In this document: positions 1 to 64,000 of the stretch, one piece after another
Layout: each line of letters begins with the position of its first letter
Numbering within the stretch: the first letter of the stretch is position 1
Assembly: GCF_000143415.4 (NCBI RefSeq)
Contig: NW_003314280.1
Span: 186,001-250,000 of the forward strand
From: Selaginella moellendorffii
Taxonomy: Eukaryota > Plantae > Lycopodiophyta
Length of the DNA: 64,000 nucleotides
Reading direction: 5' to 3'
Notes under the pieces: model-generated
Seen by the model: only the letters and a program-made list of their open reading frames with translations
Databases searched by the model: none
Told to the model about the DNA's origin: nothing
Made by a program: the position numbers and the translations under genes

Positions 1-1
1 A

Positions 2-1651
2 ATGGCGTTTATGCTGGTTCCTGAAGCAAACATGAGGCTACCGAAAAACAGCTATGGGTTTTACATGGGGCTTTTGAACGAAACCATGCAAGGAAACAAC
101 TCGACGCATATGCTAGCTGTGGAATTTGACGATGTGCTCAACACAGATGTTGGAGACCCCAGCGCAAGTCACGCAGGGGTGGATATCAACAGCGTCATCT
201 CGGTCGCCACTGCCAACTTGACAGGAGAGTTCAACCTGACGGCAAACTATACGCTGACTGCTTGGATTGAATACGACGCTACGACGGACTGCCTGGAAGT
301 TAGGATGGCAAGGAACAGTACGGAAAGGCCGCGCGAGTTCCTCCTCAGGACGAACTTCAGCTCCCGGGGCTGGAAACTGTCGGGTGTATTGAATCAAGAG
401 CGGATGTACGTGGGGTTTTCGGCAGCAACGGGGCAGGATTGCTTCCAGTTTCACAGGCTGTATGCCTGGAATTTTACAATGTCCCGGGTGACGAAGTGCA
501 ATGGCGTGGACTGTCCAGTGGTGAAGGTTCTGGTCGCGCTTTCGGTGGCTCTTGCTCTGGCCTTGATGGTGGCACTTGCCATGGTTGTGGTCTTTCGACG
601 TACCAAAAAGATCGCCTACACCATTCACATGCCAGAGTCCGTTGGCATCACTCGGTTCTCATTCAAGGAGCTTCGGTCTGCCACCAGAGGATTCTCCAAA
701 AAGCTGCTGCTGGGCCGCGGAGGTTTTGCCAGCGTCTACAAGGGCACTCTAAAGGATAGAACCGCGGTCGCGATCAAGTATTTGAACAGGGACAAGGCGG
801 AAGCAGACTCGGAAAACAGCATCGCACAGTTTGTCGCGGAGATACGAGTGATTGGTCAGCTCCGGCACCGGAATCTCGTGGGACTCAAGGGATTCTGCTT
901 CGAGAGAGCAAAGTTTTGCCTCGTCTACGAGTACATGCCAAATAGGAGCTTGGACAAGCACCTGTTTGATCCGAAGGGCAAGCTGGAGTGGCATCAGAGG
1001 CTGGCTATCTTGAGAGGAGTAGCGGAAGGTCTGGCATTTCTTCACGAAGGGTGGCAACAGCGCGTTCTCCATCGAGACGTCAAGGCAGCCAATGTTCTAC
1101 TAGACGCATCTTTTGGTGCCAAGCTGGGGGACTTTGGCTTCTCCAAGCTGGTAGATCACGGAACGGGCAGCTGGTACATGACAGCAGTGGGAACAACGGG
1201 ATACATGGCACCGGAGCTCTACACTGGAAGAGCAACCGAAAGAAGCGACGTCTACAGTTTTGGGATCCTGGCTCTGGAAGTGGTGAGCGGCCGACGAGCT
1301 ACGTCGCTGAGCAAAGACAAGAACGACGAGGACAGCGTGCTACTTGACTGGGTGCGGGAGTTGGCTTGCGATGGGCGGGACATGGAAGCCGTGGATCCCA
1401 GGCTCCATGAAGCAGCAGCAAGAGCGGAGGACATAGTTCGCGCAATTCGCCTGGGACTACACTGCTGTCAGCTGGAGGCGTATAAGCGGCCAACCATGCG
1501 GGCGTGCTGCCAACTTTTGCAGTCGAATGCTGCGTGCCTGGAAGCGCCTCCGATGCCAGCCATTGTTTCCAGCCCTTCCGTCAGAGGCTTGAGCCTCGAC
1601 GGCAGCGGCGAAGGCTTCAACGTCGATGATGATGCAAATCACTCGTCATGA
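2..1651 (+). CDS. L-type lectin receptor-like kinase (5' end probably outside the window)
   Basis: Legume-lectin motifs (AVEFD, HAGVDINS, AWIEYD, YVGFSAATG), TM helix, and an intact RD kinase (GRGGFASVYKG, AIK, HRDVKAAN, DFG, GTTGYMAPE); intronless. Confidence 0.95.
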   Translation: MAFMLVPEANMRLPKNSYGFYMGLLNETMQGNNSTHMLAVEFDDVLNTDVGDPSASHAGVDINSVISVATANLTGEFNLTANYTLTAWIEYDATTDCLEVRMARNSTERPREFLLRTNFSSRGWKLSGVLNQERMYVGFSAATGQDCFQFHRLYAWNFTMSRVTKCNGVDCPVVKVLVALSVALALALMVALAMVVVFRRTKKIAYTIHMPESVGITRFSFKELRSATRGFSKKLLLGRGGFASVYKGTLKDRTAVAIKYLNRDKAEADSENSIAQFVAEIRVIGQLRHRNLVGLKGFCFERAKFCLVYEYMPNRSLDKHLFDPKGKLEWHQRLAILRGVAEGLAFLHEGWQQRVLHRDVKAANVLLDASFGAKLGDFGFSKLVDHGTGSWYMTAVGTTGYMAPELYTGRATERSDVYSFGILALEVVSGRRATSLSKDKNDEDSVLLDWVRELACDGRDMEAVDPRLHEAAARAEDIVRAIRLGLHCCQLEAYKRPTMRACCQLLQSNAACLEAPPMPAIVSSPSVRGLSLDGSGEGFNVDDDANHSS

Positions 1652-1796
1652 GCTGTTTAGATCTGAATCCGGCTGCTCGGAAGATGTGTTTTGGACGACG
1701 CCGCTGAGTGATGAACAGTGAGCATTTGTCGCGTTTGAGAGGCTTCTTCTTACCTGGCAAGGGGTTGTATTGCTCGCCGTAATCACAGGGACGGCT

Positions 1797-3738
1797 ATGG
1801 CCTCGCCAATGCAAGCCGCCAAGATGCCATGTCTGCTGTGGAGTAGCTGGACAACCTTGCATTCGCGCGCACAAGAGAAGCAGCAATGGCGTTCTTGGAG
1901 AAGCCAGAAGAGCTTTCGGCCCAAAGTGCTGGAGGTTAGCAACCGCTTGTCAGCCTCACTGATATCTCCTTGCCAAGGCCAGCCACTGTTTTGCTTGATA
2001 GCATCCTGTGCCGCGCTTGCTCAAGTAAGTCTAGTCTTGACTTTGCAAGAGGAGATGTTGTTGCATGGACAGGTATTGGAAGGACGAACAAAGTGGGGTG
2101 AGCATCTATCTTCGCCGGTGCTGTCAATGGCGTCTGGAATGCTTCTTTCGTCCCTTCAAGTCATTCCCACAGCCGCACCAGTCTACGAGAATGTAAGTTC
2201 TGGCTCTCTGTTTTTCTGCTAACATATTGCACGCAGGTACTGAAGATAGCGATGCCAATGGCGGTGGCACTCACTCTTTTGGAAACTGATGTGCAGCGGG
2301 CCTTCACAGATGCTGGTAAGAAGTTGCTACTTTTTTGTGTCTCGATCAATACCCCTAGGCTATCTAGTGGCATGGAAATGCGTTTGCAAGGTTCTACGCT
2401 CAAGGCCTTCTGGATCGGAGCCGCGGGAACGATACTTGGGACACTTGTGGCCTTTTGGATTGTTGGGAGGCATCTTGGACCTGATGGCTGGAAGGCTAGT
2501 ATACCTGCAACTCCCGCTTGACTTTTCAAGAATTTCTCTTGTAGCAGATTGCGTCGTGTCTTTGTGCCAGTTATGTTGGTGGCAGCATCAACTATGCAGC
2601 CACTGCGCAGGTAAGGAAGTTGGTTTTTTTGTTTCCTTTCTTTTTCTATCGTCTGACGATTTGGAGTACGAATATAAGGCGCTCGAGCTGAGCTCGGGGA
2701 GCACCCTTGCCGCTGGAATCGCTGCTGATAATCTTGCAATGGTTCTCTACTTCGGCATTATCATGTGGATACCCGCTGACACTCGGAGACCACCTCCACA
2801 TATTACTCGAGGTTTGCTGAAATTCTTACTCTGTTTACGAAGACTGACTTGTTTTATTTATTACAGAGGAGGCTTCTGAACTTGACGCAAAACCAACAAG
2901 CGAAACAGTCATCGTATCTCTTGCTGTCGCTGCTGCATCATGCACCATTGGCAACGCTCTCGCGGCACTTCTTCCCTCCACATTCGCAGGCAGGTCTCTT
3001 CAGCACGCTTGGATCACTCATCTAATTCTTGAAATGTTTCCAGGTTGTGGCTTGGCCATCATGGCGCTTGTGGCGTCTGCATTTTCAGCAGTTGCAGCGA
3101 GGGCGTGCCATTCCCAATCCCATTCTCGTTCCGCAAGAGGCACCAGCGTAGCCGTGTTTGCGGGCTCTCAAGTCATTGGTGGCGCTCTCATGCTCCTCTT
3201 TTTCGCAGTGGTACGTACCATGCGCTTTTGTCTCCCGCGCGCCTAATCTTTCGAGAGCGTTTGCAGGTTGGTGCATCCTGCAGCATACGTGACGCCGTTT
3301 CAGCTGGCTGGCCTCTCTTCACTTTTATCCTTCTTTTGCTCTTGGTAAGAGGCATGAAATCGAGCTCTCTCATCCCGTGACCACGTGATTCGCAGACTCA
3401 CCTGGGCTTTACACTCGGCCTTGGATCGCAGTGCAAGATCCCAATGCGCGCGGTACCTATAGGTTCCCTTTGGACGACGCTTCTAACTAGGATTGTTTTT
3501 CAGCTATTGGTTGCATCGAATGCTAATATAGGCGGTCCGGCAACCGCTGCGGCAATGGCGAACGCTCGTTGCTGGAAAGAACTGGTTGGTACGTTGGTAC
3601 ACACGCAATCAACATCTCTAAGCCTGTGAATTGCAGATTCGGCCTTCAATATTGGTGGGAACACTGGGATACACGATTGGAACGGTCATTGGATGCGTGC
3701 TGGGAACAAGCACGCTGAGAACCATGACCCCTTTGTAA
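1797..3738 (+). CDS. DUF819 (YjcL-like) multi-pass membrane protein, multi-exon
   Basis: Exons give GTLKAFWIGAAGTILG, ASYVGGSINYAA, AADNL, LLVASNANIGGPATAAAMA, ILVGTLGYTIGT; two GC-AG introns are required. Confidence 0.85.
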
Positions 3739-4105
3739 GTTTTTCTTTCCGACTTTGTACGATACGATGTCAGCGTTGCGTCAGTTGCTTTGCACCTCGT
3801 GGCTGATCCAACACCAGGCATTGTCTTGATTGTGCGGCCTTTTGAAAAAACAATAAAGAGCTCACACCTGTGCATGAGGATCAACCACAGGTTGGACGAC
3901 AAAGCTTGATATTCATTCCATTGTCCCGTTTTAGAGACTTGCCTAGAGCACTTGGGGACGACACTTTCGTTCCCCTTTTCTTCTTCTTTGTCGCCTTGTT
4001 CTTGTCAAACGCGCCCGGGTCTCGCTTCTTCCTTCCGCTGCAACATCCCCTCGCTCGCTTCATCAGACATACTGTTAGAGTTTATATACTTCTCGGAAAA
4101 GCGCC

Positions 4106-5838
4106 ATGTTGTCGCAGCAAGGACGGTTGCATGGCTACCTGATGCTCGCCCAGCTCGCCTTTGCAGGGTTTGAGATTCTGTCGCGCATCGCACTCGCTAC
4201 TGGCACGCATCCACTGGCTTTCACATTTTATCGCAACTGCGTTGCATCACTGGTACTTGGAGTGGTAGCAGCCTGGACAGAGAGGTAAGATTCATCTTTG
4301 TTTGTGCTCATCCATGTCGATCCCGGGATATACAGCGAGCACAAGCGGCCACAGCTTGGGACCCTGCTCTACTTGTTTGGACTGGGATTCCTCGGGTGAG
4401 TCACGAAGCCACGACACAGTGATAAGAATTAGAGTTCACCATTGGCCTTTGGTTTCCAGCGTCACCGTTAATCAAGTCTGCTACTTGGCAGGGCTCAAGT
4501 ACACATCGGCCATCTTCGCCTCGGCCATGCGAAACTCGACTCCAGTCTTCACTTTCGTCATAGCCGCTCTGTGGAGGTGTGTGATACTGGTGTGTGATAC
4601 TGATAGATCTATATTTTCTTCGTTTTGACACTAGGCTGGAGAAAGTTGATCTAAAGAGACGAGATGGACAGCTCAAAATTTTTGGTTCTTTGCTGGGACT
4701 GTGTGGCTCGCTTATTCTCTCCATCTATAGGGGACCCGTTGTCATCAAGAGCAATATCTCCATCTCTTCAACTGCAGGGACCACTAGGTCACATATCAAG
4801 GCCGACGCCAGGAAAACTCTTCACTTGCTGTGGTTTAGCGTCTCCATGCTATCCTGGCAGATCGGAGCGTTCTTCTTGACACTTGCTTGCATCGCCTTTG
4901 GAGGCTTTCTCATTCTCCAGGTATGAAACGCCGCTCTTTATTTACACTACACTATCTCTAACGTTGTTTCATATGCTCTAGGCGCCAGTGCTGGACAGGT
5001 ATCCATCCCCGGTTTCGTTTGCAGCGTTTACATGCCTCTCAAGTGTGATCCAGACGCCATTACTGGGAGCTTTTTCCAAGTGGAATAACTGGAAGATCAC
5101 GTCCACTTCAGAAGCTCTAGCCATCCTGTATGCTGTAAGACACTTCTGATCAAGGCTTCTTTCACTTTCTGCTGATCAAGTATCAACTTTGGCGCAGGGA
5201 GTGATTGGTTCTGCTCTCGTGTCTTCGATTCAGTCATGGGGAGTCCTTACACAGGGACCGGTGATCGTTGCCGCGTACCAGCCACTGGAAACGATTTTCA
5301 CAGCTCTCTTCAGCATGGTGTTCCTCAAGGAAGACCTGCAGCTGGGAAGGTACGTGTGCCACAATGTTATCACTTTCAAGAAGCAAAACTTGACCAGCGT
5401 GATCACCGCAGCATCATAGGGGGGAGCGTTGTCATCGTCGGCTTGTACGCACTGATTTGGGGGCAGAGCCAGGAGCAGCTCTTGGATGAAGCAGCAGCAC
5501 ATCAACTCCCGGAAACAGTGCTCGGCCTAAACATCATTCCACAGTCACTCTTGCAGTATCCACTTCGTAGGTTCTCGTGCGACCTTGAGACGAGGAGAGA
5601 CGAGCATCGAGCCGATGACGCACAAGCAGTTCATAGGAGGCATTCGCTCGCAGCTCTCACCAACGACAATGCAGGAGCCCAAGGACCTCTTCGCCGAATG
5701 TCGTCAACGTTTCGGAGCCTTCTAAGGGAATTTGAAAGAGGTCCAAACCCGAACGATCTAGAGAATCAGCAGCTGCTACGTGAAACCACAGACTCAGCCT
5801 CAGTAGTAGATACACAAACTCAAAGAGTCACCTTGTAA
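4106..5838 (+). CDS. WAT1-related / UMAMIT (EamA, nodulin MtN21) transporter, multi-exon
   Basis: FTFYRNCVA, GLKYTSAIFASAMRNSTPVFTFVIA, GPVIVAAYQPL, IIGGSVVIVGLYALIWG. Confidence 0.9.
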
Positions 5839-5912
5839 CACTCGTAGCTGGTGTTGCATGCAAAGAAGTTCCATATATTACATAGACACACGTACAAAAC
5901 TAGGCACTCGCT

Positions 5913-8363
5913 TCATCTGTAGAAAAGCATCCAGAAACAAAGAGTGGCAACTAAGAGACTAGATGGCATGGCTAGTGCGTACGCTCGAGATGGCGGTGGT
6001 GCTGCGACTTGAACGGTAGGAGGTGTGGGTATGGGAGTTAAGGCTGGGGCTGTTACTGACGAGGGAAGCTTCTTGGTGCAAGTAAAGTTGCACTTGGTGG
6101 GGTTGACAACCTTGAAGATGCCAGCCGAAGTGAGCATGTACAGGTTTCTGCTGTTATCCTCGCCCCACGCAAACACAAACCCGATATCGGGAAGTGGACT
6201 GCCGCTCACATACTTACATGCCAGAGTCGAACCGGAGCAGCTGAAGTTCAGTGATGCACTCGTGTAGTTTCCACTGCCCTCGGGAGTTTCAGTGATTCCC
6301 CAGATGTTTCCTCCGTATAAATCAGCATAGAGGTACCTGCGATACCAAAGAATGTGAACTCATCTTACATAAGAGGCCTAGTACCTGCCGTAGAGACACG
6401 GATCCTGCAACGATCTCGAAACGGAGCCACCGATGATGGAGGCTGAGCCTTGCTCCTTGTTAACGCTGTCGTGGAGGTAAGTTGCAACGGGAAATATAGC
6501 TTGCAATGGATTTAGGCTCGTGTTTCCGCCTGGTGACCACGGGCCACTGTAATTCGCTACTCCATCAAACGTCCTCCATCCGTAATTCCCTCCTTTGGTA
6601 ACCAGGTTCACTTCTTCGTAGATGCTCTGCAACCGGCACAGAAACGCTTGATAAGCTCGTTTGATAAGCTCAGCAGCAAAAGCAGAGACAGAAATGTACA
6701 GACCTGTCCAACGTCCGTGCAGTAGAAGTACTCGGGTTTTGCGCTGTCAAAACTGCACCGCCAGGGATTCCGAAGGCCCAAAGCCCATATCTCAGGACGT
6801 GAATCGTTCTGCCGAAGGAATGGATTAGTTTCCGGAATGGAGTATTTTCCCCACAGTCCCAAGGTAGACACCTCCTGATCGGCTGCTCAGAAAGTTCAAG
6901 GTAAAAACGCGGCACCTCACGCTTAGAAAGAGAATCGACTCACTTGGCGTTTTGTCAATGTCGAGGCGAAGGATCTTCCCAAGTAGAGACTTTTTGTTCT
7001 GAGCAAAGTTGAAAGGATCGCCTATGCCACCTCCGTCTCCCATCATGAAATACAGGTACTTGTCCTGAGGTCCAAAGAGCAGTAAACCGCCGTGGTGAGT
7101 TGTGTAAGGAAGGCCCATGGACAGTATCCTCCTAACTTCGTTCGGGTTCGCTTTCAGAGCCTGGATACTAACAAAGATGAGAAAAAAGAAAGAATAAAAA
7201 ACAACTCTTTCTACCTGCGAAGGTGATATGGTTGCATTGCCGGCTGAGAATTCAGAGATGACACTCGAGTACTGGCAAGGAAGCGTCCCGTCGGAAGAGC
7301 GAACTTGGGAAGGGTCACAACCAACATCAGCGTTGCATGTACAGCGCGCGCCACCACAACCGGCCCACTTCTGCTTGTCGCAGTTGTAAGACACAAAGAA
7401 GCGGCCGTTTTTCACAAACTCGGGATGGAAGGCCACGGACATGAGGCCGAACTCTCTGTCAGATATGATGAAGTTGCTGATGTCGAGAAACGGAGCCGCC
7501 TTATCGACTTTGATGCTAGTGTTGGAGCCTTCGTCCGGAAGAAGAACAAGATATATCTGTCCCGTTTGCATCGCAACAAAGGCCCTGTTGGACCCATCCG
7601 GATGAGGAACAAGACCAATGGAGTTGTCCTCCCCAACCTTGTCAAAGCATACACCTGCAGGAGGCACGTCGCTTTGCTCTACGGTAAAGTTGTACGTGCT
7701 CCCATCGAAGCAAAACTGCCCCACCTCTTGAGGCAATCCCAAAGCCTCACAAAAGCTGGTATTCGACTGCCACTGCTCGATAAGTGTCTCGTTTGCAGAC
7801 GAGTTCTCCGACAGGCTCGAACCCGGTGGCAGCGTTCCCACAAGGCTGGGAGAAAATGGCGAGCCCGGGATGGTGAGGTTCTTGCAAGCATCCCAAACAT
7901 CGAAGCAGTATCCGCCTCCGCTGGAGGGCCCGGTGCTAGAGTTGCACAGCAGGGGGACGGATCGCAATCTCCTTCCACCAAACAAGTCAGCAGCGAAGGA
8001 GTCGCATTTCTATCCATGGAAAGAGAGAGCTCAATTCAAGCAGTTGTTTGAAGAAGAAGCCGTACCGAGCAAAGCACTTGCTTGATGTAGTTCGCGCAAG
8101 TTGCATCGGAGATATTCATAGCCGCAAACTGGGATCCAATGGCCGAATCGTCCGATGCCGAGCAGCACCCAGTCCCCGAGTACTGGGAGCAAAATCTGAG
8201 CTGACCGACATCCCGCAATGGAGCCTCTGTGACGAGAGAAACCCCTAAGAAAATTTCAAACTTGGTACCACTCACCTTGGTTGAGGCAAAGGGGAAGGGC
8301 TGAAGCAGTGTGTAGCAGCAGCAGCAGCAGCGGTAGCAACGAGGATAAGAGCAAAGCCGCCAT
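5913..8363 (-). CDS. HIPL1: HIPL1 / hedgehog-interacting-protein-like glucose-sorbosone dehydrogenase family protein, probably GPI-anchored
   Basis: Signal peptide + LPLCL, Cys-rich N-domain, GLMSVAFHPEF, HHGGLLLFGP, GDGG, SLLGKILRLDID, EIWALGLRNPWRCSFD, GGNYGWR, Pro-rich linker and hydrophobic tail. Confidence 0.9.
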
Positions 8364-8840
8364 CTCCCCCGATCCTCCTCCTCAATCCTCCTTTCGGAAG
8401 CAATCTGCTTTCCTCCCAGAGTCAACTCTCACGCATGGGACCCTACAGCCATAACTTTGTCCTGCTACTCACTTGACTCTTGCTTGCAGATGCGCAGTCG
8501 TGTTCCCCGTGTTGACTCGCAGCAGCTAGGTGCTACCAAAGAACCGCCGCGTTGAATCTCTGAAACTTCTAAACAATGCGCTGGCTTGGTATTTATCTAA
8601 TTACAGAACATTATCTCTCAGATAATGTACCTCATGACGCTCCTTCCATCGTGTAATCGTACTCAATTGTTGGAATGACCGACACCATGAACAGAACTAG
8701 CGTCAACAAGCCAATCCAAGCAGGGAAAACATCCACCCTTCGTGACTACAAAATCGGGATGATCTCCGGGCATGGGCATGGCAGTAAGGATGAACTGAGG
8801 CATGCTGCTCAGCCATGTGTGGATGGTCTTCAATTGTAAC
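8108..8840. repeat. Copy A of duplicated block (intact HIPL1 5' end and upstream region + decayed ATG3 3' exons)
   Basis: Aligns in direct orientation to 15283-16006, e.g. catgggaccctacagccataactttgtcctgctactcact and tcgtactcaattgttggaatgaccgac. Confidence 0.9.
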
Positions 8841-8992
8841 ATATGAAAAATGTCCGCAAGCTTATTGTTTGATGGAACGCAGAGAAGAATGATTTGTCCA
8901 TCTAAAACTTTCTCTTGGACGAAGATGTTGTGGCGTGATAAACTTTGATCCTGAGCTTGTCTTCGAAGATGTCAGTCAAGATCATGCTCGTC
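8630..8992. pseudogene. ATG3 pseudogene fragments: last two exons on the - strand (8630-8840) and an inverted exon on the + strand (8944-8992)
   Basis: [12 protein letters not shown] and [10 protein letters not shown] remnants with indels; [15 protein letters not shown] encoded on the opposite strand. Confidence 0.8.
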
Positions 8993-9213
8993 ACACGATG
9001 AGCATTTCACTAATTCCTGTCACTCTGCTTCGTCCACTGCAACGCTGTAGAGAGGGCTACGAGAGGCTGCAGCAATCAGCTTGGGGCTGCATTGAAGAGA
9101 TTGACACGCGCATTGCTCGAGAGAAAGAGTGGAAGGTCGTTCTTGCTAGAACTTGACACATGGCAAGAACAAAAATGATGAAAGCAAAAGGATACAGACC
9201 AAATTGCCCCTTC

Positions 9214-10701
9214 CTACATACCAGATATCATACCTGATATCTGTTTACCTTGATGTCCGCCGTCCTCCATTGTTTCTCCACTATGCTTGTCATCACGTCT
9301 TGCTTTCCCCAACAATCGCTTCCTATCAACTTCCGCTATCAACTTCTCTGGACTAAGTGGATCACATGCCTTCTCGAGCAGGGCAACGTCTCTGGCAGTA
9401 GCTTCATACCACTCTTGGGACAAAACCTCCGTGATCAGGGCACCGCCAAAGCCAACCAGCTTAACATGCAGCTTCCCAGCCTCGTCGACTTTGCTCACAA
9501 CCTTGGACGTGTTGATGTCGCGGATGGCAATCCCACGCTTGTGGATCGCGCGCAAGCACTCCATCGCCTGCTTCAGAGTCTCCCCCTCGTCACTTAAGAT
9601 GAACTTCGAAGGATTGGAGCACTGCTCGAGCTCGCTGAAACCACCGTCGGTCATCATAACGAAGACGAACATCGCCCCCTTGAGGAACCCCCACGACAGA
9701 AGCTTGGGAACCGCAGAGCCCTGTACGTTCTTGAGCCTCGTGTAGCAGTCCACCTCCGTAGCAAGCTTGGCGAGACCGAGATTGATACCAGCCTTGTACT
9801 GGCTTGTCAAGTCCCTGATCTTCACCACCACGTCTTGTCCAGCATACTTCGCTCGAACAGCAAACACCGTCTGGTTAGCGTTGCCATCGCGATGCAGCGG
9901 TAGCGTATCCACTTGCCTCAGATCTTCGAACTTGAATCCATCGTCCGTGACTGCCTTGTCGACGATCTTGCGTGGATCGATGTTGCTCAGCTTGCACACG
10001 AGCTCCAAGATCTCAAGGACGGGGGAGAAGTCGAGCTTGGGCAGCACGCTCCTCACGCCCGTCAGCGGTGGCAGTCCTTCCTTCCTCGCCACCTCCACTG
10101 CGAAGCCGAGCGCCATGAGCGGATTGTTCATGGCGGGCGACGAGACCAGGAGCTCATTCGCCGTAGCCCTCTTGCAGAGCCACGACGAGTTGAGATTCGT
10201 GAGCACCCCAAAGCGAGCTCCCGTGATCTCCATGTAATTCACGAGCCTGTCTTGCACCAGGTCCAGCTTGTCGGGCAAGTTGAAGAAGTCGAGCAAGAAG
10301 AGTAGAACTGGAGTGGCGTCGCCCCGGCGGAACAAGCATCCTTCCGGCCTCGCAATGGCGCCTGACTCGAAAGATCCAAAGATTTCCTCGTTTTTGTCGC
10401 GGAAAAGACCTACCATTTGCGAGAGGTAGTTCCAGTAATAGATCGTGAAGAAGGGGTAGAGAGGGGGTCGATCGGGCAGCTGACCATACCAAGACTGGAT
10501 GTCCGCTTCGATATCCCACCTCCCTACACTATAGCCGCCGCGATGCATCAAGTCGCCAAGCGGTGCTAGTGGCCCCATAATCAACAACTTCTTGACAGGG
10601 TCGGGAACCTTGGGATACGGCATCGTCATGGCGTGCTTGAGAGGTACCAGGGCAAGCCGCGCATGGAAGGCAAGCAGTGGATGCTCCTTTTCCTCCGCCA
10701 T
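9214..10701 (-). CDS. Intronless protein with a REase-fold-like region plus a divergent kinase domain (Crinkler/CR-effector-like architecture)
   Basis: RLVNYMEITGARFGVLTNLNSSWLCKR resembles the Q..GYM....YG.LT.Y...WF.KR motif of CR-REases; kinase-like VVVK, TEVDCY, VPKLLSWG, IHKRGIAIRDI, VKLVGFG; telo-box just upstream. Confidence 0.6.
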   Translation of the reverse strand: MAEEKEHPLLAFHARLALVPLKHAMTMPYPKVPDPVKKLLIMGPLAPLGDLMHRGGYSVGRWDIEADIQSWYGQLPDRPPLYPFFTIYYWNYLSQMVGLFRDKNEEIFGSFESGAIARPEGCLFRRGDATPVLLFLLDFFNLPDKLDLVQDRLVNYMEITGARFGVLTNLNSSWLCKRATANELLVSSPAMNNPLMALGFAVEVARKEGLPPLTGVRSVLPKLDFSPVLEILELVCKLSNIDPRKIVDKAVTDDGFKFEDLRQVDTLPLHRDGNANQTVFAVRAKYAGQDVVVKIRDLTSQYKAGINLGLAKLATEVDCYTRLKNVQGSAVPKLLSWGFLKGAMFVFVMMTDGGFSELEQCSNPSKFILSDEGETLKQAMECLRAIHKRGIAIRDINTSKVVSKVDEAGKLHVKLVGFGGALITEVLSQEWYEATARDVALLEKACDPLSPEKLIAEVDRKRLLGKARRDDKHSGETMEDGGHQGKQISGMISGM

Positions 10702-10829
10702 TGTCGAAAACCAAAAACCCTAGAGTCCCAGGCGAGATGAGATGCAATCTATCCGTGCAAGAGCATTGGCAAGCTTGAGCGCCTCTTGTGTTTTTGTAGC
10801 ACCATGCCATCAGGGTTGAATCTTGGCAA

Positions 10830-13800
10830 CTATTTACAAATAAAAAAACAAAATAATTTGCTCATGTATGGTTTGCTTAGTATTATTATTCTTACTTAAT
10901 TGATCAAATAAAAGTTTATAATTATAACCATGTTTATAATTTATAAATATAAGATTAATTTTATTGCACCTTTAAATGGTAGAATAAAAAAGAATATACT
11001 AGAAAGTGTTTAAGAAAGTTTAAAAATTATAAACATGTTTATAAATTATAATACAAGATTAATTTAAATAAATAGCAACAATTAAATGGTAGAATATCCT
11101 AGAATATTCAAGCATATTCTAAGTATATCCCTACCATTCCACTTCCCTACAAGTTTGCTTAAACAAACAAAAAATTCTTGGAAACATCAAAACTAAGAGC
11201 AATTCTTATTAAAGGTTAGATTACAAAATATAAATAAAAGATAAAATATGTTTAAAACATCTTACAAAACTGAAATTTTCTCACAATTAACTCAATAATT
11301 TAGATCTCATAAATATAGTACAAATATAAAATAATAAGAAATAACTATTCACCATCTATAAAAAGAAAATTTTAAAAGTATACAGCTCCAATGCTATATT
11401 TGTATTAGGATTTTGATAGTTATTTGATTAATTTCAATCTAGACCATTTGCTTTTGTATATAACTTAAAAAATTTGGGCTAATCAAATATGCATATTTTT
11501 TTAATCTATGCACTCATATTAGCGGCTCCATTTTGGGGCTTAAGGATTTGTATTTCACACATAGATGCCATTCTTAGGGCTTGCATCCTTAAATTTTGAA
11601 TAGGACTTATGGAAGTTGTGAATGAGATTCTTTTATGTGGTCGAAGGTGTGGTTCAAGTATATCACCACTTGATATTGGCATCGGAAAGTCCCAAAAAAG
11701 TGAGTCTTCCTCGAGGAGTAGCATGTCAAGAGGGCATGACTCTCCACTTTAGTTCATATATGATCATGCATGTTAGCAATGTGGTGGATAAAAAACAAGG
11801 GAACGACTTTGGGATCTTAGGAATAGTATAAAGTTTTTCTCAAAAAGTTGAGGATGTGATCCAGATAAATATTTGACTTAGCAAACTGGCTAATATGATT
11901 GTGATAAATAACTACAGTTGGAATCATGGGAATGATGGAAACTCTTGGATGATAAAGGAGTCATAAAATTATCCTCATATAATTGAGGATAGTGCTCAAG
12001 AATTTAAAATACCAGAAAGTGGTGTTTGGTATCATAAGGGCATTAAATAATGCCCAAAGGACCAAGTCCCTAGTGAAAAATAAATAAAAGGTACTATTCA
12101 ATATTTAAGATTGTAAAGATGAGAGAAGTCCGTGTATGCACATGTGCACTTAAACTAAAAGAGCACTAAAGAAGGAAATTCTAAATTGTCAATAAGTCAA
12201 ACATACTTGACATAGTGATGAGAAATTTATATTGTTTATTTGCTCTTGCTAGTGTTGGGAACCCCCATAATATTGAACTTAATCCCTCAATAATGCTAAA
12301 TGATAACTTACTTTATCTGCCAAACACTCTCGCTATCATATCTTATATGTTGGTCCTATTTAGGTCCCATGAGTTATTTATGATAAATGCTTAAATCTAT
12401 CAATGAAGCATATATGTAGAATGTAGAGATTGTCATTCCACATTCTCTACATGTAGAATGTAAAATGTAATGGTTACTCTCAACAATTGGTTGTTACAAC
12501 CATTTTGAAGAACCAAGAATAGGAAAAATTAATAGAAATATACCTCGAGAAGTTCCTCGGTTATAGGCATAATTTAGATAATCATCATCATAGTTAACTA
12601 ATTCTTCTATATTTGGATTTGCACACCTTCATTATGGTAAAACTTCTTGCATGTTTGGTTCTCTTGTTTTGGAGGAACTTGCTCCACTTCCTCCTCCCAT
12701 CATAAAGGAATTTCTTATAATTTTTTCTCGTTGGTATCTTCACTCTCTTCACCATTGGCACTAATAGTGTTGACATTTTCATAGCCACCATATTTGTTAT
12801 CTAGCACGTTTTCATTATTGCCTCTAGAATCCTTTTAGTAAGTTGGTGCATAGCTGGGATCTCCAATTCTCAAGGGCAAGATCACTTTATCACTACTGGA
12901 AAGTTGTTGAGTACATGCTTTAGTCTCTCATACTATGCCTCAGGAGTTAATTGCATACCAGTGTTTCAAGAGGAATGCCTCTATGTCAGAGACGTTGCTA
13001 GCTTACCAGACATGGGCAGCGGCAGGCGAGGCACTCCCACCCACGCATTCACCCGTGCCCATGCCCTTGTGCTGGTTTGCCATTGTACCAAGCTTGGGTG
13101 GTAGTGATCAAGGCACTTGGCACACCCACACCCTTGCACCCACATCCTCACCCTCACCCTCACACCCTCACACCTATACCCATATGCCTGCACCTCACCC
13201 TTACACCCATGCCCTAGCCCTTGCATTTGTGCTTGGTCTGGCCTAGTCCATGCCAATTCGCCGGCATACTAGGTATGGGGCACGGAGGTGGGTGTGGTTG
13301 GGAGTAGGTAAGAAGGAGAAGGAAGAAGAATAAAAAGAGGATACTTACTCTTGGTGGTAGGGTACTTTATGGCTGCCCTAACTCTAACCTAACTCTTATC
13401 ATGGTTGTTCATTATGAATGGAAACATATCCATTTATTTCCACATTTATTTTGTTGTAATTTAAAATTTCTACTCCTTTCCAGATTTGATGATATGGCAA
13501 AATCCTTATGAGTTCTGACCTATTAATATAGGTGTGCCATAATGTGACTATGCCATCTATAATATCACAGCTATATGTGTGGAATGTATAAATTAATGGC
13601 AATACAAAATGACAAACAAGAATTGTATGTTTTCTTGCACACCATGGAACCTTGTCATAAATTTTTAAAATCATAAATTCATATAATTCTTGTACTTATT
13701 CTACATTCATGTCATATGAAGGTGCTATTTCTAGAGCAATGTGACATATAATTGGCAATATATGATATATGGTAGTACACAAATGGAATTGCTTAAAGTT

Positions 13801-15240
13801 ATTAATTAGAGTAACTTTAGTAGAAAAAAAAGAAATATCATTTCAAGCATGTGCTATTATGTGAAAGGTAGGAATGATTTTATTCTAGGATCTAACAAAT
13901 AATAAAGTGGAATTGTCTTTTAGTTTCAAATAGTGCACACATATTTAGTATGTATAAAAGCTAAAAATCACCTTCTTCTATACTTATTTCAATGAAGTAT
14001 AAAGGACTTTGTTCTACAATCTTAAAAGTCTACATTATTTTACAATCTTTACACTGAATTCAAAAACATGATAGACCTTTTATAAAAGTGTAAACTTCTA
14101 AAACATAAAGGCAACCAAATGGAGAGCTAAAGTCTTGTTTTATAAAGTTTTTTTGCCAAAATTTTGATCTTTGTCTTGGCTCTATATCATAAGAGGTTGT
14201 GATTTGCAATGACATTAGTGTAGTTAAACACTCATTTCTTTTGGGTGTGGGTGAAAGTGAATAACATTAGGATTTATCAAGGAAATTTAAGTTTTTGGAT
14301 TTCCAGTTAAAGTGCCAAACTATGCTCATGCCAAAATAAATGAAGTAAGAGTTGGTCATCATCATTCACTCCTCTTCTAGTTCCAATAGAGATGCCACTC
14401 TAGTGCCAACCATGAACCATTTGACTGTTTCTTGTGATGTTAGTGTTGTTATTTGCAATTCTTTTCTTTATGGCCATATTAAATTACACTCTCTTCATGT
14501 GAGGCTCAATTAACTTTTTGAGGTTGCCATCTATGGTTCATGAGGACCATGAGAATATTCTAAAAATATTTTAGGATCTAGGACTTCCTTGTACATTTGC
14601 AGAAGGAAATTAAGAAGTGGAACAACCAAAGTTATCTTGACACCTGGATTGAATGGCAAATCCATTACTAAAAAGTTGGTGTCCTCTGATTGTTGAACTG
14701 GTCTGCAGCAAAAAAGTGTTTTACCTAGGGAATGACAGTTTGTCTGCAAGTCACATGAAAAATGAATAGTTGTAGGATCCGTGTCTCCAGAGCCTCTTCT
14801 GTAAGAGGAAAGTTCTCCTCCACAAGCAGATCCTGGGACAATGGCGCTCCTTGATGCCAAGGAGGATGAGCCTCCTGGTTAGCGATCCCTCTTGGATGCT
14901 TGCATCAAGACAGCAGGCTGTGTAAAGGTGCTGAGCAACAAGCAAGCAGAGAAAGTTGGAAATAGAGAGATTTCAACACAACCCAGATTACATAACAAAC
15001 TCTCTCAGCAGGAATTTAGGAAGAAAGCTGCTTGTGGCTGAAGAGCTAGTAGCAGAAGGCGTGCAGCTAAAGGCCAAGACCAGGGGCGGTGAGCAATCAA
15101 GCAAGGAGATTTAGCAAGGCCAAGAGGAAGCTTAGTTGATTGATAAGTTGTATGCTACGAGATTCAGGCTGGCATGTAGTTATGCCCAGTAATTTTTCAT
15201 GTGACTACAAAGTCGCAGACAAAGTCGTCATTACTTCTTC
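10830..15240. mobile_element. AT-rich, CpG-depleted non-coding island, probably decayed transposon/repeat sequence (family not identified)
   Basis: Abrupt GC drop, CG nearly absent, no long ORFs, imperfect ~60-bp direct repeat (10929-10986 / 11034-11096), decayed C-rich repeat at 13120-13225. Confidence 0.45.
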
Positions 15241-15243
15241 GTA

Positions 15244-15466
15244 CGCTTGTTTGATAAGCTCAGTAGAAAAAGCACAGACAGAGGAGATATTGGCCGAATC
15301 GTCCGACGCAGAGCAGCAGAGTACTGGTAGCATTTCTGAGCGAACCGACATCCTGCAATGGAGCCTCTGACACGAGGTAAGAAAATTTCAAACTTTGGTA
15401 CCGCTCACCTCGATTGAGGCAGAGGGGAAGAGCTGAAGCAGCGGTAACAACGAGCAAAGCCGCCAT
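15244..15466 (-). pseudogene. HIPL1 5' pseudogene fragment
   Basis: MAALLVVTAASALPLCLNR / EAPLQDVG followed by a frameshift; fused to sequence matching the HIPL1 intron at ~6644-6692. Confidence 0.85.
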
Positions 15467-16006
15467 CCTCCTCAATCGTCCTTTTGAAAGCTACATGGGA
15501 CCCTACAGCCATAACTTTGTCCTGCTACTCACTCGACTCTTGCTTGTAGCTATGCGACTGCCTTGCTCGCAGTCGTGTTCCCCGTGTTGACTCGCAGCCG
15601 CTAGGTTCCTACCAAAGAAAATGCCGTCGTGACACCGGAAACTTCTAAAGAATGCGCTGTCTTGGTATTTATCTAGGTGTAAGCTGTACAGAACATTATC
15701 TCGTCCATAATGTACCGGTTTTATGTACCTCATGACGCTCCAACCGTGAACTCCATCGTATAGTCGTACTCAATTGTTGGAATGACCGACGCCATGAACT
15801 TGAGGAACAGAAAAAGGTACCTGCGCAAGAATGTCCACTGTCAACAAGCCAAGCAGGGAAAACAAAAGAGATCCTTACTTATCAACTTCGGGTTCCACCC
15901 CTCGTGACAACAAAATGGCGATGATCTTTTTCATAACCGGGGCATGGCGGCAAGGATGAACTGATGCATGCTTCCCAGCCATGTGTGGATGGTCCTCAAT
16001 TGTAAC
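15283..16006. repeat. Copy B of duplicated block (decayed HIPL1 5' end + intact ATG3 3' exons)
   Basis: Direct diverged repeat of 8108-8840. Confidence 0.9.
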
Positions 16007-17109
16007 CTGTGTGCCAATATCAGTTCCAATAAAAATCCCATCGTTCTCCAACTTACAGTCTGTCGAGCATGATCTTGACTGACATCTTCAAAGACGAGCT
16101 CGGGATCCAAAAGCATTCGAGACTGTGAGTTCAAATTTATGTCAGCAAACTGTATGTAACACAGACGAAAATGCTTAATTACCTCGTCATATCCAGTTAG
16201 CCATACTCTTGGAACTTGGAAGTACTGGTCATACCTGTAGTGAGTACCTTAAAAGGACTGAACTTGAAACTCTAGAACGTTAGCTTACGTGATGCTTATA
16301 TCGTAGGTCCGAGTACGCAGGATATTGTTATCATCCGGCTCATGAGCTATTAGATAGGGTGCATGTACTGCAGTCTGCGTAATGAACTGAATTTGACGGA
16401 AAATAAGAGAGAGAAGGAATTTTCCAAAGTGAATACCTCGTCCCGCGTCACAAGGTTATCGGAGCTATCAAAATCGGACATATCCGGAACATCATCCTCG
16501 TGATTTACGTATGTATCGTCAGAGATCAGGATCTGAGGTCTGTCTTCTGTGTCCGCCATGTCCATGGATGGAACTGTGTCATCGTCGTCCTTAAGAGGTC
16601 CTGGAACTTGGCAATCAAAACATGAGCTAGAAACGAAACAGCATACCCCCAGGAGCTCCGTGAGTCGCTAGCCACCCTTCCCCGTCTTCTCCATCGAGCA
16701 AAACTTCCCCACCAGCAGCTGCGTATTCCTCTTCAAACGCGGCCGCTCGTCGCAAGCATGGAACTGAAAAGGAAAAAAAGAATGAAAACTCTATCCAAAA
16801 GCTTCTCAAAGGCATTACCATTCCTAGTGATCAAAAACTGCTTGTCTTTCGGTAAATGTCCCTTCTGTTTGGAAGGGTCGCCACTCTCCCTGCGAGAAAG
16901 AGGAGGAAGAAAATAGGTAAACAAGGGAATTTAGGTAGCGTATCATACCAGGACCAGGTAGGGCACTTGGCGACGAGATTGTCACCGGCCTGGACGAATT
17001 CCGCGGGAGTCAGCACGCCTTTCTCGACGAATGCCGAGACCGTGCGAGGACTGGTTATTCGCTCCACGAAACTTTTCATGCCCTCGTGCAATCGCTGCTT
17101 GAACGCCAT
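15730..17109 (-). CDS. ATG3: Autophagy E2-like enzyme ATG3, multi-exon
   Basis: [65 protein letters not shown] (catalytic Cys), [21 protein letters not shown]. Confidence 0.95.
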
Positions 17110-17171
17110 CGTTGCCTTCGCAGCGAAGAACCAGGAACCCTAAACTCGACTTTTAAGTCTTCTCGCTTCCT

Positions 17172-18272
17172 TTATAATCCAAACTTTTCAAAAGGGACAC
17201 AGTATCTCTTCCAAGTTCTAAAATCGCCATCACTCAGCGCCAGTCCAATCCCCTGCTGCTGCTGCTCCTCGCCCTCCTTCTTCCCCACCCCCAGATAATA
17301 CATTCTCAAGCTCCCATCTTCCATCTTCACCACATAGGGAGTAGCAACGATCCAATTGTCCCACACCTCCTCCCCTCGCCGAGCTCTCAAGATCGGACCC
17401 CCGGGCTCGTCTCCGCACTGCTCGTCTCTCCTCCACACTAAACCATCCTCCGACGTCGCCAGCCCGATCGCAAACTCGTACTGATAGTTGGATCCCTCGT
17501 AGAACATGACGAACTCGTCTCCGATCCTCAAGACATGCCGCACGGACACGCCACCTTCGTCCCACGAACCGGGCTTGCCACACTCCAGCACCTTTCCCTG
17601 CTTGTGCCACAACAGGCCATCGTCCGAGGTCGCAACTCCAGCTGAGAAGAAGCCCATGTTGTTGTGGCCTCCGTTCTCTCGCGTGTGGTAGCTCATGAGC
17701 CACTTATCTCCTGCTGTCCGGGGAGGAAGAACTCTCGGCCACGATGCCCCGTTTTGATCCCACTCTCCCTCTTTCCCGACGCATAGCACCGGCTTCTCAA
17801 TCCTCTCGAAGTTCAGTCCATCTTCCGACGTTGCGACCCCACTCTGGAGCTTCACACCCCTCCGCACGCTCCCAAACAGTGCCACTTCCTCCATGCCTGC
17901 TCCAAAGTAGAACATCCACCACCTGTCGTTGTGACGGATCACGTCCCCGACGCCGATATGCACCGCGTCGAACGCCGACGGATCATCTGACGGATCCATC
18001 ACGGCTCCTTCGTACAGCGGGCCTTTGGCTCGCTCGAACCTGTAACCATCTTCGCTTGTAGCCATCCCGATGCGGCCCGTTGGCAGGAAAACGTTGAAAG
18101 GCTTGACACCAAAGTTCCACTCGTCCCTTGCTCGTCCATAGTAGTACATCCTGTAGCAGCTGTTCTTCTCACACTTCGCGACCACTGCTCCGGAGAATGC
18201 CTTCCTGTCCCACCAATTTGAGTCCGGCGCGGCTGGTAAAAGCACAGCTCCAGAGCTCCAGGAGTCCGCCAT
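17172..18272 (-). CDS. Five-bladed beta-propeller glycoside hydrolase-like protein (GH43/32/130 superfamily), intronless
   Basis: Five repeats of W/FD...V..P.V....MYY.G....IG.ATS.DG..W/F. Confidence 0.8.
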   Translation of the reverse strand: MADSWSSGAVLLPAAPDSNWWDRKAFSGAVVAKCEKNSCYRMYYYGRARDEWNFGVKPFNVFLPTGRIGMATSEDGYRFERAKGPLYEGAVMDPSDDPSAFDAVHIGVGDVIRHNDRWWMFYFGAGMEEVALFGSVRRGVKLQSGVATSEDGLNFERIEKPVLCVGKEGEWDQNGASWPRVLPPRTAGDKWLMSYHTRENGGHNNMGFFSAGVATSDDGLLWHKQGKVLECGKPGSWDEGGVSVRHVLRIGDEFVMFYEGSNYQYEFAIGLATSEDGLVWRRDEQCGDEPGGPILRARRGEEVWDNWIVATPYVVKMEDGSLRMYYLGVGKKEGEEQQQQGIGLALSDGDFRTWKRYCVPFEKFGL

Positions 18273-18367
18273 AGATCCTAGCTCCTCTGGATAAGGTAAG
18301 GTTGTAGACCTTGATTATAGCTAGAGAGCTGACTAATTAGCTAATGTCACCGCCTAAGCAATTCCTG

Positions 18368-20203
18368 TCACTCTGCTTCTTCCACTGTAACCTCAGACGT
18401 GCTCTCTCTGATCTCTGAACTGGACGAGCCCTCCGCATTGTCAGTGCTAGTCCCGTTGCTATGCACATTGTCGTAGCTCGGATAAGAAACTGGACTCGGA
18501 GACTTATGTCTGATTGCAGCATCAACTCCCGGTAGAATTGTCTTTGGAACGGGTGGAGGAACCCAAGCCCTGCCTGCGGTCTCAATCTGTGCAGATGCAC
18601 TAAAAGCACCATCACTGCTAACCGTGTCCTGGTCCTCCATTTCCACAATTTTCACTGAGTTCTCTGTTATTTTGGCGTCTCCATCCCTCTGTCTCCACCA
18701 TGGTTGGGCGCTTGCACCGTTTTCTGACGGTACATGACTCTCCCACGGCTGCACCAGAAGAAGATCGTAGTAAACAAGAAACAAAAGGAGATGTGACGCC
18801 TTACCTTGGTCTTAGGCTGCAACATGGAGTTCGATGCCGGCTGAGTGGGATTTGGAGGTTTATCATTCACATCCTGACAGAAAGAAAGATTGTTCGGCTT
18901 CGCTCCACAAAAGAAAAATAAAATAAAACATTTACCCGTATGCCTGGTGGCTTTTCACCCCGCTCGACCATGGCCAAGATCTATAAATTTTCACGTAAGA
19001 AATCAGGAAAATAGAGCTAGAACTATTCAGCTGTACCTCAGAGTATTTAGCTGATGGAGCAAACCTGTCGGGATCAAAACTGTAGGGAGCAGAGGAAGGC
19101 CTTGCAGGCTCAAAAGCCACTCCAGTAGAATCCTGAAGGTAAAGAAATCTGTGAATGAAAAGAATGTACAGAAACACAAACCTTTGCGTCTCTTGGTACT
19201 TGTGCTGCAGATGAAAACGAGAAGATGCATCAGAAAGAGACACCAAGAAAAAGGACGAGCAGACCTTTATAGACATTGGTTTCGCTGGAAGTGACATTTC
19301 CTTTCTTCTGGAGTTGGATCAATGTGTCAAGCCGCAGCTTGATTTCCCGCGTTTGCGCCTCCATGGACTTGACAACAGTGTCAAAGTACCGACGTTCTGT
19401 GAACAAACCGGCTTGAGTACACTCTCAATAATCAATCAAGAAGCGCAACCTTCGTGTCTGGAGCTCACGAGTTCCCTCACAAGCGCAGCCATTTCCGTAG
19501 TGGCAGCAGTTAACGCGGCAGAAGCCTTGGATGCCTCCACGTCCAGTCTTGACTTCTTCTGCTCTGAGCTTTCCTCGTCAAGAACAATACGACGCAGCCA
19601 AGCTTTCATTCTTGGAAACAAATAAGTCTGCAAGAACAAAGAAGGTGTCAAGCGCCAACACGGGGAAAAAAAGAAACCTTTGTCACGACTGCTGCTCCTG
19701 CTCCAGCCGCACTAAGCACCCCAATAGCCAAAACCACTTGTGTCCATCGAGCACCCTTTCTTGGAACCACAGCCACAGCAGCAGTCTGTGCGGGCAATGC
19801 CACAGCAGTAACAGGGGCCCCCGTTGGAGCTGCTGGAACCGGAGCAGCGGAAGTAGTAGACGGTGGATCCTGGAAAGAAGCTCTCAGTATCAAGAGAGGC
19901 ATGAAACAAGCACATATATACCGGGACTCGCCGAAATGCCTCATCGATTTCTTCTCTGGTCAGGCCTTTGCGCTCAAGAAACGATCGCCTGTAGACAACG
20001 GGGGAGTTCTTCACCTTGGGATGGGAGAGGAAATTGACAGCATTCTGGACTTGATCTTCCCTCACGGGCTGCGGCGGGATGAATCGCCAATTGTCGCCTT
20101 TGTCGTCGCCCGCTGCCACTGGCGGCGCTGCCGGAGCTGCTGACGATGGCGGCGCCGCTGCTGGCGCCGTTGCTGCGGCTCCATTCACCTGAGCCTCCGC
20201 CAT
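18368..20203 (-). CDS. PEX14: Peroxin 14, multi-exon
   Basis: Pex14_N REDQVQNAVNFLSHPKVKNSP..RRSFLERKGLTREEIDEAF, hydrophobic segment, plant C-terminal DKPPNPTQP/PKPWE and WVPPPVP motifs. Confidence 0.93.
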
Positions 20204-20301
20204 TGCCACAAACAAGGAAAACTAAGAACCCTAGATATCCATTCATCCACCGTTTAAATTAATATTTCCTTTCCAGGCCTTTGGTGAAAGTTTGCGAAGT
20301 A

Positions 20302-22726
20302 TCAATAGCTTTGCATCTGGCTATTTCTGATCTCGCTGTTGAGCTGCGAGACCATGAACCGTATGTTCTCCAGCACAAGGCCGTAGTTTAGCTCTCGCTC
20401 CTTGGTCTCAACTTCTGCAAGAACAAAAAGGTGTGAAACTGGTCACAGATCGTCTTCTACTTTTGGAGACAACCTTCCTGGAGCACTTGGTTGCTGCTTT
20501 GTAACGCGTGGAACCTCGTCTTCAACTCCTCCAGGTTCCTATGCAGATCGCTGTCATCCAAAATCTGGCTGAAAGCCTCGAGCTTCTCGACTTGCTCCCT
20601 CACTTGCTCCTGGAGAAATGCCTTCTTCTCCTCGATCTTCTGCTTCTCGGCTTCTAATTTCTGCTCGCGTCGTACACGCTATCATGTTAAGTCTAGCAAC
20701 AGAAGAACACTCCACGTCCACTTACCGCGCATTTCGCATCACACTGGGATCTGCTCCCATCGAGGCGTTTGAAATCTTCCATCTCGTTTTCGAGCAAACT
20801 GATGGCCTGCTTTGTGCATGATATGTCCGTCTCGGTTTTGGCTTCGAAATCGTCCAGCTGCTTCAATTCCCCGCGATGAAACTCCAGCTCTGCATCACAA
20901 AAGAAATAGATGCTCATCACCGACATCTTAGTTACCTCTTTTGTAGTTCTCAACATCTTCAAACTTCTTCTCGTGATTTGTTTTTGATGCCTTGTAGGTC
21001 TCTGCTGCCACTATTCCCTGTAAAAAGGGAAGTTTTGCTTCAAAGAAAATATGGAACAAAACATACCTGACTAATCAGATGTAGCAGCTCACAGATTTTT
21101 TGCTGAGCTTCAAATGTCCGCTTTTGCTGCTCTTCTCGGAGGCTATCAAAGTTTTCGATATAGTTTTGCATCTTCCGTTCTTTCTGTTGCATTTCTAGGA
21201 ATTTCTCAATCCTTCCGCCTGGACCATAAACAAAAACATATGCAATATAAGATAGTTAGAAAAGAAAAGAAAAAAACCACCTTTTAGTTCTGAAATGGAC
21301 CGTTCTGCTTCGGCAATTTTCCCTTCGTGGAAGTGTATTTCGTTCTCAAGTACTTGGCTTTTCTCTTCCGCTTTGATGATCTCCAGATTATCCTGCCTAA
21401 TCTGCTCATTCAAAGCTTGCAACTTCAGGCACACATGAAAGCAAGACGGGTGTCACGTTACCTTGGACAGGAGCGCTTCCTTGGCCTCCTCAGCCGTTAG
21501 TTTGATCGACGGGTTTTCCATCCTCAATTTCTCAAGCTCTCCCTCGACAGTTAAAAGCTGGTCAGTCAGCATGACAAGCTTCTGCTTTGTAGGATTGGAC
21601 TTGAAAACATTCTGGAAATATATATAGATCTTGAGCATCAATCAGCAAATAGCAAATCCACAACTCGCCTGTTCCAACTCTTCATTTGACGTGCCGATCT
21701 CGCCAATAAGTGATTGCAGTCTCTCCACTTCTGTCTCCAGCTTCCTGTACTCTTGCTGGAGTTCCACGTACTGCACCTTTGCTTCTGGTGCCTGCAAGGC
21801 TAAAACGGAGACAATAAATTCCTAGACATCGCCTAAAGAACCACACCTCCTCCGCGATCTTGTGCTCGATTTCAACATCCAAACCTTGCGCTTTGTCATG
21901 GAGCTCCTTACCTTCCCTCTCTTTCCTGATCGTCGAATCAGTTTTGCAGAATGATTTGTACACGAAGAGGCTCACAGCGTTCTCTCCAGAAAAAGCTTGT
22001 CCGCCTTTTTTGTTTCTTTTGCGTTTCTCTCTTTCAGAGCCTCGAGCTCCTCCCTCAGTTCATCGGGCTCCACTCCTGCATTTACCTGCTTCAACAAGTT
22101 ACATACCACATGAAGCCTCCGGGTTGCGCTAACCTTTTCCATGACTGCAGTATAGTCGAGCAGCTGCAGCTTCAGTCCCTGCACTTCCTCCGCTAGAGCT
22201 TTCTGCCTGCAAGGTCTCGTAAGAATTGGTCCTTACATCCAAAGTCCTTACTTCTGCCCGACATGCACACTGGCGAACCTCTCCTTCTCCAGTTGCTCAA
22301 CCTCCTCCACCATTCGCTCGATCTCCTGCTGCAGCTCTTTCTTCTTGGAGCGCAATTTCCCTACGTAGTAGGACCGGTCGAGAATTTGTCTGCCAGGGCC
22401 TAGAGCCTCAGACAAAGATGTAAATCAATGTTACCAAAGATACAAGGGACCAACCTTGAAAAGAGGATCGCATGCTTATCATCCCTTGCTGCGTGAGAGG
22501 CCGAGACTCTACCTTGACATCGGTGTTGATGCTGGGAGAGCCTGGTTGGAAACAAGGTGTAAACGATCCAAGAATGTGTAAGCAGACCTGGTGTGGCGGG
22601 GCGCCCCTTGACGAGGCTCCTGGCCGAAGACGGGCGCAAAGGGCTGTTGGAGGAGGAGGGCCGGGCATGGCGGCTGGACGGTATACGAGGGGTGCCCAAA
22701 GGCGATGGATCCGTGGACGCATTCAT
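20302..22726 (-). CDS. IFT74: Intraflagellar transport protein 74, many small exons
   Basis: INTDVKVESRPLTQQGM / GPGRQILDRSYYVGKLRSKKKEL, long coiled coil, C-terminal VETKERELNY; exact start codon uncertain. Confidence 0.85.
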
Positions 22727-23374
22727 CCCTTCCCTCCGCTTGCCCTAATTCAGCTGACAAGACCGTTGATAACCATGCCTTGTCTTTTAAGCACAAGAAA
22801 CTTTGGAGGACAAGGTACTACGCTGCAAAGGCTTTTTTCTTCTTTTCCTTTTGTCTTGATATACACACCATCGCTGGCTAGATTCCAAACAATACCACGC
22901 ATTACGCTCGTAATTGTCCCGTTGCAATCAGACCCACCTCTCATCGATCACAAACTGGCTCGCTCGCTCGCTTGCTGTGACGAAACGTAGCGAGAGCTGC
23001 TCTAAAGATCCAAGTCGTTTGCTCAGTTGGTAAACCAACCATGAGCCCTTCAAGTGACTTCAAAGCAAGCTAATTTCTTGAACTTCGAAGCGAGAAAAGC
23101 TTAAAAAAAAAAAAAACAAGCCATTAATTGAAACAGACCTTCATGGTAAAACTGAGCGTTGAAATGCATCCTTCCTGTCTGGGGGATATAAATCCAAAAC
23201 AGGAGCGGTTGTCAACATCGAAGAGCGGGGAAAAGAAAAACTTTAGGCAGAGTTTATACTTCAATTCACCTACCTAGCCGAGCCAGCCCGGCTCCTTCAC
23301 GAATAGCAGAGAAAACCCCCATTTATATTTAAATGGTCCTCTCCTCTCCCCTGCTGCGACGAAATCGTTGAGCG

Positions 23375-24599
23375 ATGGACGCAGCTCGGCTTTTGCATCT
23401 CTTCCTGGTAATGCTGCTGGTTTTGCACGAAGCAGCACAGAGTGCCACTGGGGTTCAGCTGCAAAATCAAACGCAAAACCGGCAGCAGCAGCAGCAATTC
23501 CTGAGTGTGGACTACTACAAGCGCACCTGTCCAGACGTGGAGAAGATTGTCCACCAAGTCATGGTCCAGAAGTTCAGGGAGGCGCCCGTGGCAGCCGCTG
23601 GGACATTGCGCATCTTCTTTCATGACTGCATGGTCCAGGTAAGAAGATTTCAGCTCAAAAGCTCAATGCACATATCTTTCCTTCCTCTCCAGGGTTGTGA
23701 TGCTTCCGTCCTCGTCGCCTCCACCTCCCACAACAAAGCCGAGAAGGATTTCGACATCAACCTCTCACTTCCGGGCGATGGTTTCGACGCCGTTATGCGA
23801 GCCAAGCAGGCTGTCGAGAACAGATGCCCGAGGACAGTCTCGTGTGCCGACATTCTCGCAATTGCGTCGAGAGACCTGATTGGAATGGTACGTCGTCGTC
23901 CTCCACAGGGGCAGAAGGAAGCTGAGGCTTGGTTTTGCAGATTGGAGGCCCCTTCTGGCCGGTGAAGAAAGGCCGCAAAGACAGCTACACGTCGCATGCT
24001 GCCAGAGTCCCCGGCAACCTGCCTTCGTCCAAGAACACAGTTTCGGAGCTCATGCATCTCTTCTCGTCCAAAGGATTCACCACCGAAGAAATGGTTGCAC
24101 TGGCCGGTAAGTAGCACTCTGAACAAGATTCCTTGCCTGGATCGATCAATTGGGAAGCTTGCTTGCCGAATGTCTCGGGGTGGGTGCAGGAGCACATACC
24201 GCCGGCTTTGCGCATTGCAAAGAGTTCAACGACCGCATCTACAACTGGAAGAATACATCCCGCATTGATCCCACCATGAATCCGCTGTATGCCGCCAACT
24301 TGAGGCTGGCCTGTCCCCGCAACGTGGATCCAACCATCGTCGCCAACTTGGACGTAACAACATCCAAGAAGTTCGACAACGTCTACTACCAAAACTTGCA
24401 AAAGGGACTGGGTTTGTTGAGCACCGACCAGGCCCTGTTTAACGACCCCCGGACGAAGCCTCTGGTGAACAGGTTTGCGGCGTCGCAGGAGCGATTCTTC
24501 GCGGCGTTCGCGTCCGCGATGCAAAAGCTGGGCAGCATCGGCGTCAAGTCGGCTTCACAAGGCAACATCCGGATAAACTGCGCAGCCTTCAACCAGTAA
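23375..24599 (+). CDS. Class III secretory peroxidase, 4 exons
   Basis: Signal peptide, LRIFFHDCMVQGCDASVL, VSCADILA, GAHTAGFAHC, FDNVYYQNL, GNIRINC. Confidence 0.97.
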
Positions 24600-24972
24600 C
24601 CTTTCCCAACCTGCAGAAGCCGAGGAAAAAGAAACCGAGTGAGATTGTGTTTGTTTGAATGAGACGAGAGATTGCTACAGAGAAATCACATGTGATTTGC
24701 TGCTGGAGCGAGCGTGCCTGGCCCCTCACATGAAGGAGGAAGATTGCCAGATTGATCAATGCAGCCGTTGCCAGCGACCAGAAAGCATCTGTCGTTAGCA
24801 AACAAAAAACAAGAAAGAAAAAGAAAGGAACGAACTTGAAAGGAAACCAAAAAACAAACGAAAAAGCGAGAGGAGCTTTCCAAGTTCACGTGCAAACAGT
24901 TTAGTCACCAAAGTACGTAGACTACATATATCTTACGACGACGAGCTTCAAACCAAGGCATTGAAGCAAAGC

Positions 24973-25404
24973 CTAAACCCTGCCCTCCCAGAGACAGTTT
25001 GGCTCGCCACCCACGCGCTCCAAAACATCCCTGATGTTTTGGGGCGGGCACAGGCCATGGCGCTGGGCTCTCTCCCACCGTTCTATCCGCGACAACCCCA
25101 CACAGGGGCCAAACTTGGCGTCCAGATCGAATTGCCGCAGCATTTCCTCCACATCGTCCTCATCCTCCGCAACATCTAAGACACACGATAATCTCAAATT
25201 TTATTGAGACAATGGGTAGCGCGGCGGCTCTCGCCTGTGCTTACCTGTTGAGCTCGCGCTGGGGTACACCAGAGCTCTCGCGACTCGCTTCTCGCTGGCG
25301 CCGATAGCCTGATCAGCGTCGGACAGGATGATCTTCTTCTTCTTCTTTTGCGGAGACATGCCCTTCTTGCGCGGCTTCAGGACGGACGTCAATTTCGTCG
25401 CCAT
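24973..25404 (-). CDS. POLD4: DNA polymerase delta subunit 4, 2 exons
   Basis: LRQFDLDAKFGPCVGLSRIERWERAQRHGLCPP; basic N-terminus. Confidence 0.9.
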
Positions 25405-25490
25405 CGCTCTCGCAGCCCTAGCACAGCTACAGAAAGAAAACCCTAGGCAGGGAAAGTGACCGTTGACAACGTCTTTAAAATTCCAAGTAC

Positions 25491-26976
25491 CTAGAGCATC
25501 TTTTCTACATGAGAATCATTCCCTGGTCGTGGGGCGAATCTTGCTTGGGCAGGGCCTTGAGGAACTGCGTGAGGACCTTGACAGCGTTGAGCGACGCGAG
25601 GTTCTTGAACGCCGACACCTCGTTTGCTCCTTCCGCGTTCCCGGCTGAATCCGATATGGACCTTATGACGATGAAAGGCACCTCGTTGGAGTAGCAAACC
25701 TGGGCGAGGCGAGAGGCGAGAGGCGTGAGAACTTTTGTAAGAACCCGGTGGGAAATCCAGAGTAAGTCAACTCACCAGAGCTACAGCAGCAGATTCCATG
25801 TCTACCGAGGAGACTCGAAAGGTTTGGAACATGAACTGGCGATACGCAGCGTTGTCGACGAAGATGTTGGAGCTTGCTCCCCTGAGACCCACCACGACTT
25901 TGGGTCTAATGCTCAGGCATGTTGTCGCATTGAAGCACGACGTGAGCTCCATACCCTGCGTTTACGAGGGTGGAAGGATGGTCGCTTACGAAATTCTTCT
26001 ATGAAATTCACTAGGTACTTGCCTCGAGAGTTTTCGCGGCTTTGTAGAAACGCTTGTCCACTCTCACCCAAAACGCTCGGCTGCGCACTTCGGGAGTCCC
26101 GCTGACTTTCAAGACGTCTTCGGGTTGACTCCAGACGCTGGTGAGTAGATTCTGGCTGTGGCCATTGTTTGGGTACGCGAAGTCGCTGAAGTGGAGGTGT
26201 CCCAGATCCTGCGTGAAATCTCCGTTTGGTCCTGATGACAAGAGGTGACCCGATCCGTTACTAAACTTCTGAAAAAAGAAACGATCAAACAGAGACCACG
26301 GGAAACACAAGAGGAAAATAACAAAAAAAAGAGAGACAAGCAGAATGAACGCATGACATGACGTAGACGTTACCTCCCAATTCCACAAGGCTGTGTGAGC
26401 CCAGTATTTTGGAATGCTTATGTCTCCGATGGTCAGGGAATCATTTGCGCTTCCAGCAATGCCGTAGTGAAGCACTCCGTTGATATCGAAAAAGTCGAGC
26501 AGTTGCTGCGTGGTGATCGCTGCATTGAGCTAAGAAGAAAACACCACCACCGATTATATCGATTTCTTCTCGTGCTGATGTTTGATGCTTACCATTGCCG
26601 AGGCAGACTGCACAAGAACGACTTTGTGACCTTGAATTGTTCCAATGTGGAAGCGTCGCCCTGAGCAAAAGGAATGGGACTTTAGTCTTGCCTAGGCCTG
26701 GCTATAGAGGTTGAGAGAGCGAGCAAACTCACCGGCGAGGTCGAGCCAGGGAATGTAGGGGTGCGGGGCGAAGATGGTTTGCTGGCGAATGGCATCCATC
26801 TCGAAGCTCGTGGGCACAACCAGACCTAGAAACGGGCCCTCGCGTTCGTTGATCCGCTGGGCCAGGAGCAGCGCGCTCCTGTTTGACGGCAATGCTTGCG
26901 CTGTCCATCCCCATCCCCAACCCGCGAGCGCGAGCAGCAGGTGGAGGCGCCGCCATTGATGGCCCCCCTTCTCCAT
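25491..26976 (-). CDS. Bark-storage-protein-like nucleoside phosphorylase (PNP_UDP_1) family protein, secreted
   Basis: [68 protein letters not shown]. Confidence 0.9.
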
Positions 26977-27091
26977 GGCCCCCCTAATCGGAGCTTTGCG
27001 TTTGCGAGAGAGTGTGAGGACCCGCGCATCCGACGGTCCACATCCCGACGCGTTGGGGGGTATATGCTTCCGGCCCACGCCAATGGGAGAT

Positions 27092-27375
27092 ACGTGGGTA
27101 CGGCATGTTGCTAGGGCGTACGGGTGGGAAGCCTCTGCTCTGCCACCCTTTTTACTTGGGCTTGGCATTTTCGATCGCCCAGATTTTAATGTTTTCTCCC
27201 GCCTTTTGTTTTCACCTACTTGAAGTTGAGTGGTGGCAGCCGCGACGCGCGTGACTGATCCAGGGATTGGGGTGCGTGCTGGTGCGACTGACCCACTCCC
27301 TCCCTCTCCATCCACCACCTTTTTCTGTGCCCTAAAGCTTTAACTTGAAAATGCATGCATGCATGCATGCGCATG
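27092..27375. promoter_or_regulatory. ABRE-like ACGTGG (27092-27097) plus tandem RY (CATGCA) repeats (27351-27375)
   Basis: Motifs read directly in the divergent promoter between the BSP-like gene and the kinesin. Confidence 0.4.
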
Positions 27376-27841
27376 GTGGTTTGGGTGTCACTGGAATTAA
27401 CGTTGCACCCACGCTCGCGATGCTTGCAATCCAACAACTCGTTCCTCCGTCATGGGAGGGAGTGAGACGAAACAAACGATAATGGGCGAGCTAGCGGCGA
27501 TGGCTAAGCTAATTTTCCACTGGCACGAACCCTAAACCCCTGCCTTGACGCAACGGCAAACGGGTGGGGCCATTCATTCTCTCATTCTTCGCTTTGCTCG
27601 TCTTTGTTGGGTCACTGGCGGCGCCGGTTCCGTTGCCGACCTCTCTACTATTGCTCAAGCTTTTCTATTCTTCTTATTTTTTGCCCCGGCCTCCCTCGAT
27701 CCATGGTCAGCGGGAGGAAGCAAGCTCGATCCTCGATTGTCACACAGGTTGGGCCGCTGATCCTAGCGCCAAAGGGGCTTACACAGCTCACCATGTAGGT
27801 AGCAGTCGAGTTAGCTTATTCTTTTCAGAGGAGCTCCGGCC

Positions 27842-30800
27842 ATGGCTGCGAGGTCGAGATCCCCGATGCGCTACAAGCCGCCCACCTCCGCGGCGGCCAA
27901 TGGAAAGCCCCCGGTTCTTCCGTCGCTGAATTCAGGATCTAGGCAGCCGCCATCGTCCACTGTTGCTAGAGCTTCGTCGCTCCCTCCTCCGCCCAGAATG
28001 CAGGCCCTCCCCAAGCTCAACAGCCCCAGCTCCACGCTCTCGGCTTCGTTCTCCTCCTCCTCCACCACCACCACATCATCGTCCTCCGACTTGGGCAGCG
28101 GCACCACCAAATTCAACAAGGAGAATGTCACTGTCACCGTGCGATTTCGACCTCTCAAGTAAGTGCTGGCTCTCTAGTCAATCAAGAGCTCGCTCGCTAC
28201 TCTTCCGAGTTTATGGCTTTCCCATTTTTACTTTGTTCCTTTTGGAGCATCACAAGCTTACAACTACGTTTTGCGCAGCTCCAGAGAAATTCAAAAGGGT
28301 GATGAGGTTGCGTGGTACGCCGACGGGGATACGTCTGTTTGCAGCGAATACAACGCCTCTACGGTTTATGCGTTTGGTAAGTCCTCGGAAAGAAAGGAGA
28401 TCTTGTCTTAAACGGGCTGGACTGCCTGCAAACAGATAAAGTGTTTGGACCAGCAACAACGACGCGAGGTGTTTATGACATTGCAGCTCAACAGGTTGTT
28501 AGTGGCGCGATGGAGGGAGTTAATGGTATTTTCGTACGTAGGCCTCTTTCTACTCTATCGCTCAACCTTTGTCGCCTCTCCCAGGAACTGTCTTTGCGTA
28601 TGGAGTCACCAGCAGCGGCAAGACACATACAATGCATGTAAGTGTTTTGACAGTTTTCCGTCCGTCCCAAGTCATTTGGTTCTTGTTCTCTGTTGACAGG
28701 GCGATCAGAAATCTCCAGGAATTATACCTTTGGCAGTGAAGGACGTATTCAATATAATACAAGAGGTGTGGATTCTAATCTTGTCTTTTATTTCCTTGCT
28801 ATATCCTTATGGTACTATGCAGTCGCCAGGAAGAGAGTTCCTCTTGCGGGTGTCCTATCTCGAGATTTACAACGAGGTTTGTGGCTGAGAAAATGTTAGC
28901 CGTGTTGGCTCACGTCTTACGCAGGTTATCAACGACTTGCTCAACCCAGCTGGACAAAATCTGAGAGTTCGGGAGGATTCTCATGTAAGTTTCTGTATTG
29001 ACACTTAGGCCTGCTGTATATAATTCTGGTATTCAAAGTGGCTTGCAGGGCACATATGTGGAGGGTATAAAAGAAGAAGTTGTGTTATCTCCTGCTCACG
29101 CACTCTCATTGATTGCCACCGGAGAAGGTACACGGGCATAATCTGAGAATTGAAATATCTTGACAGCCTTTTTGTTTATAGAGCATCGTCATGTTGGATC
29201 CAACAACCTCAACTTGATGAGCAGCCGGAGTCACACGATTTTTACTCTGGTCGGTCCCTGACGTGATTATATTCATTCTCTTTTATTTGTCTAACGTCGT
29301 TCATTTATACAAGACTGTGGAGAGCAGTGCGCGAGGAGAAGGAAGTCGAGAGGAGGAAGTTACTCTTTCTCAACTCGTGAGTGTCTAGTAAAAAGGATTT
29401 ACATTAGATGACTGAACTTTCTTTTGACCGACAGAATCTTATCGACTTGGCCGGTTCTGAAAGCTCAAAGGCGGAAACAGTTGGCTTGCGAAGGAAGGAA
29501 GGCTCCTACATTAACAAAAGCTTGCTAACACTTGGCACGGTAAGAGCAATCTGCTAGTAGCTAGAATAATCTTTTCTCTTTTGTTTCTATCAGGTAATAT
29601 CCAAATTGACAGACGGGAAATCTTCTCATATACCTTACCGGGATTCTAAACTAACAAGGCTTTTGCAATCGTCCTTGAGTGGCCACGGGCGTGTGTCGGT
29701 ACAGCTCTGAGAATTTCTTGTCATTCTGATATAAGTCGCAAAACTTGTCCAGTTAATCTGCACAGTCACACCTGCATCAAGCAGCAATGAGGAGACACAC
29801 AACACCCTCAAGTTTGCTCATCGTGCCAAACATGTGGAGCTTCACTCTTCCGCGAACAAGGTGAGATCCATGCTAATATTCGCTTATCATTTTTTTCTCT
29901 CTCTCTCTCTCCAGATTCTTGATGAGAAGTCGTTGATCAAAAAGTACCAGAAAGAGATAACAAGCCTAAAACAAGAGCTGGAGCAGCTACGGAAAGGCAT
30001 GGTTGGAAAACCATTTGTGGAAGGCACAAACGATGACGTCATCCAACTTCGTCAACAGGTTTGTTGATACAAAAGTTGCGAGAACATGTTTAAAGGGGAA
30101 ACTTTTGCAGTTGGAAGCTGGACAAGTCAAGCTACAATCGCGGCTCGAAGAAGAAGAGCAAGCCAAAGCTGCATTACTGGGCCGGATTCAGAGGCTCACC
30201 AAGCTTATATTGGTGTCTACAAAGAACACCATTCCAAATCTTCCAGATCGTCCCACACACCGCCGGCGATATTCTTTTGGAGAGGAAGAGGTGTGTAGTG
30301 TGTTCTTGTCTTTTATCTGGTCTCTCACATACTTCCATTTTCAGCTTGCATATCTACCCGATAAAAGACGCGGGTTTATTGGCGACGAAGACGACGAACT
30401 TGATGTCGACTTGCCGGAATTATCATCGGATGGGAAATCAGAAAGTGCAAACGGCGATGATGTTCACAAGGATGACAAGAAGCCGAAGAAGCGCGGAATG
30501 CTTGGATGGTTCAAAACCAAGGTAAAACAATCTCGAAGCTATGCCAAGTTTTAAGTGAGAATCTTGTTTATGCTAGAAACACGAGCAACTTCACAGCCGC
30601 ACAGACTCCGACATCCCTTCTCCAACCGGACGTTTAGATGACAACACGGCCACGAAGCGAAAGCCCCTCATGAGAGTAAAAAGCGACGAGCTTGCAGATG
30701 CTTTTCTGGAGCCTACTCAAGCTGGTGAACTCTTCAGTGCTGCGGTCTACGGTCGAAGGCCCCCACCTGTATGTATGAAAGCAACTGATTCACTTTTAAG

Positions 30801-32925
30801 GTACTGATAGTGGTCTCTATCACAGACGGGAACCACAATGGCGGACCAAATGGATCTTTTGAAAGAGCAAGTCAAGATGCTTGCTGGCGAAGTCGCATTC
30901 TGCAGCAGTTCACTCAAGAGGCTATCCGAACAGTCTGCTTTGACACCAGATGATGGAGATATTCAAGTAAGCGTTTACCTTTTTCTCTTTTGCATAACTA
31001 AATCCATCTGTTTATTCTAAGGTTCAAATGAAGAGACTTAAGGAAGAAATTTCTATGAAGAGGCAACAAATGCAGGTATTGGAGCGAAGGATTTTAGGAA
31101 GTGTAGAAAATGCGCCTGCCAACACGCAGCAATTGTCCCAGGTATGCAGCCTTTTTCGTTTTACGTTTTCTTTTTCTTTACCAAGCAATTGCTTTTCAGA
31201 CGATGATGAAGCTTACTAGTCAATTAAACGAGAAATCTTTTGAGCTGGAGGTATACAGTGGTAGCAGTATACATTAGACTCATGCTTCGATTTTTCCAGA
31301 TAAAAGCAGCAGACAACCGCATTCTGCAAGAACAACTGCAATCCAAGGTAACAAGGAAGACGGCTATTACGTCTTACATTGTGCCCTTTATTTCAGAACG
31401 TTGAGAACACTGAACTGCAATCTACAATCCACTCCCTCAAACAACAGCTTCAGCAAGCTGTTGCCGAGAAAAAAGCGTCCATTCACAAGAAAGCTGGATC
31501 TGATAGCCACAAGAAAGGGCATAGTTTCTTCGATTCGGAAGAAACTAGCGAGTGGCTGAATGACGTTGACTTGTCCCGGGAGCTGAGAATGGTTGAGAAC
31601 GGAGGTGACGCTAACTTTGCCCAAGGCTTTGCTTCAAAGATTATTCCCGGAGCTGGCTTTCCTCTGCAATCTCAGCTGTTTTCACAGGTAGTGTGGTAAC
31701 AGCTTTAGTATGTATATAACATCTTGTAAGTGTTGTTCTTTTCCAGGTGAACGAGATTGAAAAGTTGAAGCTAGAAAAGACGCGTTTGGCCGAAGAGAAG
31801 ACTATGCTGGAAGCCAAAGGCCAAAAGCTTATGGACGAGGCAGCGTACGCGAAAGAGCTTGCAACGGCGGCTGCTGTGGAGCTCAAAGGCTTGGCAGAGG
31901 AAGTAACCAAGCTGTCCGCTCAAAACGCAAAGCTCTCGACTGAGGTGGAGGCTCTCCGCTCGAAAGCTGCCGGCGAAGAGAAGACTAGAAGGGAGGGCGT
32001 GAGCATGGATCAAGATATGATCCAGCAGCTGAGAACTGAGTTATCAGAGGCTAAACGGAAGGTGGCGAGCTTGGAACAGAACGAGGCCACTCTAAACAGG
32101 AGAATCGAAGAAGGGAAGGAGCGGGAGGCGGACTTGGAGAATGATCTCGCAGGAATGTGGGTTCTGGTAGCAAAGGTGAAGCAAGAGAAAGAACGAGACG
32201 AGTTCGAGATCCTAGGCAACGGGAATGGCTTAGAGTCCGGGCTGCTCACTTCTAAAAACAATGCACACGTCGAGGACGAGAGCCCAGTCGAGGAGTTGCA
32301 ATGCCAACTTGAAGCTGCAAGAACCAAAGTGGCAGAACTGGAGCTCGGGAACTCCCAACTCAAAGTAAGTGGCAATTTAATTAAGTCTTGGGCCGATTTT
32401 CTTACTGACTCCTTGACATATACTCAGGGAGAGAACTTGGAAAGCTTGGACCTTTCAGCCCTTGAAAGTCTCCAAAATTTACACGTTGAGGCTTTGACAA
32501 GACTGTGCCAGGCCAAGGTTTTTCTTTTTTTTTTTCTCTCCCTCTCTTTTTTTTTGGTGTAAACGTCACATACTTGTTTTGTATAGACCAAGGCGCAAGA
32601 AAGGCTTGAGAGAGAGAAGCGACGAAGCATGGAAGAGCGAGCATTGTCAAGATCCCAAGCGGACTCACTGTCAAGTATTGGGGTCCAACACTTGCTGCTC
32701 GAGGAAGAAAGGAATGGCCACGTCTGTAAAGTCTGCTTCGAGGCCCCCACTGCCGCTGTTCTCCTTCCCTGTCGCCACTTTTGCTGTAAGTCTCGTGTCT
32801 AATCGTTCTTTTCACTGATTTCTCGCCATTGTTTTCTTTCAGTGTGCAAATCGTGTGCAATTGCTTGCACCGAGTGCCCTCTCTGCAGAAGCGGGATCAC
32901 AGACAGGATAATCACATTCACGTAA
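27842..32925 (+). CDS. Kinesin-7 (KIN7/CENP-E-like) with C-terminal RING finger, many exons
   Basis: [49 protein letters not shown], coiled coils, CKVCFEAP...LLPCRHF...CPLCR. Confidence 0.95.
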
Positions 32926-33340
32926 GGAAAAAAAAACCAGAAAAAAAAATCAAGAAGTTTTGGATTGAGCGTCACGAACAGCCATACTTTACAGTAGCGC
33001 AGTAATTCTTCTACACAGATGAGAGTTCCCATATCAGAGGAGCTCGTTTTACCGATTGCGTGTAACACCAGAAACATTGAAAGCAAGAAAAGAACACACT
33101 CGAATTCTTACCGTGGTGAAATTCTTCCCGACAGCCCATCTTGGAATCATCATGATGTCAAGGGTAAAGAATCTAAAACCCATGTGTGCCACGTCAACTT
33201 TGCATATTGTTTCTTTAGGGCTCTTTCCTCCGAAGTCACCACGACCATGGCAGTGACTCGTAGCGGGGAGGCAAGATGGCTCCAAATGTGTCCGTGTCAA
33301 CGGTGCGCTACAACACGCCACTTCCTCCTTTGTCGCAGCT

Positions 33341-34813
33341 ATGGCGTCTGATCACTCTGGAGCGCCCGCTCGGCGGCGAGGTAAGGATGCCGAGTCGAGC
33401 AGCAGCTGTAGCGCCAGGCGATGGATTCTCGGCCTCGTCTTCCTCCTCGCCGCTTGCTCCATCGCTCGGATGGCACTCGTCGTGTCCGATTCGCCCGATC
33501 TTCCGCCGCGGGCTGAGCCTTGGGATCAACAGGAGCAGCAAGAAGAGCAGCGTCTCTCTTCGGTGGAATCTCAATCATCTTCGTTGGAGGAAGATCGAAG
33601 GCACCCAGAGCAAGGCATGAAAGAAAAGATCTTCCTTCCACCTCCAGCTCTAGCTCAGGCTCTAGCTCAGCGTGAGAGCTTGCGAGTGATTGACACCATA
33701 GCTGACAATGGACCTTACCATTCACGGAGAGCTTTCCTCGACGACTACCGCGACATGGTGAACACCATGAAGGTGTTTGTCTACCCTTGCTCCCCACGGG
33801 ATCCATTCAGTCACATCTTCCTTCCAACGAGCTCGGCTCCCTCTGGCAACTACGCAAGCGAGGCCTACTTCAAGAAGGCGCTGGCGGAGAGTGGCATGGT
33901 GACGGACGATCCCTCGCAGGCCGACTTGTTCTTCATGCCATTCTCGATCACCAGGCTGCGAAACGATCCCAAGGTTGGCGTGGGTCGCATGCCGGCGTTT
34001 GTGAGGGATTACGTCAAGAACATCAGCCACCGGTGGCCTTACTGGAACAGAACTGGCGGCAGCGACCATTTCTACGTTGCTTGCCACTCCATTGGCAAGG
34101 TAGCGCTGGAGAAAGCCCAGCACGTCAGGCTCAACGCCATCCAGGTGGTGTGCTCCTCGAATTACTACGTCCAGGGATTCATACCTCACAAGGATGTGGC
34201 CATGCCGCAAATCTGGCCGAGGAGCGAAAGTTTCCGAGAGATTAAGACAATCGAGCAGAGGTGCGTGTAGTTCTTCCTGTTTTGCCTCGAGTATCTTTAC
34301 GGTTCTTACGGTGGCCGAGTTGACAGGAAAGTTTTGGCCTTCTTCGCCGGTGGATCCAACTCGCCTGTCCGAGCGAACGTTGTGAGAACCTGGCGGAATG
34401 ACACCCAGATTCACGCGTACCCGTCACGTATACAAGGATCTTATGCTGAGGCGCTGCTCCGGAGCAAGTTTTGCCTCCATGTCAAAGGCTACGAAGTGAA
34501 CACTGCTCGTCTCGGGGATGCCTTCTTCTACGGCTGCGTGCCCGTTGTCATCGCCAATTACTACGACCTTCCCTTCAGCAGCGTTCTCAACTGGAAGAGC
34601 TTCTCGGTGGTGGTAACCACAGCCAACATTCCTAAACTCAAAGCCATTCTTTCAGGGATTAGCCGCGAGGACTACTCGCAAATGCACAGGCTCGTACTGG
34701 ACGCGAGGAGACATTTTCAATGGCATGCTCCTCCACGAGAGTACGACGCTTTTTACATGGTCATGTACCAGCTATGGTTGAGAAGACATGTTGTAAGATA
34801 CCCTCTTCATTAA
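33341..34813 (+). CDS. Exostosin-family glycosyltransferase (GT47), 2 exons
   Basis: Type II TM, MKVFVY, GNYASEAYF, WPYWNRTGGSDHF, SKFCLHVKGYEVNTARL, GCVPVVI. Confidence 0.95.
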
Positions 34814-35068
34814 AGTTCTCACTTATAACTTTTCTTTCTGTTCTTGGGCATCCTTTCGGTGTAGTGTTGCTAATCAAGCAGTGGTTTTCCTTCTTGTAGA
34901 CAGTTGGAGAGAAAACTGTGAATGCTCACGCGAAGGAATCAAACAAGTAGAGACAGCCAGGTAACTTGAACTTTTTCTAGTTTGTTTTTCTCTGCGTGCC
35001 GGCCATTCGATCAACGCACTACTTATACTCCGGAGCACGTAGAGGTCACTTGTGTTGTTCCAGGTATC

Positions 35069-36834
35069 ATGGCTCTAGCTGCATTGATCTTGCTGGGAAT
35101 GCTCTTGGGCACTCAGGCTAGCTATAACTACAAGTTTGATGTGCAGGAGAAAAGCATTGCCGAAATACACCATGAATTCGCAAGGGGGCTCACGTCCCGA
35201 AAGCTAGTCGAGCTCTATATCGAGAGAGTGCGGAGACACGATCCTCAACTTAAGTCTATCATCGAGCTCAATCCCGACGTGTGGAAGCTGGCAGACCAAG
35301 CCGATGCCGAGCGCTCAGCAGCTGGTGGCTACGTCGGTGGACTTCACGGGATTCCAATTCTCCTCAAGGACAACATTGCGACTGCTGACAGTCTCAGCAC
35401 CACCGCCGGATCGTTTGCCTTGTTTCCAAACACCGTCAAGGACGAGGCTTTCGTAGTTTCCTTGCTCCGAAAGGCGGGAGCCATCATCTTCGGCAAGGCC
35501 AACTTGAGCGAGCTCATGCACTTCCGCTCCCAGCTGCTTCCAAATGGCTTTAGTCCTCGGGGCAACCAGACAAAGGTAACAACAAATCCGCGTCCTTCGA
35601 GCTTGTATGACTTGCTGCTTCCAGGATCCATACTCGCTCGACAGCGATCCTTGCGGTTCTAGCACTGGTTCCGCTGTTGCCGTGGCTGCCAATCTGGTGT
35701 CCGTGTCTCTGGGCACCGAGACGCAAGGATCACTTATCTGTCCTTCAAGTCGAAACGCTGTTGTGAGCATCAAGCCAACGGTTGGACTTACCAGCAGGAG
35801 CGGAGTGATCCCCATATCCATCAACTTCGATACAATTGGGTACGTAAAAGAGAGAATGATGGTGGTGTGTCTCCTCATTCTGCGTATTTGTTTTGTTTTC
35901 CAGGCCCATGGCGAAGACTGTGGCTGATGCAGTCTTGACGTTGGACAAGATCGTGGGGTCCGATCCCAAAGACAAAGCCACCTTTGCGTGCAAACTTCCC
36001 GACTATGGATTCCACTCGCATCTGAAAGCTGATGGCCTCTGCGGCAAACGCATTGCCATATCTCGATCCCCGTTCTTCGACGAGGTTCCATCGTTTGAGG
36101 TGGCAGTGATCAACAACGCGATTGCCACCATGAAGTACGTAAGAAGGAGAAGAAGTGGTGGTGTGCGATGGATGATATAATCGTGGTTTCTTTCCTCCAG
36201 GAAGAAAGGAGCAGTGGTCATCGACAACGTCACCATTCCAACCATTGGAGAGATCATCAATGGAACGGCGCTGTTTCCACCGCCGCTTAAAGCCGACGTT
36301 GTCACGCTGCTGACAGACTTTAAGATCCAAATCGAGGAGTATCTCGGTGGCCTCTTGGAAACACCCGTGAAGAACTTGCAAGACATCTTCGACTTCGACA
36401 GGTTTTCACAGCCCGAGGTAATTTTCTTTGCTCCTCGACTGTGAGATTGAAACCCCCAGGATATTTGGCAGGAGTTTGCCAAGTTCCCAGACGACATCTT
36501 CAATGCGTCCTTACAGACCCAAGGCCGGGACACCGCCGCATATCAGCTCGCTCTTGCCACGGACTTTAATCTCACCAGAGACGGGCTGCTCAAGATCTTC
36601 CAGGAGCTGCAGCTGGACGCAATTGTGGCTCCCGCCGATAGCTCCATCGCGGTTCCAGCTTCCATCGGAGGCTTTCCAGCGATAACCCTTCCCGCGGGAT
36701 ACTCTCCACTAAACGGCCTCCCATTTGGAATCACCATCGTCGGGAATCGCTGCAGCGAGGCAAAGCTGGTGGAGATTGCCTTTGCGCTCGAGCAACAAAC
36801 CAAAGCCAGGAAACCACCACCTTTGTTTGCCTGA
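35069..36834 (+). CDS. Secreted amidase-signature family protein, multi-exon
   Basis: LHGIPILLKDN, GKANLSE, GSSTGS, GTETQGSLICP, KPTVGLTSRSGVIP, GFPAITLPAG. Confidence 0.93.
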
Positions 36835-36956
36835 CAAGTACATTCTTTTGTAAAGGTCATGTTGCTGGACAAGATGAAGAACATTGCAAGGAATGCAACT
36901 AGCCACTTGCTAGATACTATTATTTGGATGATTTCTAAGCAAAACGAAGGAAATCC

Positions 36957-37727
36957 TCAGTAACCAGAGCCAGGAGCACCACCGGAGCTTCCACTGCCAC
37001 TTCCACTTCCACTTCCACTTCCGCTGCCACTGCCACCTCCATAAGTTGGCGGCGTTGAGCAGTCGCCACCAACACCACCGCCGCCGCCGCCAGACGATGG
37101 AACTCCACCCGATGGTGAGCTCCCCGACCCCGTTCCTGGCGACGAGCCTCCGCCATAAGATGGAGTGCCTCCAGCTCCTGGAGTTCCAAAGCCGCCAGAC
37201 GGAGTTCCACTTCCTCCTGGGCCGGATGGAGTGCCGCCAACTGGGCCGGATGGAGTGCCTCCGACTGGGCCGGATGGAGTGCCTCCGACTGGGCCGGATG
37301 GAGTGCCGCCGACTGGGCTAGAGCCGGAAGATGGCGGAGCATGTCCACCGCCGTAAGAAGGAACACCGGAGCCTCCTCCTCCCACTGAGCCGGAACCAGA
37401 TGACGGAGGTGTATCCACATCTGGTGATCCAGTGTCAGGAGATCCCACGTCCGGGGCTCCAATATCTGGACCACCAGTGTCGGGAGTTTCACCAACAGGA
37501 GGCGTTCCAACATCGGGTGTGCCTCCTACAGATCCAGAGCCACCAGAATCACCGCCGCCACCACCAACATCACCGCCACCACCACCAACATCACCTCCAC
37601 TCCCGCCACTACCACCACCCCCACCACCATAGTAGCTGAACCGAGGACCAAACTTGCCGTCTCTGGCACTCGCAGCAGCAGCAATGCAGATGGAGAGACA
37701 AGCCGCCAGCAGAACCTTCGAAGCCAT
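36957..37727 (-). CDS. Secreted Gly/Pro/Ser-rich cell-wall-type protein
   Basis: Signal peptide MASKVLLAACLSICIAAAASA; GGGG tracts, (VGGTPSGP)n, recurrent YGGG. Confidence 0.8.
   Translation of the reverse strand: MASKVLLAACLSICIAAAASARDGKFGPRFSYYGGGGGGSGGSGGDVGGGGGDVGGGGGDSGGSGSVGGTPDVGTPPVGETPDTGGPDIGAPDVGSPDTGSPDVDTPPSSGSGSVGGGGSGVPSYGGGHAPPSSGSSPVGGTPSGPVGGTPSGPVGGTPSGPVGGTPSGPGGSGTPSGGFGTPGAGGTPSYGGGSSPGTGSGSSPSGGVPSSGGGGGGVGGDCSTPPTYGGGSGSGSGSGSGSGSGSSGGAPGSGY
37219..37314. repeat. 24-bp coding tandem repeat x4
   Basis: gggccggatggagtgcc(g/t)cc(a/g)act repeated four times. Confidence 0.95.
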
Positions 37728-38511
37728 CAGAGGAGCCCGGACGCAAACAAGCCGAAAGGATGTGTGTGTTGTGCTTCCGCCTCGAGAAGAGTTTGATTTT
37801 ATACCCCGCACACTGTTGTCAATCTAGCTGTGTAGCATTCTAACGCTGCTGCTGCTGTGCTGCTAGTTCGTCTTGTGCAAGACTACGCCATTAAAAGTCC
37901 GGCGCCAGAGCACCGCATTATATCGAATATCCATCTCGTGAAGAGGTGCGCCCTGCTGACATTAAGTCACCGAATAAACTCGTCGTCCACTTCCTACAAA
38001 AGAAGCTATAAAACTCTGAGCCTGAAGTTGCCAGAATTACCTCTTACCAACCGGTTTCGCGTCCTCCCCTCACTTGAGGCATACAAAAACATATTTGGTG
38101 TCTGGACGCTCTGGAGCCCGAACGTCAACGCCAGCATTCATTTTCAGCAACACACCTTCTGCCGCAGTCCTATAATATAGACAGTGATCAGTACTTACCA
38201 ATTACAAAAGAAACACGTACCAAAGTCATGCTTACTTCGTAAGACACCGCACTCCACCACCTTGCTTAAATGCCTCGCTTCGTAGCACGGGAAGGACGCG
38301 GCCCAGCCACTCGAGCCACCGACAAATAATAAGACGGTTTTGCAAGCATTGGCTAGATGAAAACTGGGAACTTGTTTTTTATCGAGCTGTTCCTATCAGC
38401 ACATCAAACTAGTAAGGACATATGAAAGATGCCTAGCCTGGAATTTCTTCTCCTTTGTCATCCTCCTTGTAAGGAAAGGACGATAAGTATGAGGTGCTCA
38501 AAAGTGCTGCC

Positions 38512-40727
38512 TCATGCAGTCAAGACAGTGGCAAGAGCTTCCGATTTCCCACGAACAAAAATTGTGTACACAAGACGAATGGCATCCACCCAGCCGTCCA
38601 CAGCTTCCCAGTTGTCAGCAATCTGCAGGCAACCCGAATGGTGTGAGCCCAAACAACCAACCCGTCTGGAACCTGACGTGATACCATGAAATGCTGGCCT
38701 GAAGGAGTGTCAGCGACGAAGCAACCGCCAGGAGGAAGGCTAAGATCCGCTGTTGGAGACACACAGACTATGTCATGCACCTCAACTCTCCTTGTATGTG
38801 ATCCCTCAGGCGCTTTACTCGGGCTGCTGGATGCTCCAAGAGTCGGAGATCTTTGGTCCACTTTCTCCATCTGTAAACATATTAGCTTCCTCTCATTAAA
38901 AATATACAGCAAATCAGTAAGACCTGATACAAGGCTTCGTGATCCAAGACAAACCACTGCTTTATCCAATCGCTATGAGGTGCTAATGGGTTCCCAATCG
39001 GAGGTACAGTCAAGTATCCGACTTTCAAATATGGTAGAGGAAGCTGTAAGTTCAGAGAAGTCAAAAAAGCACTAATACAAGCTCATACAAGGATTTATAC
39101 CATTGATCTTACAAGTCGAAGAGCGCTCCTATAGACCTGAAAACTGGAAATGTAAAACGCATTAAAAAACCAAGACTTGCCATACTGAATAATCTGGTTT
39201 CAGCGAATGAGCAGCTGCTATGTACACCGCAGACGCACTATAAAGCTCCGGAGCACTTCCTTCGTGAGTGCTAGGACGCCTTCCACTTCTCAAGGTATCT
39301 TCTGCTAGCCCATACTGCATGCAATAGGAAAAAATAAGACTAGCATCTTGCTAAAATAAATGAGAGCACACACCAATACAGTGCCGAGATTGTAAACTGC
39401 ACGATGGAAATCAAATCGGAGACGTATAGCTGCTCGAAACTGTTAACGTAGAAAACATTTCAGGCTTCTTTATCGCAAAAGAGCGCAGTCACCTTCTTTA
39501 TCGCAACTTTAACAATGGCACGTTTTTCTTTTAGAGGAACAATTGCGCCAAGCTCCTGAGTAAGAAGTATATCTAGATCAGTAAGATATATCGCAATAAA
39601 CTGATGGAGGAAGTACCTGAAGAGCAAGTCCCCAGTTGTTCAAAGCCTGAGTGGAAAAACACAAGAAAATACAGCGATGCAAACTTTGAAGATCCACAAC
39701 TTACCTGGGGACTTGTCCAGTTTAGTTGAACAGATTTGTCGTACTTTAGACAAGCCTAAAGAACAGAAGAGTAATATGCAAGCTTAAAGAAAATAAAAAA
39801 TAAAAATCCACTCTACCTGCTTCCAGAGTTCCTCTGCTTCCTTAGTTCTTCCACGAATTTTTGCTCGGTCGGATACTGCAATTCCCCAGTTATAAAAGGC
39901 CTACAGGAAAATAACAAGTAAGCTACAACAACTTTGTACGTAAGTTATCACACCTCGTGCAAAGAAGGACAAAATCTCGTTGCTGCTTCATACTTTCTGC
40001 AAGCTTCATCTAGCAGAGCATCTTTCTCAGCAGGCCCAGACTCAGTTCCAATACTGTCAGCGCTTTCCTGCGGAAAACTTTAAGGTCGAGAGCAGGAAAA
40101 GAGAAAAGAAAACCTGGAGCACCAACGCCCAGTTGTATAGAGCATCAGCATCCTGAGGATTTTTCTCCACTGCAGTAGCATATCTGGAAACCAAACAAAA
40201 ACATGTAAGAACGAAAGAAGAAGAAAAGAGTGTAGACCATGGTACCTTTTGGCAGCAAATGCAAGAATTCTCTGCCTGGAACGACCCTCCTCGTCTCCCG
40301 CTGCGATGTTTTGCAGCACATCACCAATTATACTCGATCTACTCGGTGATCTCTCCTTGCGAGCTTCATTCCTGGAATAATCGTTTGCTTCTACGTCCAA
40401 CTGAATCGAAAGCTCTTACCTCTGCGTGGTGGTAGCACCGCTTTTCTCGTCACCAGTAGCCCTGACAGCATGGGCGTGGATGTGATCAAACAGCTTAGAC
40501 TCATCCACATTGACGCTTTCCTCGTGACTAGCACCAGATTTCCTTCTCTCTTGCTCCACTAGCTGATGCACACCGTTGGCCAAGTCCGAGGCTTTGGATG
40601 CGGCCGCCGGAGGAGGAGAAGGAGCGGCTGGGGCGGAAGCCTTGGCCAATGACGCCGGGAAGGCCTTGGATTCAGCTGCATTCTTCGACATTTCAAGCCG
40701 CTCGTCGATATTTCCTCCTATTTCCAC
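38512..40727 (-). CDS. HLB1: HLB1 (TPR + C-terminal PH-like domain), multi-exon
   Basis: [76 protein letters not shown]. Confidence 0.88.
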
Positions 40728-40884
40728 TGCTGCGACATTGGATCCAACCGAATTCGTGCCAGATCTCGCACGAGCTCGCTCAGATCATCCTGCCCTAGCC
40801 AATTCTCATTCCACCAAGAACCCTAAACTCCAAAGGGAAAACTTTGTGTTAAATTAAAAAATAAGCACATGTTTTACATTTGCG

Positions 40885-43800
40885 TTAAACCTCGATGTCT
40901 TGCGTCTCTCTAAACGGCAGTGGCACGCATTTGACTGCTCGAAAGTTACCAACATTGTTGAGATGCTCGTTCTCAATCCTGGCAGGGTGAAAAACAAGCA
41001 GTAAATTTCATCCACACTGTGACACAAAATTCTACTCTACCAGTAGCCTTGCCTTTCCTTACCTGTAGAAATTCCATTGCCCTCTTCTAAAAACTTCTAG
41101 CGAAGCAAAGATAAACTCCGTGACATGCCGATCCAGGCCCGTAAACTGGAAGTTCGTGATGGATTGAAGCCACGCAAAACGAAGTAGAGTATTCAACACC
41201 TGTGAAGAAACAATGACAAACTAGTCGCGACATTGTGAAACAATTGATTCTTGTTACCATTGAAACGAAGTAGAAGCTTTTGTGCTTGAGAATCAACCGG
41301 TCCCTGAGCCAGGCATTGATGGAGCAAGGCTGAAGAAGGCCCCAGTCGATAACAAGGTCCCAGTAGAGCTGATACAACGTTGCTATCGTCGAGGTGATTA
41401 TAAACATGACGAGCCAAGTTGTGGTACCCTTTTTAATGTAAGAAAGCCGGCTTCCAACAGCCACCATAGCTGACAAGTACTTCCCACCGTTTGCAATATG
41501 AGCTCTGTTCCTCTCGTCAATCCATCGTCTAAGACACTGGAAAGAACTTTAACCATTAAGAACTTGAAACGAAGAAGAATGGATTTAGCTTTGAAAACCT
41601 GTAAGAGTCGCCACCAGTATGGTATAAGTGAGACGAAGTACATGATATCTTTGGAGCTGCCAACGCAAGCTCCTGTGTTCTTGGTCTTGAAATGGCCCCA
41701 ACCGTAGTAGCAAATCACAAACTCCAAGTGCCTGAAGAGCGTTACCTGCCTCGAGAGAACTGTAAGCACCGCAGCAAGATCAAACGATCGGAACTCCTCA
41801 CGTACCTGACTAGTAAGCTGGTCAGCTAGGAAAAAATCCGCTAGCACCACCTGTGGATGCAAAGATGAAGAGAAAAAGACCAAGCTTTAGAAGAAAGCTT
41901 GCCTTGTAAAACGGTGCGAAAACAATATGGCGGAGGCACCGCGTGAAAAAAGCACGGCTCGAACGGTAGAAAAGGTCGAACGGGAAAAAGAGCAATCCCA
42001 GAAAGATCTGTTGGAAACCAAACGCTTCAGTTCAGCCAAAATGGAGCAAAGATGGATTTCTTTTCTGCATTTGCTCTTACCAAAACGATAGCAGCAGGAA
42101 TGAGGTCGACGCTTGTTGAGGCTTTTGCTTTGACGTGCGCAACCAGATGAGCCACCATTCCTCCAACAACGACTGTCGTGAGGCCTGTGCTGAGGAGAAA
42201 TATTTCCCTGTGCCGGAGTTCTTTGCCGGGCTGGAACTCAAATATAAATGGGTAATTGATGCGTTCTCGTCTCCAAGCATAAACGTTGCAGCCATACATG
42301 TACATGTGTAGCAGTACCAGTGCCAGCATACTGCTCGATCAAGACTTGGAGGTGTTAGTAGAAGACCTTTCGAGGAAACAAAGAAAAAACTTTGAGAAAC
42401 CTGGCTTAGTGCTTTGAAAGACCTGAAAGTTGGAAATATGGACTCCATGTAGCTAGACTCCGACATGGTTTCTGCGGCTGAGATATAGCTACCAGTGATG
42501 TGCGAGACGATGAGAAACGCAGCCAGCAATGCGACGAAACCTCCCGTAAAAACTCCTGCATGATTTCGCAATCAGTGTTGATCAGAGATTCATGGAGGGT
42601 TTTCTACCGAGAAAAAATGTGACCGTGTGGGACGCCTTTTGCTGCATTGGTCTCAAGCACGTCATTGCGTGCTTGCGGTCGTTCTTTGCGAAATGCTCCG
42701 TGAAAAGCTTCTCCACTTTTTCCATGAGATTAGCGGCCTACTCGGAAATATGCAAACCAAAAGTTGTAAAACCACAAAGATGGCTCGGAAAATCAACCTT
42801 GTCAGAGCTGCTAAAGAACGAGCTTTCCACTGCCCGCAAATAAGTCGGCATTGCTTTCCTGCCAGTCACCTAAAATCACAACCCAAAAAAACTTTTAGAG
42901 TTTTCTCTCGAGTCCTCACAGATTTTCACCTTGTCATATTTTTTCAAAATCTTTGCGAATGCCACCACGTTCAAAGAGCTGTAATCAGATGGAATAAGCA
43001 CGAAAGGATCTTACACAGACTAACTTGGAATCACCTGAAACTCTTCAGCAATCCAAGGCCACGATAAAACTCGATGAATGCCAAGCGCAGCACCTTCTCT
43101 GCAGAGTGAACCTTTTTCTTGGTCGCGTGGATGTCCGTCTCTTGAGATATGTTTTTCTTGGATTGGTGTATCAATGCTTGCGAGAGGGACGCTATCGTAG
43201 TGGTAGGAGATGCCGGAGATTTCACGTCCTGTGGACCGAATATAGGCTGCCGTTCAAGCGAATTTCCCATCTCAATGCTACTGTTTCCCGCAGAGTTATC
43301 ACCTGCACTCCTCGAGATGTATCAGCGCGAGATTTCTAAAAGAAAGCAAACTACAGTCTGTGCACCTGAGAATAACTCCAGCGTTTGCTTCGTTTCAATC
43401 AGCAGTGACATTTGCCTGCTCAAAGCCTCGGCTCTTTTGCAGTACTCCTCCTCCTTTCTCCTGTAAAACTTGTTCACGTTGTTAAGCTGGCCATCCAGGC
43501 GGGCAAAGAACATCTTCTCCTCTTCGACCTGTGAAATCGGCCCCAAGAGTTCTGTCTCGTAAAGCTCGTCCGGGGGCAACTGATGCACCTGGAGAACAAA
43601 AACTATCAAAGAAGCTTTCAAAGAAAGGAAGAACTTTGACAGTTACGAAGAACTTACTCGAATGACTTCGCTCTGGCTCCATGTCAAGATCTTCCGCCTG
43701 GTGAGACCGCTGAAAGTCCTGAGGGGCGAAGAATCGGCGGGCGAGGGAGAAGAGCCAGCGGCATCAGCACTAGCAGCAGCACCACCCCCACCCGGAGATA

Positions 43801-43927
43801 AAATTTGCTTCTTGCGAAGCACCAGCTTGACCTGCTTGAGATCCTTCTTGAGCTGCCAGTAATCGCAGTAGGCCGATCTCCACTCGGGAACAAGCTGGCC
43901 ATCGAGCTGCTTGGAGAACTTGACCAT
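40885..43927 (-). CDS. PHO1: PHO1-family phosphate exporter (SPX + EXS), multi-exon
   Basis: [85 protein letters not shown]. Confidence 0.95.
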
Positions 43928-44162
43928 GCTGGATGAAAAAGATGATGCATCCCTTTTCTCTTCTCTTCTTCTCGTTCTACTTCTAAATGAAAGACCAGCT
44001 CTCACCAAATAAAGCGGTGCCACTGCCAGTCCCACACCCTATTTCCCGTGAATCGATCGGGAGAGCAAAGCTTGCCTCCTTTCCAACCGCAAGACGCTAG
44101 TCAAGTGGTTGGGACTTCTCACTTTAGGGCTCCTCGGCGTCAGCTAGGGTTTTCTGACCGGC

Positions 44163-45125
44163 ATGGCGGGGATTGGGATCTGCCGCTGGAAATGCGAGGC
44201 CTGGCCGTGGATTCAAGGCGCCCGCGAAGTCCAGGCTCCAGCATTGCCTCCACAGAAGCGGCAATTCAGACCCAGGATCGATGTCCGCAAGCTGCTAGGT
44301 ATTGTATGATCATCGCACCAATGCTTCTAGTTTTTGATCTTTCCCGTGCTGCTGCCAGCCGCAAGAGCTCCGGAGCAAAGCCTAGAGAGTGCTGCTATTC
44401 GCGTGCCACAGGCGAACGCCATCCAGAACCCCAGAGCGACACACAACGCGGCGGCATTGGCATATTTGGGAGATGCGGTCTACGAGGTATGTTTGTGTGG
44501 GGGAAAAAATCGCTCTTTTCATGGACATCGCAGCTCTATGTCCGCAGGCATTTCCTCACACCACCACAATCCATGGACAAATACAATGCTTGTGTCATGG
44601 CAGTAGTTTGTTGTGAAGCTCAAGTAAGCTCTATCGCTTTCCTTTCCTATCCTTGGCTTGATGTTCGAAGAAACACCATTGTTGCCTCTCAGGATTCTTT
44701 GCTGCAAGAAGTCCTGAAGGGGAAATTCTTGTCACAGGAGGAAAGGTAACCGGATATCTTCTTCAAAAGGTGACTTTTTGTAACGTTTTTTCCATCGATC
44801 AGGGACGTTGTGAGATGGGGAAAGAATGTTGTAACAGCACACAGCCGTGCTACAAAACGAGCCGGCTCGGCCGTTTACAGTGGAGCCTCTGCCTTGGAGA
44901 CACTCGTAAGCCTTCTTGCAGAACTGAAGTTCGTCGTTTACCTTTTCCTTTCTTTCCTGTCAGATAGGCTTCCTCTACCTGAGAGATCCCAGCAGATTGG
45001 ACGAGCTCATGACCAAGCTAGGATTCAACAGAGACCCTGAAGATCTCCCGCAAGGACAAAGTACGATGGCGGCGACTGCAGTAAATACTCGAGCATGCAG
45101 CATGTCAACGGAGGCCAATGCATGA
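44163..45125 (+). CDS. Mini-ribonuclease III (organellar Mini-III type)
   Basis: HNAAALAYLGDAVYELYVRRHFL, VVRWGKN, YSGASALETLIGFLYL; no dsRBD. Confidence 0.9.
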
Positions 45126-45480
45126 ATTTGTCAAACGGTGGGTGCGTGTTGGGAAGAACAGGCAGTCCGGTGGAACCCATCCCGTAAGACGTGCAGGCCG
45201 TAATGAGATCTCGCATTCTTTTTTCTTCGCTCGCCCTTTTACTTGGTACTCTGGCCATTATTGTTTTTACAGTGAGCAGGAGCTAAAAAGATAGAACGGA
45301 AGAGGACTCCTGACCTTCCTCCTGCCCGTGGGGTCGACTTCTACAACAATCTCACACAGGTTTCATAGGTTCCTCAATAGTACTGTGGCAGAGAAGGGAC
45401 ATCGTTCTTCCTATCCCTTTCACTCGAGCTACAAGCCGGGGGTATGAGTCCAAATCTGGGAGTGGAGATACAGTGAGAGG

Positions 45481-46188
45481 ATGAAAATCCGATTGAGCTT
45501 AGGCGGGAGTAGCAAGCGATTCACTTACCAGGCCATTTCATCTTCGTCTCGAATCGAAGACGATGAGCCTCTGCTCACTCTCCGCTCCAGCGCTCCTCAG
45601 CCGGGAGGACGAATCCAGGGGGAGAAGGAACAGGACGGCGGTGGGATAAGGCCAGGAATGATCAAGTTGCTAGTTTTGAAGCTGGATGGAACATCCTTCG
45701 GTAAGCAGTACGCTTGTTCTTCTGCTAGATCCGGCTTCCTCATTGTTTTTGCTTTGGTTTTCTGGATTAGACGTGAGTGTTCCAGTTGCGGCAACAGTCG
45801 GGGAGATGAAATCAACACTGGAGAGGACCGTGAACGAGCTGGAGGTGAAAGTGCTGGGCTACTGCGACATTCAGTGGTGACATTCATTCATTCTGGTTTT
45901 GCATTCATTGGAGAAAGCATCGTTTTTTTTTTTTCCTCGTGCAGGGAACAAGTCTGGAGTAACTTCTGCCTGTGCTACATGAATCAGAAGCTGCTGGACG
46001 ACAAAGCATCGTTGCGAGCATTTGGGATCCACGACGATGATCAGGTGAGTTCATTTTGGTGTGAAGTTTCTGAAGTTTCTCTTCTTCTGATGTTTTCGCA
46101 GGTAGCGTTTCTTCGCCACTCGGCTGATCCTCAAGAGCCACAAACCACGAAGAGGAGAAGCTCTCTTCGCAAATCCAAATTTACTTAG
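45481..46188 (+). CDS. SNRNP25-like (U11/U12 25K) ubiquitin-like domain protein
   Basis: IKLLVLKLDGTSFDVSV, ATVGEMK, WEQVWSNFCL, LRAFGIHDDDQVAF. Confidence 0.8.
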   Translation: MKIRLSLGGSSKRFTYQAISSSSRIEDDEPLLTLRSSAPQPGGRIQGEKEQDGGGIRPGMIKLLVLKLDGTSFGKQYACSSARSGFLIVFALVFWIRRECSSCGNSRGDEINTGEDRERAGGESAGLLRHSVVTFIHSGFAFIGESIVFFFSSCREQVWSNFCLCYMNQKLLDDKASLRAFGIHDDDQVSSFWCEVSEVSLLLMFSQVAFLRHSADPQEPQTTKRRSSLRKSKFT

Positions 46189-46250
46189 GGAGAAGAATGG
46201 AATCCAAAACTGTCTCTTTTGAGCATGTATGTTAGATAGTTTGCCCTAGA

Positions 46251-48271
46251 ATGGCAGCGGAAGCGATCGAGGCGATGGAGTCCACGAACGAGGGCGCCGC
46301 GGCAGCATCAGTAGCATTCCAGGTGAGGAGCAGCTGGCAAGCGATCCAGGGGCAAATCGACAGCGTCATGGATGTCATCCTCGATTCCGGTGATCCAAGC
46401 ACGGAGTCATCCACCAGCATTGTCGCTGCGGGAGATCGAGATCTGTCCCTGGCGCCGCCTCCAATCAATCCAGGGCCCTGCGAGATCACAGGTAAATCAT
46501 TTCCTCTTGTCCTGTGTCTGGAGATAGAGCTCTTTTGTTTCTTGGTGATGATCCAGTGGAATTCCAGCATAGGTTGTGCCATGTCCACAGCATTTGCGTC
46601 CTCAGCAGCTCGCGGCAGTGTGAGATCTACTCCCAGGCTCAATCCGCCGGAGACTTCGACTACATATGCACTGCTCGCGGCACGCTCCTCAAGGAAGGCT
46701 GCTCGTCCGGAGAAACTGGCCAGCTTTACGAGGCAGAGATCGAGCTTGTGAATGCTCATCCGTGGGCGGCTGTGAAGATCAGGGTGCTATCGCTGGAAAA
46801 TCCATCGCGAGCTAACGTGCGGAAGATCACTGTCCGTGGGAGTGCTGGTGGTGCCCCGCCAACTTTAGCCGCTCGTGAGGATGAACAGGGAAGCTTTAGC
46901 AGCAACAGCAGTAACTCCTCTTCGCTCCTCACGATGCTCATGCCAAGCGTCCTACAGATCGTCCGTGGCATGTCCGATGGAATGGAGACCCGGCGCGCAG
47001 CAGCGCGGGTACCACAGAAGATCGAGGCTGGTCCTAGCAAAGAAGCAGAGCTGTCTCGACAACACGCTGAAACGAGCCTTCGGCTTCAAAGGCTGGAGAT
47101 GGTCATTGGTCGTATGGAAGCGTTCCTCCAGGGGGCGTTTTCCAAGCTGGATAATCGGATGAGTAGCATGGAGGCACAGATTTCTACGCTTCAACAGCAG
47201 CCTCTGGAGTCGCGGGATGTTCCAGCCTCAGAGATGAGGCAGCCATCTCCATCATCAGATGCTAGGCCGGATGTTCCAGTGGACGAAGCTGAGCACTCAA
47301 ACACTGCCGATCTTCGAGAGGACGAAGGCCTTGATGGCGATGGTGACGATGAAGACGACGAGAACGAAGAAGAAGAAGATCAAGAAGAAGACGACGATAA
47401 TGATCAATCCTCTCTGAGTCTTGATGGCTCCGGCGAATCCTCCAGCGGCAGTTTAGAAACGGACTCTACCACTGCTCGACGAGGCTCGCTCTCGCTGGAG
47501 GACGCGTGGGCTTCGGCGCTGGCAGCGTTCTCGGTGGCAGTTGTTCCTGCCGCACCAGGCCCGGAGGAGAAGTTCGAGGATGCGGTAGCTGAAGTTAATG
47601 CAGAGAGGCCAGCCGACTCCAACGGGGACATTGGTGAAGAAAAAGAGGAAAGGAATGGAGAATCGGAGCCAGGAGGAGGTGACGCGACAACGTCAGCTTG
47701 GTGGGGAGAATTCATCGAAGTACCAGCAGCACAAGAGCAGCAAAGCGATCACCACAGTAGAGCAGAGGGAGTGGAGGTTTTGGTCGAGCAACAGGGAAAA
47801 GAGAATGCACAAGAGGAGCAAAGTCAGCACCACAGTACAGCAGAGGGAGTGGAGGTTTTGATCGAGCAACAGGGAAAAGAGAATGCACAAGAGCAGCAAA
47901 GTCAGCACCATAGTACAGCAGAGGGAGTGGAGGTTTTGATCGAGCAACAGGGAAAAGAGAAAAGCGATGGCAATGATCCGGCTCCTGTTGGCATGACTGC
48001 GGCAGGAGAATCAGCTGGAAGTCGCGAAGTGGATTTGATCGATTTTGAGGAGCAGGAGCCGAGGAAGAGCAACTTCAGCTCCGGTGATTGTCCCGGCGGA
48101 TTCTCCCCGGACTCGCTGCTCATCGATTGTATAGACGGCGTTTACCTGATGGAGCAGAAGAAGATGGTTCCACAGAAAGGTGGCAGTGACGAGAGTGTGG
48201 AGGATGGGTTTGATCTCATCGCGTCGCCGCGCAAAGTGGATCCCGAGATTTGCACGGATCTAATGTTTTAA
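46251..48271 (+). CDS. PAAT/C10orf88-like plant protein with acidic low-complexity tail, 2 exons
   Basis: GPCEITVEF..VHSICVLSSSRQCEIY N-domain, LLTMLMPSVLQ motif, coiled coil, LSLEDAWASAL. Confidence 0.6.
47732..47960 (+). repeat. 78-bp (26-aa) coding tandem repeat, ~3 copies
   Basis: QEQQS(D/Q)HHS(R/T)AEGVEVL(V/I)EQQGKE(NA). Confidence 0.95.
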
Positions 48272-48535
48272 CCTTTAGCAAAGATTGATTTTTTTATGGG
48301 AAATAAAGAAAATGAAAAGGCAAAGGTGGTGGTGATGGTGGAGATTCCGAGAAAGAATAATAAGAGCCGAGAGGATTGTCATCGCATAGTTCAAGGACAG
48401 CACGCGACACCCTTGGCTGCCAAAATTTCCATCCCCTTCTTAGCAAAGTTTCTGTGCACGCATGGAAAGAAAGCCCAAAAGAGAAAGAGCGCTAAAAACT
48501 CCTCTTCCAGATTGTTACCATGATTCGGCGATGAT

Positions 48536-50866
48536 ATGATCTACACAGCACACGCACAGCGCAGCAACGCGGAGGGATTCCGGATGAGGAAAGCGCTCGC
48601 TAGCAGCCGCTGGTGGCACTGGCGCTGGCGATCCCTCTCTGCGCTGCTGCTGTGGATGATCATCGTCGCGGCCTCCGGATCCAGTAAGTAGCCAAATGTG
48701 CTCACCGAGTGTGGACTCTAGGGTTTTGGTTTTCGTTGCCGACAGCCGAGAATCCATGGGGCGAGCGGGAGCGATGCGAGGCGCTGGTGCGGCGGTGGGC
48801 CGGGCAGGAGATTTGGAACATGGAGGAGGAGAGCGGCATGGATTTGGACGGCAGCCGCAAGTGGGAGCTCCAGGATTTGCTCTTCTTTCTCCATGTTCCA
48901 CGCACTGGAGGCCGCAACTACAACCAGTGGTGAGTGCTGGAAGAAAAAATCCTCTCTTCCTTTGTTTCTTTTCTCGCGCCGCTTCCAATCTCCAACTCGA
49001 TGCTTGCTCTTTCTCTCCCCTCTCATGCTTGAGTTCTTATTCTTTGGATTTGTTCTTCCAGCTTTCTAAAGAACATGTTCTCCTCAGAAGAGCTATGCCC
49101 TCGTTCTTACGACAAGCTTAGAATGGATCTCAGGTACTCGATCTCGTCGTTTGGTGTTCTTCGCTCTTGCGATCATACTCTCATTTTTTTGTGGATCCAG
49201 CAAACCAAACTGTAGCTTGCTATCAACTCACGACGACTACAGCATTCTCTCGATGCTTCCCAAGGCAAGGACGTCGACCATCACCAACATTCGCGATCCC
49301 ATGAACCGAGTTTTGAGCTCGTACGAGTTCTCCGTGGAAGTTGCCGCAAGGTTTCTTAGGCGAACGCGATCTATGCTGAGGAGGATTGGTCCCAAGACTC
49401 AAAAGGCAATGAGCACCCTGGACATTTGGCCGTGGAAGTATCTGGTTCCTCTCCTCCAGCGCGACCTCTTTGAGCGGGCAAGCTCTCTCGCTGCCATGCT
49501 CCTTCCTTTCTAACAGATCGTTCCTTCTATGCAGCGAGATTTGAGAGCCGCGCATTTGGTCGAGCAACCACAAAAGCCTGCCAATGTTTACGACGTGCCT
49601 GCATTTGTCATGCCTTTGAAGGAGTTTGTGGATCATCCCGCGGTTCATGAATTGGTTCACAACGGACAGACCTTCCAGGTTATATTTCTCTGGAAATCGA
49701 AGCGAGAAAAAAAAACGGTTTTGATGTATTGGCAGGTCGCCGGAATCACGAACAACTCGTACCTAAAAGAAGCGAACGATATCCGGTACTGTGTCACGCA
49801 GTTCGAGGAGCTTGGCGAGCATGTCCTTCACGTCGCAAAGGTTTGTGACTGATTGATTCTTCAGTTGGTTCACCCGTGAAAAATCTGTTTTCCAGAGGCG
49901 GCTTAACGGAATGCTATACGTTGGTCTCACTGAAAGACATAAGGAATCAGCGGAGATCCTTGTGCATCTCGTTGGGCGCCAAATTGCGACCAGGAACCTC
50001 CACAAAGGTGATAGATATTTCCTTGCTCCGTTTGCTTTCTACTGAAATATCAGGAAAAAAACCACTTCCATATATATAAATGCAGAGACTTCTTCCACAG
50101 CAAAACAAACAGCTACATATCCTGACTATGGACTTAATATGAACCTTACTGCAGGAAACGATACCTCCTACGGGGTTTGTAGCCTGTTTCAAGTTGATGA
50201 CAAAGCCTTCGTTTGACACGGTGCGCGTTCATTGTCGCCAGGACTTCATATCTCACATGGTCACCTCTTACGAGCAGTGCTCATCGTCTCTCAGGAATGC
50301 TCAGGTCCAACGCCGGATCATGTCCCTGGAAACGATTGCACCCGTCAACTTCTCCAAGGAGGTACTTTTTGTGCTTGCTTTGAAAGGACTTACTTGGACA
50401 GGAACCGCAGGCGAGGAAGACGATTCCAGGTGATACAGTCGCGCGAATACTGCAGCTCAATAGCTTGGACTTTGAGCTGTACCAGCACGCCAAGCAGCTC
50501 TTCCAACTGGAACAGGAATTTCTCAAGAACCACGCGGACGAGCTGGTATGAAAATGTTTGCACTCTGCGGGAGGATGACTGGCAATGCTTTTGTCTTGGC
50601 AGGAGACGTTTGAGCCCGATGGAAGACATGGATTGGAAGAGCACATTACTTCTTTACAAGCAACCGGCATTGTTGGATCAAGAGACGCGGCGGCCTACGT
50701 TCTTGAGGTGGACCGCAACAGGCTGGGAGTGACCAGGGACGCGGCAATCTTCATCCTGGGATGTTCTGTAGTGCTCAGCGCTCTTGGCATCTACTCTCTC
50801 GTAAATTTTCTGTCCAGGAGTGCAAGAGCAAAATCTAGAGGTGCTACCGCTCTCCAGAGAAAGTGA
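48536..50866 (+). CDS. TPST: Plant tyrosylprotein sulfotransferase, multi-exon (start may be 48584)
   Basis: LLFFLHVPRTGGR, CPRSYDKLR, LLSTHDDYS, RVLSSYEFSVEVAARFL, TLDIWPWKYLVP, ELVHNGQTFQVAGITNNS, C-terminal TM. Confidence 0.92.
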
Positions 50867-50983
50867 CAAGTAGCCAGTGCAAGCAACTACAAGCTCCAGT
50901 TTTGTAAAAATCTGCTGTTGTAAGTAATGAGATAAAACGCGCATGAAATGGAAGAAGTATACTACTCTCACCTCACAAAATCT

Positions 50984-53007
50984 TTACATAACTTTCCCGC
51001 GAGTTCTGTAAGCCGCTTCCAAGTAGCACGAGTCCTTGTCGTCAAACTTGAGCGACGCGTAGAGCTGGAGAGCGATTATTGTCACAGGAAAGAGCCCGGA
51101 ATTCCAGAGGATACAGGCTTCACCCGCAGGGATGAGGACGGCTTCGTTCACTTGCAAATACTCCTGAGAAGGAACAATCTGCAAGTGCGCTCCTTTCAGC
51201 ACCACAACGAGAACGTCGCAGTCCGCCTCGTTCTCTGGATCATACGCCTGGCCAGTTCTCAAGACGACAGATCTCGCGTTGATGGCACCCAGACCGCTCA
51301 CTGGCATCGCAAACACCTGCTTTCCATTGCTGATGCTCTTTCCCACGCCAGAGCTTAACAACGTCGAGCCTTGTTTCCCAGCCCAGCTTATCCGAATGTA
51401 ATCGACCCCGGCCCCTGATGTTAAAGCATGGAGCTCCGAGCTGGAAAGAAATGCCAGTTCTCCACTCTTGAGCTCTTTCACTTCCCTGTAGGCTCTCCGA
51501 CTACCAACGTGGTGATAGTTCAACGTTCCTCTCACCACCACCACTACTTGATCGTGTGCCGATGACTTGAAAGCGGCTTCTGTCCCTTTGAATGCTAACA
51601 TCTCCACTGTGATCCAATCCAGCAGAGGCGAGCGAGCGAACTCGTAAATACCTGAAGCACCTGTAGCCCGTGCCCGTTTTCTCAACACTGTTATGTTGCT
51701 ACCCGGTAAAATTCCCGGCGGCCTGTACTCCCGTCTGTCAAACAAGTCCTCCTCCTCGAAACTCAGGCGCTCGCTATGTACCAGGCCGTGTCTAACGTCG
51801 TTGCGACTGTCCGAGGTCAGGTTATCACCGCTCGTCGAAGTCTCAGAAGCTAGCAAGGTAGGAGGAAGAACTGGCCTGGAAACCAACGCAATGTGGGAGC
51901 TGTCAACCTCTTGGTCTCGCAGAGTGCAATTGGCAGGCACAAACTGAAGTAACAACGACGCCTGGAGAGCCTCGGTTGGATTCGAGGTGCCATACAGCAG
52001 TCTGCCGTTTATAAAATAGGCTCCGCCTGGCTCCAAGTCGATGTCTTGCACAGCCGCTCCCTCCACTTTGTCAGCGAGATACATGAGTACCACCTAGATT
52101 TGTCACAAACAATAGTAAAAAACATGGAGCTGCACATTAAAAAATCGAAGGAAGAGAGGGAAAAAAAAGTATTGTCAGGTCAACTTACGGATTCCAATTG
52201 CTGTCGGAGCTGAGGACTTTCGTCGCCGTAGAATCTCCGCGCGGCTTTTATCTGGTTCGCGAGCTTGATGGCCATTTTTCTGGTCATCGTGTGGGAATTC
52301 TGGACGAGACGTGCGCCGCTGTTGAGGAGCACGTCCACTGTCTCGCATTGGAAGCCCTCGAACTTGAGCTTGAGAGCTTGCTGGGACTTTGGAGGGGCGT
52401 TCCAAACTGTGAGCCCAGAGAGGAGCACCGGATGCCCGAGGATAGCCTCCACAGCCTACCAAGCCACAGACAAGTAACGCATGAGTTTGAAGAACACACT
52501 CCCAAATGGCCCAAAAGAAAGAAAGCATACCTCTACGATGGATTTGTCTCTGCCAAGCTTGAAGCAATCTTCCAGCCACAAAAAGCACGCTCTATCGGAA
52601 GGACCCTCAAAGCCCGCACGAATCATTTGCTCGCCCAAGCGCGGCCTCAACTCCTCCCAATCACGAGCAATTTTTAGAAGGAGCTCTCCAATTTGTGCGT
52701 GCTTGAGAATCGAGAATGGGCCTGCCAAGCCATTCGCGGAGTAATCGGCCGCCGAGAGCTGGGGTTGCCATCGCAGATTCCCAACAGCGAAGGATTCGTT
52801 TTTGGAGGAATATCGGATGAAGGGAGCCCCGTTGCCAAATGCATCATCAATCTTTCCAGCCTCCTCTCGATCTGTGGAAACCCGAGCTTGTCCATCTCGA
52901 ATCGACACGGAGTACCATGCCTTGGCCGCCAAGATCAGCAGCAAACAGAAGCACGCCGCCCCGATCGCGAATCCTCCTTTCCTGTGCGCCTTCCATTTCC
53001 CTGGCAT
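50984..53007 (-). CDS. Type II membrane protein with a degenerate PhyH-like (2OG-dioxygenase-fold) domain and two cupin-like domains, 3 exons
   Basis: N-terminal TM; YSANGLAGPF...IVEAVEAILG...LVQNSH...DLEPGGAYFINGRLLYG..LLLQF follows the PhyH pattern; AHDQVVVVVRGTL and CDVLVVVLKG..LIPAGE are cupin-like. Confidence 0.6.
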
Positions 53008-53262
53008 TCTTGGAGCAGCGCCAAAGAGTGCGCGATCAACACCACCCTAAGATCTCCCAGATCGATGCCTTACGCTGACGATCACGCCAAGAAGCAGCAA
53101 GGGAACGATAGCAACAGCGCTGCCGGCTCCATAATACGCACGATCGGCGTCCACGTCGTGTGGAAGTGGAAATCCCCCCAGCGTCGCCATCGCCGCGCCT
53201 TCTCTCCCCTCATCAAGATTGCATGAATGCAACGGAATAGCACTCCCACACACAAAACAAGT

Positions 53263-53311
53263 GTCGTTAGCCTAGCTATACCAATCCAGGGTTCGAATCC
53301 TGGCATTGGCA
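53263..53311 (+). other. tRNA-like remnant (T-arm/B-box hairpin, no anticodon arm)
   Basis: ccaat-ccagg-GTTCGAAT-cctgg-c-attgg hairpin. Confidence 0.4.
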
Positions 53312-53449
53312 CGAAGAACCCTAAAATCCGACAGGGCGCGAAGGGGCATTTCGATCTCTCTCCCTCCAGATCGCGGCCACAGCATCGATTCCTCTGAGCA
53401 GCTCCCTCGTCGACGATCTCCTGCGGCAGCGGACGATCGACGCAGCCGC

Positions 53450-54913
53450 GTGCGTGGAGCTGCTACGTTCTTGCGGTGAGTCCAGAGATGTCTCTCATCG
53501 CCGCTCGTGGCCACTGGTGCCACAGTTTCCTGAGCGATCAGATGTATGTCTGCTGTGGAAGCCTGGTCGATGCAAGAGATTTGCTGCCGGGGCTGGCCTC
53601 TCATGGACCCGGATGATCAAGGTCTTGTCCATCGATGGCAAGCGCTGCCGAGGCATTCCAGGTCTTCCAGCAGATGCTGCCCGCGGGCGTTCGTCCGGAG
53701 CATTCGTCACGGTTGTTAGCACTTGTTTTTCCTTGGAGGAGCGCTTCATGGTTGGATTGGAATCTGGGCTCATATTTGCCAATGCGGTGATCAATTTCCT
53801 CGCCAAGCGTGGGGATCGAGAATCTGCCAACAAGGCTTTCGAGAGATCGAGCCAGCGGGATGTGGCATCTTGGACGACAGTCATGGCAGCAAATACCCAG
53901 CATGGGCATCACAGGCAAGCTCTGGGGTTTTTTCAAGCGATGCTTGGAACAGCGCCGAGCAGCTTTGCGGCGCTTAACATCTGTGCTGGATTATCGTCGC
54001 CCAAGAATGGGGCGATGGTTGTCTCGCTCGTGGAGGAGTGTGGATTACGGACGTCTCGATCGGCACGAAATCATTCTCAGCGCAGTCCTCACGGCGTGCA
54101 ACACTCGGAACAATTTGGAGGCTTACGGACGGAAGTTCCACTCGTGGATCGACGAAGCGGGCTGGGAAACTAATGCTCTCGTAGCAAACGCTCTCGTCAC
54201 CATGTACGCAGCATGCGGTGCCACGGAGAGCGCTGAGGAGTTGTTGTCGAGGATGGACGTTGTCTCGTGGACCGCGGTTTTAGCCGGCTACTCTCAACTT
54301 GGTCGCTCCAAGGATTCGATCAGGCTCTTCAAATCGATGCTGCTGCACGGAGTGATCCGGATCGAGTGGCTTTTCTAACGCTTGCGCGTCTGGGAGCGAT
54401 GCCCTAGAAGGAAAGCTCGTCCACTCGCAGATCTTGGAGAGTGGACTCCAGGCGGACGTGACTGTCTCAAACTCGCTGCTCAACATGTACTGCAAGTGCG
54501 GCACGAAGCTGGAGGAAGCTCACGCTCACACAGCTTTGCTTGCCTCGAGCTCGGCATGGGACGTTCTCTCCTGGACGACGATTGTAGCGACGCGCGCCTC
54601 GAGCGGCAGTCCGGCAAGAGCAATGGAACTCTTCCGCGCGATGCAGCTACATGGCGTGATCCCTGACTCGATCACGTTCATCAACACCCTCCGGCTTGCA
54701 GCAACGCTGGCCTGGTGGAGCAAGCCGGGGATGTCTCTGCTGGGAGCGTGTAGTTTGTATTGCGACCATTTGCGCACGACTCTTCCCGACGCTCTTGCGC
54801 GAAGTCCCCGGCAATGCCGGCAGCTAACATCATTGCCTTGTCCAATGCCTCTGTGCCTACACAGTGATCAATCGACGATTGATCGAATCCAAGTTTTTGA
54901 CACACTCCATTAG
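53450..54913 (+). pseudogene. PLS-class PPR pseudogene
   Basis: PPR motifs (DVASWTTVM, VANALVTMYAACG, VSNSLLNMYCKCG) spread over several frames, with frameshifts and stops. Confidence 0.85.
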
Positions 54914-55181
54914 AGATGGAAGGGAATAGAAACATACGTTCTTCTATGGGTTCCTTCCCCGCCGCGAGGTGTGGGTCTAAACTCCTTTTGAGCTTGTGAA
55001 GGGGATGGAATCTCCTGGTTGCAAGGTGGAGGCGGCAGTTTTCTTCTTCCAGCACTGTCCAATTCCAGCATTGCGATGTGATATCATTCCAATCATGAAA
55101 CATTTTTAGTGTTTCACATGTGAGGTGACTAATTAAGTCAACAAAGTTGTTGACTTTAGTTTTATTCAACGCGCCAACTTT

Positions 55182-55363
55182 GACTTGATTTGGACTTCCA
55201 ATCTTTAATTCACTCGCGATGCCAATCAGAGACCTGTACAGGATGAAGTTTGTGGATGCTCAACGAGTGACTTGATTTGGACTTCCAATCTTTAATTCAC
55301 TCACCATTTAAAAAAAGACGAGATGCCAATCAGGGACCTGTACAGGATGAAGTTTGTGGATGC
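55182..55363. repeat. ~80-bp tandem duplication
   Basis: gacttgatttggacttccaatctttaattcactc...gatgccaatcag.gacctgtacaggatgaagtttgtggatgc occurs at 55182-55259 and 55269-55363. Confidence 0.9.
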
Positions 55364-55438
55364 GCTTAGCAGAATCGCGACAATCGGTGATTCGCCTCGT
55401 CTCGATCATGTTGTACATGGCGATTGTGGTGACCGTTG

Positions 55439-55734
55439 TCAGGGATTACGGCCTCGCCCAGGAGGAGGTCGTTCCGGTCGAAATTCTCGGTAAGTCTGGG
55501 CAAAGAAAATTTCCATCAGGACATTTTCTCGATATGAATCATACATCCTACCTGAAGAAGGAACCTGGATTTGAATTTCAGGGTGGGAGCATCAAATTCT
55601 GCAGTCCGTTGGGAGAAAACTGATGAACAATTCTTCCTGGTACCTTGTTCTTCATGACAAGGAGCTCCATGTATGCCACCGACCAAAAGAAACCCGAGTA
55701 TGGAAGACACAAAAAAAATTCTTGCGAGTGCCAT
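55439..55734 (-). CDS. Small secreted peptide precursor 1 (64 aa; exons 55734-55644, 55598-55552, 55495-55439)
   Basis: MALARIFFVSSILGFLLVGGIHG-APCHEEQEFDAPTLKFKSRFLLQTYREFRPERPPPGRGRNP*; canonical GT-AG introns of 45 and 56 nt preserve the frame. Confidence 0.7.
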
Positions 55735-55880
55735 CTCTTGCTAACAAATTTGAGACACTTTTCATGGCAGACCCTTCAACTTATAGCTTTCACAAAGTCC
55801 AAGTCAAGTATCTCGTCTCGTTTGTCAAGTTAGCATATAAAGACCAAAAACTCGTATTAAGCGCAAGCTCTCAGTGTCAA

Positions 55881-55954
55881 GGCCGCGTAGCGTAGTGGAT
55901 CAGTGCGTCAGACTTCGAATCTGAAGGCTGTGGGTTCGAATTCCACCCTGGTCG
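55881..55954 (+). tRNA. tRNA-Arg(TCG), possibly a pseudogene
   Basis: Cloverleaf with TCAGA-CT TCG AA-TCTGA anticodon arm and GTTCGAAT T-loop; one acceptor-stem mismatch and a weak D stem. Confidence 0.8.
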
Positions 55955-55977
55955 TGTTTTGTCAGTAGCTCAAATAG

Positions 55978-56830
55978 TCAGTCGAACAAGTTGCTAATAA
56001 TTGAGTACTCCCAGCGAGACAATATCGCTGATACTATATTTTCACCATGATGAGAGGAAGACCGTAGCGGGCGATACGATGGCGACAAGCGAAACCGGAA
56101 GCGCTTGAGAATGGTGGCCAAGGCGATCTTGGCTTCGATGAGTGCAAAGGCTTGGCCAACACACACGCGGGGGCCAAGCGAAAAGGCCAGGAACGCGTTC
56201 GAGTGCTTGCACGGTCCATCCTTGAAGCTCTCCGGATTGAAGTCGTGGGTGTCGTGATGACTGGAATGGAGACCGCAGTTCCCTTTGGGACGAGGATGCG
56301 AAGATGAACACCACCACCGGTGGAGAGTTTCGTGGAGATCTATACAAGAAACTTCAAAGCAACGCAAAAACCTTACCAGCTTAAGCTTGCTGATTGAATT
56401 GGCTTCTGGAATGGCACCGTTGCAGACTTCCTGAGCCTCGACGCAAGCGCGCTCTGCCATTCCAAAGCCAAGAGCACAGCATGGACCAGTCTCCAGATGA
56501 GGAGACTACGTCGTCTTGTGGCCAGCAAAGAAAGTCTTGCACTCCTCCATCACGGGGAGAGAACGAAGAAAGAAAAACTTTACCGTATTCCTTGGACCAC
56601 TGGTGGCATCACATGCTCCACAATGTCGTGATTCAAGCCTGCCATGTCCCGCTCCTTGGCACTGTCTCTCATCTTCATCACCTTGCCGAAAGTCCTTGAC
56701 GGCCCCTGGATCCTGGCTTCGAATCCTTGCGTCGAGCGATCTTGGCTCCAGCCAAAACCTGGTTATGATCGATCGCCATAGCTTCACAACCACTGCTAGC
56801 AGCACCAGCAGCGTGCCCGTCCATATCGTG
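55978..56830 (-). pseudogene. Cytochrome P450 (CYP72-clan-like) pseudogene with large deletions
   Basis: WLEPRSLDARIRSQ, EECKTFFAGHKTT, LHETL, FSLGPRVCVGQAFALIEAK..LKRFRFRLSPSY; the pieces are out of frame. Confidence 0.85.
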
Positions 56831-57017
56831 GAATGCCTGCCGGCCCATTGGATCGCACAATATATTGTACAAGAACTTTCATTGAAACCCCCAAAGTTTT
56901 TTTCTAGAAAATCAGAACGATTCCTCAGCACCCATTGTTCCAAGGCGGCCATGGTGTGTTTTAGCTCGCCCCTCAAAGCAATAATCCCATGGAATGTAAT
57001 ACAGCAACAATTCGTTA

Positions 57018-57296
57018 TCAGGGATTTCTGCCTCGGGGAGGAGGAGAGCGTTTTGGTCGAAATTCTCGGTATGCTGGTGGGGGCATTTCTCGTTGTGAAT
57101 CATATCCTACCTGAAGAAGGAACCTTGACTTGAATTTCATGGTTGGAGCATCAAATTCTGCAGTCCATTATTTAGAGAAAACTGATGAAAAATTCTTCCT
57201 CGTACCTTGTTCTTCATGAAAAGGAGCTCCATGTATACCACCGATCAAAAGAAATCCGAGTATGCAGGACACAAAAAAAATTCTTACGGGTGTCAT
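57018..57296 (-). CDS. Small secreted peptide precursor 2 (76 aa; exons 57296-57206, 57157-57018)
   Basis: MTPVRIFFVSCILGFLLIGGIHG-APFHEEQEFDAPTMKFKSRFLLQVGYDSQREMPPPAYREFRPKRSPPPRGRNP*; paralog of 55439-55734. Confidence 0.65.
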
Positions 57297-57993
57297 CTCT
57301 TGCTACTTCGAACATTTGAGACCTCCATTCAAGTTTTTCAAAGCAGACTCAGAAGGTCCAAGTCAAGTATCTCGTCTCAGTCAAGCTGACAAATAAAGAC
57401 CAAAAGTTTGAAACCACGGGCGGGCTTTTGGTTTATCTATGGGCACTGTTTGCTTGCGATCATCAAGATTTATATTGTCAATCCTCGAGATTCTGGATAT
57501 TAAAAAAGAGAGTTTTGAGTTTAAGGTTTACTCTGAAAAGGCTCCTTAATTCCACACCTTTTACCGTGGTTATATAAGCTTGCCACAGCTGCGAGTCATA
57601 TTGTGGGTATGGAGCAAGAGAATTGGAAGGTTTTGCCAACACCGGAGCAAATTATGGAGAGGCGGCGCCTTTGGATACAGCGAAACCGAGCTGACTATTT
57701 GGAAGAGATTGGCGGGGAAACAGAGAAAGACGATGTGAAGCTGGAGAAACATTCTCCCGGGGCTTCAAACTCCTCTAAGAGAGTTGACGAGGAAAAAGAA
57801 GATGCTTGTCTAGAAGGCCACAACAGTAGTAATAGACTTCTTTGGTGGTTTTGTGATTCTTTGTTTTATCCTGTATAGTTTTTATTTGTTTTCTTGGAAA
57901 CAAATGTTGAAAGGAATATTTAGTTTTCTTACTCCCAGAGATAATTCCAACTTGTAAAAGGTGCTTAGGAACAGACATGTTTCATATCTAATG

Positions 57994-58062
57994 ACCTCAT
58001 GGCCCAATGGACAAGGCGCTGGTCTATGGAATCTCTGGCGCTGGTCTATGGAACCAGAGATT
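57994..58062 (+). pseudogene. tRNA-Arg(ACG) pseudogene (5' half only; anticodon decayed to ATG; internal duplication)
   Basis: gacctcatggcccaatggacaaggcgctggtcta(t)ggaaccagagatt matches the 5' part of plant tRNA-Arg(ACG); no T arm. Confidence 0.7.
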
Positions 58063-58106
58063 AATGGACAATCTTAATGAACAATCTTTGATCATGCATT
58101 TGTGGA

Positions 58107-58145
58107 GACCACGGTGGGATTTGACGCGGCCTTGACACTGAGAGC
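58107..58145 (-). pseudogene. Internally deleted tRNA-Arg(TCG) copy
   Basis: Reverse complement gctctcagtgtcaa-ggccgcgt-caaatcccaccgtggtc keeps the 5' flank and both tRNA ends. Confidence 0.75.
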
Positions 58146-58152
58146 ACAACCA

Positions 58153-58226
58153 CGACCACGGTGGGATTCGAACCCACAGCCTTCAGATCCGAAGTCTAAC
58201 ATGCTAATCCACTGCGCTACGCGGCC
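58153..58226 (-). tRNA. tRNA-Arg(TCG)
   Basis: GGCCGCGTAGCGCAGTGGATTAGCATGTTAGACTTCGGATCTGAAGGCTGTGGGTTCGAATCCCACCGTGGTCG; one D-stem mismatch. Confidence 0.85.
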
Positions 58227-58695
58227 TTGACACTGAGAGCTTGTGCTTATGTGATCATACCAGACGACCAAGATATTGTCAACTTCTCGAGCTTTAGATG
58301 ACTTTAAAAGGAGTAGCAAAAAGGCAAGGAAAACCAAGCAATGGCATTGACGAGCGCAGTATTCCTTTTAGTTTTGATCAGTGGTCCACATTATACTTGT
58401 GCTTCTTTCCATTCACAACGTATTGAAATTATTTGATCTTTCTTACCTTCTTCTTCCTCAAAACTGCGATGGAATGTCCTCGCCCTCTCAATCCAGGTTA
58501 TGTCTATCAAATTTCCATAGAGAATGGCAAGAATTTCCTGTTAGTTCCTATCTCATCTTCCGGACCACTGCCCGGCTATCAGACCCCAGCCATCAACTCG
58601 CCCTCCGCGCGCGGTCAATCCATAGTAAAACTCTTTCTTGTGTATTAGCAAAATGCAATTTGAAACTAAAATTCTACCTTAGGGTTTTTGCGGCA

Positions 58696-59882
58696 ATGGC
58701 AGTGATGAATGCCGCGGCGTCGTCTCCGTGCTGCTTCAATCCCAGGTGAGAGCTGGATTAGGAATGTGAGTGAATTCGCATCGGCTGTGGCAGGAGCAGC
58801 AGCTGCGAGAAATCGGCAGCGCTATTTTCCAGCCAGTGGCGCCAGGACGAATCTGGGTTCTGCGTCTCCAGGAGTGCGAATGCGAGGCCGGGCCGAGCAG
58901 GGATTTGCCGTGCGCAAGTAACGATGATGCCAATCGGCACTCCCAAAGTGCCTTACAGAACTCCCGGCGAGGGAACTTGGCAGTTCGTGGATATTTGGAA
59001 TGTGCTGGTATGCTACTTCGTCTCGTTTTCTTCTTCTTTTGCTGCTCTAGACTTTGTGCCACTCCGTGACTTCTTTGCTCCAGTATCGAGAGAGAATCAT
59101 TTTTATCGGGCAACACATTGACGAGGAGTTTGGCAATCAAGTGCTCGCGACTATGCTCTACTTGGACAGCGTTGATTCCAGCAAAGATCTCCATTTCTAC
59201 ATGAGTTGTCCTGGTGGAGACGTAAGCTTCTCGCTTTTCATGAACCTTTCATCTTTTCACTAGTTTCATTTGCCAGTTAACTCCTTCCATGGCCATATAC
59301 GACACAATGGGAAGCGTGAAAAGCCGGATGGGAACGATGGCACTCGGCTATGCGTATAACATCGCTGGATTCTTACTTGCGGCTGGAGAAAAGGTTGAGT
59401 CTCTTCTGATTTCTTTCAACGCCATAAATTCCGTGCCTTGACCAGGGACTGCGAACCTCCATGCCTCTGACAAGAATTGCTATGCAACCGCCTCAAGGAG
59501 CTGCTCGCGGAAAAGTGAGAGCCTTTGCATTGATCATCCAATTGTCGTTTTAGATCTGAGCGTTGTTTTTTGCAGGCAGCCGACATTCAAAACGAGGCTA
59601 AGGAACTATCTCGAGTTCGAGATTATCTCTTCAAGCAACTAGCTGTGAAAACTGGGCAGCCAGAAGAAAAGGTAATCTGAGAAGCATGGCATTTACGCAG
59701 CCACGCATTTGTCTGATGCTGGCATCTCAATGCTGTTGCAGATTCACAAAGACTTTAGCAGGATAAAAAGGTTTTCTGCGCAAGAGGCTCTAGACTATGG
59801 CCTGATTGACAAAATCATAAGGCCTCCCACGGTCAAACCAGATGCAAGCTCCAAGGCCGAGGCCGGTCGTGGCATCGGCTGA
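58696..59882 (+). CDS. CLPR2: Plastid Clp protease non-catalytic subunit ClpR2, multi-exon
   Basis: MMPIGTPKVPYR..EGTWQFVDIWNVLYRERIIFIGQ, ATMLYLDS, GYAYNIAGFLLAAG (catalytic Ser absent). Confidence 0.88.
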
Positions 59883-60141
59883 AAGCTTGATGAATATCTT
59901 TTGCATTTCATGTTGCATACGTGGCAGCTGGCTCAATTGACGTAATTGTGCTCGTGTTCCTTAGGTTTAATCACTCTCCACGAGCAAAGTCAACAAGTCC
60001 GCGTTTAAAATCATACGTGGAAAATGCGAGGAGTGGACTTTCGCTCTGTATAGACGGCAGAAACTCTGGTTCCATGACATCATATTGACTTGCATGCTCT
60101 GAATAAAATGTGGAGAGCACAAGGCGCAATTCACCCAGCAA

Positions 60142-60357
60142 ATGGCATTCATAAGAATGATAATGGTTTACCTTTTGATCGGATTTTTCTTCATCTATGA
60201 CGCTTCTCAAGGTTCGCTAGGTGATTTCTTTGTTAGTCCTGTGAAATCAAGTGAAATGGCAGCTGCTCCTGACACTTCGGTGATGAGACGCAAGAAGGAA
60301 CCACAGTTTCGACCACCCTGGCGCGTCACTAGCCCACCGCACGGGATCAATCCATAG
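60142..60357 (+). CDS. Small secreted peptide precursor 3 (71 aa, single exon)
   Basis: Signal peptide MAFIRMIMVYLLIGFFFIYDASQG, basic site RRKK, C-terminus QFRPPWRVTSPPHGINP*. Confidence 0.6.
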   Translation: MAFIRMIMVYLLIGFFFIYDASQGSLGDFFVSPVKSSEMAAAPDTSVMRRKKEPQFRPPWRVTSPPHGINP

Positions 60358-61111
60358 TAGCACGAGAATGAAATGTATACCGTCGCTAAACGCCATCCCA
60401 TATGAGTGTGGACTCTTTGATCTCGTTTTATTTGAAGGTGCAATTTTCATAGCTGAAAATATGCTCTGCAAACTGAAGTCTTAGCTTTGATTTTGGAGTG
60501 AAACAATTTGTGATAGATTTGAAAATGTTAGAAACAGTTTTAGAAGACCTGATCATTCAATATTTCTTGAACATTAGACTCCAGACTCATGACCTCTGCT
60601 CCTGGGCTCTTGGACTATATGTAAGTTATACTTCTCCCTGCTGGTTCTTTAGTACGTTTTAAACTTGCAGATGCCGAGATTGTAGAGCCCATGTTAGACT
60701 AAACTATTAATTTCACTGTACTCCCAGCTTTGGCCGGCGAGTTAGACTTTCTTGAAGGTTTGACTTGCAATGTTCCAACTAGGTTGGAGCATACAAAAAG
60801 CACGAGGGGAGCAAACCACAGAAGAAATGAAATTAGCCAGAGAGATTTTGGTGTTTCTTGTAATGGGATTGATTATATTTGTTAGTGGTGAAAAATTTGT
60901 TAAAATCCTTTTGTAACAAAAAAAAACCTATATCTGCTTGAAGATAATTTAAAACTAAAAACCTGACGATGATTTTGAACTGCGAATCAGACAATTCTAA
61001 TCGCATATTTCTTGTGCTTTCCAGGAAATTAGTCCATCACGAATTTCGATCCCCCACGATCCATATTATATTAAACAAATTGTTGAACATTTTGCATAAA
61101 TTTTGATATGG

Positions 61112-63771
61112 TTACGCTGATCTTGTGGCCGCGTCGCAAGGCTTCCATACAGTGTACGTATTCGAGAGCTGCACGTAACTTGCAGCATTTTCTGGTTCTA
61201 GCTCGATCAACCTCTGTGCTGCATGTTTTGCAACTTTGACATTGCCATGAACTCTGGAAGAACCAAGAAGAGAACTCCATAGCACCGAGTCTGGCTGCAC
61301 GGTCATCTTCTTGACGAGGGCCTCCGCTTCGTTCAGCCAACCCGATCGTCCCAAGAGATCAATAAGGCAGCCATAGTGCTCAATACCAGCGGCCAGGCCA
61401 AGCTCCTGAGTCATGGCTATGAAGAAGTAGCAAGCGTCCTCTACAATGCCCGCATGGCTACATGCCGAGAGCACATTTATGAAAGTCACTTCATCCGGCT
61501 TGACGCCTTCCTGTTGCATCCTCTCGAAGATCTTCCGGGCATGCTCCATCTCCCCGTGCTGAGCGTATCCAGTTATTACGGCCGTCCAGGAGTTCACCAT
61601 GGTCTTGTCGTCCATGGCTTCGAAGATCCGCCGTGCAAGCTTGAGGCTCCCACACTTGCCATAGAAGTTAATGAGAGAGCTCTGGACGAGGGGGATCGAG
61701 GAGCAGCCAGTTTCGGCGATGGTGGCGTGAATTGCCTTTCCAACAGGCAGAGTTGCAAGGCTCGAGCAGGAAGTGAGAGCCGCGACGAAGGTGGTGGGGC
61801 TTGGCTTCATGCCTTCGAGGAGGATCCGGTGGTAGAGCTCGAGAGATTTTCTCCACAGACCGAGCTGGGAGTATGCTGACACCATTACCGTGCCGGCTAT
61901 CACGTCCCAGCAGTAGTCCAGCTCCTCGAATGTCTTCTCTACGTCTTGCAAGCTCCCGGACTTCCCAAACAGGTTGAGCAACGCGTTCTTCACGGCAAAG
62001 TCCGGCTCGTGGCCACTTTGAGCCACCAAGCAGCGAACCAGCGCTACTTCCTCGGGTGGCAGAGCTTGCGAATTTGCGCAGGCGTTGAGAACCGTGACGA
62101 ACGTGACTTTGTTCGGTTTGGTGCCATCCAGCAACATCTGCTTGAATAGATGCAATGCTGCTCTCGAGTCTCCAGCGTCGGAGTATCCTCCGATGATAGC
62201 AGTCCAGAGAACGACGCCCCTCCTCGAGTGCTTGGCAAAGATCCTGTGAGCTTCTTCCAGCCCTCCACACTTGCAGTACATATCAACGAGAGCGCTGACG
62301 ACGACATCAGTGGATTCGTAACCGGTTCCAACGAGGTTGGCATGAATCATCCGGCCTCGCTCCAAGAAACTCTCGCTGCAAGCGTTGAGAACCGTGGTAA
62401 AGGTGACGTTCGTGGGACGAAAGCCTTCCAGCTGCATCCGGGTGGTACAACTCAAAGGCAAGGTCGCAGTAGCCATTGACAGAGTACGCTGCGATCAAGC
62501 TGTTCCAGGATACAACANNNNNNNNNNNNNNNNNNNNNNNNNNNNNNNNNNNNNNNNNNNNNNNNNNNNNNNNNNNNNNNNNNNNNNNNNNNNNNNNNNN
62601 NNNNNNNNNNNNNNNNNCACCTCCCATACATGCTGACCAGGGCGTTCCGGACTTGAGCTTCGTTCTCCCGGCTGCCGCTCGTCGCGAAGCTCTCCTCAAC
62701 GTTGGAGTGGATCAGCCTCGCGGTGTACAAGTCGACTGGTCCCGTGCAAGCGTTCATGATTGAGAGAAAGGCAACGTCGTTTGGAAGCTGGCCCTCGAGC
62801 TGCATTTTCCGGTAGAGCCGAAGAGCTTCCGAGTTGAGCCCCGCGAGCGTGTACCCGGAGATGATGGCGTTCCAGGAGATCACGTCTTTTGAGGCGCACG
62901 AATCCTCGAACACGCTCCTGGCGGTGGTAAGTTGGCCTCCGTTTCCATACATGCTCACCAAAGCGTTGCAAACGACAGTCTCGCAGGACACTCCCAGGCT
63001 GACGATCCTCTCGTGCATCTCCTTGACGATGCTGCTGGCGATGGTGGCCGGATCGCTGCAAGCGTTGAGGATGGTGACGAGAGTGAAGGCGTCAGGTTTC
63101 ATCCCCTCGAGCTCCATCCGCCGGTAGACGCCGAGAGCTTCCGTGAAGCCCGAGCAAGACGCATAGGCGGCGATGAGAGTGTTCCAGGAGATCACGTCGG
63201 GCTGCCAGAGGCTCGCGAAGGCCACGCAAGCGTCGTCGAGGCACCCACACTTTGCGTAGAGATCCACAAGCGAGTTCCCCACCCGTGGGATGGCGTCGAA
63301 TCCTTTCTCTAGCACGTAAGTGTGCATCTCTCTCCCTTGATCAAGAGCTCTAAACTTCGCGCAGCAGTTGAGGAGGGTGACGAAGGTGATGCTGTCCGCG
63401 AAAACTCCCTGGAGCAGCATCTCTCGAAACACTAGGAGTGCTGGTTGCAAATGCCCTTTCTGTGCAAATGCTGCTATCAGCCTTGTCCAAGTGATCACGT
63501 CTCTCTCGTGGAGCCGCGAGAAGAGATTCCATGCATCCCAGACGCTGCCACAGCTGAGGTACCTGTGGACGATGGCGCTGCTCAGGAAGAGATCGCCGCC
63601 AAGCCCGTGCTCGACAATCCTGGTGTGAACTTCCAGCACGGATTTCTTGGAGGTGCATTCCTTGATCGCTGTGGCGAGCGACTTTGCGTCCAGGGAGAGA
63701 GAAGAAGTTGCCAGGCAGCGCGTACCAATCTCAGTCGTCGTCGCGATCATCGCCGGGCAGCGACGACGCAT
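61112..63771 (-). CDS. PLS-class PPR protein with E domain and no DYW, interrupted by an assembly gap
   Basis: Tandem P/L/S motifs, TFINVLSACSHAG, EHYGCLIDLLGRSG, WSSLLG, NAASYVQLSN; start codon uncertain. Confidence 0.85.
62518..62617. other. Assembly gap (100 N)
   Basis: Run of N. Confidence 1.
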
Positions 63772-64000
63772 TCTTCGCTCCTTTGCCTGCCATGCTCCCT
63801 CCCTCTCTTTAGGGCGCGGTGCTCCAGAGATTTGGGAAGTATCGTCTTGGGTCGCCTTGGATTCCCCTGGAGAGAACGATGAGTAGTTGCATTGATCCCT
63901 CCAACGCGCGGGGAGGTCTTCCCGGAGATCACCCTCTAGATCTACACCCGGCTGATGCCTTTTTCGGGCACCAGGATCCACGAGTAAATCTCTGGAAGGA

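Follow-up and report, generated by a model that had tools for sequence, protein, structure and literature searches.

A cluster of four unannotated mini-genes in Selaginella moellendorffii whose products look like secreted peptide precursors

Gene structures and transcripts of the cluster

A 5-kb stretch of Selaginella moellendorffii DNA harbors four related mini-genes, g1 to g4, all of them unannotated (Table 1). It is part of the 64,000-nucleotide stretch that was analyzed as a whole, hereafter called the window. A sequence-only reading of this DNA had proposed a cluster of three; all three (g1, g2 and g3) are present and their translations are exactly as claimed, but g4 makes the cluster one of four. 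RNA evidence comes from contigs of four spliced-RNA runs (X1, X2, X3 and X20), in which transcription and splicing were seen for at least two of the four mini-genes. Since the introns of the neighboring ClpP gene (four with GT..AG ends, one listed as TA..GT) are spliced out in the contigs of all four runs, these contigs derive from RNA. A search for RNA families revealed none in the region except two tRNAs.

Table 1. Features of the mini-gene cluster (positions in the window)
Feature	Position	Strand	Description
g1	55734..55644, 55598..55552, 55495..55439	-	64 aa as spliced model; C-terminus EFRPERPPPGRGRNP
g1 exon 1	55644..55734	-	start codon; signal peptide MALARIFFVSSILGFLLVGGIHG/AP..HEEQ; phase 1 end at GT donor
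g1 proposed intron 1	55599..55643	-	GT..AG, 45 nt, in frame, stop-free
g1 exon 2	55552..55598	-	EFDAPTLKFKSRFLLQ
g1 intron 2	55496..55551	-	GT..AG, 56 nt, in-frame stop inside
g1 exon 3	55439..55495	-	TYREFRPERPPPGRGRNP + stop (translation, RNA contigs)
Conserved block upstream of g1	55790..55819	-	GAGACGAGATACTTGACTTGGAC; TTGAC(T) W-box-like cores
tRNA-Arg(TCG)	55881..55954	+	divergent, upstream of g1
g2	57296..57206, 57157..57018	-	76 aa; C-terminus EFRPKRSPPPRGRNP
g2 exon 1	57206..57296	-	signal peptide MTPVRIFFVSCILGFLLIGGIHG/AP..HEEQ (translation, hydrophobicity)
g2 intron	57158..57205	-	GT..AG, 48 nt, stop inside
g2 exon 2	57018..57157	-	EFDAPTMKFKSRFLLQVGYDSQREMPPPAYREFRPKRSPPPRGRNP + stop; counterpart of g1 intron 2 exonic, in frame (alignment)
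tRNA-Arg copy	58153-58226	-	divergent, upstream of g4
g4	58341..58625	+	fourth copy (repeat D6, translations, splice enumeration)
g4 exon 1	58341-58419	+	MALTSAVFLLVLISGPHYTCA/SFHSQ; phase-1 GT donor at 58420
g4 C-terminal open frame	58545-58625	+	…PAIRPQPSTRPPRAVNP + stop
g3	60142..60357	+	intronless 71-aa ORF, MAFIRMIMVYLLIGFFFIYDASQG/S…RRKKEPQFRPPWRVTSPPHGINP; C-terminus QFRPPWRVTSPPHGINP

All three introns proposed for g1 and g2 carry GT..AG ends, and the contigs bear out two of them. The g2 intron was removed in every run (joint 57157>57206, with CT..AC ends on the + strand), and the observed splice joins the two frames precisely. The adjoining segment 57013-57157 is unbroken in contigs of X2, X3 and X20, with a 3′ UTR to about 56833, and an X3 contig reaches 57395 and therefore includes about 100 nt of g2 5′ UTR. 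Removal of g1 intron 2 was seen in one of the four runs (X20, joint 55495>55552); contigs of X1 and X3 break exactly at 55552, and one X1 contig is unspliced at this intron. Intron 1 of g1 was never seen removed in the four runs and is retained in contigs of X1, X20 and X3, runs that also cover exon 1, which results in a 79-aa product. The cover of g1 consists of low-depth contigs only, which extend through the tRNA gene into a P450 fragment. Upstream ATGs lie ahead of the start codons of both g1 and g2.

g3 is covered in two runs, by an X1 contig (59740-60269) and an X3 contig (60276-60432), and lacks cover in X2 and X20, though ClpP is present in both. Because the X1 contig runs on from the last ClpP exon, g3 may lie in the ClpP 3′ UTR. 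For g4, RNA cover over 58152-58742 was zero in the four runs. Splice enumeration left a single intact g4 reading with the whole signal-peptide exon 1, which requires introns at 58420-58496 and 58540-58582 and yields 54 aa; g4 is probably a decayed copy. Cover varies greatly among the runs and is, by this crude measure, highest in X1 for both g2 and g3. Translations, splice sites and RNA contigs agree in supporting the earlier proposal of real, unannotated and transcribed small genes.

The conserved block upstream of g1 has a partner upstream of g2 at 57349-57378 that is 93% identical (repeat D7) and includes an exact 20-mer found twice; the g2 copy is located inside the transcribed 5′ region. 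The two tRNA-Arg copies together form a 102-nt inverted repeat (I1).

Relatedness of the copies and their common tail

g1 and g2 are identical in 82% of alignment columns, and intron 1 has diverged to the same degree as the exons. Judged by alignment, they are a recent tandem duplicate and hence amount to a single independent observation. The third gene, g3, is probably an old paralogue of both. Architecture-preserving shuffles gave p = 0.013 and 0.017 for its relation to g1 and g2, and an ungapped match (MA..R...V....GF) is located in the signal peptide. As had been noted from the letters, g3 has no evident DNA similarity to the other two: nearly all of it is lost, with the FRP, PP, G and NP-stop tail kept. 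The copies are linked by g4, since it has the DNA of the tail and stop codon in common with g3 (58596-58627, 84% identity to the g3 tail, repeat D6) and, like g1, has a phase-1 intron position following H-x-x-Q and a tRNA-Arg upstream. The tails of g3 and g4 differ by four amino-acid changes versus one silent change.

The N-termini, judged by hydrophobicity alone, are signal-peptide-like, with hydrophobic cores of mean Kyte-Doolittle value 2.6-2.9 (2.58 in g1 exon 1) that just 1.7-3% of 356 background ATG ORFs match. Small residues occupy positions -3/-1 of the candidate cleavage sites IHG/AP and SQG/S. At the stop codon, all four products share a basic, Pro-rich tail, [FI]RP-x(4-7)-[PST]x-P-[PG]-[RH]-[GA]-x-N-P, which begins with EFRP in g1 and g2, QFRP in g3 and IRP in g4 (F lost) and ends in GRGRNP, PRGRNP, PHGINP and PRAVNP. 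The pattern FRP-x(3-14)-NP-stop is expected 0.017 times per random 64 kb and was observed three times; NP-stop with at least four prolines in the last 14 residues is expected 0.17 times and was observed four times, exactly at g1-g4.

Between g1 and g2, dN/dS is 0.33 (p = 0.028; 11 synonymous versus 13 non-synonymous changes). The C-terminal motif had been put forward as the constrained part, a claim that finds no support between these two genes, as dN/dS amounts to 0.42 in the motif versus 0.07 in the 'variable' exon 2, the segment under the tightest constraint, on the very small counts of six and one non-synonymous changes. The allelic differences in coding regions that the RNA contigs reveal (57083, 57086, 57289, 55717 and 60323) are all non-synonymous.

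Possible roles of the encoded products

Precursors of post-translationally modified peptides are generally shorter than 200 aa and possess an N-terminal signal and, at the C-terminus or close to it, a conserved motif (PMC8462819). The products of g1-g4 comprise 54-79 aa, and each of the four has a signal-peptide-like N-terminus and carries the motif directly before its stop codon. This order of signal peptide, variable region and Pro-rich stop-codon motif, already pointed out in the sequence-only reading, is that of plant peptide precursors, and by sequence the four products look like precursors of peptide signals. Word-index protein searches returned no relatives, profiles run exhaustively against 1.84 billion proteins matched spurious repeat proteins only, Pfam gave no family match even at E = 10, and a full-text paper search found no described family that matches. 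The view that the family is undescribed thus holds across these searches.

We consider it probable that the cluster is a lineage-restricted small multigene family, shaped by gene birth and death, which encodes secreted prepropeptides distinct from CEP, CLE and IDA and gives rise to an extracellular peptide. The signal peptide would direct the precursor into the secretory pathway and be cut off after IHG (g1, g2) or SQG (g3). Subtilase-type proteases may then cut the pro-region near the candidate sites KSRFLLQ (g1, g2) or RRKK (g3) and release a C-terminal peptide of 13-19 residues, whose contiguous prolines (SPPP, PPP, SPP) are candidate sites for hydroxylation and possibly arabinosylation. 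The released peptide would act extracellularly, either as a receptor ligand (phytocytokine or hormone) or as a cationic peptide with a direct defence function.

The products could alternatively be cationic Pro/Arg-rich defence peptides that have a direct effect on microbes or serve as rapidly evolving immune peptides, instead of conserved developmental hormones. The Arg- and Pro-rich C-terminal peptides with their RP, PP and PRG units have net charges of about +1 to +5, but that of g3 is merely about +1. The peptide part changes fast, with exclusively non-synonymous allelic changes, and the genes form a clustered array that includes the decayed g4, as this explanation would have it. The invariant terminal N-P with Gly/Ala at position -4, by contrast, has the look of a recognition motif rather than of a compositional feature. 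The W-box-like cores of the upstream block would also fit defence, but TTGACTTG is not rare in the window (nine copies versus 3.45 expected) and the g2 block sits in the transcribed leader. The large run-to-run differences in cover, crude as they are, point the same way as these cores. The tails presumably resemble insect and mammalian Pro-rich antimicrobial peptides, which we take as a lead only. Overall we regard a defence role of this kind as unlikely and, from the sequences, lean slightly towards a signalling or phytocytokine role.

It is quite improbable that the ORFs have no protein function, being young or decaying frames in transcribed intergenic DNA (UTR-like or non-coding transcripts) that resemble each other through local duplication only. 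Such an origin would agree with the empty protein and profile searches, with a difference of just about 10% between g1 and g2 that is as small in the intron as in the exons, with the silent and broken g4, with the upstream ATGs, and with contigs that cross from g1 into neighboring features or are continuous from ClpP into g3. It is at odds with the precise joining of frames in g2 and with the g1/g2 dN/dS, and above all g3, its DNA similarity nearly gone, keeps the ATG, signal peptide, open frame and FRP…PP.G.NP-stop (joint chance about 3-5 in 10,000).

Comparison with known peptide families and significance

Like CEPs, the secreted prepropeptides that we favor are small precursors in which an N-terminal secretion signal and a variable region, as described for CEP (PMC4197245), precede a Pro-containing motif some 15 residues long at the C-terminus. 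This motif has an opening of the [DE]FRP kind, and the stop codon follows the domain directly, as in some CEP genes (PMC4197245). Counted from E, g1 and g2 give 15-mers with Pro4 and Gly12, and g1 also has Pro7. The sequence-only reading had suggested kinship or convergence with CEP on this likeness, but agreement is confined to the first four residues, [EQ]FRP, comparable to DFRP in CEP1 (DFROTNPGNSOGVGH; PMC8462819 Table 1), and g4 has IRP. Thr5 of the CEP start [DA]FRPT is absent in g1-g4. Their very basic motif ends in R/H-G-x-N-P, lacking Pro11 and His15 of CEP; the SPGxGH/GxGH half, an end common to all CEP and PIP peptides (PMC8462819), is absent in all four tails, and we rejected CEP membership.

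With CLE peptides, whose genes are present in Selaginella, the products share precursor size, the secretion signal and a tail P-x-G-x-N-P that equals CLE positions 4-9 (MpCLE2 KEVPNGPNPLHN, PMC8462819 Table 1). In contrast to the CLE 12-13-mer R-x-x-P-x-G-P-[ND]-P-[LI]-H-[NH], they stop at N-P of position 9 without the essential [LI]-H-[NH] (L-H-N is missing), R, I or V stands in for Pro7, and Arg1 is out of register; CLE membership was rejected as well. IDA/IDL and PIP/PIPL, ligands of the HSL clade, likewise are Pro-rich basic C-terminal 12-15-mers from precursors of about 70-100 aa with SPP/PPS cores. g1-g4 lack the terminal H-N of IDA, the GxGH of PIP and the PIPPS core, and assignment to IDA/IDL was rejected on the absent PIPPSxPSKRHN core and H-N end.

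The GxGH end of CEP/PIP and the H-N/H-H end of CLE/IDA/RGF contact two arginines of the receptor (PMC8462819). CEPR1 and CEPR2 are angiosperm subclades, and S. moellendorffii has three HSL-clade receptors according to the literature. Genuine if distant kinship with CEP, or with an ancestor common to CEP, CLE and IDA, and action on pre-duplication LRR receptor kinases of the HSL/CEPR clade in lycophytes would suit these receptors, the FRP head and the P-[RH]-G-x-N-P tail, but are very unlikely. Both receptor-contacting ends are missing, and four to six short matching residues are attainable by convergence. A scan of S. moellendorffii for the motif yielded no CEPs, the family is dated to seed plants (PMC4197245), and no lycophyte CEP is on record (PMC4197245, PMC8462819). 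No link emerged from Pfam, the profile search or the protein atlas.

A highly tentative extension is that the peptides are a lycophyte ligand family unknown until now, combining a CEP-like [DE]FRP head with a CLE-like P-x-G-x-N-P core, either as a surviving relative of the ancestor of the LRR-RK XI ligand families or as a ligand of an orphan Selaginella HSL-clade receptor. The way in which its C-terminal N-P-COOH is recognized would then depart from the H-N/G-H rule.

Annotation misses tiny spliced genes, which has left the peptide-hormone families of non-seed plants poorly charted, and the g1-g4 cluster is a concrete, transcript-backed case of such missed genes. If the FRP…PxGxNP peptides are ligands, they would bear on the divergence of the CEP, CLE and IDA families and of the HSL/CEPR receptors, and would offer a test of C-terminal Asn-Pro as a substitute for the His-Asn/Gly-His anchor. 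Should they turn out to be defence peptides, they would be an instance from plants of secreted effectors rich in Pro and Arg. Under either reading, the practical lesson is that whole clusters of secreted proteins of 50-80 aa are absent from Selaginella gene sets.

An array of four small, probable peptide-precursor genes

Independent translation exactly reproduced the three products that the sequence-only reading had described for the candidate peptide-precursor genes g1, g2 and g3. All introns proposed for g1 and g2 have GT..AG ends and measure 45–56 nt, comparable in length to those of the neighbouring ClpP protease gene (52–76 nt). g1 and g2 are tandem duplicates whose alignment begins some 110 nt before the ATG and extends through the stop with a column identity of 82%, and intron 1 matches as well as the exons do. 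Hence, both genes together represent one independent observation. Intron 2 of g1, which contains a stop codon, corresponds in g2 to a shorter piece of exon that stays in frame. Each start codon is preceded by an out-of-frame ATG, at 55765 (-) for g1, 57315 (-) for g2 and 60108 (+) for g3; those of g1 and g2 are at non-homologous positions and open overlapping uORFs of 33–37 codons. Such ATGs may lower translation, or may mark a transcription start downstream of them.

Features of the peptide-gene array and its surroundings, with C-terminal tails aligned from the C-terminal anchor
Feature	Position	Strand	Description	Tail
Tandem duplication downstream of g1	55181-55363		units of about 87–104 nt; copies 55181-55259 and 55268-55363, 95–96% identical	
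g1	55734-55439	-	spliced, 64 aa: MALARIFFVSSILGFLLVGGIHGAPCHEEQ / EFDAPTLKFKSRFLLQ / TYREFRPERPPPGRGRNP	F R P E R P P P G R G R N P
tRNA-Arg(TCG)	55881-55954	+	divergently upstream of g1	
P450 pseudogene	55981-56976	-	between g1 and g2, heavily deleted	
g2	57296-57018	-	spliced, 76 aa, C-terminal part EFDAPTMKFKSRFLLQVGYDSQREMPPPAYREFRPKRSPPPRGRNP	F R P K R S P P P R G R N P
P450-like ORF	57603-57878	+	resembles N-terminal piece of P450 pseudogene region (RNRADYLEE vs RNRSDFLEK)	
tRNA-Arg(TCG)	58153-58226	-	divergently upstream of g4	
g4	58341-58625	+	fourth copy	I R P Q P S T R P P R A V N P
ClpP protease gene	58769-59882	+	intact, expressed; between g4 and g3	
g3	60142-60357	+	intronless, 71 aa, C-terminal part RRKKEPQFRPPWRVTSPPHGINP	F R P P W R V T S P P H G I N P

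At 58596-58627, a repeat search revealed a stretch 84% identical to the final 32 nt of g3, stop codon included. In this fourth copy, g4, the ATG at 58341 opens MALTSAVFLLVLISGPHYTCASFHSQ, followed by a phase-1 GT donor whose position and phase, after H-x-x-Q, equal those of intron 1 of g1 and g2, and the frame 58545-58625 reads PAIRPQPSTRPPRAVNP up to the stop. No single intron was found that joins the intact signal-peptide exon 1 of g4 to the tail; the sole intact reading with the whole of this exon employs two introns (58420-58496 and 58540-58582) and yields a protein of 54 aa ending in NFLPQPSTRPPRAVNP. RNA contigs covering 58152-58742 were absent from all four runs analyzed, and we interpret g4 as a paralogue that has decayed or fallen silent. 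The three genes of the originally described cluster are real, but its count of three members leaves out g4.

The tRNA-Arg(TCG) genes lie about 115–150 nt from g1 and g4 and form, together with their flanks, a 102-nt inverted repeat (arms 55858-55959 and 58148-58249, 89% complementary), which suggests a joint duplication of tRNA and peptide gene in inverted orientation. These two tRNAs are the only Rfam matches in 54.5–61 kb.

To obtain a chance baseline, the window was randomized 300 times by a first-order Markov (dinucleotide-frequency) model. The pattern FRP-x(3-14)-NP-stop is expected 0.017 times per 64 kb and was observed three times, and for NP-stop with at least four prolines among the final 14 residues the expectation is 0.17, against four observed cases, exactly g1–g4. 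The hydrophobic signal peptides, likewise, are predicted in all copies by Kyte-Doolittle hydrophobicity: the best 12-residue N-terminal window has a mean of 2.6–2.9, a value reached by just 1.7–3% of 356 background ORFs that start with ATG and have at least 40 aa. The joint chance for g3, a case independent of g1 and g2 in its DNA, is about 3–5 in 10 000. When g3 was aligned globally with g1 and g2, the scores exceeded those of shuffles that keep the three-zone architecture (p = 0.013 and 0.017, respectively), and within the signal peptide an ungapped match (MA..R...V....GF) is apparent. Colinearity of g3 with an intron-1-retained g1, as in intronization, was rejected because the alignment scored below the spliced form (p = 0.07). 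An upstream element shared by g3 with g1 and g2, TTGACTTG, was likewise unconvincing since this 8-mer is frequent in the window (9 occurrences, 3.45 expected).

Transcription and splicing

Transcription was assessed in Logan contig sets of four RNA runs (X1, X2, X3 and X20) of unspecified library type, which show presence rather than transcript ends, strand or reliable expression levels. The five short ClpP introns, four with GT..AG ends and one listed as TA..GT, are removed in all four runs, and the contigs therefore derive from spliced RNA. Among the small genes, RNA contigs lie over g1, g2 and g3.

The g2 intron 57158-57205 (48 nt) is removed in each of the four runs, which stem from four studies, the exon continues unbroken from 57157 through the stop to about 56833, and one contig extends upstream to 57395. 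Hence, the proposed gene model of g2 is confirmed. The g1 introns were borne out in part: intron 2 (56 nt) is removed in X20, X1 and X3 have contigs that end precisely at 55552, and one X1 contig still contains intron 2, but intron 1 (45 nt) is retained in three contigs and was nowhere seen spliced. Since intron 1 is in frame and free of stops, the observed g1 form has 79 aa with an unchanged tail. Because the contigs over g1 have little depth and extend across the tRNA into the P450 fragment, expression of g1 on its own is at best weakly supported.

The P450 pseudogene itself matches the Pfam p450 profile in the heme-binding C-terminal part alone (profile positions 380–445) and has a membrane-anchor-like N-terminal piece at 56506-56976. 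The many RNA contigs found there, with 90–95% identity and odd joints, probably come from expressed paralogues elsewhere. A further transcribed stretch lies between g2 and the second tRNA (57535-57903), where X2 and X20 contigs carry 9–12 mismatches and small indels.

At g3, one X1 contig runs from 59740 to 60269 and one X3 contig from 60276 to 60432. As the former starts at the last ClpP exon, g3 may possibly lie inside a long ClpP 3′ UTR; however, X2 and X20 give no cover over g3 though ClpP is present in both, which suggests a separately regulated g3 transcript. In the ClpP 3′ region just upstream of g3, 64 bases (59945-60008) are replaced by 24 others in X1, and X20 has a 10-nt insertion behind 60008; these indels look like haplotype or strain variation.

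Comparison with known peptide families

After [FI]RP, the four tails share the consensus [PST]-x-P-[PG]-[RH]-[GA]-x-N-P-COOH. When compared to CEP1 (DFROTNPGNSOGVGH; PMC8462819 Table 1), agreement is limited to the head [DE]FRP, which reads EFRP in g1 and g2, QFRP in g3 and IRP in g4, to Pro7 of g1 and to Gly12 of g1 and g2. CEPs and PIPs have in common an SPGxGH/GxGH end (PMC8462819), which all four tails lack, and S. moellendorffii yielded no canonical CEP in the study of Ogilvie et al., who dated the origin of the family after the lycophyte split (PMC4197245). Because of this missing end and this dating, g1–g4 do not belong to the CEPs, and the suggested kinship is not supported.

The tail portion P-[RH]-G-x-N-P equals CLE positions 4–9, e.g. 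in MpCLE2 (KEVPNGPNPLHN; PMC8462819 Table 1), whereas the proteins stop before the [LI]-H-[NH] end, with which CLE peptides contact two arginines of their receptor. Judged by their residues, the tail peptides are not CLE, and they differ from IDA in lacking both its core and its H-N end.

A stretch downstream of g1, KEFRPTPRGGEGTH (54946-54987, -) or KEFRPTPRGGEGTHRR in ORF 54910-55071, was considered as a fifth, CEP-like member and rejected, as it has neither a signal peptide nor a supporting splice. By eye, KEFRPTPRGGEGTHRR is nearer to the CEP consensus DFRPTxPGxSPGxGH than the tails of g1–g4, and its ORF lies within or just beyond the g1 3′ UTR (low-depth contigs). By rough estimate, [DEQ]FRP occurs about twice per window by chance, and the stretch is probably fortuitous.

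Searches for relatives employed exon pieces of g1, g2 and g4 rather than spliced proteins. Word-index protein searches with g2 exon 2, g3 and the 72-aa ORF of g1 returned no candidate, and Pfam assigned no family to four pieces, even at E = 10. With HMMER, an exhaustive profile search across 1.84 billion representatives yielded four matches, all spurious repeat proteins scoring through multiple unrelated stretches. The nearest protein-atlas clusters, unnamed small streptophyte proteins (0.83–0.84) and an RGF9 cluster (0.79), are all sub-threshold and serve as a lead only, and full-text literature searches for the motifs retrieved only accidental letter strings. None of these searches matched a described family.

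Constraint and possible function

Purifying selection on g1 versus g2 was estimated by the Nei-Gojobori method with a binomial test against neutrality. With 11 synonymous and 13 non-synonymous differences (dS 0.28, dN 0.095), dN/dS is 0.33 (p = 0.028), and the frame is under some constraint. On these tiny counts, conservation is not highest in the putative mature peptide: dN/dS is 0.42 in the motif exon, 0.58 in the signal exon and 0.07 in exon 2 (EFDAPT[LM]KFKSRFLLQ). Both genes have YREFRP and RGRNP unchanged, and the Arg at position -3 is kept despite a double synonymous change (CGT/AGA). Between the tails of g3 and g4 there are four amino-acid replacements and one silent difference. Coding-region variants in the RNA contigs are all non-synonymous: the g2 pro-region has 57086 (M>L) and 57083 (P>S), the signal peptides have 57289 (P>L) and 55717 (I>M), and the g3 tail has 60323 (R>H). 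For the g2 tail, none of the four runs lists a variant.

Post-translationally modified peptide precursors generally have <200 aa, a signal peptide and a conserved C-terminal motif (PMC8462819). g1–g4 display this architecture, the signal peptide as a prediction, in agreement with the sequence-only reading. The data show small transcribed, spliced ORFs with signal-peptide-like N-termini and a common C-terminal motif, arranged as a local array subject to gain and loss of copies, and we consider it somewhat probable that these are functional secreted prepropeptides of a new family. Such precursors would enter the ER co-translationally and lose their signal peptide, the pro-region would be cleaved near the candidate sites KSRFLLQ or RRKK, contiguous prolines would be hydroxylated and arabinosylated, and a basic peptide of 13–19 residues would act extracellularly.

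That the peptides act directly as Pro/Arg-rich defence peptides appears unlikely, as the invariant G/A-x-N-P end argues for a putative specific recognition over mere composition. Quite unlikely, given the motif frequencies and the constrained g1/g2 frame, is that g1–g4 are non-functional ORFs. True kinship to CEP or CLE, despite the partial agreement in head and core positions, is very improbable.

The originally described cluster is confirmed with RNA support and grows to four copies, which probably represent small secreted peptide precursors, a kind already known. Since the tail amino acids change fast, the clustered array includes a pseudogene and RNA cover varies between runs, a phytocytokine or defence-type peptide explains the data no less well than a conserved hormone of development would.
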